64,000 nt of DNA, taken from contig JBMNJG010000011.1 in NCBI GenBank assembly GCA_050951545.1, positions 320,001 to 384,000 of the forward strand. Reading direction: 5' to 3'. This document shows, in pieces, positions 1 to 64,000 of the stretch. The position numbers and the translations under genes are program-made. Within the stretch, counting starts at the first letter, position 1; each line of letters opens with the position of its first letter. The notes beneath the pieces were generated by a model. It worked only from the letters and a program-made list of their open reading frames with translations, made no database searches and was not told where the DNA came from. Origin of the DNA: Limnochordia bacterium. GTDB lineage: Bacteria > Bacillota > Limnochordia > DTU080.

Positions 1-2
1 TT

Positions 3-290
3 ATTGTCGACGGCCTCAACTCTATTGAAGGCATCTCCTGCCGTTTGCCGGGCGGTGCTTTCTACGTGTATCCGAATGTCACGGGTGCTTGTCACAAGTT
101 GGGCTTGCGCACGTCAAACGAGTTTCAGCAGAAGCTATTGCACGAAGGAAACGTCGCTGTGCTGCCCCGCAGCTCATTCGGTATGCGCAATGTCGGCGAA
201 ACCCAGGAGTATGTCCGTCTCTCCTATGCCACCTCGCGTGAGCATATCGAGGAGGGCCTACGGCGAATTCGATCGGTGGTGGAAGGTTGA
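3..290 (+). CDS. Class I/II PLP-dependent aminotransferase, C-terminal part (5' end outside window)
   Basis: Open frame from base 3; motifs PGGAFYVYPN, VAVLPRSSFG and YVRLSYA are typical of the Asp/aromatic aminotransferase C-terminus. Confidence 0.85.
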   Translation: MVDGLNSIEGISCRLPGGAFYVYPNVTGACHKLGLRTSNEFQQKLLHEGNVAVLPRSSFGMRNVGETQEYVRLSYATSREHIEEGLRRIRSVVEG

Positions 291-368
291 GCCGCGACAG
301 GCGACTTCAATATGGCAGATGATCATTTCGGTAGTAGCACAAGCATTTATCGAGGAGGCCTAACCCCT

Positions 369-2408
369 ATGGCTTTGGAGAAGAATCCCATCAGTCTTGT
401 GCATTTCATGGCCTACCCTGGGCCCGGCAATACCCGTTCAGTGTCCCGGGGCGAGGCGGTGCGCGAGTATCTGTTGCGTTCGCTAAAGGAAGTCCTTGAC
501 GACCCGTACTTTCAAGGTATCGAGATCACCTGGATCAAGGATAAGCGAGTGCGTGCTGAGGTCGCTGCCCTTCTCAAGGAATCAGGGAAGCGGGTTGTGT
601 TCTCCGCCCAACCGATACAGCTGCAGAATGAAGACGCCCTCATTCCTTGGGAGGACATCTCTTGCATCGATGAAGTAGGCAGACGTCAGGCAGTGGAAAG
701 GCTGGAGGGCTGTGTTCGTCAGGCCTATGAGTTGGGGGCTTCCGAGTTTGGTCTGGTCAGTGGGCGTGATCCAGGCGCGGCATCCGGCCTGAAACAGCGC
801 GAAACTGCGATGCGCCAGTTGACGCGTTCGCTGGACGAGCTGTGTGAATACAGCGATCGGTGGGCTGAGAAACAAGGTCTGGATCCCATGCGCATCACGT
901 TGGAGATCTTCGACCGGTCTTCGGAACCCAATCACAAGAATCAGCTGGTCGGTCCTTCGGACGAGGCTGCGGAGTTGGCCCGGCGCCTACGGGATAACTA
1001 TCGTCGGTCGAACTTCGGTCTGCTCTACGATCTCAGCCATATGCCGCTGCTGCGAGGGAATTCGTTTGCCGCGGAGACCCCCGCCGTGCTGCACGAGTTG
1101 GCGCCATTTCTCCATCACGTGCATATCGGCAGTTGCGTAACCAATGCGGAGGATCCGCTCTATGGTGACTCGCATCCACGATTTGACTATGCGGGCAGCG
1201 CTGTTGACGAGGATCTGCTGGCCGAATTCGCAAAGGCTCTTGTAGAGATTGGCTATGAAGGTGGAATCGGCTTTGAGGTCATGCCCTACGGCGATGAGAC
1301 CTCAAGCATGGTGGTACAGAGCACGAAAGCCTTCTTCGACATCGTACGCAGCAGAATCGATGTCAACTACGCTTTGGGTTCATTCTACTTCCAGACCCGG
1401 CGTTTTCTCACCGAGACACTTTTTGACCGCATCAATGAAGTACGCATGGGCAAGCCACAGGCGATCACGGATGCAGTGCAGGCGCGTAAGAGACGAGATT
1501 GTATTGCGCCCGATGGTCGTCTAGTGATCGTGGCAGCTGACCATCCGGGGCGTCGAGTGACGTCAGTTGGCAGTAATCCAACGGCTATGGGCGATCGCAT
1601 GGACTATCTGGGCCGCATCATGCGGACCATGCTAGGCAAGGGCGTCGACGGTCTGATGGCTACACCCGACATTATCGAGGAGGTTCTGTTGGTTGACCAC
1701 CTGCTCAAAGAGCAGGGGGCGGCCAGCATTCTGGATAACAAAGTGTTGATTGGCTCAATGAACCGGGCAGGCCTAAGCGGAGTCGAGTACGAGATGGACG
1801 ACCGCATGACAGCGATGACTGCCCAACAGTTGCTCGATATGGGTTGTGACGGCGGCAAGATGCTGCTGCGCATTGATGCAGCGAAGTTCTCTCGCTACTC
1901 TATCGCTACGATGGATTATTGTGCCAAAGCCGTCGCAGAGTGCCGCGAGGCGGGCTTGCCTACCTTTGTAGAGCCCTTGCCAGTCGTGTCGACAGAGGAA
2001 GGCTACAAGGTTGTTATGGAAGCCGACGCGATTATCCAGGTCATCGGGATAGCCTCATCACTGGGTGGCTCCTCACGAGACATGTGGATTAAGGTCCCCT
2101 ACGTACCGGATTACCACAGAGTGGTGAAAGCGACGACTCTACCAATCCTTATGTTGGGTGGGGCCTCACGTGAGAATCCGTTACGCACCATCAGAGCCTT
2201 TGAAGAGGGTATGGGAGAAGGAGCCAACGTTCGCGGTGTCATGGTAGGACGCAATGTGCTCTACAGTGGGAAGGACGATCCGCTGGCCGTTGTCGAAGCG
2301 ATTGCCATGCTGGTTCACGACTACGCCTCTATTGACCAGGCTGTACGCCATTTGGCACAAGCACGCGGTCGGGACCTCGACTTTCTCACATCGCGACTTG
2401 GTGTCTGA
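369..2408 (+). CDS. Fusion: sugar-phosphate isomerase/epimerase-like TIM barrel + Cgl0159/DeoC-LacD-like class I aldolase barrel
   Basis: ATG 369 after GAGGAGG. N-half has TLEIFD, LYDLSH, HVHIG and GFEV (metal-binding pattern). C-half has IVAADHPGR, DGLMATPDI, GSMNRAGL, DGGKML, WIKVPY, PILMLGG and VGRNVLY. Confidence 0.7.
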   Translation: MALEKNPISLVHFMAYPGPGNTRSVSRGEAVREYLLRSLKEVLDDPYFQGIEITWIKDKRVRAEVAALLKESGKRVVFSAQPIQLQNEDALIPWEDISCIDEVGRRQAVERLEGCVRQAYELGASEFGLVSGRDPGAASGLKQRETAMRQLTRSLDELCEYSDRWAEKQGLDPMRITLEIFDRSSEPNHKNQLVGPSDEAAELARRLRDNYRRSNFGLLYDLSHMPLLRGNSFAAETPAVLHELAPFLHHVHIGSCVTNAEDPLYGDSHPRFDYAGSAVDEDLLAEFAKALVEIGYEGGIGFEVMPYGDETSSMVVQSTKAFFDIVRSRIDVNYALGSFYFQTRRFLTETLFDRINEVRMGKPQAITDAVQARKRRDCIAPDGRLVIVAADHPGRRVTSVGSNPTAMGDRMDYLGRIMRTMLGKGVDGLMATPDIIEEVLLVDHLLKEQGAASILDNKVLIGSMNRAGLSGVEYEMDDRMTAMTAQQLLDMGCDGGKMLLRIDAAKFSRYSIATMDYCAKAVAECREAGLPTFVEPLPVVSTEEGYKVVMEADAIIQVIGIASSLGGSSRDMWIKVPYVPDYHRVVKATTLPILMLGGASRENPLRTIRAFEEGMGEGANVRGVMVGRNVLYSGKDDPLAVVEAIAMLVHDYASIDQAVRHLAQARGRDLDFLTSRLGV

Positions 2409-2436
2409 GCACGTTAACGGTCGGGGAGGAGTTAGT

Positions 2437-2820
2437 GTGTCTGATAGGCGCAGGGTGACCATCACCGCGGGGGCTGTATCAGTTGGTGCGGTGCTAAACG
2501 CCAGTAAAACCGCTGATGCGATATGGGAAGCACTCCCCCTAGAGGCTCGGGCGAATCGCTGGGGAGACGAGATCTATTTCGGTATCCCAGTGCGATTGGG
2601 CTCGGAAGATGGTCAGGAAGTTGTCGAGGTAGGTGATCTGGCGTACTGGCCACCAGGAAATGCGTTCTGCATTTTCTGGGGGCCGACCCCAGCGAGTAGG
2701 GGCAGCGAGATTCGTCCAGCCAGTGCTGTCAATGTCCTTGGGAGAATTGATGGTGACGCCACCGTTTTCTCTTCGGTACGTTCAGGGGTTACGGTGCGGA
2801 TCGAAAAATATAGCGACTGA
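2437..2820 (+). CDS. Cyclophilin-like fold protein (DUF369/TM1367 family)
   Basis: GTG 2437 after GGAGGA; motifs RWGDEIYF, GDLAYWPPGNAFCIFWGPTP, RPASAVNVLG. Confidence 0.85.
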   Translation: MSDRRRVTITAGAVSVGAVLNASKTADAIWEALPLEARANRWGDEIYFGIPVRLGSEDGQEVVEVGDLAYWPPGNAFCIFWGPTPASRGSEIRPASAVNVLGRIDGDATVFSSVRSGVTVRIEKYSD

Positions 2821-2843
2821 GCTGGGCTATCGGAGGAAAGCGC

Positions 2844-3575
2844 TTGTTTATCGACGTTACCCTTGTTCCAGCAGAGATAGGCGAGCATCAACCATTGGCG
2901 GATTGCGCCGTAATCGTGATCGATGTGTTACGAGCCACATCGACGATAGTGACTGCCCTTGACGCGGGCGCTGGCAGTGTGGTAGCTGTAGCGGATGCCG
3001 CGGAGGCTCGCACTCTAGCTGAAGCGCTGGGTGAGGGTGCTGTTCTGGGAGGGGAGAGGGGAGGTATTGCTCTCCCTGGCTTCCAGTTAGGGAATTCGCC
3101 ACTAGAGTACACTCGTGAGAAAGTGGCGGGCCGGACGGTGATCCTCACGACTACGAATGGCACCTACACTCTGCATCGCTCGGAAAGCGCGGCGGCAGTG
3201 GCCGTCGCAGCCTTCATCAACGCGGATGCTGCAGTTGCGTGGGCTGGGGCTCAGCTTAAGGCAGGTCGGAAGCTGATTCTGGCTTGTGCAGGCACCATGC
3301 GCCGGTTCTCCCGTGAAGACGCCTGCTGCGCAGGTCTCGTGGTAGAGCGGTTGCGGCAGCAGCTACCGGGTTCGCTACAGTGTACGGACGGGGCGGTAGC
3401 TGCAGAACAACTGTGGATTGCTGCTGAGCGCAATCCGCACCTAGTGCTGCATGAGAGCTCCCACGGAGCTGGCCTCCTCAAACTCGGTTTTGGTGCCGAC
3501 CTTGCGTACTGCGCACAGCTGTCTCGTAGCGACTCGGTTCCGCAGCTGCGTGACAGGCGCTTGGTACTGCGCTAG
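2844..3575 (+). CDS. comB: 2-phosphosulfolactate phosphatase family protein
   Basis: VIDVLRATSTI, GERGG, GNSPLEY, TTTNGT, EDACCAG. Confidence 0.9.
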   Translation: MFIDVTLVPAEIGEHQPLADCAVIVIDVLRATSTIVTALDAGAGSVVAVADAAEARTLAEALGEGAVLGGERGGIALPGFQLGNSPLEYTREKVAGRTVILTTTNGTYTLHRSESAAAVAVAAFINADAAVAWAGAQLKAGRKLILACAGTMRRFSREDACCAGLVVERLRQQLPGSLQCTDGAVAAEQLWIAAERNPHLVLHESSHGAGLLKLGFGADLAYCAQLSRSDSVPQLRDRRLVLR

Positions 3576-3650
3576 GGAATTCGCAGAGGAAATGGGGCGC
3601 GTGAGCGTCGAGGCCTCTTCGGCTAAGACAGCAAACGGGCCCATTTCCTC

Positions 3651-3679
3651 TTGCAAATGCCAGACAGGTTATCTATGAT
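3651..3679 (+). promoter_or_regulatory. sigmaA-type promoter of groESL
   Basis: TTGCAA-17 nt-TATGAT just upstream of CIRCE. Confidence 0.75.
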
Positions 3680-3689
3680 AGGGATGGGT

Positions 3690-3716
3690 TTGGCACTCGC
3701 TGCATATGAGTGCTAA
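3690..3716 (+). promoter_or_regulatory. CIRCE element (HrcA operator)
   Basis: TTGGCACTC-N9-GAGTGCTAA, one mismatch to TTAGCACTC-N9-GAGTGCTAA, upstream of groES. Confidence 0.95.
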
Positions 3717-3772
3717 CAGAATCCATGAATAGTACGTACCAAGGCTCGTTGATGATGCAAGGAGGGAAAGAC

Positions 3773-4063
3773 GTGAACCTGAAACCGCTTGCGGATCGAG
3801 TGGTTGTCGAACCCATTGAGGCAGAGGAGATGACTGGTAGCGGTATCCTCATTCCCGATACTGCGAAGGAAAAGCCTCAACAGGGTCGTGTGATGGCTGT
3901 GGGCAGTGGCAAGCTGGCCAGCAATGGTGAACGGGTGCCGATACCAGTACAGGTTGGCGATGTCGTCTTGTTTGCCCGGTATGCTGGTTCAGAAGTGAAG
4001 CTCTCGGGCAAGAAGTACATGATCATGAACGAAAGCGAGCTACTGGCTGTCATTGCCGAGTAG
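3773..4063 (+). CDS. groES: Co-chaperonin GroES
   Basis: GTG after AAGGAGG; LKPLADRVVV, GILIPDTAKEKPQQG. Confidence 0.97.
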   Translation: MNLKPLADRVVVEPIEAEEMTGSGILIPDTAKEKPQQGRVMAVGSGKLASNGERVPIPVQVGDVVLFARYAGSEVKLSGKKYMIMNESELLAVIAE

Positions 4064-4081
4064 TCTTCTGGCATTACATAG

Positions 4082-5749
<1,668 letters not shown>

Positions 5750-5794
5750 TCGACTGCAGCGAGCCATTGTGGCGGTGCAGTCTGGATGTTGGGC

Positions 5795-5830
5795 AGGCGG
5801 GAGCCCTTGGGGTGTCCCGCCTTCGCTTAT
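5795..5830 (+). terminator. Probable groEL terminator hairpin
   Basis: AGGCGGGA...TCCCGCCT stem with a weak T tail. Confidence 0.5.
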
Positions 5831-5882
5831 CGTTGGCTTGGGATGTGGCCCGCTCAGATGAGAGATGCTTTAGTGAAGTGGG

Positions 5883-6437
5883 GTGAAGAAAGTGGCTATG
5901 CGCCATGACGTGGAACAGATTCTCTTCGATCAGGAGACTATTGCCAAGAGGGTCAAGGAGCTAGGTACGCAGATCACCAGCGACTATGCAGGAAGGCAGC
6001 CCTTTCTCATCTGTATTTTGAAGGGGGCGTCTATCTTTATGGCGGATCTGTGCCGGCGCATCGATCTGCCAGTAGCTCTCGATTTCATGGCCATATCTAG
6101 CTATGGTGCTGGGACAAGCAGTTCTGGGGTTGTGCGTATCGCCAAGGATCTTGACCGTTCGATCGAGAACAAGGATGTAATCATTGTGGAGGATATCGTG
6201 GACAGTGGCCTGACACTCTCCTATCTGTTGGCCAACCTGAGCTCGCGTCACCCGGCTTCGCTGCGTATCTGTGTCCTTCTGGATAAGATGGAGCGGCGCG
6301 AGGTCGAGGTGCCCGTTGACTACAGGGGCTTTGTGATACCCGATCATTTTGTAGTCGGTTACGGGCTGGACTATGCAGAGAAGTACCGCAACCTGCCCTA
6401 CGTTGGCGTGCTCAAACCAGAGGTCTACAAGGCCTGA
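5883..6437 (+). CDS. hpt: Hypoxanthine phosphoribosyltransferase
   Basis: ILKGA, IIVEDIVDSGLTL, FVVGYGLDYAEKYRNLPY. Confidence 0.97.
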   Translation: MKKVAMRHDVEQILFDQETIAKRVKELGTQITSDYAGRQPFLICILKGASIFMADLCRRIDLPVALDFMAISSYGAGTSSSGVVRIAKDLDRSIENKDVIIVEDIVDSGLTLSYLLANLSSRHPASLRICVLLDKMERREVEVPVDYRGFVIPDHFVVGYGLDYAEKYRNLPYVGVLKPEVYKA

Positions 6438-6460
6438 TCCTTTTGTTGGGGGGGACGCAC

Positions 6461-8030
6461 ATGTCGGAAAGCACGACATCCATACCGCTTCACGATTGGG
6501 TTGCCGTTGATTGATTGTGGCGGGAATTTCAGTCATCTCGTGGCCCGCAAAGTGCGCGAGTGTCACGTGTATTGCGAGATATGGCCTCACACCACTTCCG
6601 TAGCCGAGATTCTGGAAAGGCGGCCGAAGGGCATTATCCTCTCGGGAGGCACCTCGAGTGTTTTTGACGAGGCCGCTCCACACTGTCACACAGAGTTCTT
6701 TCAGGCAGGCATACCGGTTCTAGGCATTTGCTATGGCATGCATGTGATGGCGCAAGCTCTGGGCGGCAAGGTAGTACCCGGGAGCAGTTCTGAGTTTGGG
6801 CGGGCCCGCGTGCACCTGCTTGACCGAGGTGACCTTTTGGCAGGGATTGATGACGAAGCTGGTGGGGGCATGGTAGCCTGGATGCGCTATGGGGATCGAG
6901 TTGAGGTGGTTCCGCCTAGCTTCGATGTGATTGCTCACACAGATAACGTTGCTGTAGCGGCGATGCGGCATGTTGATCGGCGGTTTTTCGGTATTCAGTT
7001 TCATCCCGAGGTAGAAGAGACGCCCCAGGGCAGGGAGGTCCTGCGCAACTTCGTCGTGGATACATGCGGCTGCCGTCCTACGTGGACGATGGAAAGTTTT
7101 GTGGAATCGGCGGTCGAGGAGATTCGTGCACAGGTCGGCAAACAGAAGGTGCTCGCTGCCTTGTCCGGAGGGGTTGATTCGGCCGTAGCAGCGGCGCTGG
7201 TGGAGCGGGCTGTTGGCGATCAACTGACCTGCGTTTTCGTCAATAACGGGTTCATGCGGCGAGGAGAACCTGAACAGGTTGGTGAGGTCTTCTCTGCGCG
7301 CATGGGTAGCGGCTTTCGCAGTGTAGATGCATCAGAGCGCTTTCTGAGCAAGCTTGAGGGCGTGGCAGATCCGGAGACCAAACGCAAGATCATTGGAGAG
7401 GAATTCATTCGCGTCTTTGAAGAAGAGGCCCGGGGGTTGGGAGAGGTACGCTATCTTGTGCAGGGTACCCTCTATCCTGATGTCATCGAGAGCATGAGTG
7501 CAGGGGCGAAGGTGATCAAGAGTCACCATAACGTGGGCGGCCTCCCGGAGTGCATGCATTTGGATCTCATTGAGCCGTTACGTCAGCTTTTCAAGGATGA
7601 GGTGCGCGAACTAGGCTTAGTACTGGGACTACCGTCCTCTATCGTCTGGCGGCAGCCGTTTCCCGGCCCGGGCCTGGCCATTCGCATCTGTGGGGCCATA
7701 GACAGGGAGCGCCTCGCCATCGTGCGCCAGGCCGATGCGATTGTGTGCGAGGAGATTGATCAGGCAGGCCTAGGGCGCGAGATCTGGCAATATTTCGCTG
7801 TCGTGACGGATACGCGCAGCGTCGGTGTGGCCGAAGATACGCGCACTTATGGCTACGCGGTCGCCATTCGGGCGGTCACCTCTCAAGATGCGATGACTGC
7901 TGAGTGGGGTCGATTGCCCTATGATCTCTTAGATCGGATGGCGTCACGGATCATGCACGAAGTAGATCATGTCAACCGCGTAGTATACGACGTCAGCTCG
8001 AAGCCGCCCGCTACAATAGAGTGGGAGTAG
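6461..8030 (+). CDS. guaA: GMP synthase (apparent 1-nt frameshift near 6506-6509; main ORF 6501-8030)
   Basis: [47 protein letters not shown]; ATG 6461 follows a G-rich RBS but is in a different frame. Confidence 0.93.
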
Positions 8031-8771
8031 GTGCCGCTGTTGGCCTGGCGCGTTGGATGGCTGGCGATAGCTCTCTGGCTCGTTTGTCTGTCGCCTGTGC
8101 GTGCCTGTGGGATAGATCTGGAGGTCTTCTGTCCCGAGCATATCACCGTGGGGATGCAGGCGGCTTACGGCGGGGCAATCTTGTTTCCTCCCGATGAGGC
8201 CTGTGGACCTTTCGATGCAGGGTATCGCTTCGTGGCTGGTATGCAACTCGACGAGCTTCTAGCGGGGGTCGACGTGCTGTGGCTGGAGATTCATGCACAT
8301 ACTCCCCCGCTGCATGCGCAGGAGATCAATATGTGGGGGGAGTATCTTCGTCGTGGCGGCAGTCTTCTTGTAGCGGCTTCGACAAGAGGAAAAGCGGAGG
8401 CCAACCGCCTGCTAGAAATCCTGGGGGCGAGAGTGCGCTTAGGTGATGATCTTTCTGTTGTTTCGGCGCGCGTTCCGACTCCGCAATGGCGGGAGGACCT
8501 GGTCCCCATACAGCTTACGGAGGCAGTTGGGCTGACTGGCATTGACGGTTCTGTCACTGTGCTCTTGGAGGTGGCCGGGCACGTAGGGGTGGGCAGCTTG
8601 GAGGCGGTGGGCAAAGGACAGCTGGCTGTCTGTGCTGGTACGCTCGACCCCTTGTGCCACGAAGACACCGAGTTCGACAACGGTCCGTTTCTCCAGGCGC
8701 TGCTAGGATGGTTAGGCACGAAGGCCAAGGCCGCGTTGCTCGACGAGCGTAGGCTTTGTGTCGATCAGTAG
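8031..8771 (+). CDS. Hypothetical exported protein, possible DUF4350/GldG-like (class I GATase-like) fold
   Basis: N-terminal signal-like segment; pattern DVLWL...YLRRGGSLLV...NRLL...GKGQLAV...DNGPFLQALLGWL. Confidence 0.5.
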   Translation: MPLLAWRVGWLAIALWLVCLSPVRACGIDLEVFCPEHITVGMQAAYGGAILFPPDEACGPFDAGYRFVAGMQLDELLAGVDVLWLEIHAHTPPLHAQEINMWGEYLRRGGSLLVAASTRGKAEANRLLEILGARVRLGDDLSVVSARVPTPQWREDLVPIQLTEAVGLTGIDGSVTVLLEVAGHVGVGSLEAVGKGQLAVCAGTLDPLCHEDTEFDNGPFLQALLGWLGTKAKAALLDERRLCVDQ

Positions 8772-8810
8772 ATGCACAGCGTAACACGATCAGCTAGGGG
8801 GGGTGCGGCT

Positions 8811-10151
8811 TTGAAAGTGTTAGATACGCGGACGCTTGAGCGTACTGAACTGCACCAAGCGTTGCGGCGGCCTGAGATTGATGAAGTGACACTCGAGCCT
8901 ACGGTAGCAGCTCGTCTTCAAGAGATTTTTGGACGCCCTTTGAGTGCTGCAGAAGCGGTGGCTGAGATCGTTGAGGACGTGGCCACACAGGGCGATGCCG
9001 CCGTTTTGGATTACACTCGGCGTATTGATGCAGTTCAGCTGCAACCTGAGACGCTCTTCGTAAGCGAAGAGGAGTTTGCGAGGGCTCAACGAGAGGCTGA
9101 CCCAGCCGTGGTCGACGCGATGCGCACAGCTGCGGTGCAAATCGAGGCATTTCACAAGATGCAACTGCGGCAGTCCTCGTTTATGACTGGTCCCGGGGGG
9201 GCAGTGCTCGGCCAGCGCATTCTGCCCATAGATAGTGTCGGATGCTATGTTCCGGGTGGGCGCGCTCCGCTGGTCTCATCAGCGTTGATGTCTGTCATAC
9301 CAGCACGGGTGGCTGGCGTCCGGGAGATCATTGCAGCCACACCACCAAATCGACAAGGCCAAGTGGACTGTCATGTCCTTGTTGCTTTGCAGGAGGCTGG
9401 TGCCCATCGCGTGCTACGGGTGGGAGGCGCACAAGCAGTAGCTGCATTGGCCCATGGTACTGCCACTATTCCTCGGGTTGACAAGATCGTGGGTCCAGGC
9501 AACCTCTTTGTGACACTGGCCAAGCGGCGGGTTTTTGGCCGCGTCGGAATTGACTCTCTGGCTGGGCCGAGTGAGATCATGGTAGTGGCAGATGATAGCG
9601 CTCCAGCGGAGTTCGTGGCGGCTGATCTGCTTTCTCAAGCCGAACATGACCCGGCGGCAGCTGCGATCTTGGTCACCCCCTCTGAGAAGCTACTGCAAGC
9701 AGTGCTTCAGGAACTTGAGAGCCAAGTGCCCACCTTGGCTCGCCAGGAGACGGCGCGAGAGTCACTGGCTCGGTGGGGCCGTGCAGTGCTATGCCGCGAT
9801 CTGACAGAGGCCTGCAAGTTGGTCAATGTGGTGGCGCCCGAACACGTGGAGCTGGCTGTAGCTGATCCATGGGCCTTGCTGTCTCAAGTGCGCAATGCTG
9901 GGGCGGTCTTCTTGGGGTTGGCCTCCGCAGAACCTATTGGTGACTATGTCGCCGGACCAAATCACATTCTGCCGACGAACGGTACTGCGCGTTTCGCATC
10001 GGCACTGGGTGTAGATGATTTCGTGCGGCGCAGCAACATCATCGCTTATACGGAGGCGGCACTGGCTCAGTTGGGGCCAGCGGCGGTACGTCTAGCCGAC
10101 GTCGAGGGGTTAGGGGCGCATGGTGCCGCAGTGCGTCGTCGACTTCCGTGA
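8811..10151 (+). CDS. hisD: Histidinol dehydrogenase
   Basis: GCYVPGG, KIVGPGN, AGPSEI, QAEHD, APEH, GDYVAGPNHILPT; TTG 8811 after G-rich RBS (alternative ATG 8772). Confidence 0.97.
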   Translation: MKVLDTRTLERTELHQALRRPEIDEVTLEPTVAARLQEIFGRPLSAAEAVAEIVEDVATQGDAAVLDYTRRIDAVQLQPETLFVSEEEFARAQREADPAVVDAMRTAAVQIEAFHKMQLRQSSFMTGPGGAVLGQRILPIDSVGCYVPGGRAPLVSSALMSVIPARVAGVREIIAATPPNRQGQVDCHVLVALQEAGAHRVLRVGGAQAVAALAHGTATIPRVDKIVGPGNLFVTLAKRRVFGRVGIDSLAGPSEIMVVADDSAPAEFVAADLLSQAEHDPAAAAILVTPSEKLLQAVLQELESQVPTLARQETARESLARWGRAVLCRDLTEACKLVNVVAPEHVELAVADPWALLSQVRNAGAVFLGLASAEPIGDYVAGPNHILPTNGTARFASALGVDDFVRRSNIIAYTEAALAQLGPAAVRLADVEGLGAHGAAVRRRLP

Positions 10152-10185
10152 GCGAAGTGCGGTCAGGAAAGCGAGGGATAGCCGC

Positions 10186-10797
10186 ATGAAAGAGCGAAAA
10201 AGTCTACCCTTACGTCAAGCCTGTGTTGAACGTACGACTCGCGAGACGCGGATTAGCCTGGAGCTGACCTTAGACGGCACTGGTGAAGCAACGGTCTCCA
10301 CTGGAATCGGTTTTCTCGACCATTGTCTCGAGGCGTTGGCCAAGCACAGCTTGTGCAATCTGCAGGTGAACTGTCAAGGCGACCTGCATGTGGACGGGCA
10401 TCACAGCGTAGAAGATATAGGGATCTGTCTTGGGCAAGCCCTGGCGCAAGCCTGCGGCGACAAGAGAGGGATTAGCCGCTTTGGCTTGGCCGTAGTGCCT
10501 ATGGACGAAGCTCTGGTAGAAGTCGCTCTCGATTTCAGCGGACGGGCTGGCCTTGGCTGGCACTCCTTCAACCTACCTCAGGCAATGGTTGGCAATTTCG
10601 ACGTCAGCCTGAGTAAGGAGTTCTTCCGTGCCCTGACGGCGAATGCTGGGATGACCGCGCATTTCACATGCCGTTGCGGCGAGAACTCTCACCACATTAT
10701 TGAAGCCACCTTCAAAGCCTTTGCTCGGGCGCTAAATGAAGCGTGTCGTCGTGATCCCGAGCTTAACGAGGTCCCCTCGACCAAGGGAGTGCTCTAG
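10186..10797 (+). CDS. hisB: Imidazoleglycerol-phosphate dehydratase
   Basis: TGIGFLDH, DGHHSVED, PMDEAL, NSHHIIEATFKA, PSTKGVL. Confidence 0.97.
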   Translation: MKERKSLPLRQACVERTTRETRISLELTLDGTGEATVSTGIGFLDHCLEALAKHSLCNLQVNCQGDLHVDGHHSVEDIGICLGQALAQACGDKRGISRFGLAVVPMDEALVEVALDFSGRAGLGWHSFNLPQAMVGNFDVSLSKEFFRALTANAGMTAHFTCRCGENSHHIIEATFKAFARALNEACRRDPELNEVPSTKGVL

Positions 10798-10809
10798 GAG
10801 GCAGCCAAA

Positions 10810-11532
10810 ATGATAGTGATACCAGCCATTGATCTCAAGGATGGTGAATGTGTGCGTCTCGTTCAGGGACGGGCAGAGCAGCTGAGCGTGGTAGCTGACG
10901 ATCCTGTGGAGACCGCCCTGCGTTGGCAGGAAGCAGGAGCGCGTCTTCTGCACGTGATTGATCTAGATGGAGCTTTTGAGGGCAAACCGCGTAATTTAGC
11001 TGTTGTGGCCGAGATTGTCCGTGCTTTGTCAATCCCCGTGCAGATGGGCGGAGGCATGCGCAGTTTGGACGGATTGCGCGCCGTGCTTGAGGTCGGGGTG
11101 CAGCGGGTCATTCTGGGGACAGTCGCCGTAGAGAAGCCGTCACTGGTTCGACAGGCTGTCGAGCTATTCGGTGAGCGCATTGTGGTAGGCATCGATGCTC
11201 AGGATGGCCAAGTGGCCGTGCGTGGCTGGGTTGAGGGAACGCAGCTCGATGCGGTTGAATTGGCTAAGCAGGTGCGCGATGATGGTGTCATGGAGGTCAT
11301 CTTCACAGACATTGCACGTGATGGTACGCTCCTGGGGCCGAACCTAGAGAGCCTCGCCCGTGTGGCAGCAGTACCGGGGCTATCGGTCATAGCCGCTGGC
11401 GGCGTGGCCTCCCTTGATGATCTACTGGCGATTAAGACAATTGAGGGTGTGAAGGGGGCAATTGTGGGCAAGGCTTTGTATAGTGGCCACATAGACTTAT
11501 CAGAAGCAATTGAGAAGATAGAGAGGTCATAG
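10810..11532 (+). CDS. hisA: ProFAR isomerase
   Basis: [40 protein letters not shown]. Confidence 0.96.
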
Positions 11533-11534
11533 GC

Positions 11535-11984
11535 ATGGACGTCAGTATTGGCAATCTCAGATGGGATGCTCATGGTCTCATCCCGGCCATTGTTCAAGAC
11601 GCCGCATCAGGCCAAGTCTTGATGCTTGCCTATATGAATCGCGAGGCTTTGCAGCGCAGCCTGCAAAGCAAGGAGACCTGGTTTTTCAGTCGCAGCAGAG
11701 GCCGTCTGTGGCACAAGGGTGAGCAATCGGGCCATGTGCAGGAGATCGAGCGCATACACACTGATTGTGACCAGGATACACTTCTCGTACGGGTACGGCA
11801 AAAAGGTGCTGGTGCGTGTCACGAGGGGTTTGCCTCATGCTTTCACTATGCAGTGGAGCTCGTGGAGCAGGCGGTACAGATACGGCTAGACGAAACATCT
11901 CCACCCTCTTTCGACCCGGACATCGTATATGCTGAGCAGCCCGCGCAAGACGAGCCGTCATCCACAGGAAGAGTAGGGCGCTAG
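11535..11984 (+). CDS. hisI: Phosphoribosyl-AMP cyclohydrolase (no HisE domain)
   Basis: [40 protein letters not shown]. Confidence 0.95.
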
Positions 11985-11989
11985 TAGTC

Positions 11990-13111
11990 ATGTGTCATCG
12001 TCGCTGGGCACTAATGGTGGTTTCATTGGTCTTTCTTCTTTGCGCACAGGTGGGCCACAGTGCTTCGTTGACCCGCGTAGCACCTCCGCCGCTCCCGAAG
12101 CCCAACCCTTCTTCGAGCCCTTCGCAGGGGGCTAGTGCAGAGAACTCTGGAGTGGCCATGGCAGCACCTGCGTCAGGTCGCTCCTCGGCAGGCCCTCCTC
12201 CTTCACCGCAGCTGTCAGCTGCGGCGGCCGTGCTGATGGAGGCGGAAACTGGCTCTGTTCTCTATGCCCTCAACCCGCATGTGCGCCGCGCACCTGCGAG
12301 TCTGACCAAGATTGTCACCGGATTGGTTGCCATAGACAAGGGTGATCTGAACTCCACGGTGGCAGTCACTGCCCATGCAGCAAGCAAACCGCCGACGAAG
12401 CTGGGCTTGCGCGCAGGTGATCGCATCCGTCTGTCGGACCTGCTTGCGGCGGCCCTGATGGGCAGCAGCAATGACGCAGCCACGGCTATCGCGGAGCACG
12501 TGGGTGGATCGGAAGCTGCATTCGCTCGGACTATGACCACCATGGCCCGCAAGCTAGGAGCTCGCAACAGCAGTTTTGCTAACGCCCATGGTCTAGATTC
12601 GTCCAAGCACTATAGCACTGCCTACGATATGGCGGTTCTCTCGGGCTGGGCACTGCGAGTGCCCGAGATCGCTCGTCTGGCTTCGCTGCAGAGAGTAAAT
12701 CTCTCGTGGCAGGGAGGGCAGCGGGAGCTATCTAACATCAACTCGTTCCTATGGCGCTACAGCGGGGCCGTGGGGCTCAAGACAGGATACACGAGTTCAG
12801 CTGGGTACTGTGTGTCTGTAGCTGCTCAGCAAGGCAAGCACAGGCTGATCGGTGTCGTTATGGGTTGTCCCAGCAGCGAAGCGCGCTGGAACGACGCTGT
12901 CGTGCTGATGGACTACGGTTTCGATCATTTCAATGAACTGATGACTGCTGCGAGAAAGTCCGAGACCTTCTATGTTGTGCAAAGGGGCGAAACGCTCTCG
13001 GGGATCGCGGCACGTTTTGGCACCACCGTGGATGTTCTTCTCAAACTCAACTCCAGCTTAAGGGGGAATGCCAATCTCATCAAGGTCGGGCAACAGCTGA
13101 TAGTGCCATGA
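11990..13111 (+). CDS. D-Ala-D-Ala carboxypeptidase (S11) with C-terminal LysM
   Basis: Signal peptide, Pro/Ser linker, ASLTK (SxxK), SSN, KTG; YVVQRGETLSGIAARFG LysM. Confidence 0.9.
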   Translation: MCHRRWALMVVSLVFLLCAQVGHSASLTRVAPPPLPKPNPSSSPSQGASAENSGVAMAAPASGRSSAGPPPSPQLSAAAAVLMEAETGSVLYALNPHVRRAPASLTKIVTGLVAIDKGDLNSTVAVTAHAASKPPTKLGLRAGDRIRLSDLLAAALMGSSNDAATAIAEHVGGSEAAFARTMTTMARKLGARNSSFANAHGLDSSKHYSTAYDMAVLSGWALRVPEIARLASLQRVNLSWQGGQRELSNINSFLWRYSGAVGLKTGYTSSAGYCVSVAAQQGKHRLIGVVMGCPSSEARWNDAVVLMDYGFDHFNELMTAARKSETFYVVQRGETLSGIAARFGTTVDVLLKLNSSLRGNANLIKVGQQLIVP

Positions 13112-13240
13112 GGCCTGAACGCCAGGCGACCGACACATGGAGTCAGGGAAGCCCTCTTGCGTGAGCGCAGGTGGTTAAGAAGGAGAAGGCGGAGTCGCAG
13201 AGAAGAATCAAGCCAGTGAATTGACAGAAGGGAAGTTGAG

Positions 13241-14605
13241 ATGGACGAGGCCAGCAGTACGTGGCAGCTAATGGCTGCTGCAGGGTTTGTCGTTGTGAAC
13301 GCGTTCTTCGTTGCTTCGGAGTACGCCATGGTGAAAGTGCAACCCGCGAGGTTGCGTGAGCTTGCTAGCTCGGGCAACCGCCGGGCCGCAGTTGCGTTGC
13401 ATATCACGGAGCGTCTTGGAACCACCATACCCACTACTCAGCTCGGCATCACAGTATCTTCCATTGCCTTAGGCTGGATCGGTGTGCCAGCACTGGCTCG
13501 AATTCTCGCTGCTCCATTCTCCTTTCTAGGCGGAGGCTTGTTCCTGGTACGCATTCTGTCAGGCATCATAGGTTTTCTGACGGTAAGCTTCTTGCACACC
13601 GTGCTCGGTGAGCTAGCTCCGAAGGCGATCTCCGTTCAGAGGGCAGAGGCGGTGGCGCTTTGGTGTGCTATCCCCCTCAACGCCTTCTGTCAGGTCAGTG
13701 CTCCTTTCAGCTGGCTGTTAAACCGATCGGCTGAGTGCTTGCTTGGGACTCTGGGTTTGCGTCCGCCCAGTGAGTTGGCCACTGTGGCCCACTCCGAAGA
13801 GGAAATCCGGATGATTGTCTCCTCAAGCCAAGAACAGGGAATCCTAGAAGAGCACGAGGTGGAACTGGTCGAGAACATCCTCGACTACACGGATCGTGTG
13901 GCGCGTGAGATCATGACGCCGCGCAACGATGTCCGCGTGCTATTCACCGACCAAAGCCTGGATGAGGCGATAGACATTATCCTGAGAGAGGGCTATGCTC
14001 GCTATCCGTTGTGTCGTGACGAGCGCGACCACGTGATAGGGGTAATCCATATGCGCGACATGTTCGCTGCGCACCTAGCCAAGCAAGAGAAGGAACTGGA
14101 GGAGATCGCCCGCGAGCCCCTGATCATTCCGGAGACGCTCCCCCTCAATCAGGTGCAGCAACGATTTCAGTTGTCCGGAACCCAGATGGCCGTGGTCTTG
14201 GATGAGTACGGGGCTTTTTCAGGGATAGTCACTTTCGAGGATCTTGTCGAAGAGGTCTTTGGGGAGTTCCGTGATGAGTTCGATCATGTCGAGCCCGAGA
14301 CGGTTTTGGCCATGGAGGATGGCCTCGAGCTAGACGCTGGCATGTTGGTGGAAGAGGCCTTTGAGGTGCTTGGGGTGGAAGGTCATGTTGAGTTTGAGGG
14401 CGTGGATACCGTCGGCGGGCTTGTCTTTAGCTTGCTGGGTGAGCGCCCTGAGGTAGGTGATGTGGTTACGGTTGACGGTCACCAGCTGAAGGTGGCGGCG
14501 GTCGAGGGATTACGCATCACGCGAGTAAAGGCCACGCCAACTCTCGAGGCTGGCAAGCTACCTGAAGCAGGGACTCACCCAGCGCGAGGCGTAGTAGCCT
14601 CCTAG
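13241..14605 (+). CDS. Hemolysin-family CNNM/CBS/CorC protein (Mg/Co transport related)
   Basis: NAFFVASEYAMV, QLGIT, GELAPK, CBS pair (YARYP, VLDEYG..EDLVEEVFGE), CorC domain. Confidence 0.92.
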   Translation: MDEASSTWQLMAAAGFVVVNAFFVASEYAMVKVQPARLRELASSGNRRAAVALHITERLGTTIPTTQLGITVSSIALGWIGVPALARILAAPFSFLGGGLFLVRILSGIIGFLTVSFLHTVLGELAPKAISVQRAEAVALWCAIPLNAFCQVSAPFSWLLNRSAECLLGTLGLRPPSELATVAHSEEEIRMIVSSSQEQGILEEHEVELVENILDYTDRVAREIMTPRNDVRVLFTDQSLDEAIDIILREGYARYPLCRDERDHVIGVIHMRDMFAAHLAKQEKELEEIAREPLIIPETLPLNQVQQRFQLSGTQMAVVLDEYGAFSGIVTFEDLVEEVFGEFRDEFDHVEPETVLAMEDGLELDAGMLVEEAFEVLGVEGHVEFEGVDTVGGLVFSLLGERPEVGDVVTVDGHQLKVAAVEGLRITRVKATPTLEAGKLPEAGTHPARGVVAS

Positions 14606-14619
14606 AGGGAGTGTAGCCT

Positions 14620-16844
14620 GTGCAGTGGCTTCAGGATTTGAATGAAGCGCAGAAGCGGGCCGTCACATATGGTGACGGCCCTTTACTGGTAATCGCCGGA
14701 GCTGGAACCGGGAAAACGAGGGTGCTCACCTACCGCATTGCCTATCTGCTGCGTGAGAAGGGAGTCGCCCCTTCGCACATCTTGGCTGTGACCTTCACAA
14801 ATAAGGCTGCCGCTGAGATGAAGGAGCGACTGCTGCAATTGGTAGGGCCTGTTGCTCATCAGGTGTGGGCGGGTACTTTCCACTCTGCTTGCGTGCAGAT
14901 TTTGCGTCGTCATGCGGAGATGATTGGTTACTCGAATCGGTTTAGCATATCCGACACCTCTGACCAAATAGCAGCTGTACGCCAGACGCTGAAAGAGCTG
15001 GATATGGATGCCAAGAAGTTCGACCCTCGCGCGGTGCTTAGCGCGATCAGTGCTGCTAAGAATGAGCTACTCGATGCGGAGGATTATGCCGATCGAGCGC
15101 ATGACTTTTGGGAACAGAACGTCGCTCGCGTCTATCCAGTGTACCAGCAGAAGCTGGAAAGCAGCGACAGCATGGATTTTGACGATCTGATCATGCACAC
15201 GGTGAGTTTGTTTGAGTGTCAGCCAGACGTACTTGAGCTCTATAGGGAGCGGCTGCACTACATTCTCGTGGATGAGTACCAAGACACCAACCATGCTCAG
15301 TATCGTCTGGTGAGACTCTTGGCTGGTGAGAACGGCAATCTGTGCGTGGTGGGCGATGCGGATCAGTCAATTTACCGTTTTCGCGGGGCCGATATTCGCA
15401 ACATCCTCTCTTTCTCGACCGATTACCCCACAGCCAAGATGGTGAAGCTCGAGAAGAACTACCGTTCCACTCGGAATATTCTTGATGCCGCTAACCATCT
15501 GATCAGCAACAACCTGGATAGGCCAGAGAAGAACCTCTATACCGATAATCCGGAGGGCGACCCCGTCTTCGTGCATCAGGTTGGGGACGGGCGCGATGAG
15601 GCGGCCTTTGTTGCTGATGAGATTGCTCGATGGCAGCGCAGTGGTCGGAGCCTAAACACGGTAGCGATCTTGTACCGCACACATGCGCAATCCCGTGGTT
15701 TCGAAGAGGAATTCGTGAAGAGGAACATGCCCTACCATATCGTTTCGGGTGTCCGCTTTTACGAACGTAGGGAGATCAAGGATATCCTGGCCTATCTGAG
15801 GGTGATGGCTAATCCTGGCGACAATCTCAGCCTTCGGCGGATTCTCAACGTTCCGAAGCGAGGCCTAGGTGACATCACGCAGGCGCGCCTGGATGATTTC
15901 GCGGCGAGGGAGGGGGTATCGCTCTATGAGGCCCTTGGACGGGCACAAGAGATAGAGCGAATCGGTGCGGCCACGCTGAACAAGGTGCTTGATTTGCGTC
16001 GGCTACTGGACAGACTCCTTCTTCTTCGCGAGGAGCAAAGCCTCACCGAACTGACGACGTCTATTCTGTGGGAGAGCGGCTACATACAGCAGCTACAGGC
16101 TGAGCGTACCCTCGAGTCTCAGGGTCGGCTAGAGAACCTGCAGGAGTTTCTGTCAGTGACGAAGCAGGCTGAGGAAGAGCAGTCCTCGTTGCACGAGGAT
16201 GCCTCAGAGCATGACATCCTCCTTGGTTTCTTGGAGAAAGTGGCCCTTATCTCCGATGTGGACGCTTACGAGGCGGCGAGTGACGCGGTCACCATGATGA
16301 CGTTGCACGCGGCAAAGGGTCTGGAGTTTCCAGTTGTCTTTATGGTAGGCATGGAGGAGGGTGTTTTTCCTCATAGCCGTGCGCTGACGGAATCGGGGGA
16401 GATGGAAGAGGAGCGCCGTCTGGCGTATGTCGGCATGACACGAGCGCAGGAACGTCTCTATCTCACCCATGCCAATGAACGTATGCTATATGGTCAGACC
16501 AAGCCCATGCTAGTGTCCCCTTTCGTAAAGGAGATTCCTGTCGAGCTAATTCGCGATCTCAGCAAGCGCCCAGACCGAGAGTTGGCTGCCGCGCACGAGC
16601 GGTTGCGTCGTGCGGGATTGGCGCAACCTGTGCCAGCTCGGTCTAGGCGGGAGAAGCGGGCAAGTGTCTCTCCAGGTGTCTCCCCGTCGCTGTTTGCTCT
16701 GGGTGAGCATGTGCTGCACAAGCATTTCGGTCAAGGCACCGTGGTTCAGGTCGAAGCGAGCAGCAATGATGTGGTCGTCACAGTGGCTTTTGAAGGTGCA
16801 GGCGTGAAGAAGCTCATGGCCAGTATGGCGCAGCTGCAGAAGGT

Positions 16845-16848
<4 letters not shown>
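14620..16848 (+). CDS. pcrA: ATP-dependent DNA helicase PcrA
   Basis: AGAGTGKT, TFTNKAA, DEYQDTN, GDADQSIYRFRGA, HAAKGLEFP, EERRLAYVGMTRA, C-terminal Tudor-like domain. Confidence 0.97.
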
Positions 16849-20210
<3,362 letters not shown>

Positions 20211-20263
20211 GCCCGCACCGTGTAGACCGACGAACAACAGGGTTCTTGTGGAGGGCTACCAAA

Positions 20264-20557
20264 ATGCAGGCGATTACATCCAAGGACATAGAGCATGTCG
20301 CACGGCTGGCGCGCCTTGGTCTGACGAAGGCTGAGGCCGAGGAGTATGCGGCGAAGTTGGCGAGTGTTCTGGTGTTTAGGGACAAGCTGGCCACATGCGA
20401 AACGCAGGACGTGGCGCCAACGTTTTATGCAGTGTCTGGCGAGAATGAGATGAGGGCAGACCAATGCCAGTCGTCTATGCCCCAAGAGCTGGTCTTGAAG
20501 CACGCGCCTGACCGATATGAGGACTTCTTCCGCGTGCCGCGCATGTTGGAGGATTAG
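20264..20557 (+). CDS. gatC: Asp/Glu-tRNA amidotransferase subunit C
   Basis: IEHVARLARL, MRAD, FRVPRML; synteny. Confidence 0.93.
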   Translation: MQAITSKDIEHVARLARLGLTKAEAEEYAAKLASVLVFRDKLATCETQDVAPTFYAVSGENEMRADQCQSSMPQELVLKHAPDRYEDFFRVPRMLED

Positions 20558-20559
20558 AG

Positions 20560-22047
20560 ATGGGGGAATGCGGTGTGGAACTCTGTGATAGGCCCGCCCA
20601 TGTGTTGCAGGCGTTGCTAGCGCGGCGAGAGGTAAGCGCGGCTGAGGTAACGCAGTCGGTCTTTTCGCGTATGGCATCCGATGAGGAGGCGCTACACTGT
20701 TACCTCGCGGTTGATCAGGATCGGGCACTAGCCTCTGCGAGAGAGATCGATCGACGGCGGCTGGCTGGCGAAGAGCTCTCCATGCTGGCGGGTATTCCGG
20801 TGGCCATCGCCGACAACATATGCACAAGGGAGCTGGCAACAACATGTGCTTCACGCATGTTGAAGGGATTTGTGCCACCGTATGATGCGACAGTCGTACA
20901 CCGTTTGCGGCAGGCCGGGTTGCCAGTTTTGGGCAAGACCAACATGGATGAGTTTGGTTGGGGCTGCTCTACAGAGGGATCGACTTGGGGACCCACGCGA
21001 CATCCGTGGGACAAGTCGTGTCTCCCTGGTGGAGCACACGGCGGCGCAGCGGCCGCCGTGGCGAGTGGTGAGGCGGTGCTCGCTCTGGCGAGTGATACAG
21101 GCGGATCGTTACGCCAGCCAGCTGCACTATGCGGGGTGGTAGGGCTTAGGCCCACCTATGGGCGTGTTTCGCGCTATGGGTTAGTGGCCACCGCTTCCTC
21201 TCTTGACCAGGTAGGGCCCATCACTCGTGATGTGCGAGACTGTGCTTTGATGCTGAACGTGTTGGCTGGGGCAGACCCCTTGGATCCCACGTCGCAAGGC
21301 GAGGATGTACCCGATTTTGCGCGTGCTCTGGAGGCTGGCGTTCGGGGGTTGGTGGTCGGGTTGCCACGGGAGTACTTCGGTGAGGGTGTCGATTCGCAAG
21401 TCGCGGCGCTGGTTCTTCAGGCAGCGAGGCAGCTTGAGAACTGTGGTGCTCGTCTAGAAGAGGTCACGCTGCCAGCGCCCGAGGAAGCCCTAGCCGCCTA
21501 CGGAGTGATTCTTGCCGCCGAGTTCAGCTCAAGTCTGGCGCGCTTTGATGGGGTTCGCTATGGACACCGTAGCCCAAAGGCGCCCGACAGCTTCAGTATG
21601 TTTAGTAACACCCGCGCAGAGGCCTTTGGGCCGGGGGTAAAGCAGGCTATCCTTATGGGTACCTATGTCTTGTCAGCTGGGCAGTATGAGAGCTACTACC
21701 TCAAGGCGGCCCAGGTTCGCACACTGATCATGAGGGCATTCACCGCAGCTTTCAATCATTGCGACTTGCTTCTCACGCCGACTTCACCGACAGTTGCCTG
21801 TAGGGAAAACAGAGCGACGGATGATCTGTACCACATGCATCGACCACACTCTTGCACGCTGGCAGCCACCCTGGCCGGATTGCCAGCAATCAGCCTTCCG
21901 TGCGGTGTAGTAGAGGGCTTGCCAGTGGGGCTTCAGTTGGTCGGTCCACGTCTGCACGAAGAGCGCCTGTTCGCTGCTGCCTACGCCTTTGAGCAGACGG
22001 CCGGAATAGCGCCTCTGTACCCGGAAGGGAGGTCTTCTCGTGGATGA
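20560..22047 (+). CDS. gatA: Asp/Glu-tRNA amidotransferase subunit A (catalytic residues substituted)
   Basis: GKTNMDEF, SDTGGSLRQPA, RVSRYGL, SSLDQVGP, LARFDGVRYG; lies between gatC and gatB. Confidence 0.95.
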   Translation: MGECGVELCDRPAHVLQALLARREVSAAEVTQSVFSRMASDEEALHCYLAVDQDRALASAREIDRRRLAGEELSMLAGIPVAIADNICTRELATTCASRMLKGFVPPYDATVVHRLRQAGLPVLGKTNMDEFGWGCSTEGSTWGPTRHPWDKSCLPGGAHGGAAAAVASGEAVLALASDTGGSLRQPAALCGVVGLRPTYGRVSRYGLVATASSLDQVGPITRDVRDCALMLNVLAGADPLDPTSQGEDVPDFARALEAGVRGLVVGLPREYFGEGVDSQVAALVLQAARQLENCGARLEEVTLPAPEEALAAYGVILAAEFSSSLARFDGVRYGHRSPKAPDSFSMFSNTRAEAFGPGVKQAILMGTYVLSAGQYESYYLKAAQVRTLIMRAFTAAFNHCDLLLTPTSPTVACRENRATDDLYHMHRPHSCTLAATLAGLPAISLPCGVVEGLPVGLQLVGPRLHEERLFAAAYAFEQTAGIAPLYPEGRSSRG

Positions 22048-23527
22048 TACACCGTTTGAGGTGATCGTGGGTCTCGAAGTTCACGCAGAACTGCTTACAG
22101 AGTCAAAGATATTCTGCGGTTGTTCGACGGCCTTTGGAGCCACGCCAAATACGCAGGTATGCCCTGTTTGCTTGGGCCTGCCAGGTACGTTACCAGTGCT
22201 CAACGAAAAGGCCGTTGAGTATGCCGCGAAAGCAGGTCTGGCTCTGGGGTGTGCCATTTCCTTGGTCAGCCGGTTCGATCGTAAGCAGTATTTCTATCCG
22301 GACCTTCCCAAGGCTTACCAGGTCTCGCAGTTTGATCGTCCCCTGTGTACAGACGGACGCGTGGAGTTCATGCTTGGCGGTGAGCTGCATGTAGTCAGGA
22401 TCATGCGGGTGCATATGGAAGAAGAGGCTGGTAAGTCTGTCCACTCCAGCGATAGCTTGCGCGACTCGCAGTACTCGCTTATCGACTACAATCGTGGTGG
22501 ACTAGCACTCATTGAGATCGTCACCCACCCCGACATGCATTCGGGTGACGAAGCCAGGCTCTTTATGGAGCGCCTGCACACTCTGCTGCGCTATATCGAG
22601 GTGTCAGATTGCAGGATGCAGGAAGGATCTCTGCGTTGCGATGCCAATGTCAACCTGAAGATCCTCTCCGGAGAGCAACCGATTCGTACCCCTATTGTGG
22701 AGATCAAGAATCTGAACTCCTTAAGAGCCTTGGAGCGAGCGATTGACTACGAGGCGCAGCGTCAGTACCATGAGTACCTTGATGGTTCGTGGCACCCCGG
22801 CATGCCATCTGGGAAGGTGACGGCGGGGTGGAATGATATCGAGAGTCGCACCTATGTGCAGCGTGAGAAAGAACACGCCGACGATTACCGTTACTTCCCT
22901 GACCCTGATATTCTACCGGTCGTAGTGCGCGAAGGGCAGGTAGAGGCGTGGCGCAGGCAGCTGCCCGAGCTGCCTGCAGCGCGCGAAGCTCGTTTCATAA
23001 GTGAGTATGACCTTCCCGCATATGATGCTGCAGTGCTTACAGCCTCTCGTCCCATCGCTGACTTCTTTGAGGCAGTGGTCGAGCAGTGTCATGACAGCAA
23101 GATGGTCAGTAACTGGATCATGGGCGAGTTGCTTCGGTTGCTCAAGGAGGCGGAAGACGACTCGGAGCATGCTCTTCTCTCGGCCCCCATCACCGCTGCA
23201 GGCTTGGCGCAGTTGCTGCTCATGGTCAAGGAGGGGCGCATTAACGCCAACAGCGGTAAAGAGGTCTTAGAGGTCATGTACCGCACTGGTCGTACGGCTG
23301 AGGACATTGTGCATGAACGTGGCCTAGAACAGATTAGCGACACCGATAAGCTAGATCGCTTAGTCGCAGAGGTCATCGACAAGCATCCTGAGGTGGTAAC
23401 TGAGATCAAGGGCGGGAAGGTAACGGCTATCGGCTTTCTCGTGGGTCAGGTGATGAAGGCGACCCGTGGTCAGGCCAATCCAAAATTGGTCAATCAGTCG
23501 TTGCGGGACCGACTGGGCGTGGATTAG
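22040..23527 (+). CDS. gatB: Asp/Glu-tRNA amidotransferase subunit B
   Basis: GLEVHAEL, YFYPDLPK, EGSLRCDANV, EIKNLNS, DYRYFPDPD, GQVMKATRGQANP. Confidence 0.98.
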   Translation: MDDTPFEVIVGLEVHAELLTESKIFCGCSTAFGATPNTQVCPVCLGLPGTLPVLNEKAVEYAAKAGLALGCAISLVSRFDRKQYFYPDLPKAYQVSQFDRPLCTDGRVEFMLGGELHVVRIMRVHMEEEAGKSVHSSDSLRDSQYSLIDYNRGGLALIEIVTHPDMHSGDEARLFMERLHTLLRYIEVSDCRMQEGSLRCDANVNLKILSGEQPIRTPIVEIKNLNSLRALERAIDYEAQRQYHEYLDGSWHPGMPSGKVTAGWNDIESRTYVQREKEHADDYRYFPDPDILPVVVREGQVEAWRRQLPELPAAREARFISEYDLPAYDAAVLTASRPIADFFEAVVEQCHDSKMVSNWIMGELLRLLKEAEDDSEHALLSAPITAAGLAQLLLMVKEGRINANSGKEVLEVMYRTGRTAEDIVHERGLEQISDTDKLDRLVAEVIDKHPEVVTEIKGGKVTAIGFLVGQVMKATRGQANPKLVNQSLRDRLGVD

Positions 23528-23537
23528 GAGCTGGGGA

Positions 23538-24395
23538 ATGTATGGCGAGCTACTGCGGATAGGGCCCATTGCCCTCTATAAGTATGGGACCGCGTTGGCC
23601 GCGGCTTTTCTGGTTGGCGCATGTTTGGCGATGTCGGAGGCTCGGCGCCGCAGGCTGGACACGACAGTCATCGTTGAGCTAGTGGTGCATCTGATGGTGT
23701 TGGGCCTGATTAGCGGTAGAGTGGGCTACATCCTCCCAGACTTGGGTTTTTACCTAACCCATCCGAGTGAGTTTTTCAGGGTGTCGGCCGGTGGGCTGAG
23801 CTATGTTACCGCGTTTGTGGTGGCTGTTGGCTACACTCGTTTCTACGCGAAGCGTCGTGGGCTGCGTTTCTGGGAGCTGCTAGATATATTGGCTCCGGGT
23901 CTAGCCGCCGGGCTGATCATTGGGTCGCTAGGAGCCGTGGAGTGGCAGCCGGCGAAAGGCGCCGTGCATCTAGGCCCTATCTACTGGTCGCCACCGGTAC
24001 TGCTCTTTTTCACCATCGAATACGCTGGGTGTTGGTACATCATGGCGTCGCGACGTCGTCTGCCCGAAGGGCGACGCTTCTGCCAGATTGTGGCCGTGGA
24101 TGCTCTGGCTCGGATGCTGAGTAGTCTATGGGCCTGGATCCTCTATGAAGAGTTCTTGCCGCACGCTTTGTCGACGCTTGTGGGCGCGGTGTTTCTTGTT
24201 GGGGCGTTGGTGTTCGGGCAGATGCTCACCTTTCACCACAGCGGGTTACTGGAGAGTGCGGCGGCAGGTGAGATGACGCAGGCGCGGCGACCCCGCAAGC
24301 GGAGGCTGCCCGCGCGTCAGCGCGCAGTGCTTGCCGCCACTTGGCTAGGCTTTTATCTGCTTTTGGTCGGCTTGCTAGGTCGGACGCCGATGTAG
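23538..24395 (+). CDS. Lgt-like membrane protein (divergent)
   Basis: LRIGPIALYKYG, GRVGYI, GGLSY and LLDILAPGLA resemble the Lgt N-half; the conserved HGG and GRxGN motifs are absent. Confidence 0.6.
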   Translation: MYGELLRIGPIALYKYGTALAAAFLVGACLAMSEARRRRLDTTVIVELVVHLMVLGLISGRVGYILPDLGFYLTHPSEFFRVSAGGLSYVTAFVVAVGYTRFYAKRRGLRFWELLDILAPGLAAGLIIGSLGAVEWQPAKGAVHLGPIYWSPPVLLFFTIEYAGCWYIMASRRRLPEGRRFCQIVAVDALARMLSSLWAWILYEEFLPHALSTLVGAVFLVGALVFGQMLTFHHSGLLESAAAGEMTQARRPRKRRLPARQRAVLAATWLGFYLLLVGLLGRTPM

Positions 24396-24462
24396 ATGCC
24401 AGCCCAGCTGCTTGGGGGCCACGCAAGAAACTGCGGCAATCTTCCTGCGGTCGCTTGGGTTG

Positions 24463-24585
24463 GTGGTAAGAACCTAGCGATGCGGTCTTCGCGAAGCCCT
24501 TTTTGCTCATTTTGGTCGCCCGAAGGGCTTTTTTCACCGCCTAAGGGCACACTTTCCCGCCTTGATTTCGCTTCTGGGGCTACCG
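24463..24585. repeat. Partial, more diverged copy of the 406-bp repeat
   Basis: GTGGTAA..AGCGATGCGG(T/C)CTTCGCGAAGCCCTTTTTGCTCATTTTG..CGCCCGAAGGGCT..CTTTCCCG..CTTCTGGGGCTACCG aligns to the middle of the units; offset 472 from unit 1. Confidence 0.9.
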
Positions 24586-24809
24586 TGGATACGCTTCACT
24601 TCGGCCCTACCAAAATGGCCTAGAAAGCTCACGGTAAGCTAGGCCGGTAAAACAGCGCGCTCACCAAAAACCTGCCATCGATCCAGGCCCCAAGCTGCGG
24701 GCCATGGATTCTGATGGACAACTCCTCCATGAGTTGCCCACAGACTCCACAGCCCCGACCAAAGACATCCATTGATTCATTTATTCGTTGTTTCTGGCTG
24801 TTATCTAGT

Positions 24810-25918
24810 TGGACACGCTCGCGAGACTGGCTCGGTAGTCGGACAGATGCACCCGGATTGGTACGTGAGTCGGGGCCAAGAATCCGACCGTGATGGCAAA
24901 ATAGCCGCCCCATCAACCCCTGGGCGCAATGTACGTGGTAAAAGTGCAGCGATGCGGCCTTCGCGAAGCCCTTTTTGCTCATTTTGATCGCCCGAAGGGC
25001 TCTTTTCCCCGCCAAGAGCACGCTTTCCCGTCTCATGGCCCTTCTGGAGCTACCGGGCAGTACATAACCGAACAGTGTCGATCGCCTTTTTCCACTCAGT
25101 CGATGGGGTCAGCTCCCCAGTGCGCGATCACAGCGGGCTCGCTCGGGTCCCTCTGCGAACCGACCCTTCGGTGTTAACCCGGTGGGTGTGTTTCGAAAAG
25201 GGTGGACGGACACCATGCACACCCTCGCGAGACTCGCTCGGTAGTCGGACAGATGCACCCGCATTGGTACGTGAGTCGGGGTCAAGAATCCGACCGTGAT
25301 GGCAAAAGAGCCGCCTCATTAACCCCCGGGGCCAATGTACGTGGTAAAAGTGCAGCGATGCGGCCTTCGCGAAGCCCTTTTGGTTGGTTTGGACGGCCTG
25401 AAGGGCTCTTTCCCCCCAAAAAGAGCGCGCTTTCCCGCCCTGGCGGCCCTTCTGGGGCTACCACGCAGCACATAACCGAACGGTAGTGACTGCCTTTTTC
25501 CACTCAGTCGATGGGGTCAGCTCCCCAGTGCGCGATCACAGCGGCTCGCTCGGGTCCCTCTGCGAACCGACCCTTCAGTGTTAACCCGGTCGGTGCATTT
25601 GGAAGAGAATGGACGGATCAATGGACACGCTCGCGAGACTGGCTCGGTAGTCGGACAGATGCACCCGGATTGGTACGTGAGTCGGGGCCAAGAATCCGAC
25701 CGTGATGGCAAAATAGCCGCCCCATCAACCCCTGGGCGCAATGTACGTGGTAAAAGTGCAGCGATGCGGCCTTCGCGAAGCCCTTTTTGCTCATTTTGAT
25801 CGCCCGAAGGGCTCTTTTCCCCGCAAAGAGCACGCTTTCCGGCCTTGATGCCTCTTCTGGAGCTGCCGGACGGTACATAACCCGACGGTGGTGGTACCTT
25901 TTTCCCACTCAGTCGATG
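24810..25918. repeat. Tandem array, 406-bp period, ~2.7 copies (units start ~24810, ~25216, ~25622)
   Basis: Anchor TCGCGAGACT at 24819/25225/25631 and GCGATGCGGCC at 24949/25355/25761; all spacings are 406. Confidence 0.97.
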
Positions 25919-26049
25919 ATCCGAGGGGGAAATGCTGTCGACTCCCGGTGGCCACTGGGTCTTAGCTGGCAATGCGCGCGCAGTCAGCGAAGAACTATTG
26001 TCTGTGGAAGGATTCTGGAGCCGAACATAGAATTCAGCATTGAATCAAT

Positions 26050-26063
26050 CGAACACATGGTCG
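26050..26063. promoter_or_regulatory. Putative Firmicutes LexA (Cheo/SOS) box
   Basis: CGAACACATGGTCG matches 13/14 to CGAACRNRYGTTCG; lies between a TAGAAT -10-like hexamer (26028) and the RBS. Confidence 0.55.
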
Positions 26064-26081
26064 TTATGTGAGGTGAGGCCC

Positions 26082-27143
26082 TTGTACTCTCTCTATGTAG
26101 ATGAGGTGAACGTGCCGCTCTCACTGCTACTGACTCGCGAGCTAAAAGCCAGCGAGAAGATCGTTTGGATGGCCTTAACGATGGATGATCAGCTGGAGGA
26201 AAGTTTCCTTTTCTCGCCCAGCCGCCTGGGGCGGCGCACGGGTATGTCCCGGCCTACCGTTCGCAGGGCGACAGCCAAGTTAACCACCGAGGGCTGGTTT
26301 GCTCCACCGGCTAGGCGGGGACCTAGCCAGACCGCGGCACAGAAGCCATCCCCGGATAGGGTCTCCGTACCTGTGGAGTTAGTCATGGCTACTGAAATCC
26401 ATGCACAGGCCAAATTGGTTTATGCCCTACTGCTGTCCAAACCTACGGACCCACCTCGCAAAAGGCAGTTCACATACGCTGAGTTAGCCGGCCGGATGAG
26501 TCTGAGCCCCCAAACCATCAAACACGCGGCTCGTCAGTTGGCCAAGCATGGTTGGCTGGAGATGGAGCAGGCGCACAAGCGGGCACCGATTCGCTTCACT
26601 CTCCACAACCCGGTTGATAAGCGAAATGTAAAAGAAATACTAGACGTGCAGGATGAGCTCCACCGCGCTACGCACCTCGGAGAGGCTCTCATGCAGGCTA
26701 TCTTCTTGGCGCTTGTCGATTGCCTTGACTTCGACGACGGAATGCGCCCAGGTTTCATGAGGAACCCAGCAACTGGCAAGCGTCTGGAGGTCGATCTCTT
26801 CTATTACTTGCACAATACGGCCATGGAGTTCAATGGGGCGCAACACTACCGCGTCACGGAGCGGAATTCGGCTGAGCAGGTCCATAAGCAGCAATGCCGT
26901 GACCAGACCAAACAGCAGATCTGCGCTAAGAAGAAGATCAAGCTGATCGTGATTCAGGCTCACGAGCTGTCCTGCAAGATCATCAAGCGCAAGATTGACA
27001 GGCGGCTGCCATTCCGGCGCGGTCAGGACTTCAACCGGAAGCTCATCAACTATCTCGAGTGTAGATGCGGTGAATACCAGCAAAGAATAGATGAGCGCGG
27101 CTGGGGAACCGCCAGCCAATCTGAGAGAAAGCAAGACGAGTAG
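26082..27143 (+). CDS. Tandem winged-HTH protein with C-terminal Vsr/DUF559-like PD-(D/E)XK nuclease domain
   Basis: TTG 26082 after GAGGTGAGG; two related segments VP.(S/E)L......A..K.V...L...HTH...L...GW; then GEAL...RPGFMRNPATGKRLEVD...MEFNGAQHY...RD..K...C......LIVI. Confidence 0.7.
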   Translation: MYSLYVDEVNVPLSLLLTRELKASEKIVWMALTMDDQLEESFLFSPSRLGRRTGMSRPTVRRATAKLTTEGWFAPPARRGPSQTAAQKPSPDRVSVPVELVMATEIHAQAKLVYALLLSKPTDPPRKRQFTYAELAGRMSLSPQTIKHAARQLAKHGWLEMEQAHKRAPIRFTLHNPVDKRNVKEILDVQDELHRATHLGEALMQAIFLALVDCLDFDDGMRPGFMRNPATGKRLEVDLFYYLHNTAMEFNGAQHYRVTERNSAEQVHKQQCRDQTKQQICAKKKIKLIVIQAHELSCKIIKRKIDRRLPFRRGQDFNRKLINYLECRCGEYQQRIDERGWGTASQSERKQDE

Positions 27144-27457
27144 TCACCTTGGGTCACCTTGTTCGTTTCGTCAGGGCTCACATCGCAGGAGGAGATGAAC
27201 CCTTTATCCGAGGCTGGAGGCCGCTGGCTACCCCATTGGCAGCGGATGCGTAGAAAGCGCCTGTAAGCAGGTTGTTGTTAGGCGCCACAAGCAATCTGGA
27301 ATGCGTTGGAGCCAACTTAGGGCACAGCAGATGCCAAACGTTGCAGCATACTCCCACGGTGAACAGTGGGACGATTTCTGGGAGAGGCCAGGGGCAGCAT
27401 GATTAGTAACGGGTGTTCGCCGCGATTTCACGTGTGCACCCAGCTGCTTGCTTGTGC

Positions 27458-27486
27458 TTGACAGCCGGGAGGTTGAACTGTATGAT
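27458..27486 (+). promoter_or_regulatory. sigmaA promoter of valS leader
   Basis: TTGACA-17 nt-TATGAT. Confidence 0.85.
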
Positions 27487-27504
27487 GTGGAAAACTGGCT
27501 TATT

Positions 27505-27746
27505 GCACGGTGATGAAGGGGAGGAGTAACGGTTCAGCCCCGAAAAAAGAGAGGCTGCCCTTGGCTGGGAGGTAGCCCGGACGGACCGTGAATGTCGCCC
27601 TGGAGCAGCTTATCCCAAAATAGGCCGGGTGCGCCCGTTATCGCGTGTAGCAAGCGCCTTTGGTGCCCCCTTATGTGGTGTCAAAGGAACTAAGGTGGTA
27701 CCGCGCGAGTCTACGCGTCCTTATGGAGGACGCGTTTTTGTTTTTA
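27505..27746 (+). promoter_or_regulatory. T-box riboswitch (Val)
   Basis: Stem I with AGTA, AGAGA and GGCTGGGA motifs; specifier GTC at 27594; T-box AAGGTGGTACCGCG at 27692; terminator ACGCGTCCTT/GAGGACGCGT plus T run. Confidence 0.93.
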
Positions 27747-27783
27747 GCAGTTTGCGGATTAACCGAAGAGGAGGGAGCGCCGC

Positions 27784-30459
27784 ATGGCGCAACGCGTCTT
27801 TTCATCTACTGCAGCTGTGGAGCTACCCAAGGTGTATGATCCAAAGGCAGTGGAGAGCAAATGGTACAAGAGGTGGGAGGAGCGGGGCTACTTCCATGCC
27901 CAGGCTCGTCCCGGACGACCCAAGTTCAGCATGGTCATTCCGCCACCCAATGTGACGGGTTCATTGCACATGGGACATGCACTCAACAACACGTTGCAGG
28001 ATGTCTTACTGCGTTGGCACCGGATGATGGGCCATGACGCCCTTTGGGTTCCGGGCACGGATCACGCTGGAATTGCCACACAGATCAAAGTGGAGGAGCA
28101 CCTGCGCAAAGAAGAGGGTCTCACCCGTCACGATGTGGGGCGTGAGCGCTTCCTGGAGCGCGTCTGGGCCTGGAAAGAGCGATATCACGCAAACATTGTG
28201 GGCCAGCTGAAGACACTGGGTTGTGCGGTGGACTGGCAGCGAGAGCGCTTTACAATGGATGAGGGATGCTCCAAGGCGGTACGTGAGGTCTTCGTTCGGC
28301 TCTATGAGAGGGGCCTCATCTACCAGGGTAGCTACATCGTGAACTGGTGTCCGCACTGCCATACAACACTCTCTGACGTGGAAGTGGAGCATGAGGAAGT
28401 AGAGGGTCACCTGTGGTACATTCGCTATCCTATGGCTTCAGGTGAGGGGTATGCGATGGTTGCCACAACTCGTCCTGAGACCATGCTCGGCGATACGGCC
28501 ATAGCCGTGCATCCTGATGATGAACGCTATGCCGCTCAGGTGGGGCAGAGCGTTGTCTTGCCCCTGATGAATCGCGAGATACCGCTCATCGCAGATAGTT
28601 TCGTAGATCCGGCGTTCGGTACCGGCATGGTCAAGGTGACGCCAGCCCATGATCCGAATGACTGCGAGATGGGCGAACGCCACGGACTGGCCCGCATTCA
28701 GGTGATTGACGAAGATGGTTGTATGAACTCTGAAGCCGGGGCCTATGCTGGTCTGGAGCGCTATGCGTGTCGGGATAGCGTTGTTGCTGACCTGGAGAAG
28801 CAAGGCTTTCTGGTCAAGGTGGAGGATCATCTGCACGCAGTGGGTCACTGCTATCGCTGTGGCACGGTGGTAGAACCCCTGATCTCTAAGCAGTGGTTTG
28901 TCCGTATGAAGCCCTTGGCAGGTCCTGCTATCGAGGCGGTGCAGCGGGGCGACATCCGTTTTATCCCTGAGCGCTTTGCGAAGCAGTACCTGCACTGGAT
29001 GGAGAACACCCGAGACTGGTGTATCTCGCGCCAGTTGTGGTGGGGTCATCGCATTCCAGTTTGGACCTGTCAGGCTTGTGGAGAGCAGTTTGCTTCGAAA
29101 CACGACCCGGAGAAGTGCCCCGTATGTGCCGAAGCGCGACTAGAACAAGACCCGGATGTGCTCGATACCTGGTTTAGCTCTGCTCTCTGGCCTTTCTCAA
29201 CATTGGGGTGGCCGGACCAGACGGAAGACCTTGCCGATTTTTATCCTACTTCGGTCTTGGTTACGGCGTATGACATCATCACTTTCTGGGTGGCTCGCAT
29301 GATCTTTTCGGGTCTGGAGCACACAGGGCAAAAGCCCTTCCACGAGGTGCTGGTGCATGGGCTTGTGCGTGACGCATTGGGCCGAAAAATGAGTAAGTCG
29401 CTGGGCAATGGCGTAGATCCGCTCGAGGTGATCGACGAGAACGGCGCGGACGCGTTGCGCTTCACACTGCTTACGGGTGTGGCTCCGGGTAACGACACGC
29501 GCTATCATCCAGAGCGTACCGAAGCCAATCGGAACTATGCCAACAAGATCTGGAATGCCTCTCGCTTTGCTCTGATGAATATGCAGGATTTTCAACCAAC
29601 AGAGCAAGCCTTGACCGAGCTATCGCTCGAGCTTCCTGATCGCTGGATTCTGGCTCGCCTGAATTCGACAGTACGCGAAGTGAGCCGCCATCTGTCACGC
29701 TACGATTTCGGTGAGGGTGCACGGGCTCTGTACGACTTCATGTGGAGCGAAGTATGCGACTGGTATATCGAAGCTGTGAAACCGAGGCTGTACGGGCAGT
29801 ACGGTGCGGAGAGTCGCCGGACAGCTCAGAGCGTGCTTTGGCAGGTGCTTTTGCGCACTTTGGAGCTACTACACCCCTTCATGCCGTTTATCACGGAAGA
29901 GATATGGCAACACCTTCCTCATGAAGGCGAATCGATCATGCTAGCATCGTGGCCTGTCGAGGTTCCAGAGTGGGAAGATGGCGACGCGGTGGAGCAGATG
30001 GGGGTGGTGATGGACGTAGTGCGAGCCATCCGCAACATGCGCTCTGAGAAGACGGTGTCTCCCGAGAAGGCCATTCAGGCCATTCTCCATGCCGATGCGG
30101 GGAAGACCGCTATCTTGTCCGAAAACCGGGAGACAGTAATGCATTTGGCGCATCTGTCGGAGTTGGCGCTTGAGGGAGTGGATCATGCTAAGCCGGACCA
30201 AGCATTGGCGGCGGTGGCCGCGGGAGTTGAGGTATTCTTACCTCTAGCGGGCTTGGTTGACATTGACGAGGAGTTAGCTCGGCTACAGAAGGAGCTAGCA
30301 GAGGTTGATGAGCATCTGGCGCGTACTCGCGCTCGTCTCAGCAATCCGGGCTTTGTGAACAAGGCCCCTGCGCAGGTGGTGGAGGGTGCACGCCGCCAGC
30401 TAAGCGACTTGGAGGAGCGAAGAGCGAAACTGGCTGCAACGCTTGCCGATCTGCAGTGA
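27784..30459 (+). CDS. valS: Valyl-tRNA synthetase
   Basis: [38 protein letters not shown]-terminal coiled coil. Confidence 0.99.
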
Positions 30460-30494
30460 TCCGCGAATATGTGCGGGATGAGGGGTGATCTGTG

Positions 30495-31865
30495 ATGAGC
30501 CAGGCAGCAGCCGTTAGCGAAGCATTGGCGTACTTGGCGGGATTGGCAAAATTCGGAATTCGTCCGACGCTCGAGCGCATGCGCGTGATGCTGGCAGCTT
30601 TGGATAGTCCTCATGCTCGGTACCCTGTGGTACACGTTGCAGGTACCAATGGCAAAGGATCAACGGCGCGCTTCATCGCTGGGGCTCTTCAGGAATCCGG
30701 GCTTCAGACGGGGCTGTTTACCTCGCCTCATCTCATGCGCTACAACGAGCGACTGATGATCCAGGGAGTTCCCATCTCAGATGACGAGCTGCTGTCTTTG
30801 GTAGACGAAGTGCGTCCTCTAGCGGAGGAGACTGCCCGTACAGTCGGACATCCGACAGAGTTTGAGATCACTACTGTCATGGCTTTCTCGTACTTTGCCC
30901 GGCGCGCGGTGGATGTGGCCGTCATTGAGGTGGGTATGGGGGGGACATGGGACTCAACGAACGTCGTTGATCCGTGCCTGAGTGTGATCACTCCTGTAGC
31001 GATGGACCATATGGATAGATTGGGTAGCACTCTTGCCGAGATTGCCGCGCAGAAGGCTGGAGTCATTAAGCCCGGTCGTCCAGTGGTGGTAGCCGCCCAA
31101 GACGACGAAGCTGCACAGGTGATAGTCGCCAGTGCGCGAGCTCAGCAATCTGCAGTGACCTGGGTATGCGAGGACGCGGGGGCGCCGAACGCTCTGTGCG
31201 ATAGTCGTTTTACGCCTATCGCCTGGGATCTCACGGGCGGCCGCTTCAATCTCGACAGCTATGGGCAGCGGTGGATGAATGTGCGAGTCGGTATGTTGGG
31301 GTATCACCAGATGGCCAACGCTGCTTTGGCCGCGGTGGCCTGTCAACGCTTGCAGCAGCTGGGTTTCCCTGTCTGTGAAGAACATGTGCGAACAGCTGCC
31401 AACTCAGTTCGCTGGCCGGGTCGGCTTGAGCTTTTGCAGGAGTCTCCCTGTCTACTGCTCGATGGGGCGCACAATGCCCAAGGCGCCCGAGCTTTGGCCA
31501 AGGCTCTTGGGCAGCTGTTTGCAGATCGGCGGAGAGTCTTGGTCTTGGGCATGATGGCCGAAAAACAGGTGGATGAGGTTCTTTCGGCTCTGTTGCCGGA
31601 AGCCTCTGCGGTGTACTGCACAGCGCCAGCCTCTAGCCGAACAGCCCCTCTGCTGCCTGCACACTTGGCCCAGCGCGTCAAGCGGGCGGCTGAGGAGCTG
31701 GGCCTGAAGAACAGGTTGGTCAGTGCGCGAGATGATGCGTGGTCAGCTGTGCAGCAGGCTCTCGGTGAATCAGGATCAGACGATGTGGTCTGCGTATGTG
31801 GTTCACTCTACCTCGTAGGGGAAGTACGAGGGGCTTGGGAGAGAGCAAACGCCGCAACGCTCTAG
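30495..31865 (+). CDS. folC: Folylpolyglutamate/dihydrofolate synthase
   Basis: HVAGTNGKGS, TSPHL, EVGMGG..DSTN, WPGRLE, DGAHN, GSLYLVG. Confidence 0.96.
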   Translation: MSQAAAVSEALAYLAGLAKFGIRPTLERMRVMLAALDSPHARYPVVHVAGTNGKGSTARFIAGALQESGLQTGLFTSPHLMRYNERLMIQGVPISDDELLSLVDEVRPLAEETARTVGHPTEFEITTVMAFSYFARRAVDVAVIEVGMGGTWDSTNVVDPCLSVITPVAMDHMDRLGSTLAEIAAQKAGVIKPGRPVVVAAQDDEAAQVIVASARAQQSAVTWVCEDAGAPNALCDSRFTPIAWDLTGGRFNLDSYGQRWMNVRVGMLGYHQMANAALAAVACQRLQQLGFPVCEEHVRTAANSVRWPGRLELLQESPCLLLDGAHNAQGARALAKALGQLFADRRRVLVLGMMAEKQVDEVLSALLPEASAVYCTAPASSRTAPLLPAHLAQRVKRAAEELGLKNRLVSARDDAWSAVQQALGESGSDDVVCVCGSLYLVGEVRGAWERANAATL

Positions 31866-31967
31866 AGGAGTACGCTTGGCGCGCGTGGTAATCTCCATTG
31901 AAAGCCAATGGGGAGTAGGCGTGGCCCGCCGACATGCCCGCACAACAACCACTGGAGGCTGATCCAC

Positions 31968-32522
31968 TTGGCTAAAAAACGACGGGGGCGGCACAAGAAG
32001 AAGACCATCACCCCCTTGATGACAGTGCTTGTCGTTTGTGCTGTCGCCGTTTCAATGACGTTTCTCGGGTACAGAATAGGGCAGGTGACGATTCGCGAAC
32101 TAACCAAGCCTCATGTGACAGATGAGAAGGTGCCGGACAAGTCGGCAGAGCCCGCAGCGACAGAAAATCGTGACGCTAGGAAGCCAGCCGCATCTTCGGA
32201 CGTGGGTCGTGTGGTTGAGCCTCCCAAGTCAGCGCCACAGCCTGCGGCCGACGCGCCAGCGGCACCTCAGGATAACTCGACTAACGCTGAGCCTGATCTG
32301 TGGCGGGTGCGTGTGGGGAGCTTTGCTGTGCGTGAGGAGGCAGAAACGGCCCTGCAGAAGGTACGCGATTTCGCGCCCGAAGCTTTTGTGGTCCGTGATG
32401 GAGTCTATCGTTTACAGGCAGGTGCCTTTGTAGAACGGGAGCGGGCTGAGGCCCTGGCCGATTCGCTGGCGCAGCGTGGTCTGGCTCCCGAGATGATCGC
32501 CCCCAAGAGTGCGGAACGCTGA
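31968..32522 (+). CDS. Single-TM SPOR-domain protein
   Basis: Basic N-terminus, TM, Pro/Ala linker, WRVRVGSF and YRLQAGAF repeats. Confidence 0.85.
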   Translation: MAKKRRGRHKKKTITPLMTVLVVCAVAVSMTFLGYRIGQVTIRELTKPHVTDEKVPDKSAEPAATENRDARKPAASSDVGRVVEPPKSAPQPAADAPAAPQDNSTNAEPDLWRVRVGSFAVREEAETALQKVRDFAPEAFVVRDGVYRLQAGAFVERERAEALADSLAQRGLAPEMIAPKSAER

Positions 32523-32613
32523 CGACCGGGTGGTTTGGTTCTTGCAGCGGGCCATGGGCGAATAGGATGTAGAGTATCTCGCCATGACCATGCAAGGAGG
32601 GGGCTAGCTATTC

Positions 32614-33717
32614 GTGCTCCGGCAGGGCGGGTTTTTCGGTGTTAGGCCAGTCATTGCCATACGCTTGGCTGTCTGGGGCCGTCAGTGGCGCATGTGGGCC
32701 GCAGATGCGTGGACCTGGAGAGCCCCTGGTGCTTGGCCGCGGCTGCGTCTTCGCCGTCTGCGCTGTGTACTGCACGCTGTGTTGGCCATGACGGCGCTGT
32801 ACTTTTTTGCTGGTTGGTTCAGCGGTTCCTCGAATCCGCCTTCATCGGGCATGCATGTGGCAGTGTGGCGGGAGGACGCTAAGAGAATCCAGGTTATGGA
32901 AATAGAGGAGTATCTTCGTGGTGTCGTGGCCGCCGAAATGCCAGCCGGCTTTCACCTTGAGGCGCTGAAGGCACAAGCGGTTGCAGCTCGCACGTATGCC
33001 ATCTATACCATAGCCAGTAGATCGAGCGTGCCCGGTCGCCCGGGCGCTGTGCTCAGCACCGACCATCGCGTGGATCAGGCCTGGCTATCAGAGGATGCCT
33101 TGAGACGCCAATGGGGTTTTTTGGAGTTCTATTGGCGCTGGCGGCGGATATGCAGTGCTGTAGATGATACACGGGGGATGATACTGACCTATGCTGGCGA
33201 CCCCATTCTAGCCGTATTTCACTCTGACAGTGGAGGGGTCACCGAGGATTCTGAGAACTGCTGGTCGCAGAGGGTTCCTTACTTGCGCAGCGTAGTAGAT
33301 CCTGTCACAGTAGCGTCACCCCATCGGGACGTGAAGCATGTAGTATCGCGAAGCGAACTGTTGGCGAAGGCCAGGGCACTTCCAGCAGTCTCCGCTGCAG
33401 TAGCAGCGACGGCAAAGGCGAAGGGAAGCAGTGGTACGATAGAGGTTATTGAGCGGTATCCGTCGGGTCGAGTCAAGGTGGTTCGGGTGGGCGATAAGTA
33501 TGTCTCGGGGCGTGACTTGCGTGAGGCACTGCAGCTTCGCTCGGCCTGGTTTGAAGTATCCGAGAAGGGTTCGGAAGTGCACTTTGTGCAGCGAGGCAAC
33601 GGCCACGGGGTAGGGATGTCACAGTATGGAGCGAATGCCTATGCCCGCCAGGGTGCCGACTTTCGCAGCATTCTGGAGCATTACTATTCTGGAGTGGAGC
33701 TTACTGCGTGGTATTAG
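32614..33717 (+). CDS. spoIID: Stage II sporulation protein D (start uncertain)
   Basis: EEYLRGVVAAEMP, EALKAQAVAARTY, PYLRSV, GHGVGMSQYGA. Confidence 0.9.
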   Translation: MLRQGGFFGVRPVIAIRLAVWGRQWRMWAADAWTWRAPGAWPRLRLRRLRCVLHAVLAMTALYFFAGWFSGSSNPPSSGMHVAVWREDAKRIQVMEIEEYLRGVVAAEMPAGFHLEALKAQAVAARTYAIYTIASRSSVPGRPGAVLSTDHRVDQAWLSEDALRRQWGFLEFYWRWRRICSAVDDTRGMILTYAGDPILAVFHSDSGGVTEDSENCWSQRVPYLRSVVDPVTVASPHRDVKHVVSRSELLAKARALPAVSAAVAATAKAKGSSGTIEVIERYPSGRVKVVRVGDKYVSGRDLREALQLRSAWFEVSEKGSEVHFVQRGNGHGVGMSQYGANAYARQGADFRSILEHYYSGVELTAWY

Positions 33718-33729
33718 GGAGGTTAGTTC

Positions 33730-34596
33730 GTGGATCGGAATAAGGCACGTGTGCAGTTCGGTGAGATGAGTCCGGAACAACACAAGCGCTTGTTCGGCTC
33801 CGCCAAAACAACGGCGATCACCGACGAAGAGATCACAACACAGATCCTGGCCATCGCCAGCGGTAAAGGCGGAGTAGGTAAGTCAACGGTCACGGTAAAC
33901 CTGGCGGTCGCCCTACATAGCGCTGGTCACAGGGTCGGCATTCTTGATTGCGACGTGTACGGTTTCAGCATTCCGCGAATGCTGGGCATCGAGAAGGCTA
34001 CGCCTGTAATGCGGGATGAAAAGATCATCCCCATCGAAGCGCATGGTATGAAGGTTATCTCCATGGGCAACTTCGTCCAAGGCAATACGCCTGTGATATG
34101 GCGCGGCCCCATGCTGGGGAAGGTTCTCGAGCAGTTTCTCACAGACGTAGCCTGGGGAGAGCTAGACTTTCTTCTTCTCGATCTCCCGCCGGGAACTGGT
34201 GACGTCGCTTTGGACGTGGTGCGGCTCTTGCCGAAAAGCAGTCTGATTCTCGTCACGACGCCACAGGCAGTGGCGGCTGGTGTAGCCAGTAGGGCAGGTC
34301 AGATGGCTCACAAGACGAACCAGCGGCTTCTGGGAGTGGTCGAGAACATGTCTGGCTTTGTGTGCCCTCATTGCGGAGAGCAGAGCGCCATTTTCGGTGA
34401 GGGCGGAGGCCGTGCACTAGCTCAAGAGCTGGGAGTTGAGCTTCTGGGACAGATACCGCTTACCCTAGAAGCGCGAGTGTTGGGTGATGAAGGCGCACCA
34501 GCCGCGTTGGTGGCGGGCTCGCTGATGCAAAAAAGCTACACAGCCTTGGCAGAGCGTGTGCAGCGAATGCTAGGTGTAGCTGTTGCTCAGAAGTGA
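33730..34596 (+). CDS. Mrp/NBP35 Fe-S carrier ATPase
   Basis: SGKGGVGKST, WRGPM, DLPPGTGD, ENMS..CPHC. Confidence 0.95.
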   Translation: MDRNKARVQFGEMSPEQHKRLFGSAKTTAITDEEITTQILAIASGKGGVGKSTVTVNLAVALHSAGHRVGILDCDVYGFSIPRMLGIEKATPVMRDEKIIPIEAHGMKVISMGNFVQGNTPVIWRGPMLGKVLEQFLTDVAWGELDFLLLDLPPGTGDVALDVVRLLPKSSLILVTTPQAVAAGVASRAGQMAHKTNQRLLGVVENMSGFVCPHCGEQSAIFGEGGGRALAQELGVELLGQIPLTLEARVLGDEGAPAALVAGSLMQKSYTALAERVQRMLGVAVAQK

Positions 34597-34614
34597 AGGA
34601 TGCACTTGTCGGTG

Positions 34615-34656
34615 AGGCAGCAGACGACACGGCCTAATTCGGGTCGTCTGCTGCCT
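34615..34656. terminator. Hairpin between convergent mrp and trxB
   Basis: AGGCAGCAGACGAC / GTCGTCTGCTGCCT perfect 14-bp stem. Confidence 0.75.
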
Positions 34657-34665
34657 TGGCATTTT

Positions 34666-35589
34666 TCATCCGGTGGTGGTTTGATCCAGCCACTTCTCAC
34701 AGTCTAGGGCGGCCATGCATCCGGAGCCTGCGGCGGTGATCGCCTGCCGGTAGATCGTGTCTTGCACGTCTCCCGCTGCAAACACTCCAGGCACACTGGT
34801 ACGGGTTCGGTCGGTGACAGCTATGTAGCCGTTTACCAGATCGAGCTGACCTTCAAAGAGCTTTGTGTTGGGGGTATGGCCAATCGCCAGGAAGACGCCC
34901 TCGCAAGCAAGATGGCGCAGCTTCTGGGACTCTAGATCTCTCAGCATGACTCCGGTCACGTGGCCTTTGTCTGGGTCAAGAATCTCTTGGACCACGCTGT
35001 TCCAGGCAAAATGGATCTTTTCGTTGCGCATAGCCCGATCCTGCAGGACCTTGCTCGCGCGCAGCTGGCTGCGGCGATGGATGATGGTTACGCTTGAGGC
35101 GAAGCGGGTCAAGAAGAGCGCTTCCTCCAAAGCAGAATCGCCACCGCCCACTACGACGATCGGCTTGTCCCGAAAGAAGGCTCCGTCGCACGTAGCACAG
35201 GTCGACACTCCTCTGCCGAGCAGGGCCCGCTCACTTTCGAGGCCAAGCAGTCTGGCCGAAGCACCTGTGGCGATGATGACTGCCTGGGACTGGTAGCGAT
35301 TCCGTTCTGTAGTGATTTCATAGGGGCGCTTTTTGAGGTCGATGCCTATCGCACTCTCGGGCAGGCACGTAGCGCCAAAACGAATAGCCTGCTGCTTCAT
35401 AGCAGCCATCAGATCCCAGGCGTCAACACCCTCGGGAAAGCCTGGAAAGTTCTCTATGGTGGTCGTGAGGGTAAGCTGTCCCCCGGGCTGATGACCTTCG
35501 AGGACAATTGGCTCCAGGTTAGCTCGAGCGGTGTACAATGCGGCTGTGAGACCAGCGGGGCCCGAGCCTAAGATAATCACTTGGGACAA
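34666..35589 (-). CDS. trxB: Thioredoxin reductase
   Basis: GSGPAG, CATCDG, GGGDSALEEA, AAGDV..YRQAITAAG. Confidence 0.97.
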   Translation of the reverse strand: MSQVIILGSGPAGLTAALYTARANLEPIVLEGHQPGGQLTLTTTIENFPGFPEGVDAWDLMAAMKQQAIRFGATCLPESAIGIDLKKRPYEITTERNRYQSQAVIIATGASARLLGLESERALLGRGVSTCATCDGAFFRDKPIVVVGGGDSALEEALFLTRFASSVTIIHRRSQLRASKVLQDRAMRNEKIHFAWNSVVQEILDPDKGHVTGVMLRDLESQKLRHLACEGVFLAIGHTPNTKLFEGQLDLVNGYIAVTDRTRTSVPGVFAAGDVQDTIYRQAITAAGSGCMAALDCEKWLDQTTTG

Positions 35590-35896
35590 TGCGGCACCTC
35601 TCTATAGCATAATGTGACGTTGTGCGGGCATGTCGCCGGCTGCTCTCAGTATTCGCCACTTATGACAAGAGCTTCCTACCGATGTGTACGTTACGGCGAA
35701 CACCTGCTGCAGCGCCTCGATTACCACGTGTGGTTGGCCGCCGACACGCGTACTCCTACGGACGTTTTCTACGCTGCATCATCGATAATCCAATATATCG
35801 TGTTGGGGGGGAGGGTGCAAGCGCTTGGACAACGTACCGCTACTGCCGCCTTGTCGTAGGATGCTCGAGAGGCCAAGAAGGGGAAGGGTGGAACCA

Positions 35897-37042
35897 ATGG
35901 CTTTGGCTGTTCCAAATGGCGGGGTCTTGGTTGACTGCGAGCTCAAGGGAGAGGCGGCGTTACAGGCGGCGGAAAAGGCACAGGGGTTGCGGGAGGTAGA
36001 GCTTGGCTCTTGCGCTGTCTCTGATCTGCTGATGATGGCCACCGGGGTGTTGAGCCCACTGTGTGGTTTCATGGATCGCCTGCAGTACGAAGCAGTGGTC
36101 GAGAGCATGCGCCTTCCCAGTAGTGAACTGTTGGGGCTACCTGTGACGCTACCCATACGCCAGAATGAGGCGGAAGGACTACGCCTTGGTGAGGAAGTTG
36201 CGCTCGTGAGTGCTGGTACTGCTCTCGGGCTCATGCGCATTGAAGACATCTACTCCTATGACAAGCGGCGCGAAGCACTTGCGGTTTTCGGAACTCAGGA
36301 TGTGGCTCATCCGGGTGTCGCTCGTCTGTTGCGACAGCCTGACATGCTTGTTGGAGGACCTGTAACGCTTTTTCGGCGGCCACACTCGCCGTTTGCGGTC
36401 TATGAGAAGACGCCGAAGGAGCTGAGGAACGAGTTCGAGCTGCGGGGTTGGCAGAGCGTTGTCGGTTTCCAGACCCGCAACCCGATTCATCGGGCGCACG
36501 AGTACATCCAGAAATGTGCTCTGGAGATGGTAGATGGGTTGTTGCTGCATCCACTCGTTGGCGAGACGAAACCCGATGACATTAGCCCAGCCGTTCGCTT
36601 TCGAAGCTATGAGGTGATGCTGGCCGATTACTATCCCGTTCACAGGGTCATACTGGCCGCTTTTCCAGCAGCGATGCGCTATGCAGGTCCTCGTGAGGCT
36701 ATCTTTCATGCCATGTGCAGACGCAACTATGGATGCACTCACTTCATTGTAGGCAGGGATCACGCGGGCGTGGGCAGCTACTATGGTACCTATGCCGCTC
36801 AACAGATCTTCTCCCAGTTCCAACCAGCAGAGTTGGGCATTCAGCCATTGATGTTTGAGCATGCGTTCTTCTGCCACCTCTGCAACCAGATGGGTAGCCT
36901 CAAGACTTGCCCGCATTCCACTGATCATCACGTCAGCCTCAGCGGCAGCAAAGTACGAGCCATGCTCCAGGCCAATCAGGCACCACCGCCTGAGATCACC
37001 AGACCGGAAGTAGCCGCGGTACTAATGGCGGCCGATGGGTAG
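35897..37042 (+). CDS. sat: Sulfate adenylyltransferase (Sat type)
   Basis: FQTRNPIHRAH, MRYAGPREA, HFIVGRDHAG, SGSKVR. Confidence 0.96.
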   Translation: MALAVPNGGVLVDCELKGEAALQAAEKAQGLREVELGSCAVSDLLMMATGVLSPLCGFMDRLQYEAVVESMRLPSSELLGLPVTLPIRQNEAEGLRLGEEVALVSAGTALGLMRIEDIYSYDKRREALAVFGTQDVAHPGVARLLRQPDMLVGGPVTLFRRPHSPFAVYEKTPKELRNEFELRGWQSVVGFQTRNPIHRAHEYIQKCALEMVDGLLLHPLVGETKPDDISPAVRFRSYEVMLADYYPVHRVILAAFPAAMRYAGPREAIFHAMCRRNYGCTHFIVGRDHAGVGSYYGTYAAQQIFSQFQPAELGIQPLMFEHAFFCHLCNQMGSLKTCPHSTDHHVSLSGSKVRAMLQANQAPPPEITRPEVAAVLMAADG

Positions 37043-37057
37043 GGTGATAGGGGGGAT

Positions 37058-37594
37058 ATGTGCTCCTTGTCTAACCTCATGATCTCTCGCACGCTGCTGA
37101 ACGAGATGGTGACACACTGCCGGAGGGAGCTACCCCACGAAGCCTGTGGGCTGCTAGCAGGCAAGGGGACACGAGTAACGGTGGTCATGCCCATGCCCAA
37201 TGCAGCGGTTGATCCTGAACACCACTATGTTGTGGACAGCGTGGCCCAAAGGCAGGCCTTTCGCCTCATGGATGACAAAAAATGGGAGTTCGTAGGTGTC
37301 TACCACTCCCATCCGAGGGGCGCTGCTGTACCGTCGACAACCGATATCCGCCAGTCACTCTACTGCCATGTCGTTCATGTGATTGTGAGCTTGCGCTGGA
37401 GTGATGCTGTAGTAAGGGCGTATCGGCTGATACGGGAATCTGAGCGTTACGTCCGTGTGGGCGTTGATATCGCATTGCCAAGCAGCGCGTCGCGCACCCG
37501 ACCCCCGCGAACAAGAACCTTGCGTCGCTCTCAGGCGGGTGATACACTTGATGCGAATAGATGGCGAGACTGGCATGTGGACGGCAGGAGGTAG
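37058..37594 (+). CDS. JAB/JAMM (Mov34/Mec+-like) metallopeptidase
   Basis: EACGLL...YHSHP...PSTTD (E-HxH-S-D motif). Confidence 0.88.
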   Translation: MCSLSNLMISRTLLNEMVTHCRRELPHEACGLLAGKGTRVTVVMPMPNAAVDPEHHYVVDSVAQRQAFRLMDDKKWEFVGVYHSHPRGAAVPSTTDIRQSLYCHVVHVIVSLRWSDAVVRAYRLIRESERYVRVGVDIALPSSASRTRPPRTRTLRRSQAGDTLDANRWRDWHVDGRR

Positions 37595-37597
37595 CTG

Positions 37598-38194
37598 TTG
37601 GCAGGTTCTTCATCCACAGACATCGTGTTGGCCTCTGGGTCACCGCGTCGTCGAGAGCTACTAATGTCCATCGGGTTGTCCTTTCGAGTGATTGTCCCGC
37701 AAGTTTCCGAAGCGCAGTATGCGTGTGGTGATCCGGTTGATATGGCGCGGAAACTGGCTCAAGCTAAGGCGGATGCGGTGTCTCGGCTGGTGCCAGAAGC
37801 TATTGTCATAGCCGCCGACACTTTGGTGGTGCATCAGGGGGTTGTACTAGGCAAACCCCGCGATCCTGAGCATGCCCGACGTATGCTAGCTGCCCTGAGC
37901 GGCCATCGCCATCATGTGATTACCGGGGTGGCAATTGCCATAGGAAGGGATTCACACAGACTCTTGGTGGATCACGAAGTGACCGTGGTTCAATTTCGTA
38001 CTCTGCGCAGCTCCGAGATAGAGGCCTATGTGGCAAGCGGCGAGCCAGCAGACAAGGCAGGGGCCTATGGCATTCAGGGATTGGCAAGCCTGTTTGTGAC
38101 GCGTATCGAGGGCTGCTACTTCAATGTGGTTGGTCTGCCGCTGGCGAAGCTGTCTGTGATGCTGGCGGTGTGTGGGATAGATGTGCTATCCTAA
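37598..38194 (+). CDS. maf: Maf nucleotide pyrophosphatase
   Basis: LASGSPRRRELL, AADTLV, GKP, DKAGAYGIQG, NVVGLP. Confidence 0.96.
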   Translation: MAGSSSTDIVLASGSPRRRELLMSIGLSFRVIVPQVSEAQYACGDPVDMARKLAQAKADAVSRLVPEAIVIAADTLVVHQGVVLGKPRDPEHARRMLAALSGHRHHVITGVAIAIGRDSHRLLVDHEVTVVQFRTLRSSEIEAYVASGEPADKAGAYGIQGLASLFVTRIEGCYFNVVGLPLAKLSVMLAVCGIDVLS

Positions 38195-38233
38195 CAAGGG
38201 TACGTGTCCGTGAGGGTATACGGAAGGTGAGCT

Positions 38234-38929
38234 GTGTCCATGGGGACCACCATCGGATGTATGCCCAGAGTGGAAAGACCGAGGGAACGTCTCTTGGCGC
38301 ATGGGCCACAGGCCCTAAGTAGTCGAGAGCTCTTGGCGCTGGTTTTGAACACTGGTATCGCAGAACGCTCCAGCTTGGATTTGGCGGATGAGATGCTGGT
38401 TCGTTGGCGAGATCTGCGTAAGCTTGCCGATGCTAGTGTTGAAGAGATCGCCCAAATTCGGGGTGTGGGTCCCGCCAAAGCAGTAAGGCTACTGGCAGCC
38501 CTGGAGCTAGGCAGGCGGCTGCTATTGCAGACGGGGGAGCAGCGCCCCCAGATTCGCTGCGCCGCAGATGTCGCTGCCCTGAGCCTGGCCAAAATGCGTG
38601 ATCTTCCACGGGAGGAGTTTGTGGCGTTCTTGTTGGATACCAAGCATCGGGTGATTGAGGCGAAGACTATATCTGTAGGGCATCTTAGCGCCTCCTTAGT
38701 ACATCCTAGGGAGCTGTTTCGTGAAGGTGTCCGTCGTAGTGCTGCAGCTATGATCTTGGCTCATAACCATCCCAGTGGAGATCCGGAGCCCAGCAATGAG
38801 GATGTGCGTCTGACCCATCGCCTGCAACAGGCAGGAAAGCTGTTGGGGATTACTGTGTTGGACCACGTCGTTATAGGCGATAATAGGTATGTGAGTTTGC
38901 GAGAACGGGGCCTGTGCGAAGAGCTATGA
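38234..38929 (+). CDS. radC: RadC family JAB-domain protein
   Basis: [38 protein letters not shown]. Confidence 0.96.
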
Positions 38930-38955
38930 TGTGGCGAAAGGGTGCAATCAGCGGA

Positions 38956-39984
38956 ATGCTCGAGCGGTTCTCGCGCGACATGGGTATCGACCTCGGTACT
39001 GCTAACACCCTTGTCTATGTGAAAGGGCGAGGCGTGGTTGTCTGCGAGCCCTCGGTAGTGGCCATGGCTAGCCAAAGTAATGAAGTGCTTGCGGTTGGCG
39101 AAGAGGCCAAAAGGATGGTGGGGCGGACTCCGGGAAACATCATAGCGGTACGCCCCTTAAAAGATGGGGTCATAGCAGATTTTGATGTCACAGAGCGCAT
39201 GTTGCGCCACTTCATGAATAGAGCTGTCAAGCGCAGGGGCTTTATCCGTCCGCGGGTGCTCGTGGGCGTGCCTTCAGGAGTCACCGAAGTGGAGAAGCGG
39301 GCAGTTATTGATGCGACGCTCTCTGCGGGTGCCAAGGACGCGCGGCTAATCGAAGAGCCGATGGCCGCAGCGATCGGTGCTGGCCTGCCAGTGCAAGAGC
39401 CTACTGGCAACATGATCGTGGATATCGGCGGCGGCACGACTGAGGTGGCTGTGATTTCGTTGGGGGGTATCGTCTCGCACCGTTCGATTCGGGTGGCCGG
39501 TGATGAGATGGACGAAGCTATTGTGCAGCACGTGCGTCGGGCCTACAATCTTCTGATTGGTGAACGTACCGCAGAAGAGATCAAGACCGTTATTGGGGCG
39601 GCCAACGGTCAGACAGAAGGGCGTACCATGGAGGTGCGCGGTCGCGATCTGGTAACGGGACTGCCGAAGACAGTCACGGTCACAGATGACGAGGTGCGCG
39701 ACGCCTTGGCTGAGCCCGTGACAGCGATTATCGAGGCTGTACGGATGACCCTGGAGCGCACTCCGCCGGAACTCGCCGCAGATATCATGGATCGCGGTAT
39801 TGTTCTGGCAGGGGGTGGAGCTTTGCTGCGGGGTATCGATCGACTGCTAGGGGAAGAGACGGGGATGCCAGTGCATATCGCTGAGGATCCAGTCAGTTCT
39901 GTGGCTTTGGGCACAGGTATTGCGCTTGAGCACTATGACGTCATGCAGCGAGTTTTACTCAATCCTCGTCGGCAGAGCCGGTAG
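38956..39984 (+). CDS. mreB: Rod shape protein MreB
   Basis: [33 protein letters not shown]. Confidence 0.98.
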
Positions 39985-40815
39985 TTGTATGAGGTGTGGC
40001 AGGTGGGCCCCAAACGATGGCGCTGGGCTGCCTTGGTCCCTCTTTTTCTGATTATCGCGGGCGTCATTTTTCTGACGGTTGGCCAGCGAGACTCGCTTAG
40101 CTGGCCGGAATGGGCCCTACGTGAGGCACTGGCCCCGCTGCAAAGCGGGGTTAGCCGTGCTTACAGAATGGTAGCGAACGGCGTGGAAGGTCTTTTCGGG
40201 CTGACCGGTCTTGCACAGGAGAACGAGAGTCTGCGCCAGGAAGTGGAGCAACTGCGTGCGGAACGCATGGAGTTACTCGAAGCACAGCGCGAAAACGAAG
40301 GGCTGCGACATGTGCTGCAGCTTGCTCGTGACACACGTTCTCAGGTAGTGGTAGCTGAAGTTATTGCTCGCACACCAAATAACTGGTTTAACACCTTGAC
40401 CGTTGGAAAGGGGACAGTGCATGGTCTCAGGAAAGGTATGGCTGTTGTGACCCCGGAAGGGGTGGTAGGGCATATCCGTTCCGCGACAAGTCATACCGCC
40501 GAGGTACTTCTGATCCTTGATCAGAGGTCAGCGTTGGGGGCTCGCATACACCGGACTAGTGAGGTAGCGTTGGTGGAAGGGTTGGGCGGCTCCGGTGAAG
40601 GACGGGCTCTGGTAAAGCCATTGTCGCGCGAAACTGACATCCGCAAAGGTGATCTCGTTATCACCTCGGGACTGTCCGAGATCTACCCAAAAGGTCTTAC
40701 TGTCGGTGTCATCGAGCAGACTCTTGAAGGTCAGTATGGGCTCACGCGCTACGGGGTACTCAAGCCAGCCGTCGATTTCGGGCGTCTGGAGTGGGTGGCT
40801 GTGCTTTCGCGGTGA
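39985..40815 (+). CDS. mreC: Rod shape protein MreC
   Basis: TM, coiled coil, GVVG, TSGL..YPKGL, PAVDF; synteny. Confidence 0.93.
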   Translation: MYEVWQVGPKRWRWAALVPLFLIIAGVIFLTVGQRDSLSWPEWALREALAPLQSGVSRAYRMVANGVEGLFGLTGLAQENESLRQEVEQLRAERMELLEAQRENEGLRHVLQLARDTRSQVVVAEVIARTPNNWFNTLTVGKGTVHGLRKGMAVVTPEGVVGHIRSATSHTAEVLLILDQRSALGARIHRTSEVALVEGLGGSGEGRALVKPLSRETDIRKGDLVITSGLSEIYPKGLTVGVIEQTLEGQYGLTRYGVLKPAVDFGRLEWVAVLSR

Positions 40816-40841
40816 CCCGGACTTCAATAGGAGAGTGTACT

Positions 40842-41342
40842 GTGCCAGCGGTTAGAGTGCTGTGCGTTATCATCGGGGCAATGCTGTTGGGAGTGCTGAT
40901 GCAGTCCACGGTTCTTGCTGCCTGGGCTCCTCGATTTCGGCTAGATCTGGTCACGGCCATGGCCACTGCGTTTGGCCTCGTCGCTGGCCCTCTTGCCGGA
41001 GGCGTGGCAGGCCTTGTTGGGGGGCTGCTCGGAGACATGCTCACTGGTCGTCTTGTGGGTCTGGGGATGTTGACCCATGCCGTCGTCGGCCTGCTCAGCG
41101 GTCTTCTGGGGAGACGGCTCTTTAGCGAGAATCTGTTGGTACCCTTTGGAGCGGGAGCGCTACTCACATGCCTGGAGCAGACATTTTACCTACTGGGCGC
41201 GAAAGCTTTTGGGGTGGTTATTCCCTTCGGGAAGAGTCTGGCACACTTTGTGTTGCCTTCCTTATGGTATAATGGTGTGTTGACCGCCCTGTGCTTCATG
41301 CTGGTACACAAAGCGAGTAACCACCTGACTAGCAGCGAGTGA
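40842..41342 (+). CDS. mreD: Rod shape protein MreD
   Basis: Hydrophobic, GLLGD motif; synteny. Confidence 0.88.
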   Translation: MPAVRVLCVIIGAMLLGVLMQSTVLAAWAPRFRLDLVTAMATAFGLVAGPLAGGVAGLVGGLLGDMLTGRLVGLGMLTHAVVGLLSGLLGRRLFSENLLVPFGAGALLTCLEQTFYLLGAKAFGVVIPFGKSLAHFVLPSLWYNGVLTALCFMLVHKASNHLTSSE

Positions 41343-41368
41343 GTCGCGGGCGGTAAGGGGGCTCAGCA

Positions 41369-43204
41369 GTGTCCGACCGTGACCTTGGTGTTCGTCTCAA
41401 GACCATGGGGGCGATTCTTGTCGTCTTGTTCGCTCTGTTGGCCACCCGCCTTTGGTATCTGCAGGTGGTTAGAGGCGAACAGTATGCGGCTCTCGCGGAT
41501 GGCAACCGCATTCGGGTAGTGCCTATCCGGGCTCCCCGTGGGGGCATCTTCGACCGCCAGGAGAGGGCCATCGTAAACAATCGCTTTTCCTACACCGTTT
41601 CCGTGGTGCCCCTCGGTCTCCCAGCCGAAGCCAGACCCCGGGTCTTGGAACTGCTGGCCCGTATCATAAAGATGCCAGTGGAGGAGATCGAACGCATCCT
41701 TGATGAAGAGAGTGGTCCATACCCTTATGAGCCAGTGCGGCTTAAGCGTGATGTGAGTCCAGCGACAGTTATTGCTCTGGAGGAGCAACGGATGGATCTG
41801 CCTGGTGTTCTCGTTGAAGAGGAGTGGACTCGAGAGTATGTTCACAAGGATCTAGCCAGCCAGACTTTGGGCTATCTCGGCGCAGTAGATCGAGAAGATT
41901 TGAAGAAAGGCTACAAACCCACTGACCTGATCGGGAAGACAGGGCTGGAGAAGACCTATGAAGAGTTTCTGCGTGGGGAGGACGGCCAGCGTCGCGTGGA
42001 GGTCAACGCTTTGAGTCGGCCTTTGCGGGAGCTGTCCACCATCGACCCCGTACCCGGCTACGATCTGCATCTGACCCTTGATCTCGGTCTGCAAGAAGCT
42101 GCTGAGAAGGCAATGCGCACCCATCTGGCCAAGCTTGCGAAAAGCAGTGCCCGGCGGGCCGGAGCGGGTGCTGTGGTGGCTCTGGATCCGCGAAGTGGAG
42201 AGATACTGGCTCTGGTAAGCCAGCCCGGTTACGACCCCAATATGTTCCTGAGCGAGGATCGCAGTAACTACTACAGGAAGATTCTTGCGAATCCGCATAA
42301 GCCTCTTCTGAATAGGGCCTTGTTGGACTATCCTCCCGGTTCCGCGTTCAAACCCTTTACAGGATTGACGGCTCTGGATGCGGGTTCTTTAGGGCCCAAT
42401 GAAGTGTACAACGCTACGGGCTACGGCAAGTATGGCAAGCGCGATTGGACATTGCGTTCGAGACCTCCGCAAAGACCTGCGGGTAGAGTGACTATCGTGG
42501 GAGCGCTCGCTCGTTCGGCGAACGATTTCTTCTGGAATATTGCTCTTCGCTCGGGTACGGGGGGGGTCGATGCCATAGCCCGTATGGCTCGGTCTTTTGG
42601 TTTTGGCCAGCCTACAGGCCTGAGAATCTCACCGACAGAACGTAGTGGTCTGATCCCTGACAAAGAGTGGAAGGGCAAGACCTACCGTCAGCCGTGGTAT
42701 GAGGCAGAGACGATGGACGTGGCCATTGGTCAGGGGTTCGTCAAAGTGACCCCCCTGCAACTGGCGGTGGCCTACATGGGCATAGCCAATAGTGGTGAAA
42801 TCTACCGTCCCTACCTCGTCAAACGGGTGATGACGCCAGAAGGGCAGGTGGTGGTAGATGCCGCACCACAGCTAGCTCGGCGGGTCAAGACGGACGCGGC
42901 CAATTGGGCAGCGGTCATAGAAGGTCTGAAAGCGGTGGCTCAGTGGCCAAATGGCACGGCAGCTGGTTCTTTTCGCAGCGCGAAGTATGATCCGGCTGGC
43001 AAGACAGGCTCAGCTCAAACAACAATTGGACAGCCAGCACATGCCTGGTTCGCAGGTTTTGCTCCAGCGAGTGCTCCCGAAATCGTGGTGGTAGTCTTTG
43101 CCGAGTTTGCGGAGGGGGGCTCGTCAGCTGCAGCTCCGATTGCCAGGCAGGTGATGGATGCGTACTTTAGGATGAAGTCCGAAAGAACAGCGAAAGCATC
43201 TTGA
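41369..43204 (+). CDS. mrdA: Penicillin-binding protein 2
   Basis: RLWYLQ, GKTGLE, PGSAFK (SxxK), SAN, KTG. Confidence 0.95.
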   Translation: MSDRDLGVRLKTMGAILVVLFALLATRLWYLQVVRGEQYAALADGNRIRVVPIRAPRGGIFDRQERAIVNNRFSYTVSVVPLGLPAEARPRVLELLARIIKMPVEEIERILDEESGPYPYEPVRLKRDVSPATVIALEEQRMDLPGVLVEEEWTREYVHKDLASQTLGYLGAVDREDLKKGYKPTDLIGKTGLEKTYEEFLRGEDGQRRVEVNALSRPLRELSTIDPVPGYDLHLTLDLGLQEAAEKAMRTHLAKLAKSSARRAGAGAVVALDPRSGEILALVSQPGYDPNMFLSEDRSNYYRKILANPHKPLLNRALLDYPPGSAFKPFTGLTALDAGSLGPNEVYNATGYGKYGKRDWTLRSRPPQRPAGRVTIVGALARSANDFFWNIALRSGTGGVDAIARMARSFGFGQPTGLRISPTERSGLIPDKEWKGKTYRQPWYEAETMDVAIGQGFVKVTPLQLAVAYMGIANSGEIYRPYLVKRVMTPEGQVVVDAAPQLARRVKTDAANWAAVIEGLKAVAQWPNGTAAGSFRSAKYDPAGKTGSAQTTIGQPAHAWFAGFAPASAPEIVVVVFAEFAEGGSSAAAPIARQVMDAYFRMKSERTAKAS

Positions 43205-43280
43205 GCAACGCTGTGCCCATAACTTCATTAAAGGGAACGTGCTCTCCCTGGAGAAACAGGTATAGCAGATCGTTGGGGAA

Positions 43281-43934
43281 GTGGACGGTGACACGGTGAT
43301 TGCTCGCGAGAGCGTAGTGCTCAAGGGGGGGCGCTACGGTGTGTCCATAGTTATCAGGGATGGAGCGGATTTTGCCACTGTCATTGCGGAGCTGCGTCGG
43401 AAGTTGGGTCCTGCGCGCAGCTTTTTTGGCAATGCACCGGTGCGTGTAGATCCGGGTAGCACGGCTCTGGCGCCCGAAGAGCGTCAGATACTGGAGGCTA
43501 CCTTGCACGAGTTCGGCATACGCATTGACGATACGGAGGAACCTGAACGGCCCTCCATGCGCGGAGTCGTAGCAGCCAAGGCGGCTGCGGAGCAGCAGGA
43601 AGATAGTCACACGCTGCTGCATAAGCGGACACTGCGTTCTGGACAGCGAATCGACTATGACGGTAATGTCGTGGTATTCGGTGATGTGAACCCAGGCGCG
43701 GTCATTGTATGCACTGGGGATATCGTGGTCTTTGGTACCCTGCGAGGTATGGCGCATGCTGGGGCGCAGGGCAATGTGCGTGCGATCGTCGCTGCGTTCA
43801 GGCTCGAGCCAACTCAACTGCGCATAGCTCACATCATATCCAGGGCACCTGATGATGATGAAGGGCACCCTTCGGTACCGGAGGTGGCGCTTGTCAGGGA
43901 TGAATCCATTATTATTGAGGCCTTTTCCTCATAG
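43281..43934 (+). CDS. minC: Septum site-determining protein MinC
   Basis: TLRSGQ, GDVNPGA, LRGMAHAG, QLRIA. Confidence 0.95.
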   Translation: MDGDTVIARESVVLKGGRYGVSIVIRDGADFATVIAELRRKLGPARSFFGNAPVRVDPGSTALAPEERQILEATLHEFGIRIDDTEEPERPSMRGVVAAKAAAEQQEDSHTLLHKRTLRSGQRIDYDGNVVVFGDVNPGAVIVCTGDIVVFGTLRGMAHAGAQGNVRAIVAAFRLEPTQLRIAHIISRAPDDDEGHPSVPEVALVRDESIIIEAFSS

Positions 43935-44047
43935 ATTTCGCGTTGGGGTACCACAGCTTCGCGGGGGAGGTTCGAAGCGTGTCTGGGCGTGTGACCGACA
44001 GCAACAGCGGAGAAGGCTGTGCAAGTAAGACGAGAGCTACCGCTGAT

Positions 44048-44887
44048 ATGGTTATGAGTGATGTTCCCGAAAGGGGACACGGCGCATCTGGGCGTGTGAT
44101 TGTCATCACTAGCGGTAAGGGCGGGGTCGGCAAGACTACTGCTACCGCGAACATTGGTACTGGTCTCGCTCGTGCTGGCAAACGGGTGTGTATGTTGGAT
44201 GCCGATGTGGGCCTGCGCAACCTGGATGTGATCATTGGGTTAGAGAACAGAATCGTCTATGACGTCGTGGAGGTCATAGAGGGTACATGCAAGCTGCGCA
44301 GCGCGTTGATCAAGGATAAGCGAATTGAAAACCTGTATCTTCTGCCTGCTGCACAGACTCGCGACAAAGATGCGATAGATCCTGAGCAGTTCAGAGAGGT
44401 CTGTCTGCAGTTGGCCAAGGATTTCGACTTTGTGGTCGTGGACTCTCCGGCAGGGATTGAGCAGGGCTTTCGCAATGCCATAGCTGGTGCAGACGAGGCG
44501 ATCGTGGTCACCACTCCAGAGGTCTCTGCTGTGCGCGACGCGGATCGTATCACAGGCATGTTAGAGGCGCATGAGCTTTACGGTCCCAGGCTGATCATCA
44601 ACCGTGTACGACCGGAGATGGTACGGCGGGGAGATATGATGGACATGAAGGATGTCATTGAGATTCTAGCTATCGAGTTGCTCGGTGTCATTCCGGATGA
44701 TCCTTCCATTATCGTGGCGGCTAACAAAGGCGAACCCGTGGTTCTCGACCATCGGTCGCGAGCTGGCATGGCTTACGACAATATTGTGCGGCGGATTCTG
44801 GGTGAGGACGTACCGCTGATGAACTTGCAGCAAGAGGGTCTCTTGGAGCGGCTGCGCCGTTGGATTCCAAACAGAAAGGCAAACTAG
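44048..44887 (+). CDS. minD: Septum site-determining protein MinD
   Basis: TSGKGGVGKTT, GLRNLD, DSPAGIEQGF, C-terminal amphipathic helix. Confidence 0.97.
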   Translation: MVMSDVPERGHGASGRVIVITSGKGGVGKTTATANIGTGLARAGKRVCMLDADVGLRNLDVIIGLENRIVYDVVEVIEGTCKLRSALIKDKRIENLYLLPAAQTRDKDAIDPEQFREVCLQLAKDFDFVVVDSPAGIEQGFRNAIAGADEAIVVTTPEVSAVRDADRITGMLEAHELYGPRLIINRVRPEMVRRGDMMDMKDVIEILAIELLGVIPDDPSIIVAANKGEPVVLDHRSRAGMAYDNIVRRILGEDVPLMNLQQEGLLERLRRWIPNRKAN

Positions 44888-44916
44888 CGCAGTCGGACGC
44901 AGACGGAGGGAGCAAA

Positions 44917-45198
44917 ATGCTGGATTTCCTTGCAAGACTGTTTGGCAGGGACGAGCCGAGTGGTAAACAAGCCAAGGAGCGGCTGCGTCTGGTGCTTGTT
45001 CATGATCGCGCCAGCATCTCGCCTCACCTGTTGGACATGCTGCGAGTCGATCTTATTGAGGTGCTCTCGAAGTATGTCGAGATTGATGAGAGCGCGCTTG
45101 AGGTTAGCTTGGAGAAAGAAAGCGACGCGATGGCTTTAGTGGCCAACATTCCGATTCGGCGTCTGAAGTCGTCACCTGCCGCGCGGCCTGCCCACTGA
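44917..45198 (+). CDS. minE: Topological specificity factor MinE
   Basis: AKERLRLVLVHDR, LVANIPI. Confidence 0.95.
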   Translation: MLDFLARLFGRDEPSGKQAKERLRLVLVHDRASISPHLLDMLRVDLIEVLSKYVEIDESALEVSLEKESDAMALVANIPIRRLKSSPAARPAH

Positions 45199-45279
45199 GG
45201 TGACAGCCGCAGATAGAGAAGATGGGCCCGTGAGTTCAGGCGGCCCACTTGATCATTGCTGGTCCAGCAATGGCTTGCA

Positions 45280-45308
45280 TCATACCACTCGACTTCCCTC
45301 CATATAGT
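45280..45308 (+). promoter_or_regulatory. sigmaE-type (mother cell) promoter of the spoIVF locus
   Basis: TCATACC-14 nt-CATATAGT fits the sigmaE consensus; spoIVF is sigmaE-controlled in B. subtilis. Confidence 0.65.
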
Positions 45309-45319
45309 CTAGCAGTGAG

Positions 45320-45586
45320 GTGCTTAGCTGTGGGAGGGAGGTTTGGTCATTGCGAGCCGTAAGGAAAAATGTGGTCATGGCCCTGTTGCTGCTCATGATC
45401 ACGGTTGCCCTTAGCGCTATCCGTGTTCCGTCTGCGGTGGCCGTATACGACAATGTCAAGTTTGCCCTGAAGCACGATTTCGGACTGCCAGCTCCTCTGG
45501 GGGTGAAGAGCGGAGCTTTAGGGATCTTGTCTCAGCAGATACGCCATTGGAACGAGCGGCTACCACGCGTCGTCCCCAGACCATAG
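45320..45586 (+). CDS. Small membrane protein in the spoIVFA position
   Basis: One hydrophobic helix; immediately upstream of spoIVFB; no M23-like domain. Confidence 0.5.
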   Translation: MLSCGREVWSLRAVRKNVVMALLLLMITVALSAIRVPSAVAVYDNVKFALKHDFGLPAPLGVKSGALGILSQQIRHWNERLPRVVPRP

Positions 45587-45593
45587 GTCTGTC

Positions 45594-46490
45594 ATGTGCA
45601 CCGATCGGCTTCTGGGTGTGCGCATCACGTTAAACTGGGTCTTCTTGTTGCTGCTGTTCCTGCTCGCGCTGATTGGACTTCTCCCAGAGGCTCTGATCGT
45701 CTTTGGCATTGTCGTGGCGCATGAATGTGTTCATGTCATGGTGGCCAGAAGCTACGGACTCCGCGTCGTCGAGCTGGAGCTGTTGCCTTTCGGGGGCGTC
45801 GCCCGTATTGATGGTCTCGTCGAAGTCGATCCTTACGTGGAAAAGCGAGTGGCCATGGCTGGCCCCATCACTAATCTGCTCTTGCTGGGCCTGGGGCTCG
45901 TCGCCAAAGCCTATGCACTGTATCCGGAGCGGTGGTTGGATTTTTTCGTTCAGACAAATGCAGCGTTGGCTGTCTTCAACGCCTTGCCAGCTTTGCCTCT
46001 AGATGGGGGTCGTGTGTATCGGGCTCATCTCGTGCCTCGTCTTGGCTTCAGGAAGGCAACTGAGAGAGCGGCTCGGTTGGGAAAGTTGTTTGCTCTTGTT
46101 CTTGGCATCACAGGCCTGGCGGGAATTTACTTCGGTTACGTTAATGTCACCCTGCCAGTACTGGCTTTCTTTCTGTTCACGGCAGCTGCACGGGAGCAGA
46201 GGAGAGCGATGTTCGTCTTGCTAAGGTATCTAGCCCGCAAGCAGGATGAGCTCCTGAGAAGTGGCTGTCTTGCTTCTGAGCAGTTGGTGGCTGCGTCTCA
46301 TACGAAGGTGGCGGATGTTGTGAAGCTTTTTGTCCCCCAACGCTACCATCTCATCTGGGTCGTTGACGAGCAGGGGCGCATAGAGGGTCTCGTCACTGAG
46401 CTGGACATTATCAACACGCTATTTGAGCAGGGATCAGATACACCTGTTCGGCTTGTGCTCGACGCCCTCAGCAAGGGGATGCAGCTGTGA
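45594..46490 (+). CDS. spoIVFB: Site-2 (M50) protease, SpoIVFB
   Basis: HECVH, LLPFGG, AGP..N, FNALPALPLDGG, CBS-like C-terminus; position before rng. Confidence 0.85.
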   Translation: MCTDRLLGVRITLNWVFLLLLFLLALIGLLPEALIVFGIVVAHECVHVMVARSYGLRVVELELLPFGGVARIDGLVEVDPYVEKRVAMAGPITNLLLLGLGLVAKAYALYPERWLDFFVQTNAALAVFNALPALPLDGGRVYRAHLVPRLGFRKATERAARLGKLFALVLGITGLAGIYFGYVNVTLPVLAFFLFTAAAREQRRAMFVLLRYLARKQDELLRSGCLASEQLVAASHTKVADVVKLFVPQRYHLIWVVDEQGRIEGLVTELDIINTLFEQGSDTPVRLVLDALSKGMQL

Positions 46491-46525
46491 TACGGGGTCA
46501 GCAGTGGGAAGCGACACCTGATGCG

Positions 46526-46554
46526 TTGACACCTCCACGACCCTGTGGTAAATT
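46526..46554 (+). promoter_or_regulatory. sigmaA promoter upstream of rng
   Basis: TTGACA-17 nt-TAAATT with TG extension. Confidence 0.7.
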
Positions 46555-46749
46555 AAGTCTATACAAGTGTTCTGCTTTTCTGTGTTTTCTCCATACAGTC
46601 ATCATGGCGAAGGCGGTCGAGGAGGCTCCTGCGTATGCGGCTGGCGGAGCCTTAGGATCTTCTTCGCTTCTTTTTATGCCTCAAGGGCGTTGATGAGGTG
46701 CACAGATAGGGAAGCCTAGGGGGCGCAAGAGATTGGGAGTGACCATTTT

Positions 46750-48459
46750 ATGAGGAAGGAGATCGTTGTCAATGTCAGTTTGGGTGAAACACGTGCTGCT
46801 GTGCTGGAGGATGAGCGTCTCGTAGAGCTCTATGTAGAGCGTGACAGCTCCGAGCGCATTGTCGGCAACATCTATAAGGGAAGAGTGGAGAATGTTCTGC
46901 CCGGCATGCAGGCAGCGTTTGTGGACATTGGCTTGGAGCGCAATGCATTCTTGTATGTCGATGACGCTACCGCCTATCGCAATGTCGAGCGTGATATTGA
47001 TGAGCCTTTGGAGAAGCCTCGCTTTCGCACAATCAAGGATCTGCTAAGGCCCGGTCAACAGGTAATGGTGCAGGTCACCAAAGAGCCCATGGGCACCAAA
47101 GGCGCTAGGGTCGTGACCCATGCGAGCATTCCGGGCCGCTATCTGGTTTTTATGCCTACGGTGGACTACATTGGCATCTCGCGACGCATTGTCGACGAAC
47201 AGGAGCGTGCTCGCCTCAAAGCCCTGGCAAAGAAAGTTCGCCCGAAGGATATGGGTCTGATTGTGCGAACCGTCGCCGAAGGAAAAGACGAGCAGGAGCT
47301 GGCTGACGACTGTCGCTTTTTGGAGGGTGTCTGGTCTACGGTACAGCAGAAGGCCAAGAAGGTCTCATCACCAGCGCTGCTATACAAAGACTACGACCTT
47401 ATTCACCGCTTGGTACGGGACCTGTTTGGCTCCGACGTCGACAAGTTCGTGATTGACGACAAGGCAGAGTATCTCAGAACCCTCGAGTTGCTGGCCACGA
47501 TCTCGCCTCACTTGAAGTCGCGGGTGTTCCTGTACCATGGTAGCATGCCTCTGTTTGAGTCCTATGGCGCAGAATCCCAGATTGAGCCTGCGCTGCAGCG
47601 TAAGGTATGGCTGGAGTCTGGAGGTTACCTAGTCATCGATGGGACAGAGGCCCTGACGAGCATCGATGTGAATACGGGCCGGTATGTGGGTACGACGAAC
47701 TTGGCCGATACCGTGTTACGCACTAATCTGGAGGCGGCCAGTGAGATAGCCCGTCAGTTGCGGCTGCGTGACATCGGTGGGATCATCATCCTGGATTTCA
47801 TCGACATGGACACCAAAGAAGACGAACGCCGTGTTCTTGAGCGCCTTGAAGCGGAGATACGGCGTGACAAGACGAAGACGCATGTCTTGGGCTTTACCAA
47901 CCTGGGCCTTGTGGAAATGACACGCAAGAAAGTCAGACAGGACATTGGGGACTTCTTGCATCGCGATTGCCCGTACTGCGAAGGTACCGGGCGCGTGCTC
48001 TCAGAGTCCACCGTGGCTCTGCGGGCTCAGCGAGAGATTCTGCGTGTATGTCGTACCAACTCTGCTGAGGCCTTCTTGATTGAGGTCCACCCTTCTGTTG
48101 CTGGGTTACTGATTGGGGCTGGTGGGGCGAATCTGCGTCAGTTAGAGGAGACATCTGGGAAAACACTCTACGTGCGGGGACGTCAAGAGCTGCACCTCGA
48201 GGAGATTCTCTTTGCTGCGATGGGCAGCAGAGAGGATGTAGGCGCCTTGGCCCTTCCAGTTAGGAAGGGGCAGGTTCTGGAAGTGACTGTGGACGAACCT
48301 CACGTAAGCAACCCACGTGACGGCATTGGCCGCCTGGAGGGGTACGTGATCGACATAGATGGTGCCGGGAATCAGGTCGGACAGCGCTTGAAGGTCGAAG
48401 TGACGAAGGTCTATCGCACATACGCGAAAGGGCGGGTGGTGGCCGGACAGTCGCTCTAG
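46750..48459 (+). CDS. rng: RNase E/G family ribonuclease with C-terminal TRAM-like domain
   Basis: GNIYKGRV..VLPGMQAAFVDIG, IDVNTG, QLRLRDIGGIIILDFIDM, CPYC. Confidence 0.95.
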   Translation: MRKEIVVNVSLGETRAAVLEDERLVELYVERDSSERIVGNIYKGRVENVLPGMQAAFVDIGLERNAFLYVDDATAYRNVERDIDEPLEKPRFRTIKDLLRPGQQVMVQVTKEPMGTKGARVVTHASIPGRYLVFMPTVDYIGISRRIVDEQERARLKALAKKVRPKDMGLIVRTVAEGKDEQELADDCRFLEGVWSTVQQKAKKVSSPALLYKDYDLIHRLVRDLFGSDVDKFVIDDKAEYLRTLELLATISPHLKSRVFLYHGSMPLFESYGAESQIEPALQRKVWLESGGYLVIDGTEALTSIDVNTGRYVGTTNLADTVLRTNLEAASEIARQLRLRDIGGIIILDFIDMDTKEDERRVLERLEAEIRRDKTKTHVLGFTNLGLVEMTRKKVRQDIGDFLHRDCPYCEGTGRVLSESTVALRAQREILRVCRTNSAEAFLIEVHPSVAGLLIGAGGANLRQLEETSGKTLYVRGRQELHLEEILFAAMGSREDVGALALPVRKGQVLEVTVDEPHVSNPRDGIGRLEGYVIDIDGAGNQVGQRLKVEVTKVYRTYAKGRVVAGQSL

Positions 48460-48467
48460 GTATGTGT

Positions 48468-48496
48468 TTGACAGGCTCTATGGCCCGTGTTATTAT
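48468..48496 (+). promoter_or_regulatory. sigmaA promoter of rplU-rpmA
   Basis: TTGACA-17 nt-TATTAT with TG extension. Confidence 0.8.
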
Positions 48497-48502
48497 CCTA
48501 GA

Positions 48503-48600
48503 CGTAAGTGCCAGGCGGGTAAGGTGTCTGGCGCCGAAGCCGCACGGGAACGGTTCAGTAAAAGGCTACGTGCCTGCCCTTTCCGGCGAGCCTAAGCGGG
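48503..48600 (+). promoter_or_regulatory. Probable L21 leader (structured 5' UTR)
   Basis: Hairpin GCCAGGCG/TGTCTGGC, and GCAC...GGCGAG motif before the rplU RBS. Confidence 0.5.
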
Positions 48601-48610
48601 AGGTGCCGCA

Positions 48611-48922
48611 GTGTACGCGATTGTCGAAACTGGCGGTAAGCAGCTAAAAGTGGCTGTCGGCGACATCGTAAATGTGGAGAAGTTGGACTGTGCGTCGGAT
48701 GAGGAGGTCACGTTAGATCGTGTGCTTCTTGTATCCGATGATGGCCATCTACAGACGGGCAAGCCGTATGTGGAGGGAGCCAAGGTTGTCGCCAAGGTGG
48801 TCGGTCAGATAAAGGGCCCCAAGATTGTTGGCTTCAAGTATAAATCTAAGAAGAACCAGAGAAAGCGCTGGGGCCACAGGCAGCCATACACACGTTTGCA
48901 TATTGAGCGCATTGAGGCGTAG
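48611..48922 (+). CDS. rplU: 50S ribosomal protein L21
   Basis: [17 protein letters not shown]. Confidence 0.98.
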
Positions 48923-48958
48923 CGGATAGAGCTATAGGCTCTGAGGGAGGCGAATAAC

Positions 48959-49225
48959 GTGGCGAAGAAGAAGGGTGTAGGCAGCTCTCGCAACGGTCGC
49001 GATAGCAATGCCAAAATGCTAGGAGTTAAGGCACCTGATGGTAAGCTCGTCAGTGCCGGCAGCATCTTGGTACGGCAGCGAGGGACAAGCATCAACCCGG
49101 GCATCAACGTAGGACTCGGAAAAGACGACACCTTGTTTGCCAAGACTGATGGTACGGTCTCTTTTGAACGAGTCGGCAAGAAGAGCAAAAGAGTCAGCGT
49201 CTACCCGCTGCAGGCCATCCGCTAG
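48959..49225 (+). CDS. rpmA: 50S ribosomal protein L27
   Basis: [31 protein letters not shown]. Confidence 0.98.
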
Positions 49226-49251
49226 CTTTCATGACTCCTAAGAGGTGTATC

Positions 49252-50661
<1,410 letters not shown>

Positions 50662-50730
50662 GCTATGGCGGTTGCAGGGAACTTGGGGAGCCGCAACGAA
50701 TGACTAGCCAGGAATGGGGCGGCGCAGACT

Positions 50731-51021
50731 GTGCTAACCGGCAAACAGAGGGCCTTTCTACGAGGCCTAGGTAATCAAGCTCCTGTAGTGCTACAGGTAG
50801 GCAAGGGGAGTCTGAGCGACACTCTCGTCAAACAGGCGGAGGACGCGATAGAGGCGCGTGAACTGATCAAAGTCCGTGTCCTAAAGACATGCCCAGAGAC
50901 GCCTGAAGAGATCGCCAATCAAGTGGCTGAGGCTCTTGGAGCAGAACTGGTACAGTCAGTTGGGCACAACTTTCTTCTTTATCGACGCTCATGCGAGCCG
51001 AGCATCGAGTTACCGTCTTAG
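50731..51021 (+). CDS. yhbY: RNA-binding protein YhbY (CRM domain)
   Basis: LTGKQRAFLR, QVGK, RELIKVRVL, LLYR. Confidence 0.95.
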   Translation: MLTGKQRAFLRGLGNQAPVVLQVGKGSLSDTLVKQAEDAIEARELIKVRVLKTCPETPEEIANQVAEALGAELVQSVGHNFLLYRRSCEPSIELPS

Positions 51022-51138
51022 CGTTTGCGCAAGAGGGCATCTGCACGGCTCGATGTCTCGCGCGGCAAGGGGAAGAGCGCGCTCATTATGTAGACGCGGG
51101 CAGCGTAGAACGGAGTTTGGGGAGGGAGTTTATGTCTC

Positions 51139-52332
51139 ATGGCGACGCATAGCGACTGCCTCCGTGATGCCAAGCGGATTGTAGTGAAACTTGGAACAAG
51201 CACCATTGCTCACCCAAACGGCGAGCTGGATATGCACCGCCTGGAGAAACTCGTGGGCCAGATGGCTGAGGCCGCTAGGGATGGCCGGGAGGTTATTGTA
51301 GTCACTTCTGGAGCTATTGGGGTAGGCATGAGCCGACTCGGTTTGCTGGAACGTCCTAAGACGATTCCAGAGAAACAGGCTGTGGCAGCTGTTGGCCAGG
51401 GATTGCTGATGGAAAGCTACGAAAGGCTGTTTCGTGAGTATGCTCAGGTTGTGGCGCAAGTCCTTCTCACCCGGGAGGACGTAACGGAGCGGGTGCGCCA
51501 TCTCAACGCCCGTCATACTCTGACACAGCTTCTCAGTTTCGGTGTTATCCCTATCGTCAATGAAAACGATACGGTCGCGGTCGATGAGATCAAGTTTGGT
51601 GAGAATGATACTCTCTCCAGCCTTGTCGCTGCCTTAGTCGGGGCGGATTTGCTGATACTGCTCTCTGATGTCGATGGTTTACATTCCGCCGATCCTCATC
51701 GGGTACCCGATGCACGGCGCATTCCGGTAATAGCCGAGATCACTCCCGAAATCCAGGAATTGGGGGGAGGCCCAGGCTCCCCGCTAGGTAGTGGCGGTAT
51801 GGCCACCAAGATCCAGGCGGCGCGCATAGCCACCCTTTCGGGCGTGGCGATGGTCGTAGCCAATGGTGCCCACGAGGATGTTATTCGTCGCATTTTGGAT
51901 GGTGGCGACGTTGGTACGCTTTTTCTTCCATCGAGTCAAAGCCTGGGTAGTAGGAAGCGATGGATCGCTTTCTACCAACAGGCTCAGGGCGATCTCATCA
52001 TCGATGCTGGGGCAGCGAAGGCTCTAATAGAAGACGGTAAGAGTCTCTTGCCAATCGGGATTGTGGGCATCAGAGGCTTCTTTGAAGAGGGCGATTTGGT
52101 CAGGATGGTTGACTCTGAGGGTAGAGAGGTGGCTCGAGGCCTGACAAACTACGCTTCGGGCGATGTGGAGCGTGTCAAAGGTCTGCCAACCAGCCGCATA
52201 GCCACGATCTTGGGTGAGAAGTATTACGATGAAGTAGTCCATCGTGATAACCTGGTTATCTCGGGAGGGAAACGGATTCCTCCTGGGTCGAATGGGGACC
52301 AGTGGTCCCTGTGTTCCGGAGGTGCCTGTTGA
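51139..52332 (+). CDS. proB: Glutamate 5-kinase
   Basis: VVKLGTS, PIVNEND, GSGGMATK, PUA domain, VHRDNL. Confidence 0.97.
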   Translation: MATHSDCLRDAKRIVVKLGTSTIAHPNGELDMHRLEKLVGQMAEAARDGREVIVVTSGAIGVGMSRLGLLERPKTIPEKQAVAAVGQGLLMESYERLFREYAQVVAQVLLTREDVTERVRHLNARHTLTQLLSFGVIPIVNENDTVAVDEIKFGENDTLSSLVAALVGADLLILLSDVDGLHSADPHRVPDARRIPVIAEITPEIQELGGGPGSPLGSGGMATKIQAARIATLSGVAMVVANGAHEDVIRRILDGGDVGTLFLPSSQSLGSRKRWIAFYQQAQGDLIIDAGAAKALIEDGKSLLPIGIVGIRGFFEEGDLVRMVDSEGREVARGLTNYASGDVERVKGLPTSRIATILGEKYYDEVVHRDNLVISGGKRIPPGSNGDQWSLCSGGAC

Positions 52333-52345
52333 GGAGAGGTGAGCA

Positions 52346-53617
52346 TTGGTGGCTCTTGACGATCAATCACTAGGCGAGGTGCGAGCGAAGGCTGAACTGG
52401 CTAAGAAAGCAAGCAGAGCGGTCGCTCGCCTCTCAGCCAAGAAGCGAAATGATATTCTGATGGCTCAAGCGGATGCTCTGCTGACCGCGCAGGAGCAGAT
52501 CTTGGCGGCCAATGCCCGCGACGTTGCCCGGGCTAAGGAAAAAGGGGCTACGGCAGCCTTTATCGACCGCCTCACGCTCTCGGAGCAGCGCGTACATGAT
52601 ATGGCTGCAGGTCTTGCTCAGGTGGCCGACCTTCCTGATCCCCTGGGGGTAGCCTTGCGCAAGTGGAGGCTGCCGAATGGCCTTGATATTGCTCAGGTGC
52701 GTGTGCCGCTGGGCGTCGTCGCGGTGATCTACGAAGGTCGCCCTAATGTGACAGTTGATGTCGCTGGCCTGTGCATCAAGTCAGGTAACGCTACGGTGCT
52801 CAGAGGCAGTTCGGATGCGATTGAATCGAATAAGGCCCTGGTTGAGGCTCTGACTCATGCTGGAGAGGCCGCTGGGAGTCCACGTGGTGCCATTCAGCTT
52901 ATCCACTCAGTGTCTCGCGAATCGGCACGTGAGCTGATGCGGATGACGGGTCTAGTCGATGTGCTTATACCGCGAGGGGGTGCTGGGCTTATTCGGGCTG
53001 CGGTAGAACACGCGACCGTGCCCGTGATCGAGACCGGAATCGGCAACTGCCATGTCTATGTTGACGCTACTGCGGATCTCGCCCAAGCTACGGAGATAGC
53101 CCTCAATGCGAAACTACAGCGCCCTGGGGTATGCAATGCCATGGAGACTCTGCTAGTACATGCTGCCGCAGCGGAGAAGCTTCTACCTTCACTATGTGCA
53201 GCCATGCGGGACGCAGGGGTGGAGTTGAGGGGCTGTGCCACGACACGAGCCCTGGTAGACGGTGCCATTGAGGCGACGGAAGAGGACTGGGCGAGCGAGT
53301 ACTTGGATCTCATTCTGGCTGTGCGCGTGGTGGATAGTCTGGATGAGGCCATTGATCACATTGAGCGGTATGGTTCGCACCATTCCGATGCGATCGTCAC
53401 TCAGAACTACAACTCAGCGCGCCGTTTCGCTGATGAGGTGGATTCGGCAGCTGTTTACGTGAATGCCTCTACGCGCTTTACGGATGGTTTTGAGTGGGGA
53501 TTTGGAGCTGAAATTGGCATAAGCACGCAGAAACTGCATGCTCGGGGGCCCATGGGCTTGCCCGAACTGACCACAGGAAAGTACGTTGTGCTTGGCGACG
53601 GACAGGTCAGAGGGTAG
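52346..53617 (+). CDS. proA: Gamma-glutamyl phosphate reductase
   Basis: IYEGRPNVT, IPRGG, VCNAMET, NASTRFTDG, STQKLHARGPMGL. Confidence 0.97.
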   Translation: MVALDDQSLGEVRAKAELAKKASRAVARLSAKKRNDILMAQADALLTAQEQILAANARDVARAKEKGATAAFIDRLTLSEQRVHDMAAGLAQVADLPDPLGVALRKWRLPNGLDIAQVRVPLGVVAVIYEGRPNVTVDVAGLCIKSGNATVLRGSSDAIESNKALVEALTHAGEAAGSPRGAIQLIHSVSRESARELMRMTGLVDVLIPRGGAGLIRAAVEHATVPVIETGIGNCHVYVDATADLAQATEIALNAKLQRPGVCNAMETLLVHAAAAEKLLPSLCAAMRDAGVELRGCATTRALVDGAIEATEEDWASEYLDLILAVRVVDSLDEAIDHIERYGSHHSDAIVTQNYNSARRFADEVDSAAVYVNASTRFTDGFEWGFGAEIGISTQKLHARGPMGLPELTTGKYVVLGDGQVRG

Positions 53618-53633
53618 AGTCCGGGGGTCGGGG

Positions 53634-54275
53634 ATGTTGAACTGTATGGACAGGCAGCGGGTCGGCGTTCTGGGGGGTACGTTTGACCCTATTCACTATG
53701 GTCACCTCGCAGCAGCGGAAGAGGCGCGCGAAGTCTTGGAGTTGGCAAAGGTCATCTTTGTACCAAGTGGGCAGCCCCCTCACAAACGCTCTCACGAAAT
53801 GGCGGGCGGTGAGCACCGCTGGAAAATGACGGTACTGGCTACCGAGGATAACCCGGCTTTTGCGGTCTCCAGGGTTGAGCTCGATCGTCCGGGTACCAGC
53901 TATACGGTGGATACGCTGCGCCTCCTTCAGGAACAGATGCCAGATAGTGAGTTGTATTTCGTCACAGGAGCTGATATGTTTCTGGATCTCCCCGCATGGA
54001 AAGAACCCGAGGAGATCCTGCGGTCATACCATTTTGTGGCGGTCACTCGCCCCGGCTGGAATCTGGAGCGCCTGGACGGTCGTCTGAGCCTTTTGGTTGA
54101 GCGCTATCGCTCGCAAGTGCACGTACTGAGGGTTCCGGGTGTTGCCGTCTCGTCCACTGAGATCCGGCAGCGCCTGCAAGTTGGGCGCTCGGTACGGTAC
54201 TTGGTGGCGGACCGTGTTGTGCAGTATATCCAACAGGAGGGGCTATACCGTGGCCGCGCCACCATAAGCGGGTGA
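53634..54275 (+). CDS. nadD: Nicotinate-nucleotide adenylyltransferase
   Basis: GGTFDPIHYGH, PPHK, SYTVDT, SSTEIR. Confidence 0.96.
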   Translation: MLNCMDRQRVGVLGGTFDPIHYGHLAAAEEAREVLELAKVIFVPSGQPPHKRSHEMAGGEHRWKMTVLATEDNPAFAVSRVELDRPGTSYTVDTLRLLQEQMPDSELYFVTGADMFLDLPAWKEPEEILRSYHFVAVTRPGWNLERLDGRLSLLVERYRSQVHVLRVPGVAVSSTEIRQRLQVGRSVRYLVADRVVQYIQQEGLYRGRATISG

Positions 54276-54281
54276 CATGCT

Positions 54282-54872
54282 GTGCTTCATGACGAGATAT
54301 CCTTGCAACGCTGGGTGCAAGCCCGATTGTCTCCCGCACGGTACGCGCATACCGTGCGGGTAGCTGCAACTGCATGCGGGTTGGCGAGTGTCTTTGGAGC
54401 AGAACTGAGAAAGACGCAAGCCGCTGCGTGGCTGCATGATTGTGCCAGGGATATGCCCAAACAAGCCCAGTTGAGGCAGGCAGGGGCCTTTGGTATAGTT
54501 ATTGCTGATGTGGAACGTCACAACCCTGCGTTGTTGCATGCTCCGCTCGGAGCGGAGCTGGCTCGACGAGAGTGTGGTGTGCATTGTGAATCGGTCCTAG
54601 ATGCGATTCGCTACCATACCACGGGCCGAGCGGGCATGTCGCTCTTGGAGAAAGTGGTCTTTATCGCTGATTATATTGAGCCCGAGCGTAGGTTTCGTGG
54701 CGCAGACCGCGTACGGGAGGTCGCTTTGCTTGACCTAGATACTGCCGTGCTCTTGGCGCTAGACCAGACAATAGCTCATGTGTTGGAGCGAGCCCAGTTG
54801 CTGCACCCGAACACGCTTGAGGCTCGTAATGACCTTATTCTGCAGCGCATCAAGAGGGAAGGCCGTGAATGA
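54282..54872 (+). CDS. yqeK: HD-domain Ap4A hydrolase YqeK
   Basis: RYAH, LHD, LLHA, YHTTG, ADYIEP. Confidence 0.93.
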   Translation: MLHDEISLQRWVQARLSPARYAHTVRVAATACGLASVFGAELRKTQAAAWLHDCARDMPKQAQLRQAGAFGIVIADVERHNPALLHAPLGAELARRECGVHCESVLDAIRYHTTGRAGMSLLEKVVFIADYIEPERRFRGADRVREVALLDLDTAVLLALDQTIAHVLERAQLLHPNTLEARNDLILQRIKREGRE

Positions 54873-56194
54873 TGCTACCCCCTGAACAGCTTGAAGAGGA
54901 GCACCAGCGGTTGGCCGCCGCAAGGGCGGGGAGGGCGGTGCGACGCCACCGCATCTTGGTCTTTGTTGTGGTCGTTTTGGCGGCGATTTCGCTTGGTGTC
55001 GGTGTGGCGTATGTGCAGATTCGCCAGGGTCTCAAGCACAATGAGGAGTTTCTCGACAGTCTGATCCACTTGGTGCCCGAGCGACGACGTGTCAACGTGC
55101 TTCTTGTCGGTGCCGATACGCGTGAAGAGGATACTGGGCGCAGCGACACGTTGATGCTGGTTAGTTTTGATCCTCTTTCGGGATCTGTTGGGGTCATGTC
55201 TATCCCTCGCGATACTCGGGTCCATATTCCAGGGCGGCGCGGATACGACAAGGTGAACGCCGCTTTCGCCATCGGAGGGGCGGAGCTAGCGAAACAGACG
55301 GTGGCTGAAGCACTGGATGTGCGGATAGACTATTTTGTGGTTTTGGATTTTGCTACATTTGAGAAGATCGTGGACACTCTTGGTGGTGTCATGGTCGATG
55401 TTCCAAAGCGCATGTACTATGTGGATAGGGCCCAGGGGCTGATTATCGACCTGCGCCCGGGGTTGCAGCGTCTAGACGGACGCCGGGCCTTGGGGTATGT
55501 TCGTTTTCGGCATGATGCGATGGGCGACATTTCGCTGGTAGACGCAGCTAGTGGTCAGTGCGATGGTCGTGTGGAGCGACAGCTGCAGTTTGTACGAGCT
55601 TTGGCTCGACAAGCTATGAGACCGATGTCCCTGTTCCGCATTCCACAGCTGCTTCGCCACGCGTTCACAGCCATTGACACTGATATCCCCGTGGGCCGGA
55701 TGGTCTCTCTGACTCTGGCGGCGCGACGTGTGAGAGCCAACTCGTTTCACACGTACATTCTTCCGGGGGTTGGTCAAACGCTGCGAGGTGTCAGCTACTG
55801 GGTACCGGATATGGAGAAGGCGCAACAAGCGGTAGATGAGATGGTTTCTGCCGGGGAGATGCGTCCAGTGCGCATTGCAGTGCTCAATGGTTCAGGTGTG
55901 GGTGGTGCGGCGGGTGAAGCCGCGGAGAAGCTACGTCAAGAGGGTTATGATGTTGTTTTTGTCGGAAATGCAGAGCGTTTCGACCACGAACGAACACATG
56001 TGGTGGCACTCTCCGGTGATGTGACAGCGGCAGGAGTTGTGGCCAAGGCTTTGGGTGTCAAGACAGCGAAGAAGCGCAACGATACGCGTGTGAGCGATGC
56101 AGACGTTGCAGTTGTCGTCGGTCGCGACAGTGCATCGGTTTTCGCTGAAAGCGAGCACGAAAAAGGGGGTAGGCACACTGAAATCCGCAGGTGA
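54869..56194 (+). CDS. LCP (LytR-CpsA-Psr) protein with LytR_C domain
   Basis: RSDTLML, SIPRD, YVRFR, RVERQ; VLNGSGV. Confidence 0.92.
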   Translation: MMLPPEQLEEEHQRLAAARAGRAVRRHRILVFVVVVLAAISLGVGVAYVQIRQGLKHNEEFLDSLIHLVPERRRVNVLLVGADTREEDTGRSDTLMLVSFDPLSGSVGVMSIPRDTRVHIPGRRGYDKVNAAFAIGGAELAKQTVAEALDVRIDYFVVLDFATFEKIVDTLGGVMVDVPKRMYYVDRAQGLIIDLRPGLQRLDGRRALGYVRFRHDAMGDISLVDAASGQCDGRVERQLQFVRALARQAMRPMSLFRIPQLLRHAFTAIDTDIPVGRMVSLTLAARRVRANSFHTYILPGVGQTLRGVSYWVPDMEKAQQAVDEMVSAGEMRPVRIAVLNGSGVGGAAGEAAEKLRQEGYDVVFVGNAERFDHERTHVVALSGDVTAAGVVAKALGVKTAKKRNDTRVSDADVAVVVGRDSASVFAESEHEKGGRHTEIRR

Positions 56195-56540
56195 GCGTCT
56201 TGCCGAGAGGATAGCTACGGTCGCCGATGAGAGCCAGGCCAAGGATGTGCTGATCTTAGATCTTCGCGGCTTGACGGCAATAACTGATTATTTCGTGATT
56301 GCTAGTGCTGAGACTACTGTGCAGGTACGAGCTGTGACTCAAGCGGTTGTCAATAACCTAGCGCAGGAGGACATAAGGTATATCCGTCGCGAGGGTTGGG
56401 ATGACACGGGGTGGGTGTTGCTGGACTATGGTAGCGTAGTGGTTCACATCTTTCTGGATGAGCAAAGAGAGTATTACGAGCTGGAGCGACTATGGGGCGA
56501 TGCTCCACAGCGGAGCACTGGAGAGCTGATGACGGAGTGA
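56178..56540 (+). CDS. rsfS: Ribosome silencing factor (start uncertain)
   Basis: DYFVIAS, WVLLDYGSVVVHIF, REYYELERLW. Confidence 0.93.
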   Translation: MKSAGERLAERIATVADESQAKDVLILDLRGLTAITDYFVIASAETTVQVRAVTQAVVNNLAQEDIRYIRREGWDDTGWVLLDYGSVVVHIFLDEQREYYELERLWGDAPQRSTGELMTE

Positions 56541-57325
56541 GGTCACATCGGACACCGTACGCTGCTTTGGCGCCCATCTACGATCTGATCACGGCCGGAC
56601 ATGACTACGAGCGATGGATTGACGCAGTATTAGAGCTGTACGAGCTGTTAACTGGCGATCTGGGTAGTGGTCTTAAGGTTCTTGATATTGGGTGTGGCAC
56701 GGGGCGGGGCATGGCAGCGCTGGTAGCACGGGGCCATCGCGTCAGTGGGGTCGATATCTCTGCCGAGATGCTTGCCATTGCCGCAGAGCGGTTGTCTTGC
56801 ATAGAACCTACACCGATGCTTATCTGCCAAGACATGCGACAACTTGACATGGGACAGGAGCGCTTTCAGCTTGCGCTTGGCCTGTGCGGTAGCTTCAATT
56901 ATCTGCGGTCGGTGTCTGAGTTGACAACCACGCTCGACAACATAGCGTCTTGTTTGGTCGCCGGAGGCGTATTGGTTTTTGATATCACTACGGAGAGGAA
57001 ACTAGCTTCAGCCTATGGCCTCAACCCTTGTGTGGAAGAAGGCCCGGATTATGTGCTGGCGTGGGACAAGGTATGGCAGCCACGAAAACGTCTGTGGCAT
57101 TTTCGGATCGACGTGTTCACGTGTAGCAGTCGGCAGATGGGCACCCGTTGGCTGTGGGCCAGGAATACTGAAGTACATAGTCAGCATGCCTTTAGCCCTG
57201 CCGAAGTGGTAGACGCACTGCGTGTATCTGGCTTTGAACGGGTTGTCGGGCCGCTAGCGGCTTTCAGTCTCGAGGCGGCAGACAGCGATACGGAACGTGT
57301 TTTTTACGCGGCGCAGGTCATGTGA
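56537..57325 (+). CDS. Class I SAM-dependent methyltransferase (YqeM-like)
   Basis: YD..., LDIGCGTG, GVDISAEML, QDMR, GGVLVFD. Confidence 0.88.
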   Translation: MRSHRTPYAALAPIYDLITAGHDYERWIDAVLELYELLTGDLGSGLKVLDIGCGTGRGMAALVARGHRVSGVDISAEMLAIAAERLSCIEPTPMLICQDMRQLDMGQERFQLALGLCGSFNYLRSVSELTTTLDNIASCLVAGGVLVFDITTERKLASAYGLNPCVEEGPDYVLAWDKVWQPRKRLWHFRIDVFTCSSRQMGTRWLWARNTEVHSQHAFSPAEVVDALRVSGFERVVGPLAAFSLEAADSDTERVFYAAQVM

Positions 57326-57420
57326 GGCGATAAAAGGAGCACAGGGTTGCTAGAGGCGTCTGAGGAGAGATAACTCGGGGATTTTCCACGAAGTGGATGG
57401 ATAGAAGGCGACATTGGGTG

Positions 57421-57449
57421 TTGACGCCATACTGATGTGGTGTTAGGAT
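57421..57449 (+). promoter_or_regulatory. rrn promoter
   Basis: TTGACG-17 nt-TAGGAT with TG extension. Confidence 0.7.
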
Positions 57450-57501
57450 GTAAAAGTCGCTGCTGCGGCCAGACCTCTGGCAGGCGAAGCGGCACACTCT
57501 G

Positions 57502-57526
57502 GTCCTTGACAACTAAACAGCGTGCA
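57502..57526 (+). other. 16S processing stalk, 5' arm (pairs with ~59269-59293)
   Basis: TCCTTGACAACTAAACAGCGTGCA is complementary to TGTACGCTGTTTAGTTGCCAGGGA; the equivalent 23S stalk is ~59307-59329 with ~62513-62535. Confidence 0.85.
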
Positions 57527-57699
57527 AAAAGAAGCAAGGGAAAGCGAGCGCCGATCGTAATGGATTGGTAGCGAGCTTGAGAAACCTATGAACACTTCTC
57601 GGAGTAGCAACTCTGAGAGGTGCGAGCTTCTACGAGTAATTTCGAAGAAGCCAGGTAAGCATCCAAGATTATTCCGGTGCCTAGCACCGTAATGATACC

Positions 57700-59223
<1,524 letters not shown>

Positions 59224-59489
59224 GCCAAGGCGGTCAGTCTTGGCTACTCCTAGGTCGGCCCTTGCTGATGTACGCTGTTTAGTTGCCAGGGACTGGAGCA
59301 GTCTTTGCACCTTGACAACTGCACAGAGGAGAAAAGGTGACGATACACACACCTGCCGCGACTGACATCGACGCGGTGAGGTGTGTATGGAGATCGTTTG
59401 ATGGTCCCTCGACCATCATGGCGACTCCTAGTTGCCTGAGGAGACTTACAAACCTAGCGTGGCTCAAAAGAGCACACGCGGGCTTAATC

Positions 59490-62473
<2,984 letters not shown>

Positions 62474-62551
62474 TAAAAGTAGTAAGCTCTCAGGCAGCAA
62501 TCGTCATCTTATCTTCTGTGCAGTTGTGAGGGTGCACAGCACCTGGAGACT

Positions 62552-62671
62552 TTGTCGGTGGCAATGGCGGAGGGGACCCACCCGTTCCCATCCCGAACAC
62601 GGCAGTTAAGCCCTCCAGCGGTGATGGTACTGCAGGGGTAACCCTGTGGGAGAGTAGCTCGCTGCCGGCAA
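62552..62671 (+). rRNA. rrf: 5S rRNA
   Basis: CCCGTTCCCATCCCGAACACGG, GATGGTACT, GGGAGAGTAG; helix I TTGTCGGTGGC/GCTGCCGGCAA. Confidence 0.97.
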
Positions 62672-62680
62672 AACCCTTAG

Positions 62681-62711
62681 ACGTCCCGCCAAGTGCGGGA
62701 CGTTTGCTTTT
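62681..62711 (+). terminator. rrn intrinsic terminator
   Basis: ACGTCCCGC-CAAGT-GCGGGACGT followed by TTGCTTTT. Confidence 0.8.
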
Positions 62712-62789
62712 GCTGCAGCTCACAGGGTTGCCCCTGGGCAACCGGTGCCACAGCTGAGCCTTTGCGAAGCAAAGGCCAGCTGAAGGTGC

Positions 62790-62822
62790 GGGAGAGTAGC
62801 TCGCTGCCGGCAAAACCCTTAG
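62790..62822 (+). repeat. 33-bp direct repeat of the 5S 3' end plus trailer (copy of 62648-62680)
   Basis: GGGAGAGTAGCTCGCTGCCGGCAAAACCCTTAG occurs twice, 142 bp apart. Confidence 0.97.
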
Positions 62823-62904
62823 TGACCGATAGATGGTGTGAAGGAGAACGGAGCCAGGGCGCGGAACGAGTGGCAAGGATGAAGCCAAACAGGAGGCCTA
62901 TGAT

Positions 62905-63882
62905 ATGAAGGTCGGCATTATCGGTTGTGGTACAGTCTCTCAGTACGGTCACATTCCAACCTTGGCCAACATGCCCGGCGTTGAACTTATCGCTCTTTCA
63001 GATGTCAACGTAGAGCGTCTGGAAGGACTTAAGCAGAAATACCAGGTGCCTCACGCGTTTGCTGACTACAGTGAGTTATTGGCCCTCAAGGGGCTTGATG
63101 CCGTGGCCGTGGCCACTCCGCTACATACCCACGCCGACATTGTTTGTGATGCGGCGCGAGCGGGTCTTCACGTCCTCTGTGAAAAACCCCTTGCTCACAC
63201 CGTTGAAGACGGGGAACGCATGATTAAGGCAATGCGGGATGCAAATCGTTTCTTGGGGATCAATTTCAACCTAAGGTTTTCCGATGTGGAGGGACAGGCC
63301 TACGCCTGGAAAAAGGATATTGGGCGTATCAATATCATCCGGGAAGTCTATGTCTGGCATGCGCATCAGTGGCAGAACAAGGAGCGAATGACCCAGTTCT
63401 TTGCCAACGGCGGGCCAGTGGTTGATAGCGCGGTCCACTTCTTCGATCTCTGCGAATGGCTTACCGGGGAGGAGATCACTGGTATTCAAGCCGTAGGCAG
63501 CTTCCTTCCCGATGTGGGTGCCCCGACCCATGTTATTTCTAATCTCACGCTGTCAGGCGGGGTGATAGGACTCGTGGAAGTCGGATGGACCTACACTCAC
63601 AATACTAAGGATCGTGCCTTCCATCGGCGCTTCGACCTGATTGGTGAGCACGGGGTCATTAGCTACGATAACGAATCGGCGAAGACCAGGATGTATACTG
63701 CTGAAGAAACGACAATTCTGCCAGCGCGCGGCGGCAAGGATTTCGTGGCGGTTTATGAGGCGTTTTTCCGAGCCATTCAAGGGCAGGACAAAGGATCCCT
63801 TGCAACAGGAGAGGATGCTTTCAGAGCCACCCGTGCAGCTTTGAGGGTGCTCGATCAGCTCGGAGCCAACCCGTACCGTTAA
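62905..63882 (+). CDS. Gfo/Idh/MocA family oxidoreductase
   Basis: GIIGCG, ATP...H, HVLCEKP, GG..VD.AVH..D. Confidence 0.92.
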   Translation: MKVGIIGCGTVSQYGHIPTLANMPGVELIALSDVNVERLEGLKQKYQVPHAFADYSELLALKGLDAVAVATPLHTHADIVCDAARAGLHVLCEKPLAHTVEDGERMIKAMRDANRFLGINFNLRFSDVEGQAYAWKKDIGRINIIREVYVWHAHQWQNKERMTQFFANGGPVVDSAVHFFDLCEWLTGEEITGIQAVGSFLPDVGAPTHVISNLTLSGGVIGLVEVGWTYTHNTKDRAFHRRFDLIGEHGVISYDNESAKTRMYTAEETTILPARGGKDFVAVYEAFFRAIQGQDKGSLATGEDAFRATRAALRVLDQLGANPYR

Positions 63883-64000
63883 CGGTGTTGGGGCAAGGTG
63901 CCTATAGATGGTTGACTGGCCCTTATTTGAGCATCCTTTATGGCCCCGTGTTACTCATTGTCACTGTCCTGTGGTATAAGGTGTTTGCTCATGCTTTCGC

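What the first reader, a model, noticed from the sequence alone, without database searches (positions are those of the whole stretch)
20560..22047. GatA appears glutaminase-dead
Established: amidase-signature GatA uses a Ser-cisSer-Lys triad (motifs IKDN, GGSSGGS, DTGGSxRQP) and Arg/Asp residues (KRRI, MYxxD) to bind Gln. Seen here: IADN (Lys->Ala, GCC at 20809), GGAHGGA (all three Ser lost, 21034-21048), KQAI (21640-21651), MHRPH (Asp->His, 21847) and DEFGWGC instead of DEFAMGS. Only the nucleophile Ser motif remains. These are multi-nucleotide, in-frame changes in a full-length gene within an intact gatCAB, so they are unlikely to be sequencing noise or pseudogenisation. Inference: a structural pseudo-amidase, with GatB supplied by free NH3 or by another donor enzyme.
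Basis: partly seen in the sequence, partly recalled or inferred. Interest (0 to 1): 0.75.

Follow-up and report, generated by a model that had tools for sequence, protein, structure and literature searches.

The report
Glutaminase-dead GatA kept in gatCAB
In a genus of uncultured Limnochordia bacteria from digesters and landfills, the enzyme subunit that should split glutamine to feed nitrogen into asparaginyl-tRNA synthesis has lost its catalytic and glutamine-binding residues yet is still kept by selection, so the enzyme probably runs on free ammonia.

Summary
GatA (20560-22047) aligns end to end with solved GatA structures, but has Ala for the catalytic Lys79, Ala for cis-Ser154, His for Ser155, Ala for Arg358 and His for Asp425 (S. 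aureus numbering). Only the nucleophile loop DTGGSLRQP is kept.

- **Not noise or decay.** Four species-level lineages of the same genus (72-83% identical) share the state. The gene is full length, dN/dS is 0.12-0.22, and the predicted fold is that of GatA.
- **Partners intact.** GatB deviates at 2 of 75 highly conserved columns, and GatC is also under purifying selection.
- **Redundancy.** But no AsnA or AsnB was found in the genus, and no AsnRS in the two congeners (MAGs 95% and 91% complete). There gatCAB looks like the only route to Asn-tRNA(Asn).

Best reading (about 0.6): a working amidotransferase with a pseudo-glutaminase scaffold, fed by free ammonia. This fits its digester, landfill and sludge habitat. 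It is inferred, not assayed.

My four literature searches found no paper on a natural dead GatA. Earlier notes of this scan report the same phenomenon on other DNA (Clostridia, Dethiobacteria, methanogens). This is a separate, milder Limnochordia case.

The parts
20246..20557 (+). gatC (103 aa), stop 2 nt before the gatA start
   Evidence: TIGR00135 73.8 bits against a cut-off of 47.1, and PF02686. dN/dS within the genus is 0.12-0.22 by NG86.
20560..22047 (+). gatA (495 aa), full-length amidase-signature protein with a degenerate glutaminase site
   Evidence: TIGR00132 522.1 bits against a cut-off of 481.1; PF01425 456 bits. It is the only amidase-family gene found in the genome. The AF2 model has pLDDT 89.2 and pTM 0.92, and matches GatA chains at TM 0.92-0.95.
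20809..20811 (+). Ala84 codon (GCC) in place of the catalytic Lys (S. aureus K79); motif IADN
   Evidence: This column is K in 216 of 217 canonical sequences.
20953..20967 (+). FGWGC in place of FAMGS (A128G, M129W, S->C)
21001..21003 (+). His148 in place of an Asn that is invariant in the 217 canonical GatA sequences
21028..21048 (+). GGAHGGA in place of GGSSGGS: cis-Ser154->Ala159, Ser155->His160, Ser158->Ala163
21094..21120 (+). DTGGSLRQP, the retained nucleophile loop (Ser183 = S. aureus Ser178)
   Evidence: It is kept in all members of the dead clade.
21640..21651 (+). KQAI in place of KRRI: the Gln-carboxylate-binding Arg358 is Ala363
21847..21849 (+). His430 codon (CAC) in place of the Gln-binding Asp425
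22040..23527 (+). gatB (495 aa), GTG start overlapping the gatA stop by 8 nt; kinase/transamidase subunit, intact
   Evidence: NF004012 596.5 bits against a cut-off of 338; PF02934 plus PF02637. It deviates at 2 of 75 columns that are at least 95% conserved, and kin outside the genus share both changes. dN/dS is 0.055-0.076.

Best explanation
The operon encodes a working Asp-tRNA(Asn) amidotransferase (GatCAB) whose GatA subunit is a pseudo-glutaminase.

Shown:
- GatA has lost the catalytic Lys, the cis-Ser and both glutamine-anchoring residues.
- The loss dates to the ancestor of the genus.
- gatA, gatB and gatC have stayed under purifying selection since then, and GatB keeps its conserved residues.

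Inferred:
- GatA no longer hydrolyses glutamine. It is retained, with GatC, as the scaffold that GatB needs, and perhaps as the mouth of the ammonia tunnel.
- The amide nitrogen comes from free NH3/NH4+, which is plentiful in the digesters, landfills and sludge where the organism is found.
- The single bacterial-type AspRS must then be non-discriminating.
- GatCAB provides the only biosynthetic route to asparagine in this genome, which also has AsnRS for free Asn.
- In its two congeners GatCAB provides the only route to Asn-tRNA(Asn) at all.
For: 1. **Loss of glutaminase residues.** Alignment to S. aureus, P. aeruginosa and Aquifex GatA. Conserved-column test: 14 of 108 conserved columns deviate, and 12 are changed in every clade member.
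2. **Old and maintained.**
   - The same state is in G001, G002 and P0003 (72-83% identical), while the next relative, P0006 (59%), is canonical.
   - In the GatA tree the clade has 100% support. Its stem is 0.38, against 0.17 for the same stem in the GatB tree, whereas branches inside the clade are about equal in both trees. This indicates a burst of change followed by renewed constraint.
3. **Selection.** gatA dN/dS is 0.127, 0.126 and 0.181 (NG86) and up to 0.22 by other methods. Canonical gatA pairs range from 0.016 to 0.29. The amidase-signature core (residues about 76-225) is the most conserved part within the clade.
4. **Intact partners.** GatB deviates at 2 of 75 conserved columns, and kin outside the genus share both changes. 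It shares all invariant columns of a 22-row alignment, including E13, H15, E127, E128 and E159. gatC dN/dS is about 0.12.
5. **Need for the operon.**
   - No AsnA (0 of 5 genomes) and no true AsnB in G000, G001 or G002, where the only hits score 25-31 bits; G004 has one at 327 bits.
   - AsnRS was not found in G001 (95% complete) or G002 (91%), either with NF003037 or with the window genome's own AsnRS protein.
   - There is no second gatA.
6. **tRNA features.** tRNA(Asn) has U1-A72 and tRNA(Asp) has G1-C72. U1-A72 is the feature bacterial GatCAB requires (PMC4206432, section 16).
7. **Ammonia can replace glutamine in vitro.** With yeast GatFAB, NH4Cl bypasses the glutaminase step (PMC4027206, passages).
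8. **Habitat.** All 16 DNA runs holding at least half of the words of the stretch are labelled bioreactor (10), anaerobic digester (2), landfill (2) or sludge (2) metagenomes, from 14 studies. One of them may be the source sample.
9. **Precedent for the gene set.** GlnRS + AsnRS + GatCAB + one AspRS with no Asn synthetase is the Bdellovibrio/Legionella arrangement, where GatCAB makes Asn on tRNA (PMC4206432, abstract and section 16).
Against: - No assay exists: 'dead' and 'ammonia-fed' are inferences from residues and gene content.
- This genome itself has both GlnRS and AsnRS. Here the operon is needed only if the cell must make its own Asn.
- gatA dN/dS is 1.6-3 times that of gatB in the same genome pairs. 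That is at the upper end of canonical pairs, so some relaxation is possible.
- The absence of AsnRS in the congeners rests on two MAGs (95% and 91% complete) that are each other's closest relatives, so it may reflect a single loss or gap rather than two independent ones.
- The retained nucleophile loop is not explained by a pure scaffold role.
- Lack of an Amt ammonium transporter does not discriminate: it was not found in 31 of 41 Limnochordia genomes, most of which have canonical GatA.
- How external ammonia would reach the GatB site is unknown. I could not read the papers listing tunnel residues.
- Evidence of transcription is weak: a few 150-270 nt low-depth contigs at 99-100% identity in four biogas metatranscriptome libraries, which may contain DNA.
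Confidence: 0.6

Rival explanations
1. Remodelled, still catalytic site. GatA keeps Ser183 and its oxyanion loop and has gained His148, His160 and His430 in the pocket. It might hydrolyse an amide by a Ser-His-type mechanism, perhaps with a donor other than glutamine.
For: The nucleophile loop DTGGSLRQP is intact in all clade members. His148 and His430 are invariant in the 4 full-length clade sequences. The core around the site is the most conserved part of the protein within the clade.
Against: His160 is Gln in P0003. The 12 replaced positions are invariant within the clade in 8 of 12 cases (67%), against 61% for the whole protein, so they show no extra constraint. Both the Lys and the cis-Ser, used by all characterised amidase-signature enzymes, are Ala (established family knowledge; PMC2330236). 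Both Gln anchors are gone. I had no coordinates of the model, so I could not test whether the His residues lie within reach of Ser183.
Confidence: 0.12
2. Redundant relic. With GlnRS and AsnRS in the genome, gatCAB is no longer needed and gatA is at an early stage of decay.
For: GlnRS (TIGR00440, 733 bits) and AsnRS (NF003037, 577 bits) are present in this genome. gatA dN/dS is 1.6-3 times that of gatB. In the same family, G005 carries a further degenerate operon GatA (K->M, DTGGS deleted) next to a second gatCAB operon.
Against: There is no stop or frameshift in any of 4 lineages that are 17-28% diverged in protein. dN/dS is 0.12-0.22, far below 1. GatB and GatC are intact and constrained. 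No AsnA or AsnB was found in the genus, and no AsnRS in G001 or G002. The substitutions are concentrated at the glutaminase site rather than spread over the protein.
Confidence: 0.1
3. Another enzyme supplies the nitrogen. A separate glutaminase, asparaginase or other ammonia-releasing protein docks on GatA or GatB, or channels ammonia to the complex.
For: Archaeal GatDE shows that a different ammonia-releasing subunit (an asparaginase homologue) can serve a GatB-like kinase (PMC2330236, passages).
Against: The neighbourhood (PBP5-like gene, ligA, gatC, gatA, gatB, lgt-like gene) is the same in dead-GatA genomes (L040, L127), in the degenerate G005 operon (L122) and, over the part of L013 that was fetched (ligA to gatB), in canonical G004. 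There is no extra gene. No GatD-type asparaginase domain (PF00710) and no second amidase were found in the genome. I did not screen class I/II glutamine amidotransferase domains or glsA as free-standing partners.
Confidence: 0.08
4. Non-catalytic new role. The complex is kept for something other than transamidation, for example binding or sequestering tRNA or stabilising AspRS.
For: None directly. It would also explain conservation without glutaminase activity.
Against: GatB keeps its conserved columns, including the acidic and His residues at the catalytic end of the protein. A purely binding role would not require that. G001 and G002 appear to need the reaction.
Confidence: 0.05

Closest known systems
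Canonical bacterial GatCAB (S. aureus 2DF4/2F2A, A. aeolicus 3H0L, P. aeruginosa transamidosome 4WJ3)
   Same: Same three genes in the same order. GatA is 43-46% identical to these chains with the same predicted fold (TM 0.92-0.95). GatB and GatC are orthologous and intact. tRNA(Asn) has U1-A72.
   Different: GatA lacks K79, cis-S154, S155, R358 and D425 and carries further changes at columns that are invariant elsewhere. Glutamine can hardly be bound or hydrolysed by the known mechanism.
Bdellovibrio bacteriovorus / Legionella pneumophila type: GlnRS + AsnRS + GatCAB + a single AspRS, no Asn synthetase (PMC4206432)
   Same: Gene content identical to this genome. There GatCAB with a non-discriminating AspRS makes Asn on tRNA (abstract and section 16 read).
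   Different: Those organisms are described with ordinary GatCAB. Nothing in the parts I read mentions a degenerate GatA.
Glutaminase-dead GatA clades noted earlier in this scan on other DNA (AI notes e1-2359850, e1-5457341, e1-4233447, e1-2088268, e1-3190777, e1-1092006, e1-4648902, e1-3974207)
   Same: Same phenomenon and same proposed mechanism: conserved dead GatA in a gatCAB or AspRS-GatC operon, with free ammonia as donor, in anaerobes.
   Different: Those are other lineages (Clostridia, Dethiobacteria, methanogenic archaea). Several have a shortened GatA or have lost the whole triad. Here GatA is full length, keeps the nucleophile loop, and its nearest relatives (59% identity) are canonical, so this is a separate and apparently younger loss. 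I did not re-test those notes.
Ammonia-using relatives of glutamine amidotransferases that keep or drop a dead glutaminase part (vertebrate CPS I with an inactive glutaminase-like domain; NH3-dependent NadE; AsnA versus AsnB) - recalled, from no call
   Same: The logic is the same: the synthetase half works with free ammonia and the glutaminase part is inactive or absent.
   Different: Different protein families. None is a tRNA-dependent amidotransferase.
AtzE-AtzG, 1-carboxybiuret hydrolase (PDB 6C62, 'vestigial protein complex')
   Same: A GatA-like amidase with a small partner. It appears at Foldseek rank 9 (TM 0.84, 31% identity) and shows that the GatA module can change role.
   Different: 6C62_A is named biuret hydrolase in the PDB list. 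It is not in a gatCAB operon and, from recall, keeps the triad. This protein stays in the operon and has lost the triad.

Membership tests
GatA (TIGR00132), glutaminase subunit of GatCAB | Sequence scores over the curated equivalog cut-off | tested here: met
   522.1 bits against a cut-off of 481.1.
GatA (TIGR00132), glutaminase subunit of GatCAB | Amidase-signature fold | tested here: met
   PF01425 456 bits. AF2 model pLDDT 89.2, pTM 0.92. The best Foldseek hits are GatA chains at TM 0.92-0.95, rmsd 1.7-2.2 A. AF2 is insensitive to point changes.
GatA (TIGR00132), glutaminase subunit of GatCAB | Ser-cisSer-Lys catalytic triad (S178, S154, K79 in S. aureus) | tested here: not met
   Only S178 is kept (S183). 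K79->A84 and S154->A159.
GatA (TIGR00132), glutaminase subunit of GatCAB | Glutamine-anchoring Arg358 and Asp425 | tested here: not met
   A363 and H430. Roles from PMC4027206, section 16.
GatA (TIGR00132), glutaminase subunit of GatCAB | Position between gatC and gatB in one operon | tested here: met
   The gatC stop lies 2 nt before the gatA start, and the gatA stop overlaps the gatB start by 8 nt. The order is the same in relatives.
GatA (TIGR00132), glutaminase subunit of GatCAB | Glutaminase activity | not testable with these tools
   Needs an enzyme assay.
[quoted passage not shown] | GatB with conserved kinase/transamidase residues and a YqeY tail | tested here: met
   NF004012 596.5 bits; PF02934 plus PF02637. 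73 of 75 conserved columns are kept. All invariant columns of alignment A3 are shared.
[quoted passage not shown] | Substrate tRNA(Asn) with U1-A72 | tested here: met
   Both tRNA(Asn) genes begin with T and pair with A72; tRNA(Asp) has G1-C72.
[quoted passage not shown] | GatA, GatB and GatC assemble | tested here: inconclusive
   The complex prediction returned 'no answer'. The only indirect support is that all three genes are under purifying selection.
[quoted passage not shown] | ATP-dependent transamidation of Asp-tRNA(Asn) with an amide donor | not testable with these tools
   Needs an assay with Gln, Asn and NH4Cl.
Pseudogene / decaying gene | Stops or frameshifts, or dN/dS near 1 | tested here: not met
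   The frame is open over 495 codons here and in G001 (L011), the G002 lineage (L127) and the P0003 protein. dN/dS is 0.12-0.22.

The most novel reading that the evidence does not exclude
The pocket is not merely dead but rebuilt. With Ser183 and its loop kept and three histidines (148, 160, 430) plus Trp134 and Cys136 brought in, GatA of this genus may have become either a new kind of amidase-signature enzyme that frees ammonia from a donor other than glutamine, or a gated ammonium-binding entrance to the tunnel. Together with the more degenerate G005 copy and the partly changed P0020 and G003 proteins, Limnochordia would then show successive stages of how a glutamine amidotransferase turns into an ammonia-dependent enzyme.
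Probability: 0.12. Interest if true: 0.85.

Novelty: new variant of a known kind. Interest (0 to 1): 0.62.

Why it matters
GatCAB is described in the review and structure papers I read as a glutamine-dependent enzyme in which glutamine hydrolysis is coupled to tRNA transamidation through a gated tunnel. A natural complex that keeps GatA but has discarded its chemistry has several consequences.

- The GatB half can live on free ammonia in vivo.
- It gives a natural 'uncoupled' enzyme for studying how ammonia enters and how the tunnel is gated.
- It shows that genome annotation ('GatA' by equivalog score) can hide a pseudoenzyme.
- It links translation to nitrogen status in a new way: in ammonia-rich digesters and landfills the cell would save one glutamine, and so one ATP at glutamine synthetase, per Asn-tRNA made. 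This saving is my inference.

Because the loss here is recent and mild, with the nucleophile loop intact and canonical relatives at 59% identity, this clade suits reconstruction experiments better than the more eroded cases.

Tried and rejected
- **Complex prediction** (GatA + GatB residues 1-300 + GatC): verdict 'no answer'. A control in which chain 2 (GatB) was replaced scored 0.83 against 0.94. It gives no evidence either way.
- **Expression**. Four biogas-fermenter metatranscriptome libraries hold only short low-depth contigs at 99-100% identity:
  - gatA: 20928-21136 in X18 and 21388-21615 in X20.
  - gatB: several pieces in X17-X19.
  - The deeper matches are 26-50 nt pieces of other organisms' contigs, and DNA carry-over cannot be excluded. 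I treat this as a weak hint only.
- **Ammonium transporter Amt**: not found in this genome, but also not in 31 of 41 Limnochordia genomes searched, so it does not discriminate.
- **Signal of new function at the replaced residues**: 8 of 12 are invariant within the clade, against 61% overall. No signal.
- **More lineages**: the metagenome scan gave only L127 (identical to P0004) and L128 (99.7% identical to P0005). No new lineage and no intermediate form.
- **Partner gene in the neighbourhood**: none. GatD-type asparaginase: none.
- **Tunnel residue lists**: the two papers I wanted (PMC3604897, PMC2830067) are not held. I could not test tunnel residues one by one and relied on the conserved-column test instead.
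- **Saturation:** dS is above 1 for comparisons with G000, so the least saturated pair (G001 against the G002 lineage, dS about 0.5) carries most weight.
- **Single or double loss:** the G005 degenerate GatA groups with the dead clade only weakly (SH-aLRT 87, long branch), and the GatB tree leaves the family unresolved. I could not decide between one loss and two.
- **Literature**: no paper describing a natural catalytically dead GatA was found. Supplements were not consulted.
Full report
**What is there.** The window comes from contig C11 of a 3.64-Mb, 16-contig genome (93.9% complete). It belongs to an uncultured member of the class Limnochordia; that name comes from the record title of the congener locus L040 and a source name of P0005. 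Positions 20246-23527 hold gatC, gatA and gatB on the + strand. The gatC stop lies 2 nt before the gatA start, and the gatA stop overlaps the GTG start of gatB by 8 nt. All three pass NCBIfam equivalog cut-offs: gatC 73.8/47.1, gatA 522.1/481.1, gatB 596.5/338 bits. Upstream lie a PBP5-type carboxypeptidase gene (- strand) and ligA; downstream lies an lgt-like gene.

**The observation.** It is correct in every detail. In the phmmer alignment with S. aureus GatA (2df4_A, E 3.2e-129) the changes are as follows:

| S. aureus residue | Role | Window residue |
|---|---|---|
| Lys79 | catalytic Lys | Ala84 (GCC, 20809) |
| Ser154 | cis-Ser | Ala159 |
| Ser155 | | His160 |
| Ser158 | | Ala163 |
| Arg357 / Arg358 | Arg358 anchors Gln | Gln362 / Ala363 |
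| Asp425 | Gln anchor | His430 |
| Ala128 / Met129 | | Gly133 / Trp134 |
| Ser178 | nucleophile | kept as Ser183, with its loop DTGGSLRQP |

The roles of these residues come from the review PMC2330236 (passages) and from the yeast GatFAB structure paper PMC4027206 (section 16).

I tested how unusual this is on 223 GatA sequences, taken from 110 fetched loci and 118 database proteins after removing duplicates. Of these, 217 were treated as canonical. In them, 108 columns are at least 95% conserved. The window's protein departs from 14 of those columns, against a canonical median of 1 and maximum of 11. Twelve columns are changed in every member of its clade: K84A, A133G, M134W, N148H, S159A, S160H/Q, G177A, E359G/A, R363A/G, P423L, D430H and N437T/S. 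Five of these columns are invariant in all 217 canonical sequences.

**Not an artefact, not a pseudogene.**
- The same state occurs in the two other genomes of the genus (G001 at 74% identity; G002, split over two contig ends) and in database proteins P0003 (83%), P0004 (72%, the G002 lineage) and P0005 (the G001 lineage). That makes four species-level lineages.
- The next relative, P0006 (59%), and 26 of the 30 Limnochordia operon copies fetched have the normal residues at the key positions.
- All full-length copies are open reading frames of about 490 codons.
- dN/dS (NG86) for gatA is 0.127 (G000-G001), 0.126 (G000-G002 lineage) and 0.181 (G001-G002 lineage, the least saturated pair, dS about 0.5). 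Other estimators give up to 0.22.
- Canonical gatA pairs of similar divergence give 0.016-0.29.
- gatB gives 0.055-0.076 and gatC about 0.12. gatA is therefore clearly constrained, although 1.6-3 times less so than gatB. That ratio lies at the upper end of the canonical range (0.5-4.0).
- In maximum-likelihood trees the dead clade has full support. Its stem is 0.38 changes per site for GatA and 0.17 for GatB, while branches within the clade are about equal in the two proteins. This is the pattern of a burst of change when the function was lost, followed by renewed constraint.
- Within the clade the amidase-signature core (residues about 76-225) is the most conserved region.
- An AlphaFold2 model is confident (pLDDT 89.2, pTM 0.92), with its weakest stretch at 411-430. 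It superposes on solved GatA chains at TM 0.92-0.95.

**The partners.** GatB departs from only 2 of 75 highly conserved columns, and kin outside the genus share both changes. It shares every invariant column of a 22-row alignment and aligns along its whole length with solved GatB chains. GatC is retained and constrained. According to the review, GatC is needed for GatA to fold and to bind GatB (PMC2330236). Its retention therefore argues that the GatA-GatC-GatB assembly still matters.

**Is the operon needed?**
There is no second amidase-family gene.
- GlnRS (733 bits), AsnRS (577 bits), GluRS and one bacterial-type AspRS are present.
- GlnRS is common in the class: over the cut-off in 28 of 41 genomes, including all six of the family. 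GatCAB here is therefore probably an Asp-tRNA(Asn) enzyme.
- No asparagine synthetase was found. AsnA was found in 0 of 5 genomes. In G000, G001 and G002 the only AsnB-type hits are 25-31-bit matches to other PP-loop proteins, whereas G004 has a true AsnB at 327 bits.
- AsnRS is over the cut-off in G000, G004 and G005 and is split over two frames in G003. It was not found in G001 (95% complete) or G002 (91%), either with the family model or with this genome's own AsnRS as query.
- In this genome the operon is therefore the only visible way to make asparagine. This is the arrangement shown experimentally for Bdellovibrio and Legionella (PMC4206432).
- In the congeners it is the only visible way to make Asn-tRNA(Asn) at all.
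- tRNA(Asn) carries the U1-A72 pair that bacterial GatCAB requires, and tRNA(Asp) has G1-C72.

**Mechanism proposed.** Shown: the glutaminase residues are lost, the loss is old, and all three genes remain constrained. Inferred: GatA cannot bind or split glutamine by the known mechanism; GatB still phosphorylates and amidates Asp-tRNA(Asn); and the nitrogen is free ammonia. For yeast GatFAB, ammonium chloride bypasses the glutaminase step in vitro (PMC4027206). The habitat fits: all 16 DNA runs that hold most of this stretch are labelled bioreactor, anaerobic digester, landfill or sludge metagenomes, from 14 studies, one of which may be the source. That such habitats are rich in ammonia is general knowledge, and listings of papers on high-ammonia biogas reactors mention Limnochordia (titles and abstracts only). 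Glutamine synthetase and a glutamine-dependent PurF with its N-terminal Cys are present, so scarcity of glutamine is not the reason.

**Rivals.**
- *A rebuilt active site* (Ser183 plus new histidines). It cannot be excluded. However, His160 is not conserved, and the replaced positions are no more constrained than the rest of the protein.
- *A decaying relic.* It is contradicted by the selection data and by the gene content of the congeners.
- *A separate ammonia-supplying partner.* It has no candidate: the neighbourhood is unchanged, and there is no GatD-type asparaginase and no second amidase. I did not screen free-standing glutamine amidotransferase domains.

**Relation to what is known.** By sequence, fold and position the protein is a GatA orthologue, but it fails the two features that define GatA as a glutaminase. 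I file it as a pseudo-glutaminase variant of GatA inside an otherwise ordinary GatCAB. Four full-text searches found no paper describing a natural dead GatA. Earlier AI notes of this scan describe the same phenomenon in other lineages. I did not test those notes. They were retrieved after I had recorded my own reading, and they agree with it. The present clade is a separate loss, because its closest relatives are canonical. It is also the mildest form among those described: full length, with the nucleophile loop intact.

Within the same family, G005 carries a more eroded operon copy (K->M, DTGGS deleted) beside a second, divergent gatCAB operon. P0020 has K->N, cis-Ser->Ala and Asp->Glu. Limnochordia may thus hold several stages of the same process.

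**Verdict.** Interest is moderate to high. This is a new variant of a known enzyme system that makes an open question directly testable with a recent and tractable natural example: can the tRNA amidotransferase run on ammonia in vivo, and what is GatA for beyond its chemistry?

Noticed in passing
window 24460-25950 (within 24400-27700): A unit of about 406 nt is repeated 3-4 times in tandem (84-99% identity between long copies). It lies inside a stretch of about 3.3 kb between the lgt-like gene and the next conserved gene. The congeners (L040, L127) lack this stretch: there the two genes are about 170-270 nt apart. No Rfam family matches.
   Followed up: partly
L122 (G005:C183) and L120 (G005:C159): A genome of the same family has two complete gatCAB operons. 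One is vertical (GatB 63% identical to the window's), and its GatA has Met for the catalytic Lys and has lost the DTGGS nucleophile motif. The other is a divergent, long-branch operon with a canonical GatA. That genome is listed with 5% contamination, so the second operon could be foreign.
   Followed up: partly
P0020 (database protein, 57% identical to the window's GatA): Another GatA with Asn for the catalytic Lys, Ala for the cis-Ser and Glu for Asp425, but with Arg358 and the nucleophile loop kept. Its nearest rows are canonical Limnochordia-type sequences at about 60% identity.
   Followed up: partly
G003:C133:3171-4606 (L125): The AsnRS gene of this family member is split into two overlapping frames (residues 1-216 and 196-427 of the query). 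This is either a frameshift or an assembly error. Its GatA is canonical except Asp425->Asn.
   Followed up: no
G015, G024, G031, G034 (genus g14, same class): No GatA match at all in four genomes that are 96-99% complete. Three of them have both GlnRS and AsnRS over the cut-off. G024 has GlnRS but no AsnRS over the cut-off.
   Followed up: no
41 Limnochordia genomes (G000-G040): The Amt ammonium transporter family (PF00909) was not found in 31 of 41 genomes, including all six of the window's family, although it is found in all 14 control genomes.
   Followed up: partly
L011 versus L127 (G001 and G002 lineages): Synonymous divergence differs about twofold between adjacent genes of the same operon: gatA and gatC have dS about 0.5, gatB about 1.1-1.2. 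The cause is unexplained; recombination or codon-usage differences are possible.
   Followed up: no

Follow-up and report, generated by a model that had tools for sequence, protein, structure and literature searches.

The analyzed window comprises 64,000 nucleotides of the genome of a Limnochordia bacterium (assembly GCA_050951545.1, contig JBMNJG010000011.1, positions 320,001 to 384,000 of the forward strand). Between the stop codon of lgt (24395) and the promoter of valS (27458-27486), where a preliminary description had correctly placed an accessory block, a mobile element was identified at positions 24415-27441. Its features are listed in Table 1. The valS promoter is a sigma-A promoter according to the promoter scan, and its -35 box TTGACA begins at 27458, 16 nt past the element end. 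The window copy directly precedes this promoter and the T-box leader of valS. Four paralogous families (A to D) of the gene carried by the element, in the following called the cargo gene, are present in this genome. Three of them, B and C included, have tandem arrays of their own, with units of 406, 262, and 94 bp.

Table 1. Features of the element copy between lgt and valS (positions of the window).
Feature	Position	Strand	Remarks
Left 9-bp target-site duplication	24406..24414	.	AGCTGCTTG; same 9-mer again at 27442-27450
Left terminal inverted repeat	24415..24436	+	GGGGCCACGCAAGAAACTGCGG; homology among copies begins here
First, partial repeat unit	24463..24585	+	Unit positions 126-246
Separate 224-bp MITE-like insertion	24586..24809	.	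Within the array, outside the unit; 97-99% identical copies at C7:70981, C13:20080, C14:2152
Repeat unit 1 (406 bp)	24810..25215	+	TRF
Best-conserved unit core, once per unit	24935..24980	+	Per-column conservation; repeats at 24463, 25341, 25747
Repeat unit 2	25216..25621	+	88% identity to unit 1
Last, partial unit	25622..25918	+	Unit positions 1-296; end point common to all arrays
Degenerate upstream LexA-like box	26022..26035	+	CGAACATAGAATTC; overlaps TAGAAT hexamer
LexA (Cheo-type) box	26050..26063	+	CGAACACATGGTCG; ~6 nt upstream of the ribosome-binding site
Ribosome-binding site of the cargo gene	26070-26078	+	GAGGTGAGG
Cargo gene: two winged helices (Rep/pi-like) and C-terminal Vsr/EDxHD-like nuclease domain	26082..27143	+	353 aa; true start codon TTG at 26082
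ISKra4-family DDE transposase remnant, last 67 codons and stop	27199..27402	+	NCBIfam NF033572 positions 368-410 of 422
GAAC-N4-GTTC box within the right end	27407..27418	+	TAAC in the window copy, GAAC in the remaining copies
Right terminal inverted repeat	27420..27441	-	Read inward GGGTGCACACGTGAAATCGCGG
Right 9-bp target-site duplication	27442..27450	.	Second copy of AGCTGCTTG

The tandem array extends from 24463 to 25918, and TRF reports a period of 406 bp with 2.7 copies and 86% matches at 24810-25918. The approximately 1.5 kb of repeats noted earlier are real, apart from the stretch occupied by the separate 224-bp insertion. The arrays of other copies likewise start at unit position about 126-139. 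The unit core contains the palindrome GGCCTTCGCGAAGCC, and the family A unit has about 45 nt of core in common with that of family B (262 bp); 29 columns are invariant in the alignment of the two. A search of the whole genome yielded 82 repeat-unit matches and 34 gene matches, arranged as approximately 17 element copies with a size of roughly 2.5-4 kb. Every array of this genome sits in an element copy or a deletion derivative of one, and, with the separate arrays of families B and C, the linkage of repeat and gene for which a check had been suggested is recurrent.

Two candidate readings of the unit were rejected. A compensatory hairpin at unit positions 61-81 was discounted, as its register differs between two haplotypes. 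It was also considered that the units are fossils of junctions between element ends, or arose by copying of the left end, but the homology between ends and units was not significant (shuffles scoring equally: 98/500, 807/1000, and 889/1000). Inside the element, 12 end-like 22-mers were counted vs. 12.0 expected.

For the cargo protein, two winged helix-turn-helix domains were recognized by Pfam (HTH_36, MarR, and others), and the AF2 model has a pLDDT of 92. Structural comparison by VIA placed the C-terminal domain on Vsr (1cw0_A, Z 8.1, 103 residues, rmsd 2.9), on I-Bth0305I (3r3p_B, Z 7.7, 93 of 98 residues) and on 3hrl_A (Z 7.6), and the N-terminal winged helices on pi (2nra_C, Z 8.7, 166 residues). 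The proposed gene with two winged helices and a Vsr-like domain is thereby confirmed at the level of predicted fold. Foldseek aligned RepE (1rep_C) over 222 columns with a TM score of 0.45 on the target, and gave no match at E<=0.001 against the PDB. The sequence profile of the cargo family retrieved only helix-turn-helix proteins from the PDB, and neither Vsr nor I-Bth0305I at E<=1. Furthermore, the C-terminal domain matches PHROG families of phage homing and intron nucleases (E 1e-9 to 1e-11), and PHROG matches to replication initiators were also obtained for the protein. It has no NCBIfam, PADLOC or plasmid match, and no Rep_3 Pfam hit. Pfam DUF2726 is matched by 11 of 108 family members. 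Over these 108 sequences, conservation reaches 90% or more at D238, H255, and D274; N251 does not vary among the 8 closest.

Full-length copies of the cargo gene are intact in 13 of 15 cases, with a dN/dS of 0.17 at a dS of 0.05; the gene is under purifying selection. It is unusual for a mere passenger to be so strongly selected in 13 copies. The literature searched held no description of the double-winged-helix/Vsr-like family or of an insertion sequence (IS) with such a cargo; the ISKra4 elements with additional genes in table S1 of PMC3942029 could be relevant here.

The LexA-like box upstream of the gene, which had also been noted before, is well supported. It is kept in all 15 family A copies and precedes the gene in families B, C, and D as well, with the common pattern CGAAC-N4-G(G/T)TCG, and is the sole significant similarity between families A and B upstream of the gene. 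The host lexA promoter contains CGAACTTTTGTTCG and three further boxes, which the cargo-gene box matches. A putative LexA-regulon operator of the host type adjoins the ribosome-binding site, and the cargo gene is, as far as these motifs indicate, apparently under DNA-damage control. A -10-like hexamer claimed at 26028-33 (TAGAAT) is found in 3 of the 15 copies only, and the promoter scan made no call there.

The element tips are GGGGCCACGC... and GGGTGCACACGTG..., and the terminal inverted repeats are imperfect, the left one being identical to the right end read inward at 14 of 22 positions. At position 27407, G was read in 4 of 4 sequencing runs. Contigs of DNA run X1 span both outer junctions of the element. 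A target duplication was found in six of the eight copies having both ends (four 9/9, one 8/9, and one 10/10 with a variant tip); it is absent from copy C2 and imperfect in copy C4b. Comparison with sister genomes revealed an empty lgt-valS site in both genomes of the same genus (G001 and G002). The block, rightly described as accessory, is a mobile element: it occurs in multiple copies, carries terminal inverted repeats, is flanked by target duplications, and is lacking from this site in congeners. Promoter-like sites lie within 70 nt in 4 of 12 right flanks vs. 0.7% of 20,000 random positions, at distances of 16, 16, 11, and 36 nt, and the other 8 flanks have no such site at the threshold used.

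Downstream of the cargo gene, the transposase remnant matches NF033572 with an E-value of 1.1e-16 and 61 bits (family cut-off 205). Ten transposase remnants were found in this genome, every one at a family A right end. The junction between cargo and remnant varies from copy to copy, and two copies, C7c and C16, hold the remnant in a small unit that has a left-type end of its own and a transposase start. The remnant stop codon is located 39 nt from the element end in the window copy; among 63 full-length ISKra4 relatives, the 28 best carry ends of the GGGTG/GAGTG type (GGGTGCGCGTCA...) 9-43 nt past the stop codon, and duplications of 9-10 bp were present in two of the three full-length relatives checked. 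The ISKra4 group comprises p-MULT 4 DDE transposases of the Mutator superfamily (Guerillot et al., 2014, PMC3942029). According to that source, inverted repeats measure 18-39 bp and direct repeats 8 or 9 bp, members of the group insert with a conserved orientation ahead of sigma-A promoters, at a distance of 15-17 bp in the case of TnGBS, and additional genes are present in four ISKra4 elements.

Family-type inverted repeats, 9-bp direct repeats, and insertion upstream of a promoter were all found at the locus, and the IS ends enclose DNA unrelated to transposition, as in a mobile insertion cassette. The view that the block was not assignable to an IS class is therefore superseded: the transposase remnant, the GGGTG-type ends, the 9-bp duplication, and the promoter-upstream target all indicate a non-autonomous ISKra4 derivative. 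The statement that no transposase is present holds insofar as no intact DDE transposase was found in the window element, but the remnant and the right inverted repeat (27199-27441) lie just past the end of the segment described. Additionally, no full-length cognate gene was detected in the 93.9%-complete assembly of 16 contigs, in which the nearest substitute is a distant 541-aa ISKra4-like IS with different ends. Because of this, a trans-acting transposase can only be inferred. Most likely the element was moved in trans by an ISKra4-type transposase, which may have been lost or left unassembled.

The transposase remnant is missing from families B, C, and D. The ends of family B are of the same type as those of family A; its target duplication and the ends of families C and D were sought and could not be placed. 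Beyond this genome, the cargo family, which has no curated name, amounts to 235 clusters (E<=1e-30) among 1.84 billion representatives. It belongs to the Bacillota, and genomes of the Limnochordia, Symbiobacteriaceae, and Thermaerobacter types often contain several copies. Two other genomes hold 18 (G004) and 13 (G009) matches without any ISKra4 match. Among 124 neighboring ORFs at 34 loci of relatives no transposase was found; the neighbors differ in every locus and the gene stands alone. Therefore, the family is not generally dependent on ISKra4. The end motifs of the element gave 2 stray matches only in relatives' loci outside this genome, and an exact-seed search around homologues at 20 loci, which imperfect ends would escape, returned inverted repeats at chance level only. 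Long arrays adjoin homologues at 2 of 20 loci in other genomes. Short tandem repeats of 21-42 bp were observed upstream of several homologues in other genomes.

Taken together, the block is very probably a copy of a non-autonomous transposon derived from an IS of the ISKra4 group (Mutator-superfamily DDE). Both IS ends and the last 67 transposase codons would have been retained, and the rest of the transposase gene swapped for the cargo, which consists of 406-bp units in an array of varying length and a single gene encoding a double-winged-helix/Vsr-like nuclease. Insertion would be carried out by an ISKra4-type transposase supplied in trans. LexA may repress the cargo gene via the GAAC-N4-GTTC box before the ribosome-binding site, with a second box in the right end, and the cargo protein may bind the repeat unit at its conserved core. 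The array length would change through unequal recombination. Since selection keeps the gene intact in most copies, the protein presumably works for the element's own benefit. It may serve to replicate or maintain a circular intermediate, bind the ends, or be a plain selfish nuclease. Of the earlier idea of a homing-like element, the selfish, mobile segment stands, but a nuclease that spreads the repeat unit is unlikely as the mechanism of mobility.

Mutator-type bacterial transposons have been reported to form a circular transposition intermediate. We tentatively consider, as the boldest and a less probable reading, that gene and array are a working pair, an SOS-induced mini-replicon which boosts the copy number of its own element. 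The core present once per unit would be the binding site of the Rep/pi-like double winged helix, the Vsr-like nuclease would nick or prime there after SOS induction, and the pair would replicate or stabilize the circular intermediate. This would explain the purifying selection on a "passenger" in 13 copies.

An autonomous element, in which the double-winged-helix/Vsr-like nuclease is itself the transposase, attaching to the ends and cutting the target with a 9-bp stagger so that no DDE enzyme is needed, appears improbable. It would fit that the cargo gene is the only intact gene throughout families A-D, with its low dN/dS over the 13 intact copies, that the ends occur in no other element of a genome lacking a cognate DDE transposase, and that the family is multi-copy, always alone, in genomes without ISKra4 matches. 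However, the element bears the hallmarks of the ISKra4 group in its ends, in the length of its duplication, in its target upstream of a promoter, and in its transposase remnant; the end motifs are missing from relatives' loci apart from the stray matches, and we know of no PD-(D/E)XK nuclease that catalyzes strand transfer alone.

We regard as still less probable a homing-like cassette parasitizing the IS, whose nuclease would cut intact ISKra4 copies, which would then be converted in place through repair from a cassette-bearing copy. The ends and duplications would be a legacy of earlier IS insertions. The resemblance of the C-terminal domain to phage homing and intron nucleases and to I-Bth0305I agrees with this, as does a genome left without an intact cognate IS copy. 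However, the gene has diverged at synonymous sites to the same extent as the adjoining non-coding sequence (94-97% identity in the tail), and therefore the gene was not homogenized later than the ends. The variable junction between cargo and remnant fits deletions rather than precise homing, and the cargo gene lies in a transposon within intergenic DNA, not in an intron or intein.

Very little speaks for the proposed RNA-associated nuclease, for which the array would be transcribed into structured or guide RNAs. Long non-coding tandem units do adjoin the nuclease gene, and the unit core is conserved between families A and B. But the repeats, which had been called structured, show no sign of structured RNA by sequence-based prediction: the folding z-scores of the units are 0.12 and 0.96, with no excess stability on either strand, RNAalifold gives a covariation term of -3.2 kcal/mol and 2 compensatory pairs out of 77 predicted, and Rfam at E<=1 over 23500-28000 returned nothing beyond the valS T-box. 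Variation is spread along the entire unit without a spacer-like variable block, which argues against a CRISPR/TIGR-like guide array, and domain searches found no known RNA-binding domain in the protein. Contigs from RNA libraries (X15 and X16) were recovered for the gene (26285-27155) and the 224-bp insertion, with very little of the array; since contigs are blind to absence, strand, and level, the uncovered array is no evidence either way.

Equally slight is the probability of a relic of an integrated plasmid-type replicon, with Rep and iterons, that is immobile now. The Rep-like double winged helix on which this proposal was built is real, as the superposition on pi and RepE and the PHROG matches to replication initiators indicate. 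The relic itself is already contradicted, because target duplications mark the block as a transposon, one that is present in about 17 copies and missing from the congeners' site; moreover, plasmid and Rep_3 matches are lacking, and the units measure 406 bp and not about 20 bp. Finally, a collapsed or mis-joined array is hardly credible: short-read contigs are too short to span it, but the same architecture recurs at 17 loci with differing unit numbers and unique flanks, in contigs of another run (X5), units are joined head to tail (25604 to 25211 and 25680 to 25274), and both outer junctions are bridged.

The vehicle is ordinary and the cargo unusual. The vehicle can be named, as a non-autonomous ISKra4-group derivative landing upstream of promoters. 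The genome offers a natural experiment, with four diverged versions of one gene on IS ends (those of families C and D unplaced), three of them with arrays. If the protein acts on the arrays, this would be a new kind of IS accessory function, with a role comparable to that of TnpB. If it does not, the element would be a clear case of bacterial IS derivatives acquiring and amplifying both selfish genes and satellite-like DNA.

Among known systems, RepE and pi share the tandem winged-helix architecture and direct repeats adjoining the gene, but the cargo protein differs by the missing Rep_3 signature and the nuclease fusion, and the element by repeats of 94-406 bp instead of about 20 bp and by its chromosomal, transposon-borne location. 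TnpB and IscB of IS200/IS605 are IS-borne nucleases, distinct from the transposase, that are maintained by selection. The likeness to them would be an analogy limited to this role. The cargo nuclease has no guide RNA, an unrelated fold, and no transposase in the same element. MIC231 is an example of a mobile insertion cassette. As defined in PMC3129680, such cassettes consist of IS ends without transposase enclosing passenger DNA, and a cognate transposase is expected in trans. The element has such ends and passenger DNA and would be expected to move likewise, but its passenger is a selfish-looking nuclease intact in 13 copies, it is present in about 17 copies, and it contains a satellite-like array.

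I-Bth0305I/EDxHD and Vsr share the nuclease fold (Z 7.7-8.1) and the fusion of an N-terminal DNA-binding region to a C-terminal Vsr-like domain. The conserved series Asp...Asn...His...Asp also follows the order of the residues named in PMC3239194, a comparison of order alone. Unlike in I-Bth0305I, the N-terminus consists of two winged helices and not of NUMOD, and the gene lies outside introns and inteins. From the ISKra4-group IS, the element is set apart by having only 67 transposase codons, about 2.7 kb of cargo, an internal 406-bp array, and no autonomous partner in the genome. It shares with them the GGGTG-type imperfect inverted repeats, the 9-bp duplication, insertion in a fixed orientation some 16 nt ahead of a sigma-A promoter, the C-terminal transposase sequence adjoining the right end, and, for some members described in PMC3942029, the carriage of extra genes.

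Comparison of the copies in the window's own genome (the same assembly) shows that the block between the lgt-like gene and valS (24415-27441) is a mobile element. The cargo protein has 34 matches in this genome, and mapping of block segments yielded 17 copies with one architecture (see the table below). Homology between the copies begins at GGGGCCACGCAAAAAACTGCGG and ends at ...ATTTCACGTGTGCACCC, and the two ends form an imperfect inverted repeat (14/22). Six of the eight copies having both ends are flanked by a duplication, namely four perfect 9-mers, one with 8/9 matches and one 10-mer beside a variant tip; of the other two, C4b is imperfect and C2 is without a duplication. An empty site, for which the preliminary description had proposed to look, was found in both same-genus genomes, in which the lgt stop directly precedes the valS -35 box. 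Both outer junctions of the window copy are bridged without differences by contigs of a DNA run, and head-to-tail unit joints are present in contigs of another run. Gene-less arrays are deletion derivatives of the element and retain its left end.

Features of the element, its relatives and its surroundings (window positions, or contig:position in the own genome)
Feature	Position	Copies or order	Evidence or remarks
lgt-like gene, 5′ of element	stop 24395		Pfam LGT, E 1.4e-22
Target duplication of window copy, AGCTGCTTG	24406-14 and 27442-50		perfect 9-mer
Copy architecture		left end; array; 73-121-bp link; gene; variable right arm	segment mapping, 17 copies
valS promoter, TTGACA-17-TATGAT	27458-27486		11/12 consensus positions
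T-box leader, 3′ of valS promoter	27504-27725		Rfam RF00230, 101 bits
Terminator of T-box leader	27713-27735
Complete rRNA operon	57700-62670	one of four copies of ~5.3-6 kb	16S 57700-59211, 23S 59490-62475, 5S 62554-62670
Family A (window gene's family)		~17
Family B	C7:258046-260605, C8:1294-4129, C9:76262-79100, C13:20300-22530 (loci L041-L044)	4	protein ~55% identical
Family C, ~1.9 kb	loci L047-L052 and C6:141046-142961	7-8
Family D		2	47-50% identical
Distant ISKra4-like IS	C9:24082-25803, C2:219040-220741, C16:149380-151074 (loci L101-L103)		NF033572, 81 bits, below cut-off

Ends, footprint and target choice, together with a transposase remnant, place the element in the ISKra4 group, and since an intact transposase is missing it is very probably a non-autonomous transposon of this type. 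The preliminary description was largely right in what it observed, and its candidate undescribed system is this transposon. Over the 260 bp leading up to the right end, the sequence TLYPRLEAAGYPIGSGCVESACK...WDDFWERPGAA is encoded in frame and followed by a stop; it aligns with the NCBIfam ISKra4 transposase model at positions 368-410 of 422 (E 1.1e-16). The own genome has ten such remnants, each of them at a right end of the element. In the copies C7c and C16 the remnant lies within a small unit of its own, with a left-type end GGGGTCCACGCAAAAAATAGCGG and an apparent transposase start. A shorter right end of the cargo element precedes this unit by 17 nt, and the 9-bp duplication borders the outermost ends. 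The remaining copies appear to derive from this arrangement through different internal deletions. Relatives of the remnant were taken from 80 metagenomic loci, in 63 of which the open frame reaches at least 330 aa. The best 28 inverted repeats by score from these 63 loci all start with GGGTG, GAGTG or GGTGT (e.g., GGGTGCGCGTCACGATTTTGCGC) and lie 9-43 nt past the stop codon, compared to 39 nt in the element; duplications of 9-10 bp were seen in two of three relatives inspected. For Mutator-type bacterial elements, inverted repeats of 18-39 bp and direct repeats of 8 or 9 bp are given in a section of Guerillot et al. (2014; PMC3942029).

The same section places the insertion point of TnGBS 15-17 bp 5′ of sigma-A promoters and ascribes such targeting, with conserved orientation, also to ISLre2 and to several elements within the ISKra4 group (PMC3942029). 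Promoter-like sites were found within 70 nt in 4 of 12 right flanks (at 16, 16, 11, and 36 nt) vs. 0.7% of 20,000 random positions, a count obtained before the targeting statement was known. The window copy ends 16 nt 5′ of the valS -35 box and might affect valS expression.

Neither a cognate full-length ISKra4 transposase gene nor another repeat family with the element's ends was found in the own genome (93.9% complete, 16 contigs), from which we infer mobilisation in trans; the trans-acting enzyme may have been lost or may be unassembled. The only ISKra4-like IS there is distant, with a 541-aa transposase, three copies and duplications of ~8 bp, and its ends (CTGTGTGTGTAAGATG...; CTGTGTGTGTAAGATGTTTACGGG) differ from those of the element. 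About 60 nt inside the right end of this IS, the sequence CAACGCAAAAACTGCATA is similar to the cargo element's left end. An IS4/IS701-like IS of 1717 bp (486-aa DDE transposase, ends CAGGACTTCCGCAAG...) sits beside or inside several element copies (C11:1516-3232, C16:36605-38321, and next to C7:660068).

The 406-bp array described previously was confirmed by TRF at 24810-25918 (2.7 copies, 86% matches), with an extra partial unit to its left at 24463-24585. The intervening 24586-24809 is a 224-bp insertion foreign to the unit, with 97-99% identical copies elsewhere in the own genome. This MITE-like element, inserted into the first repeat unit, recurs at C7:70981-71203 (within another array, in opposite orientation), C13:20080-20303 and C14:2152-2375, as partial matches near family D copies, and in an RNA-library contig of sequencing run X16. 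The unit itself has 82 matches across the genome. Arrays of single copies start at unit position ~126-139, end at 296 and comprise 2.5 to 6.5 units. Family A units are mutually 80-96% identical, none exceeds 96.4% identity to any unit of another array, and their variation is dispersed in blocks resembling recombinant haplotypes. The link between array and gene (25919-26081 in the window, and in other copies) occurs as two sequence types and mosaics of both, which indicates recombination among copies. For the "structured" character ascribed to the repeat, no evidence in the form of structured RNA was found in the unit.

The best-conserved stretch of the unit, positions ~126-170, contains the palindrome GGCCTTCGCGAAGCC once per unit. 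Arrays are also found 3′ of the gene in families B (262 bp) and C (94 bp), which like D are paralogous versions of the cargo gene. The A and B units have a ~45-nt core with 29 invariant columns in common, and the palindrome of the A core is not retained in B. This shared core and the separate arrays of B and C suggest that a conserved site goes with the gene, the simplest candidate being a protein-binding site. The family C array comprises 2-4.6 units and lies ~300 bp from the gene; unit-like sequence is present at the left boundary of this family, and its unit shares the 13-mer GGCCCCGACTCAC with the A unit on opposite strands.

The gene (26082-27143) proved to be real and starts with TTG at 26082, preceded by GAGGTGAGG. 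The AF2 model of its 353-aa product (pLDDT 92, pTM 0.86, 108-sequence alignment) predicts two winged helices and a Vsr-like C-terminus, as proposed before. The winged helices span residues 4-177; structural superposition pairs them with RepE and with the iteron-DNA-bound pi initiator (2nra_C, Z 8.7, 166 residues). For residues 196-310 the superposed counterparts are Vsr (1cw0_A, Z 8.1), the catalytic domain of I-Bth0305I (3r3p_B, Z 7.7, 93 of 98 residues) and 3hrl_A (Z 7.6). PHROG replication-initiator families match the N-terminus, and homing, HNH-annotated and intron nuclease families the C-terminus (E 1e-9 to 1e-11). Pfam DUF2726 matches in 11 of 108 members, phage matches are restricted to the nuclease domain, and NCBIfam, PADLOC and plasmid searches gave no match. 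Near-invariant are D238, E249, G252, Q254, H255, R273, D274, and K277; compared by order, the Asp...Asn...His...Asp series resembles the residues named for I-Bth0305I in part of PMC3239194.

The gene is intact in 13 of 15 full-length family A copies, two being frameshifted, and two further copies have internal deletions. The 13 intact genes give a dN/dS of 0.17 and a dS of 0.05, and the non-coding tail has diverged to about the same extent as this dS. In family B the two end types of A recur, with the gene inverted relative to the ends.

A box CGAAC-N4-G(G/T)TCG precedes the ribosome-binding site by ~6 nt in all 15 family A copies; the "-10-like" hexamer TAGAAT did not hold up, as it occurs in only 3 of them. 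The GAAC-N4-GTTC box is perfect in families B and D, and family C has one with a single mismatch plus a second box. Between the upstream regions of A and B, box and ribosome-binding site are the only significant similarity. In families A, B, and C, an additional GAAC-N4-GTTC box occurs ~25 nt inward of the right end. The host lexA promoter (C12:76100-76240, locus L091) contains four Cheo-type boxes, one being the perfect palindrome CGAACTTTTGTTCG, and none was seen in the 260 nt upstream of recA. The GAAC-N4-GTTC palindrome of the element could be a LexA box or instead a target of the winged-helix protein that the element encodes.

At E<=1e-30, a HMMER search of 1.84 billion representatives returned 235 proteins, most of them full-length and annotated as "hypothetical" or "MarR family." Of 41 relatives, own genome included, 14 encode the gene family, as do 24 of 401 genomes drawn from the phylum; across 69 loci, the record titles mention Limnochordia, Symbiobacteriaceae, Thermaerobacter, and other Bacillota MAGs. 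Several copies per genome are common (two genomes give 18 and 13 matches), and the copies in such genomes are old, sharing at most 82-84% DNA identity. Neighbours vary at every one of 34 full-length loci, with no transposase among 124 neighbouring ORFs. The ISKra4 profile did not match 107 homologue loci (L053-L090, L109-L177), nor did the cargo-protein profile match the 80 ISKra4 loci, so that the linkage to ISKra4 ends appears, as far as seen, confined to the own genome. The proposed repeat-gene linkage holds within families A, B, and C; elsewhere long arrays accompany only 2 of 20 homologue loci. At 7 of these 20 loci (L067, L074, L076, L080-L083, in relatives), short repeats of 21-42 bp occur in tandem (2-3 copies) 230-840 bp 5′ of the gene; they might be iteron-like, though their match quality is low.

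Of moderate interest is why the element carries, under purifying selection, a Rep-like/Vsr-like protein gene preceded by an SOS box, along with the cognate repeats. The boldest reading, that gene and array form a Rep/iteron-like module acting on a circular transposition intermediate, is rather unlikely; circular intermediates and plasmid-like replication of circles are reported for TnGBS in part of PMC3942029. That portion of the source also mentions extra genes carried by four ISKra4 elements, and mobile insertion cassettes or IS with passenger genes, as outlined in a part of PMC3129680, are elements of the same kind as the one found here.
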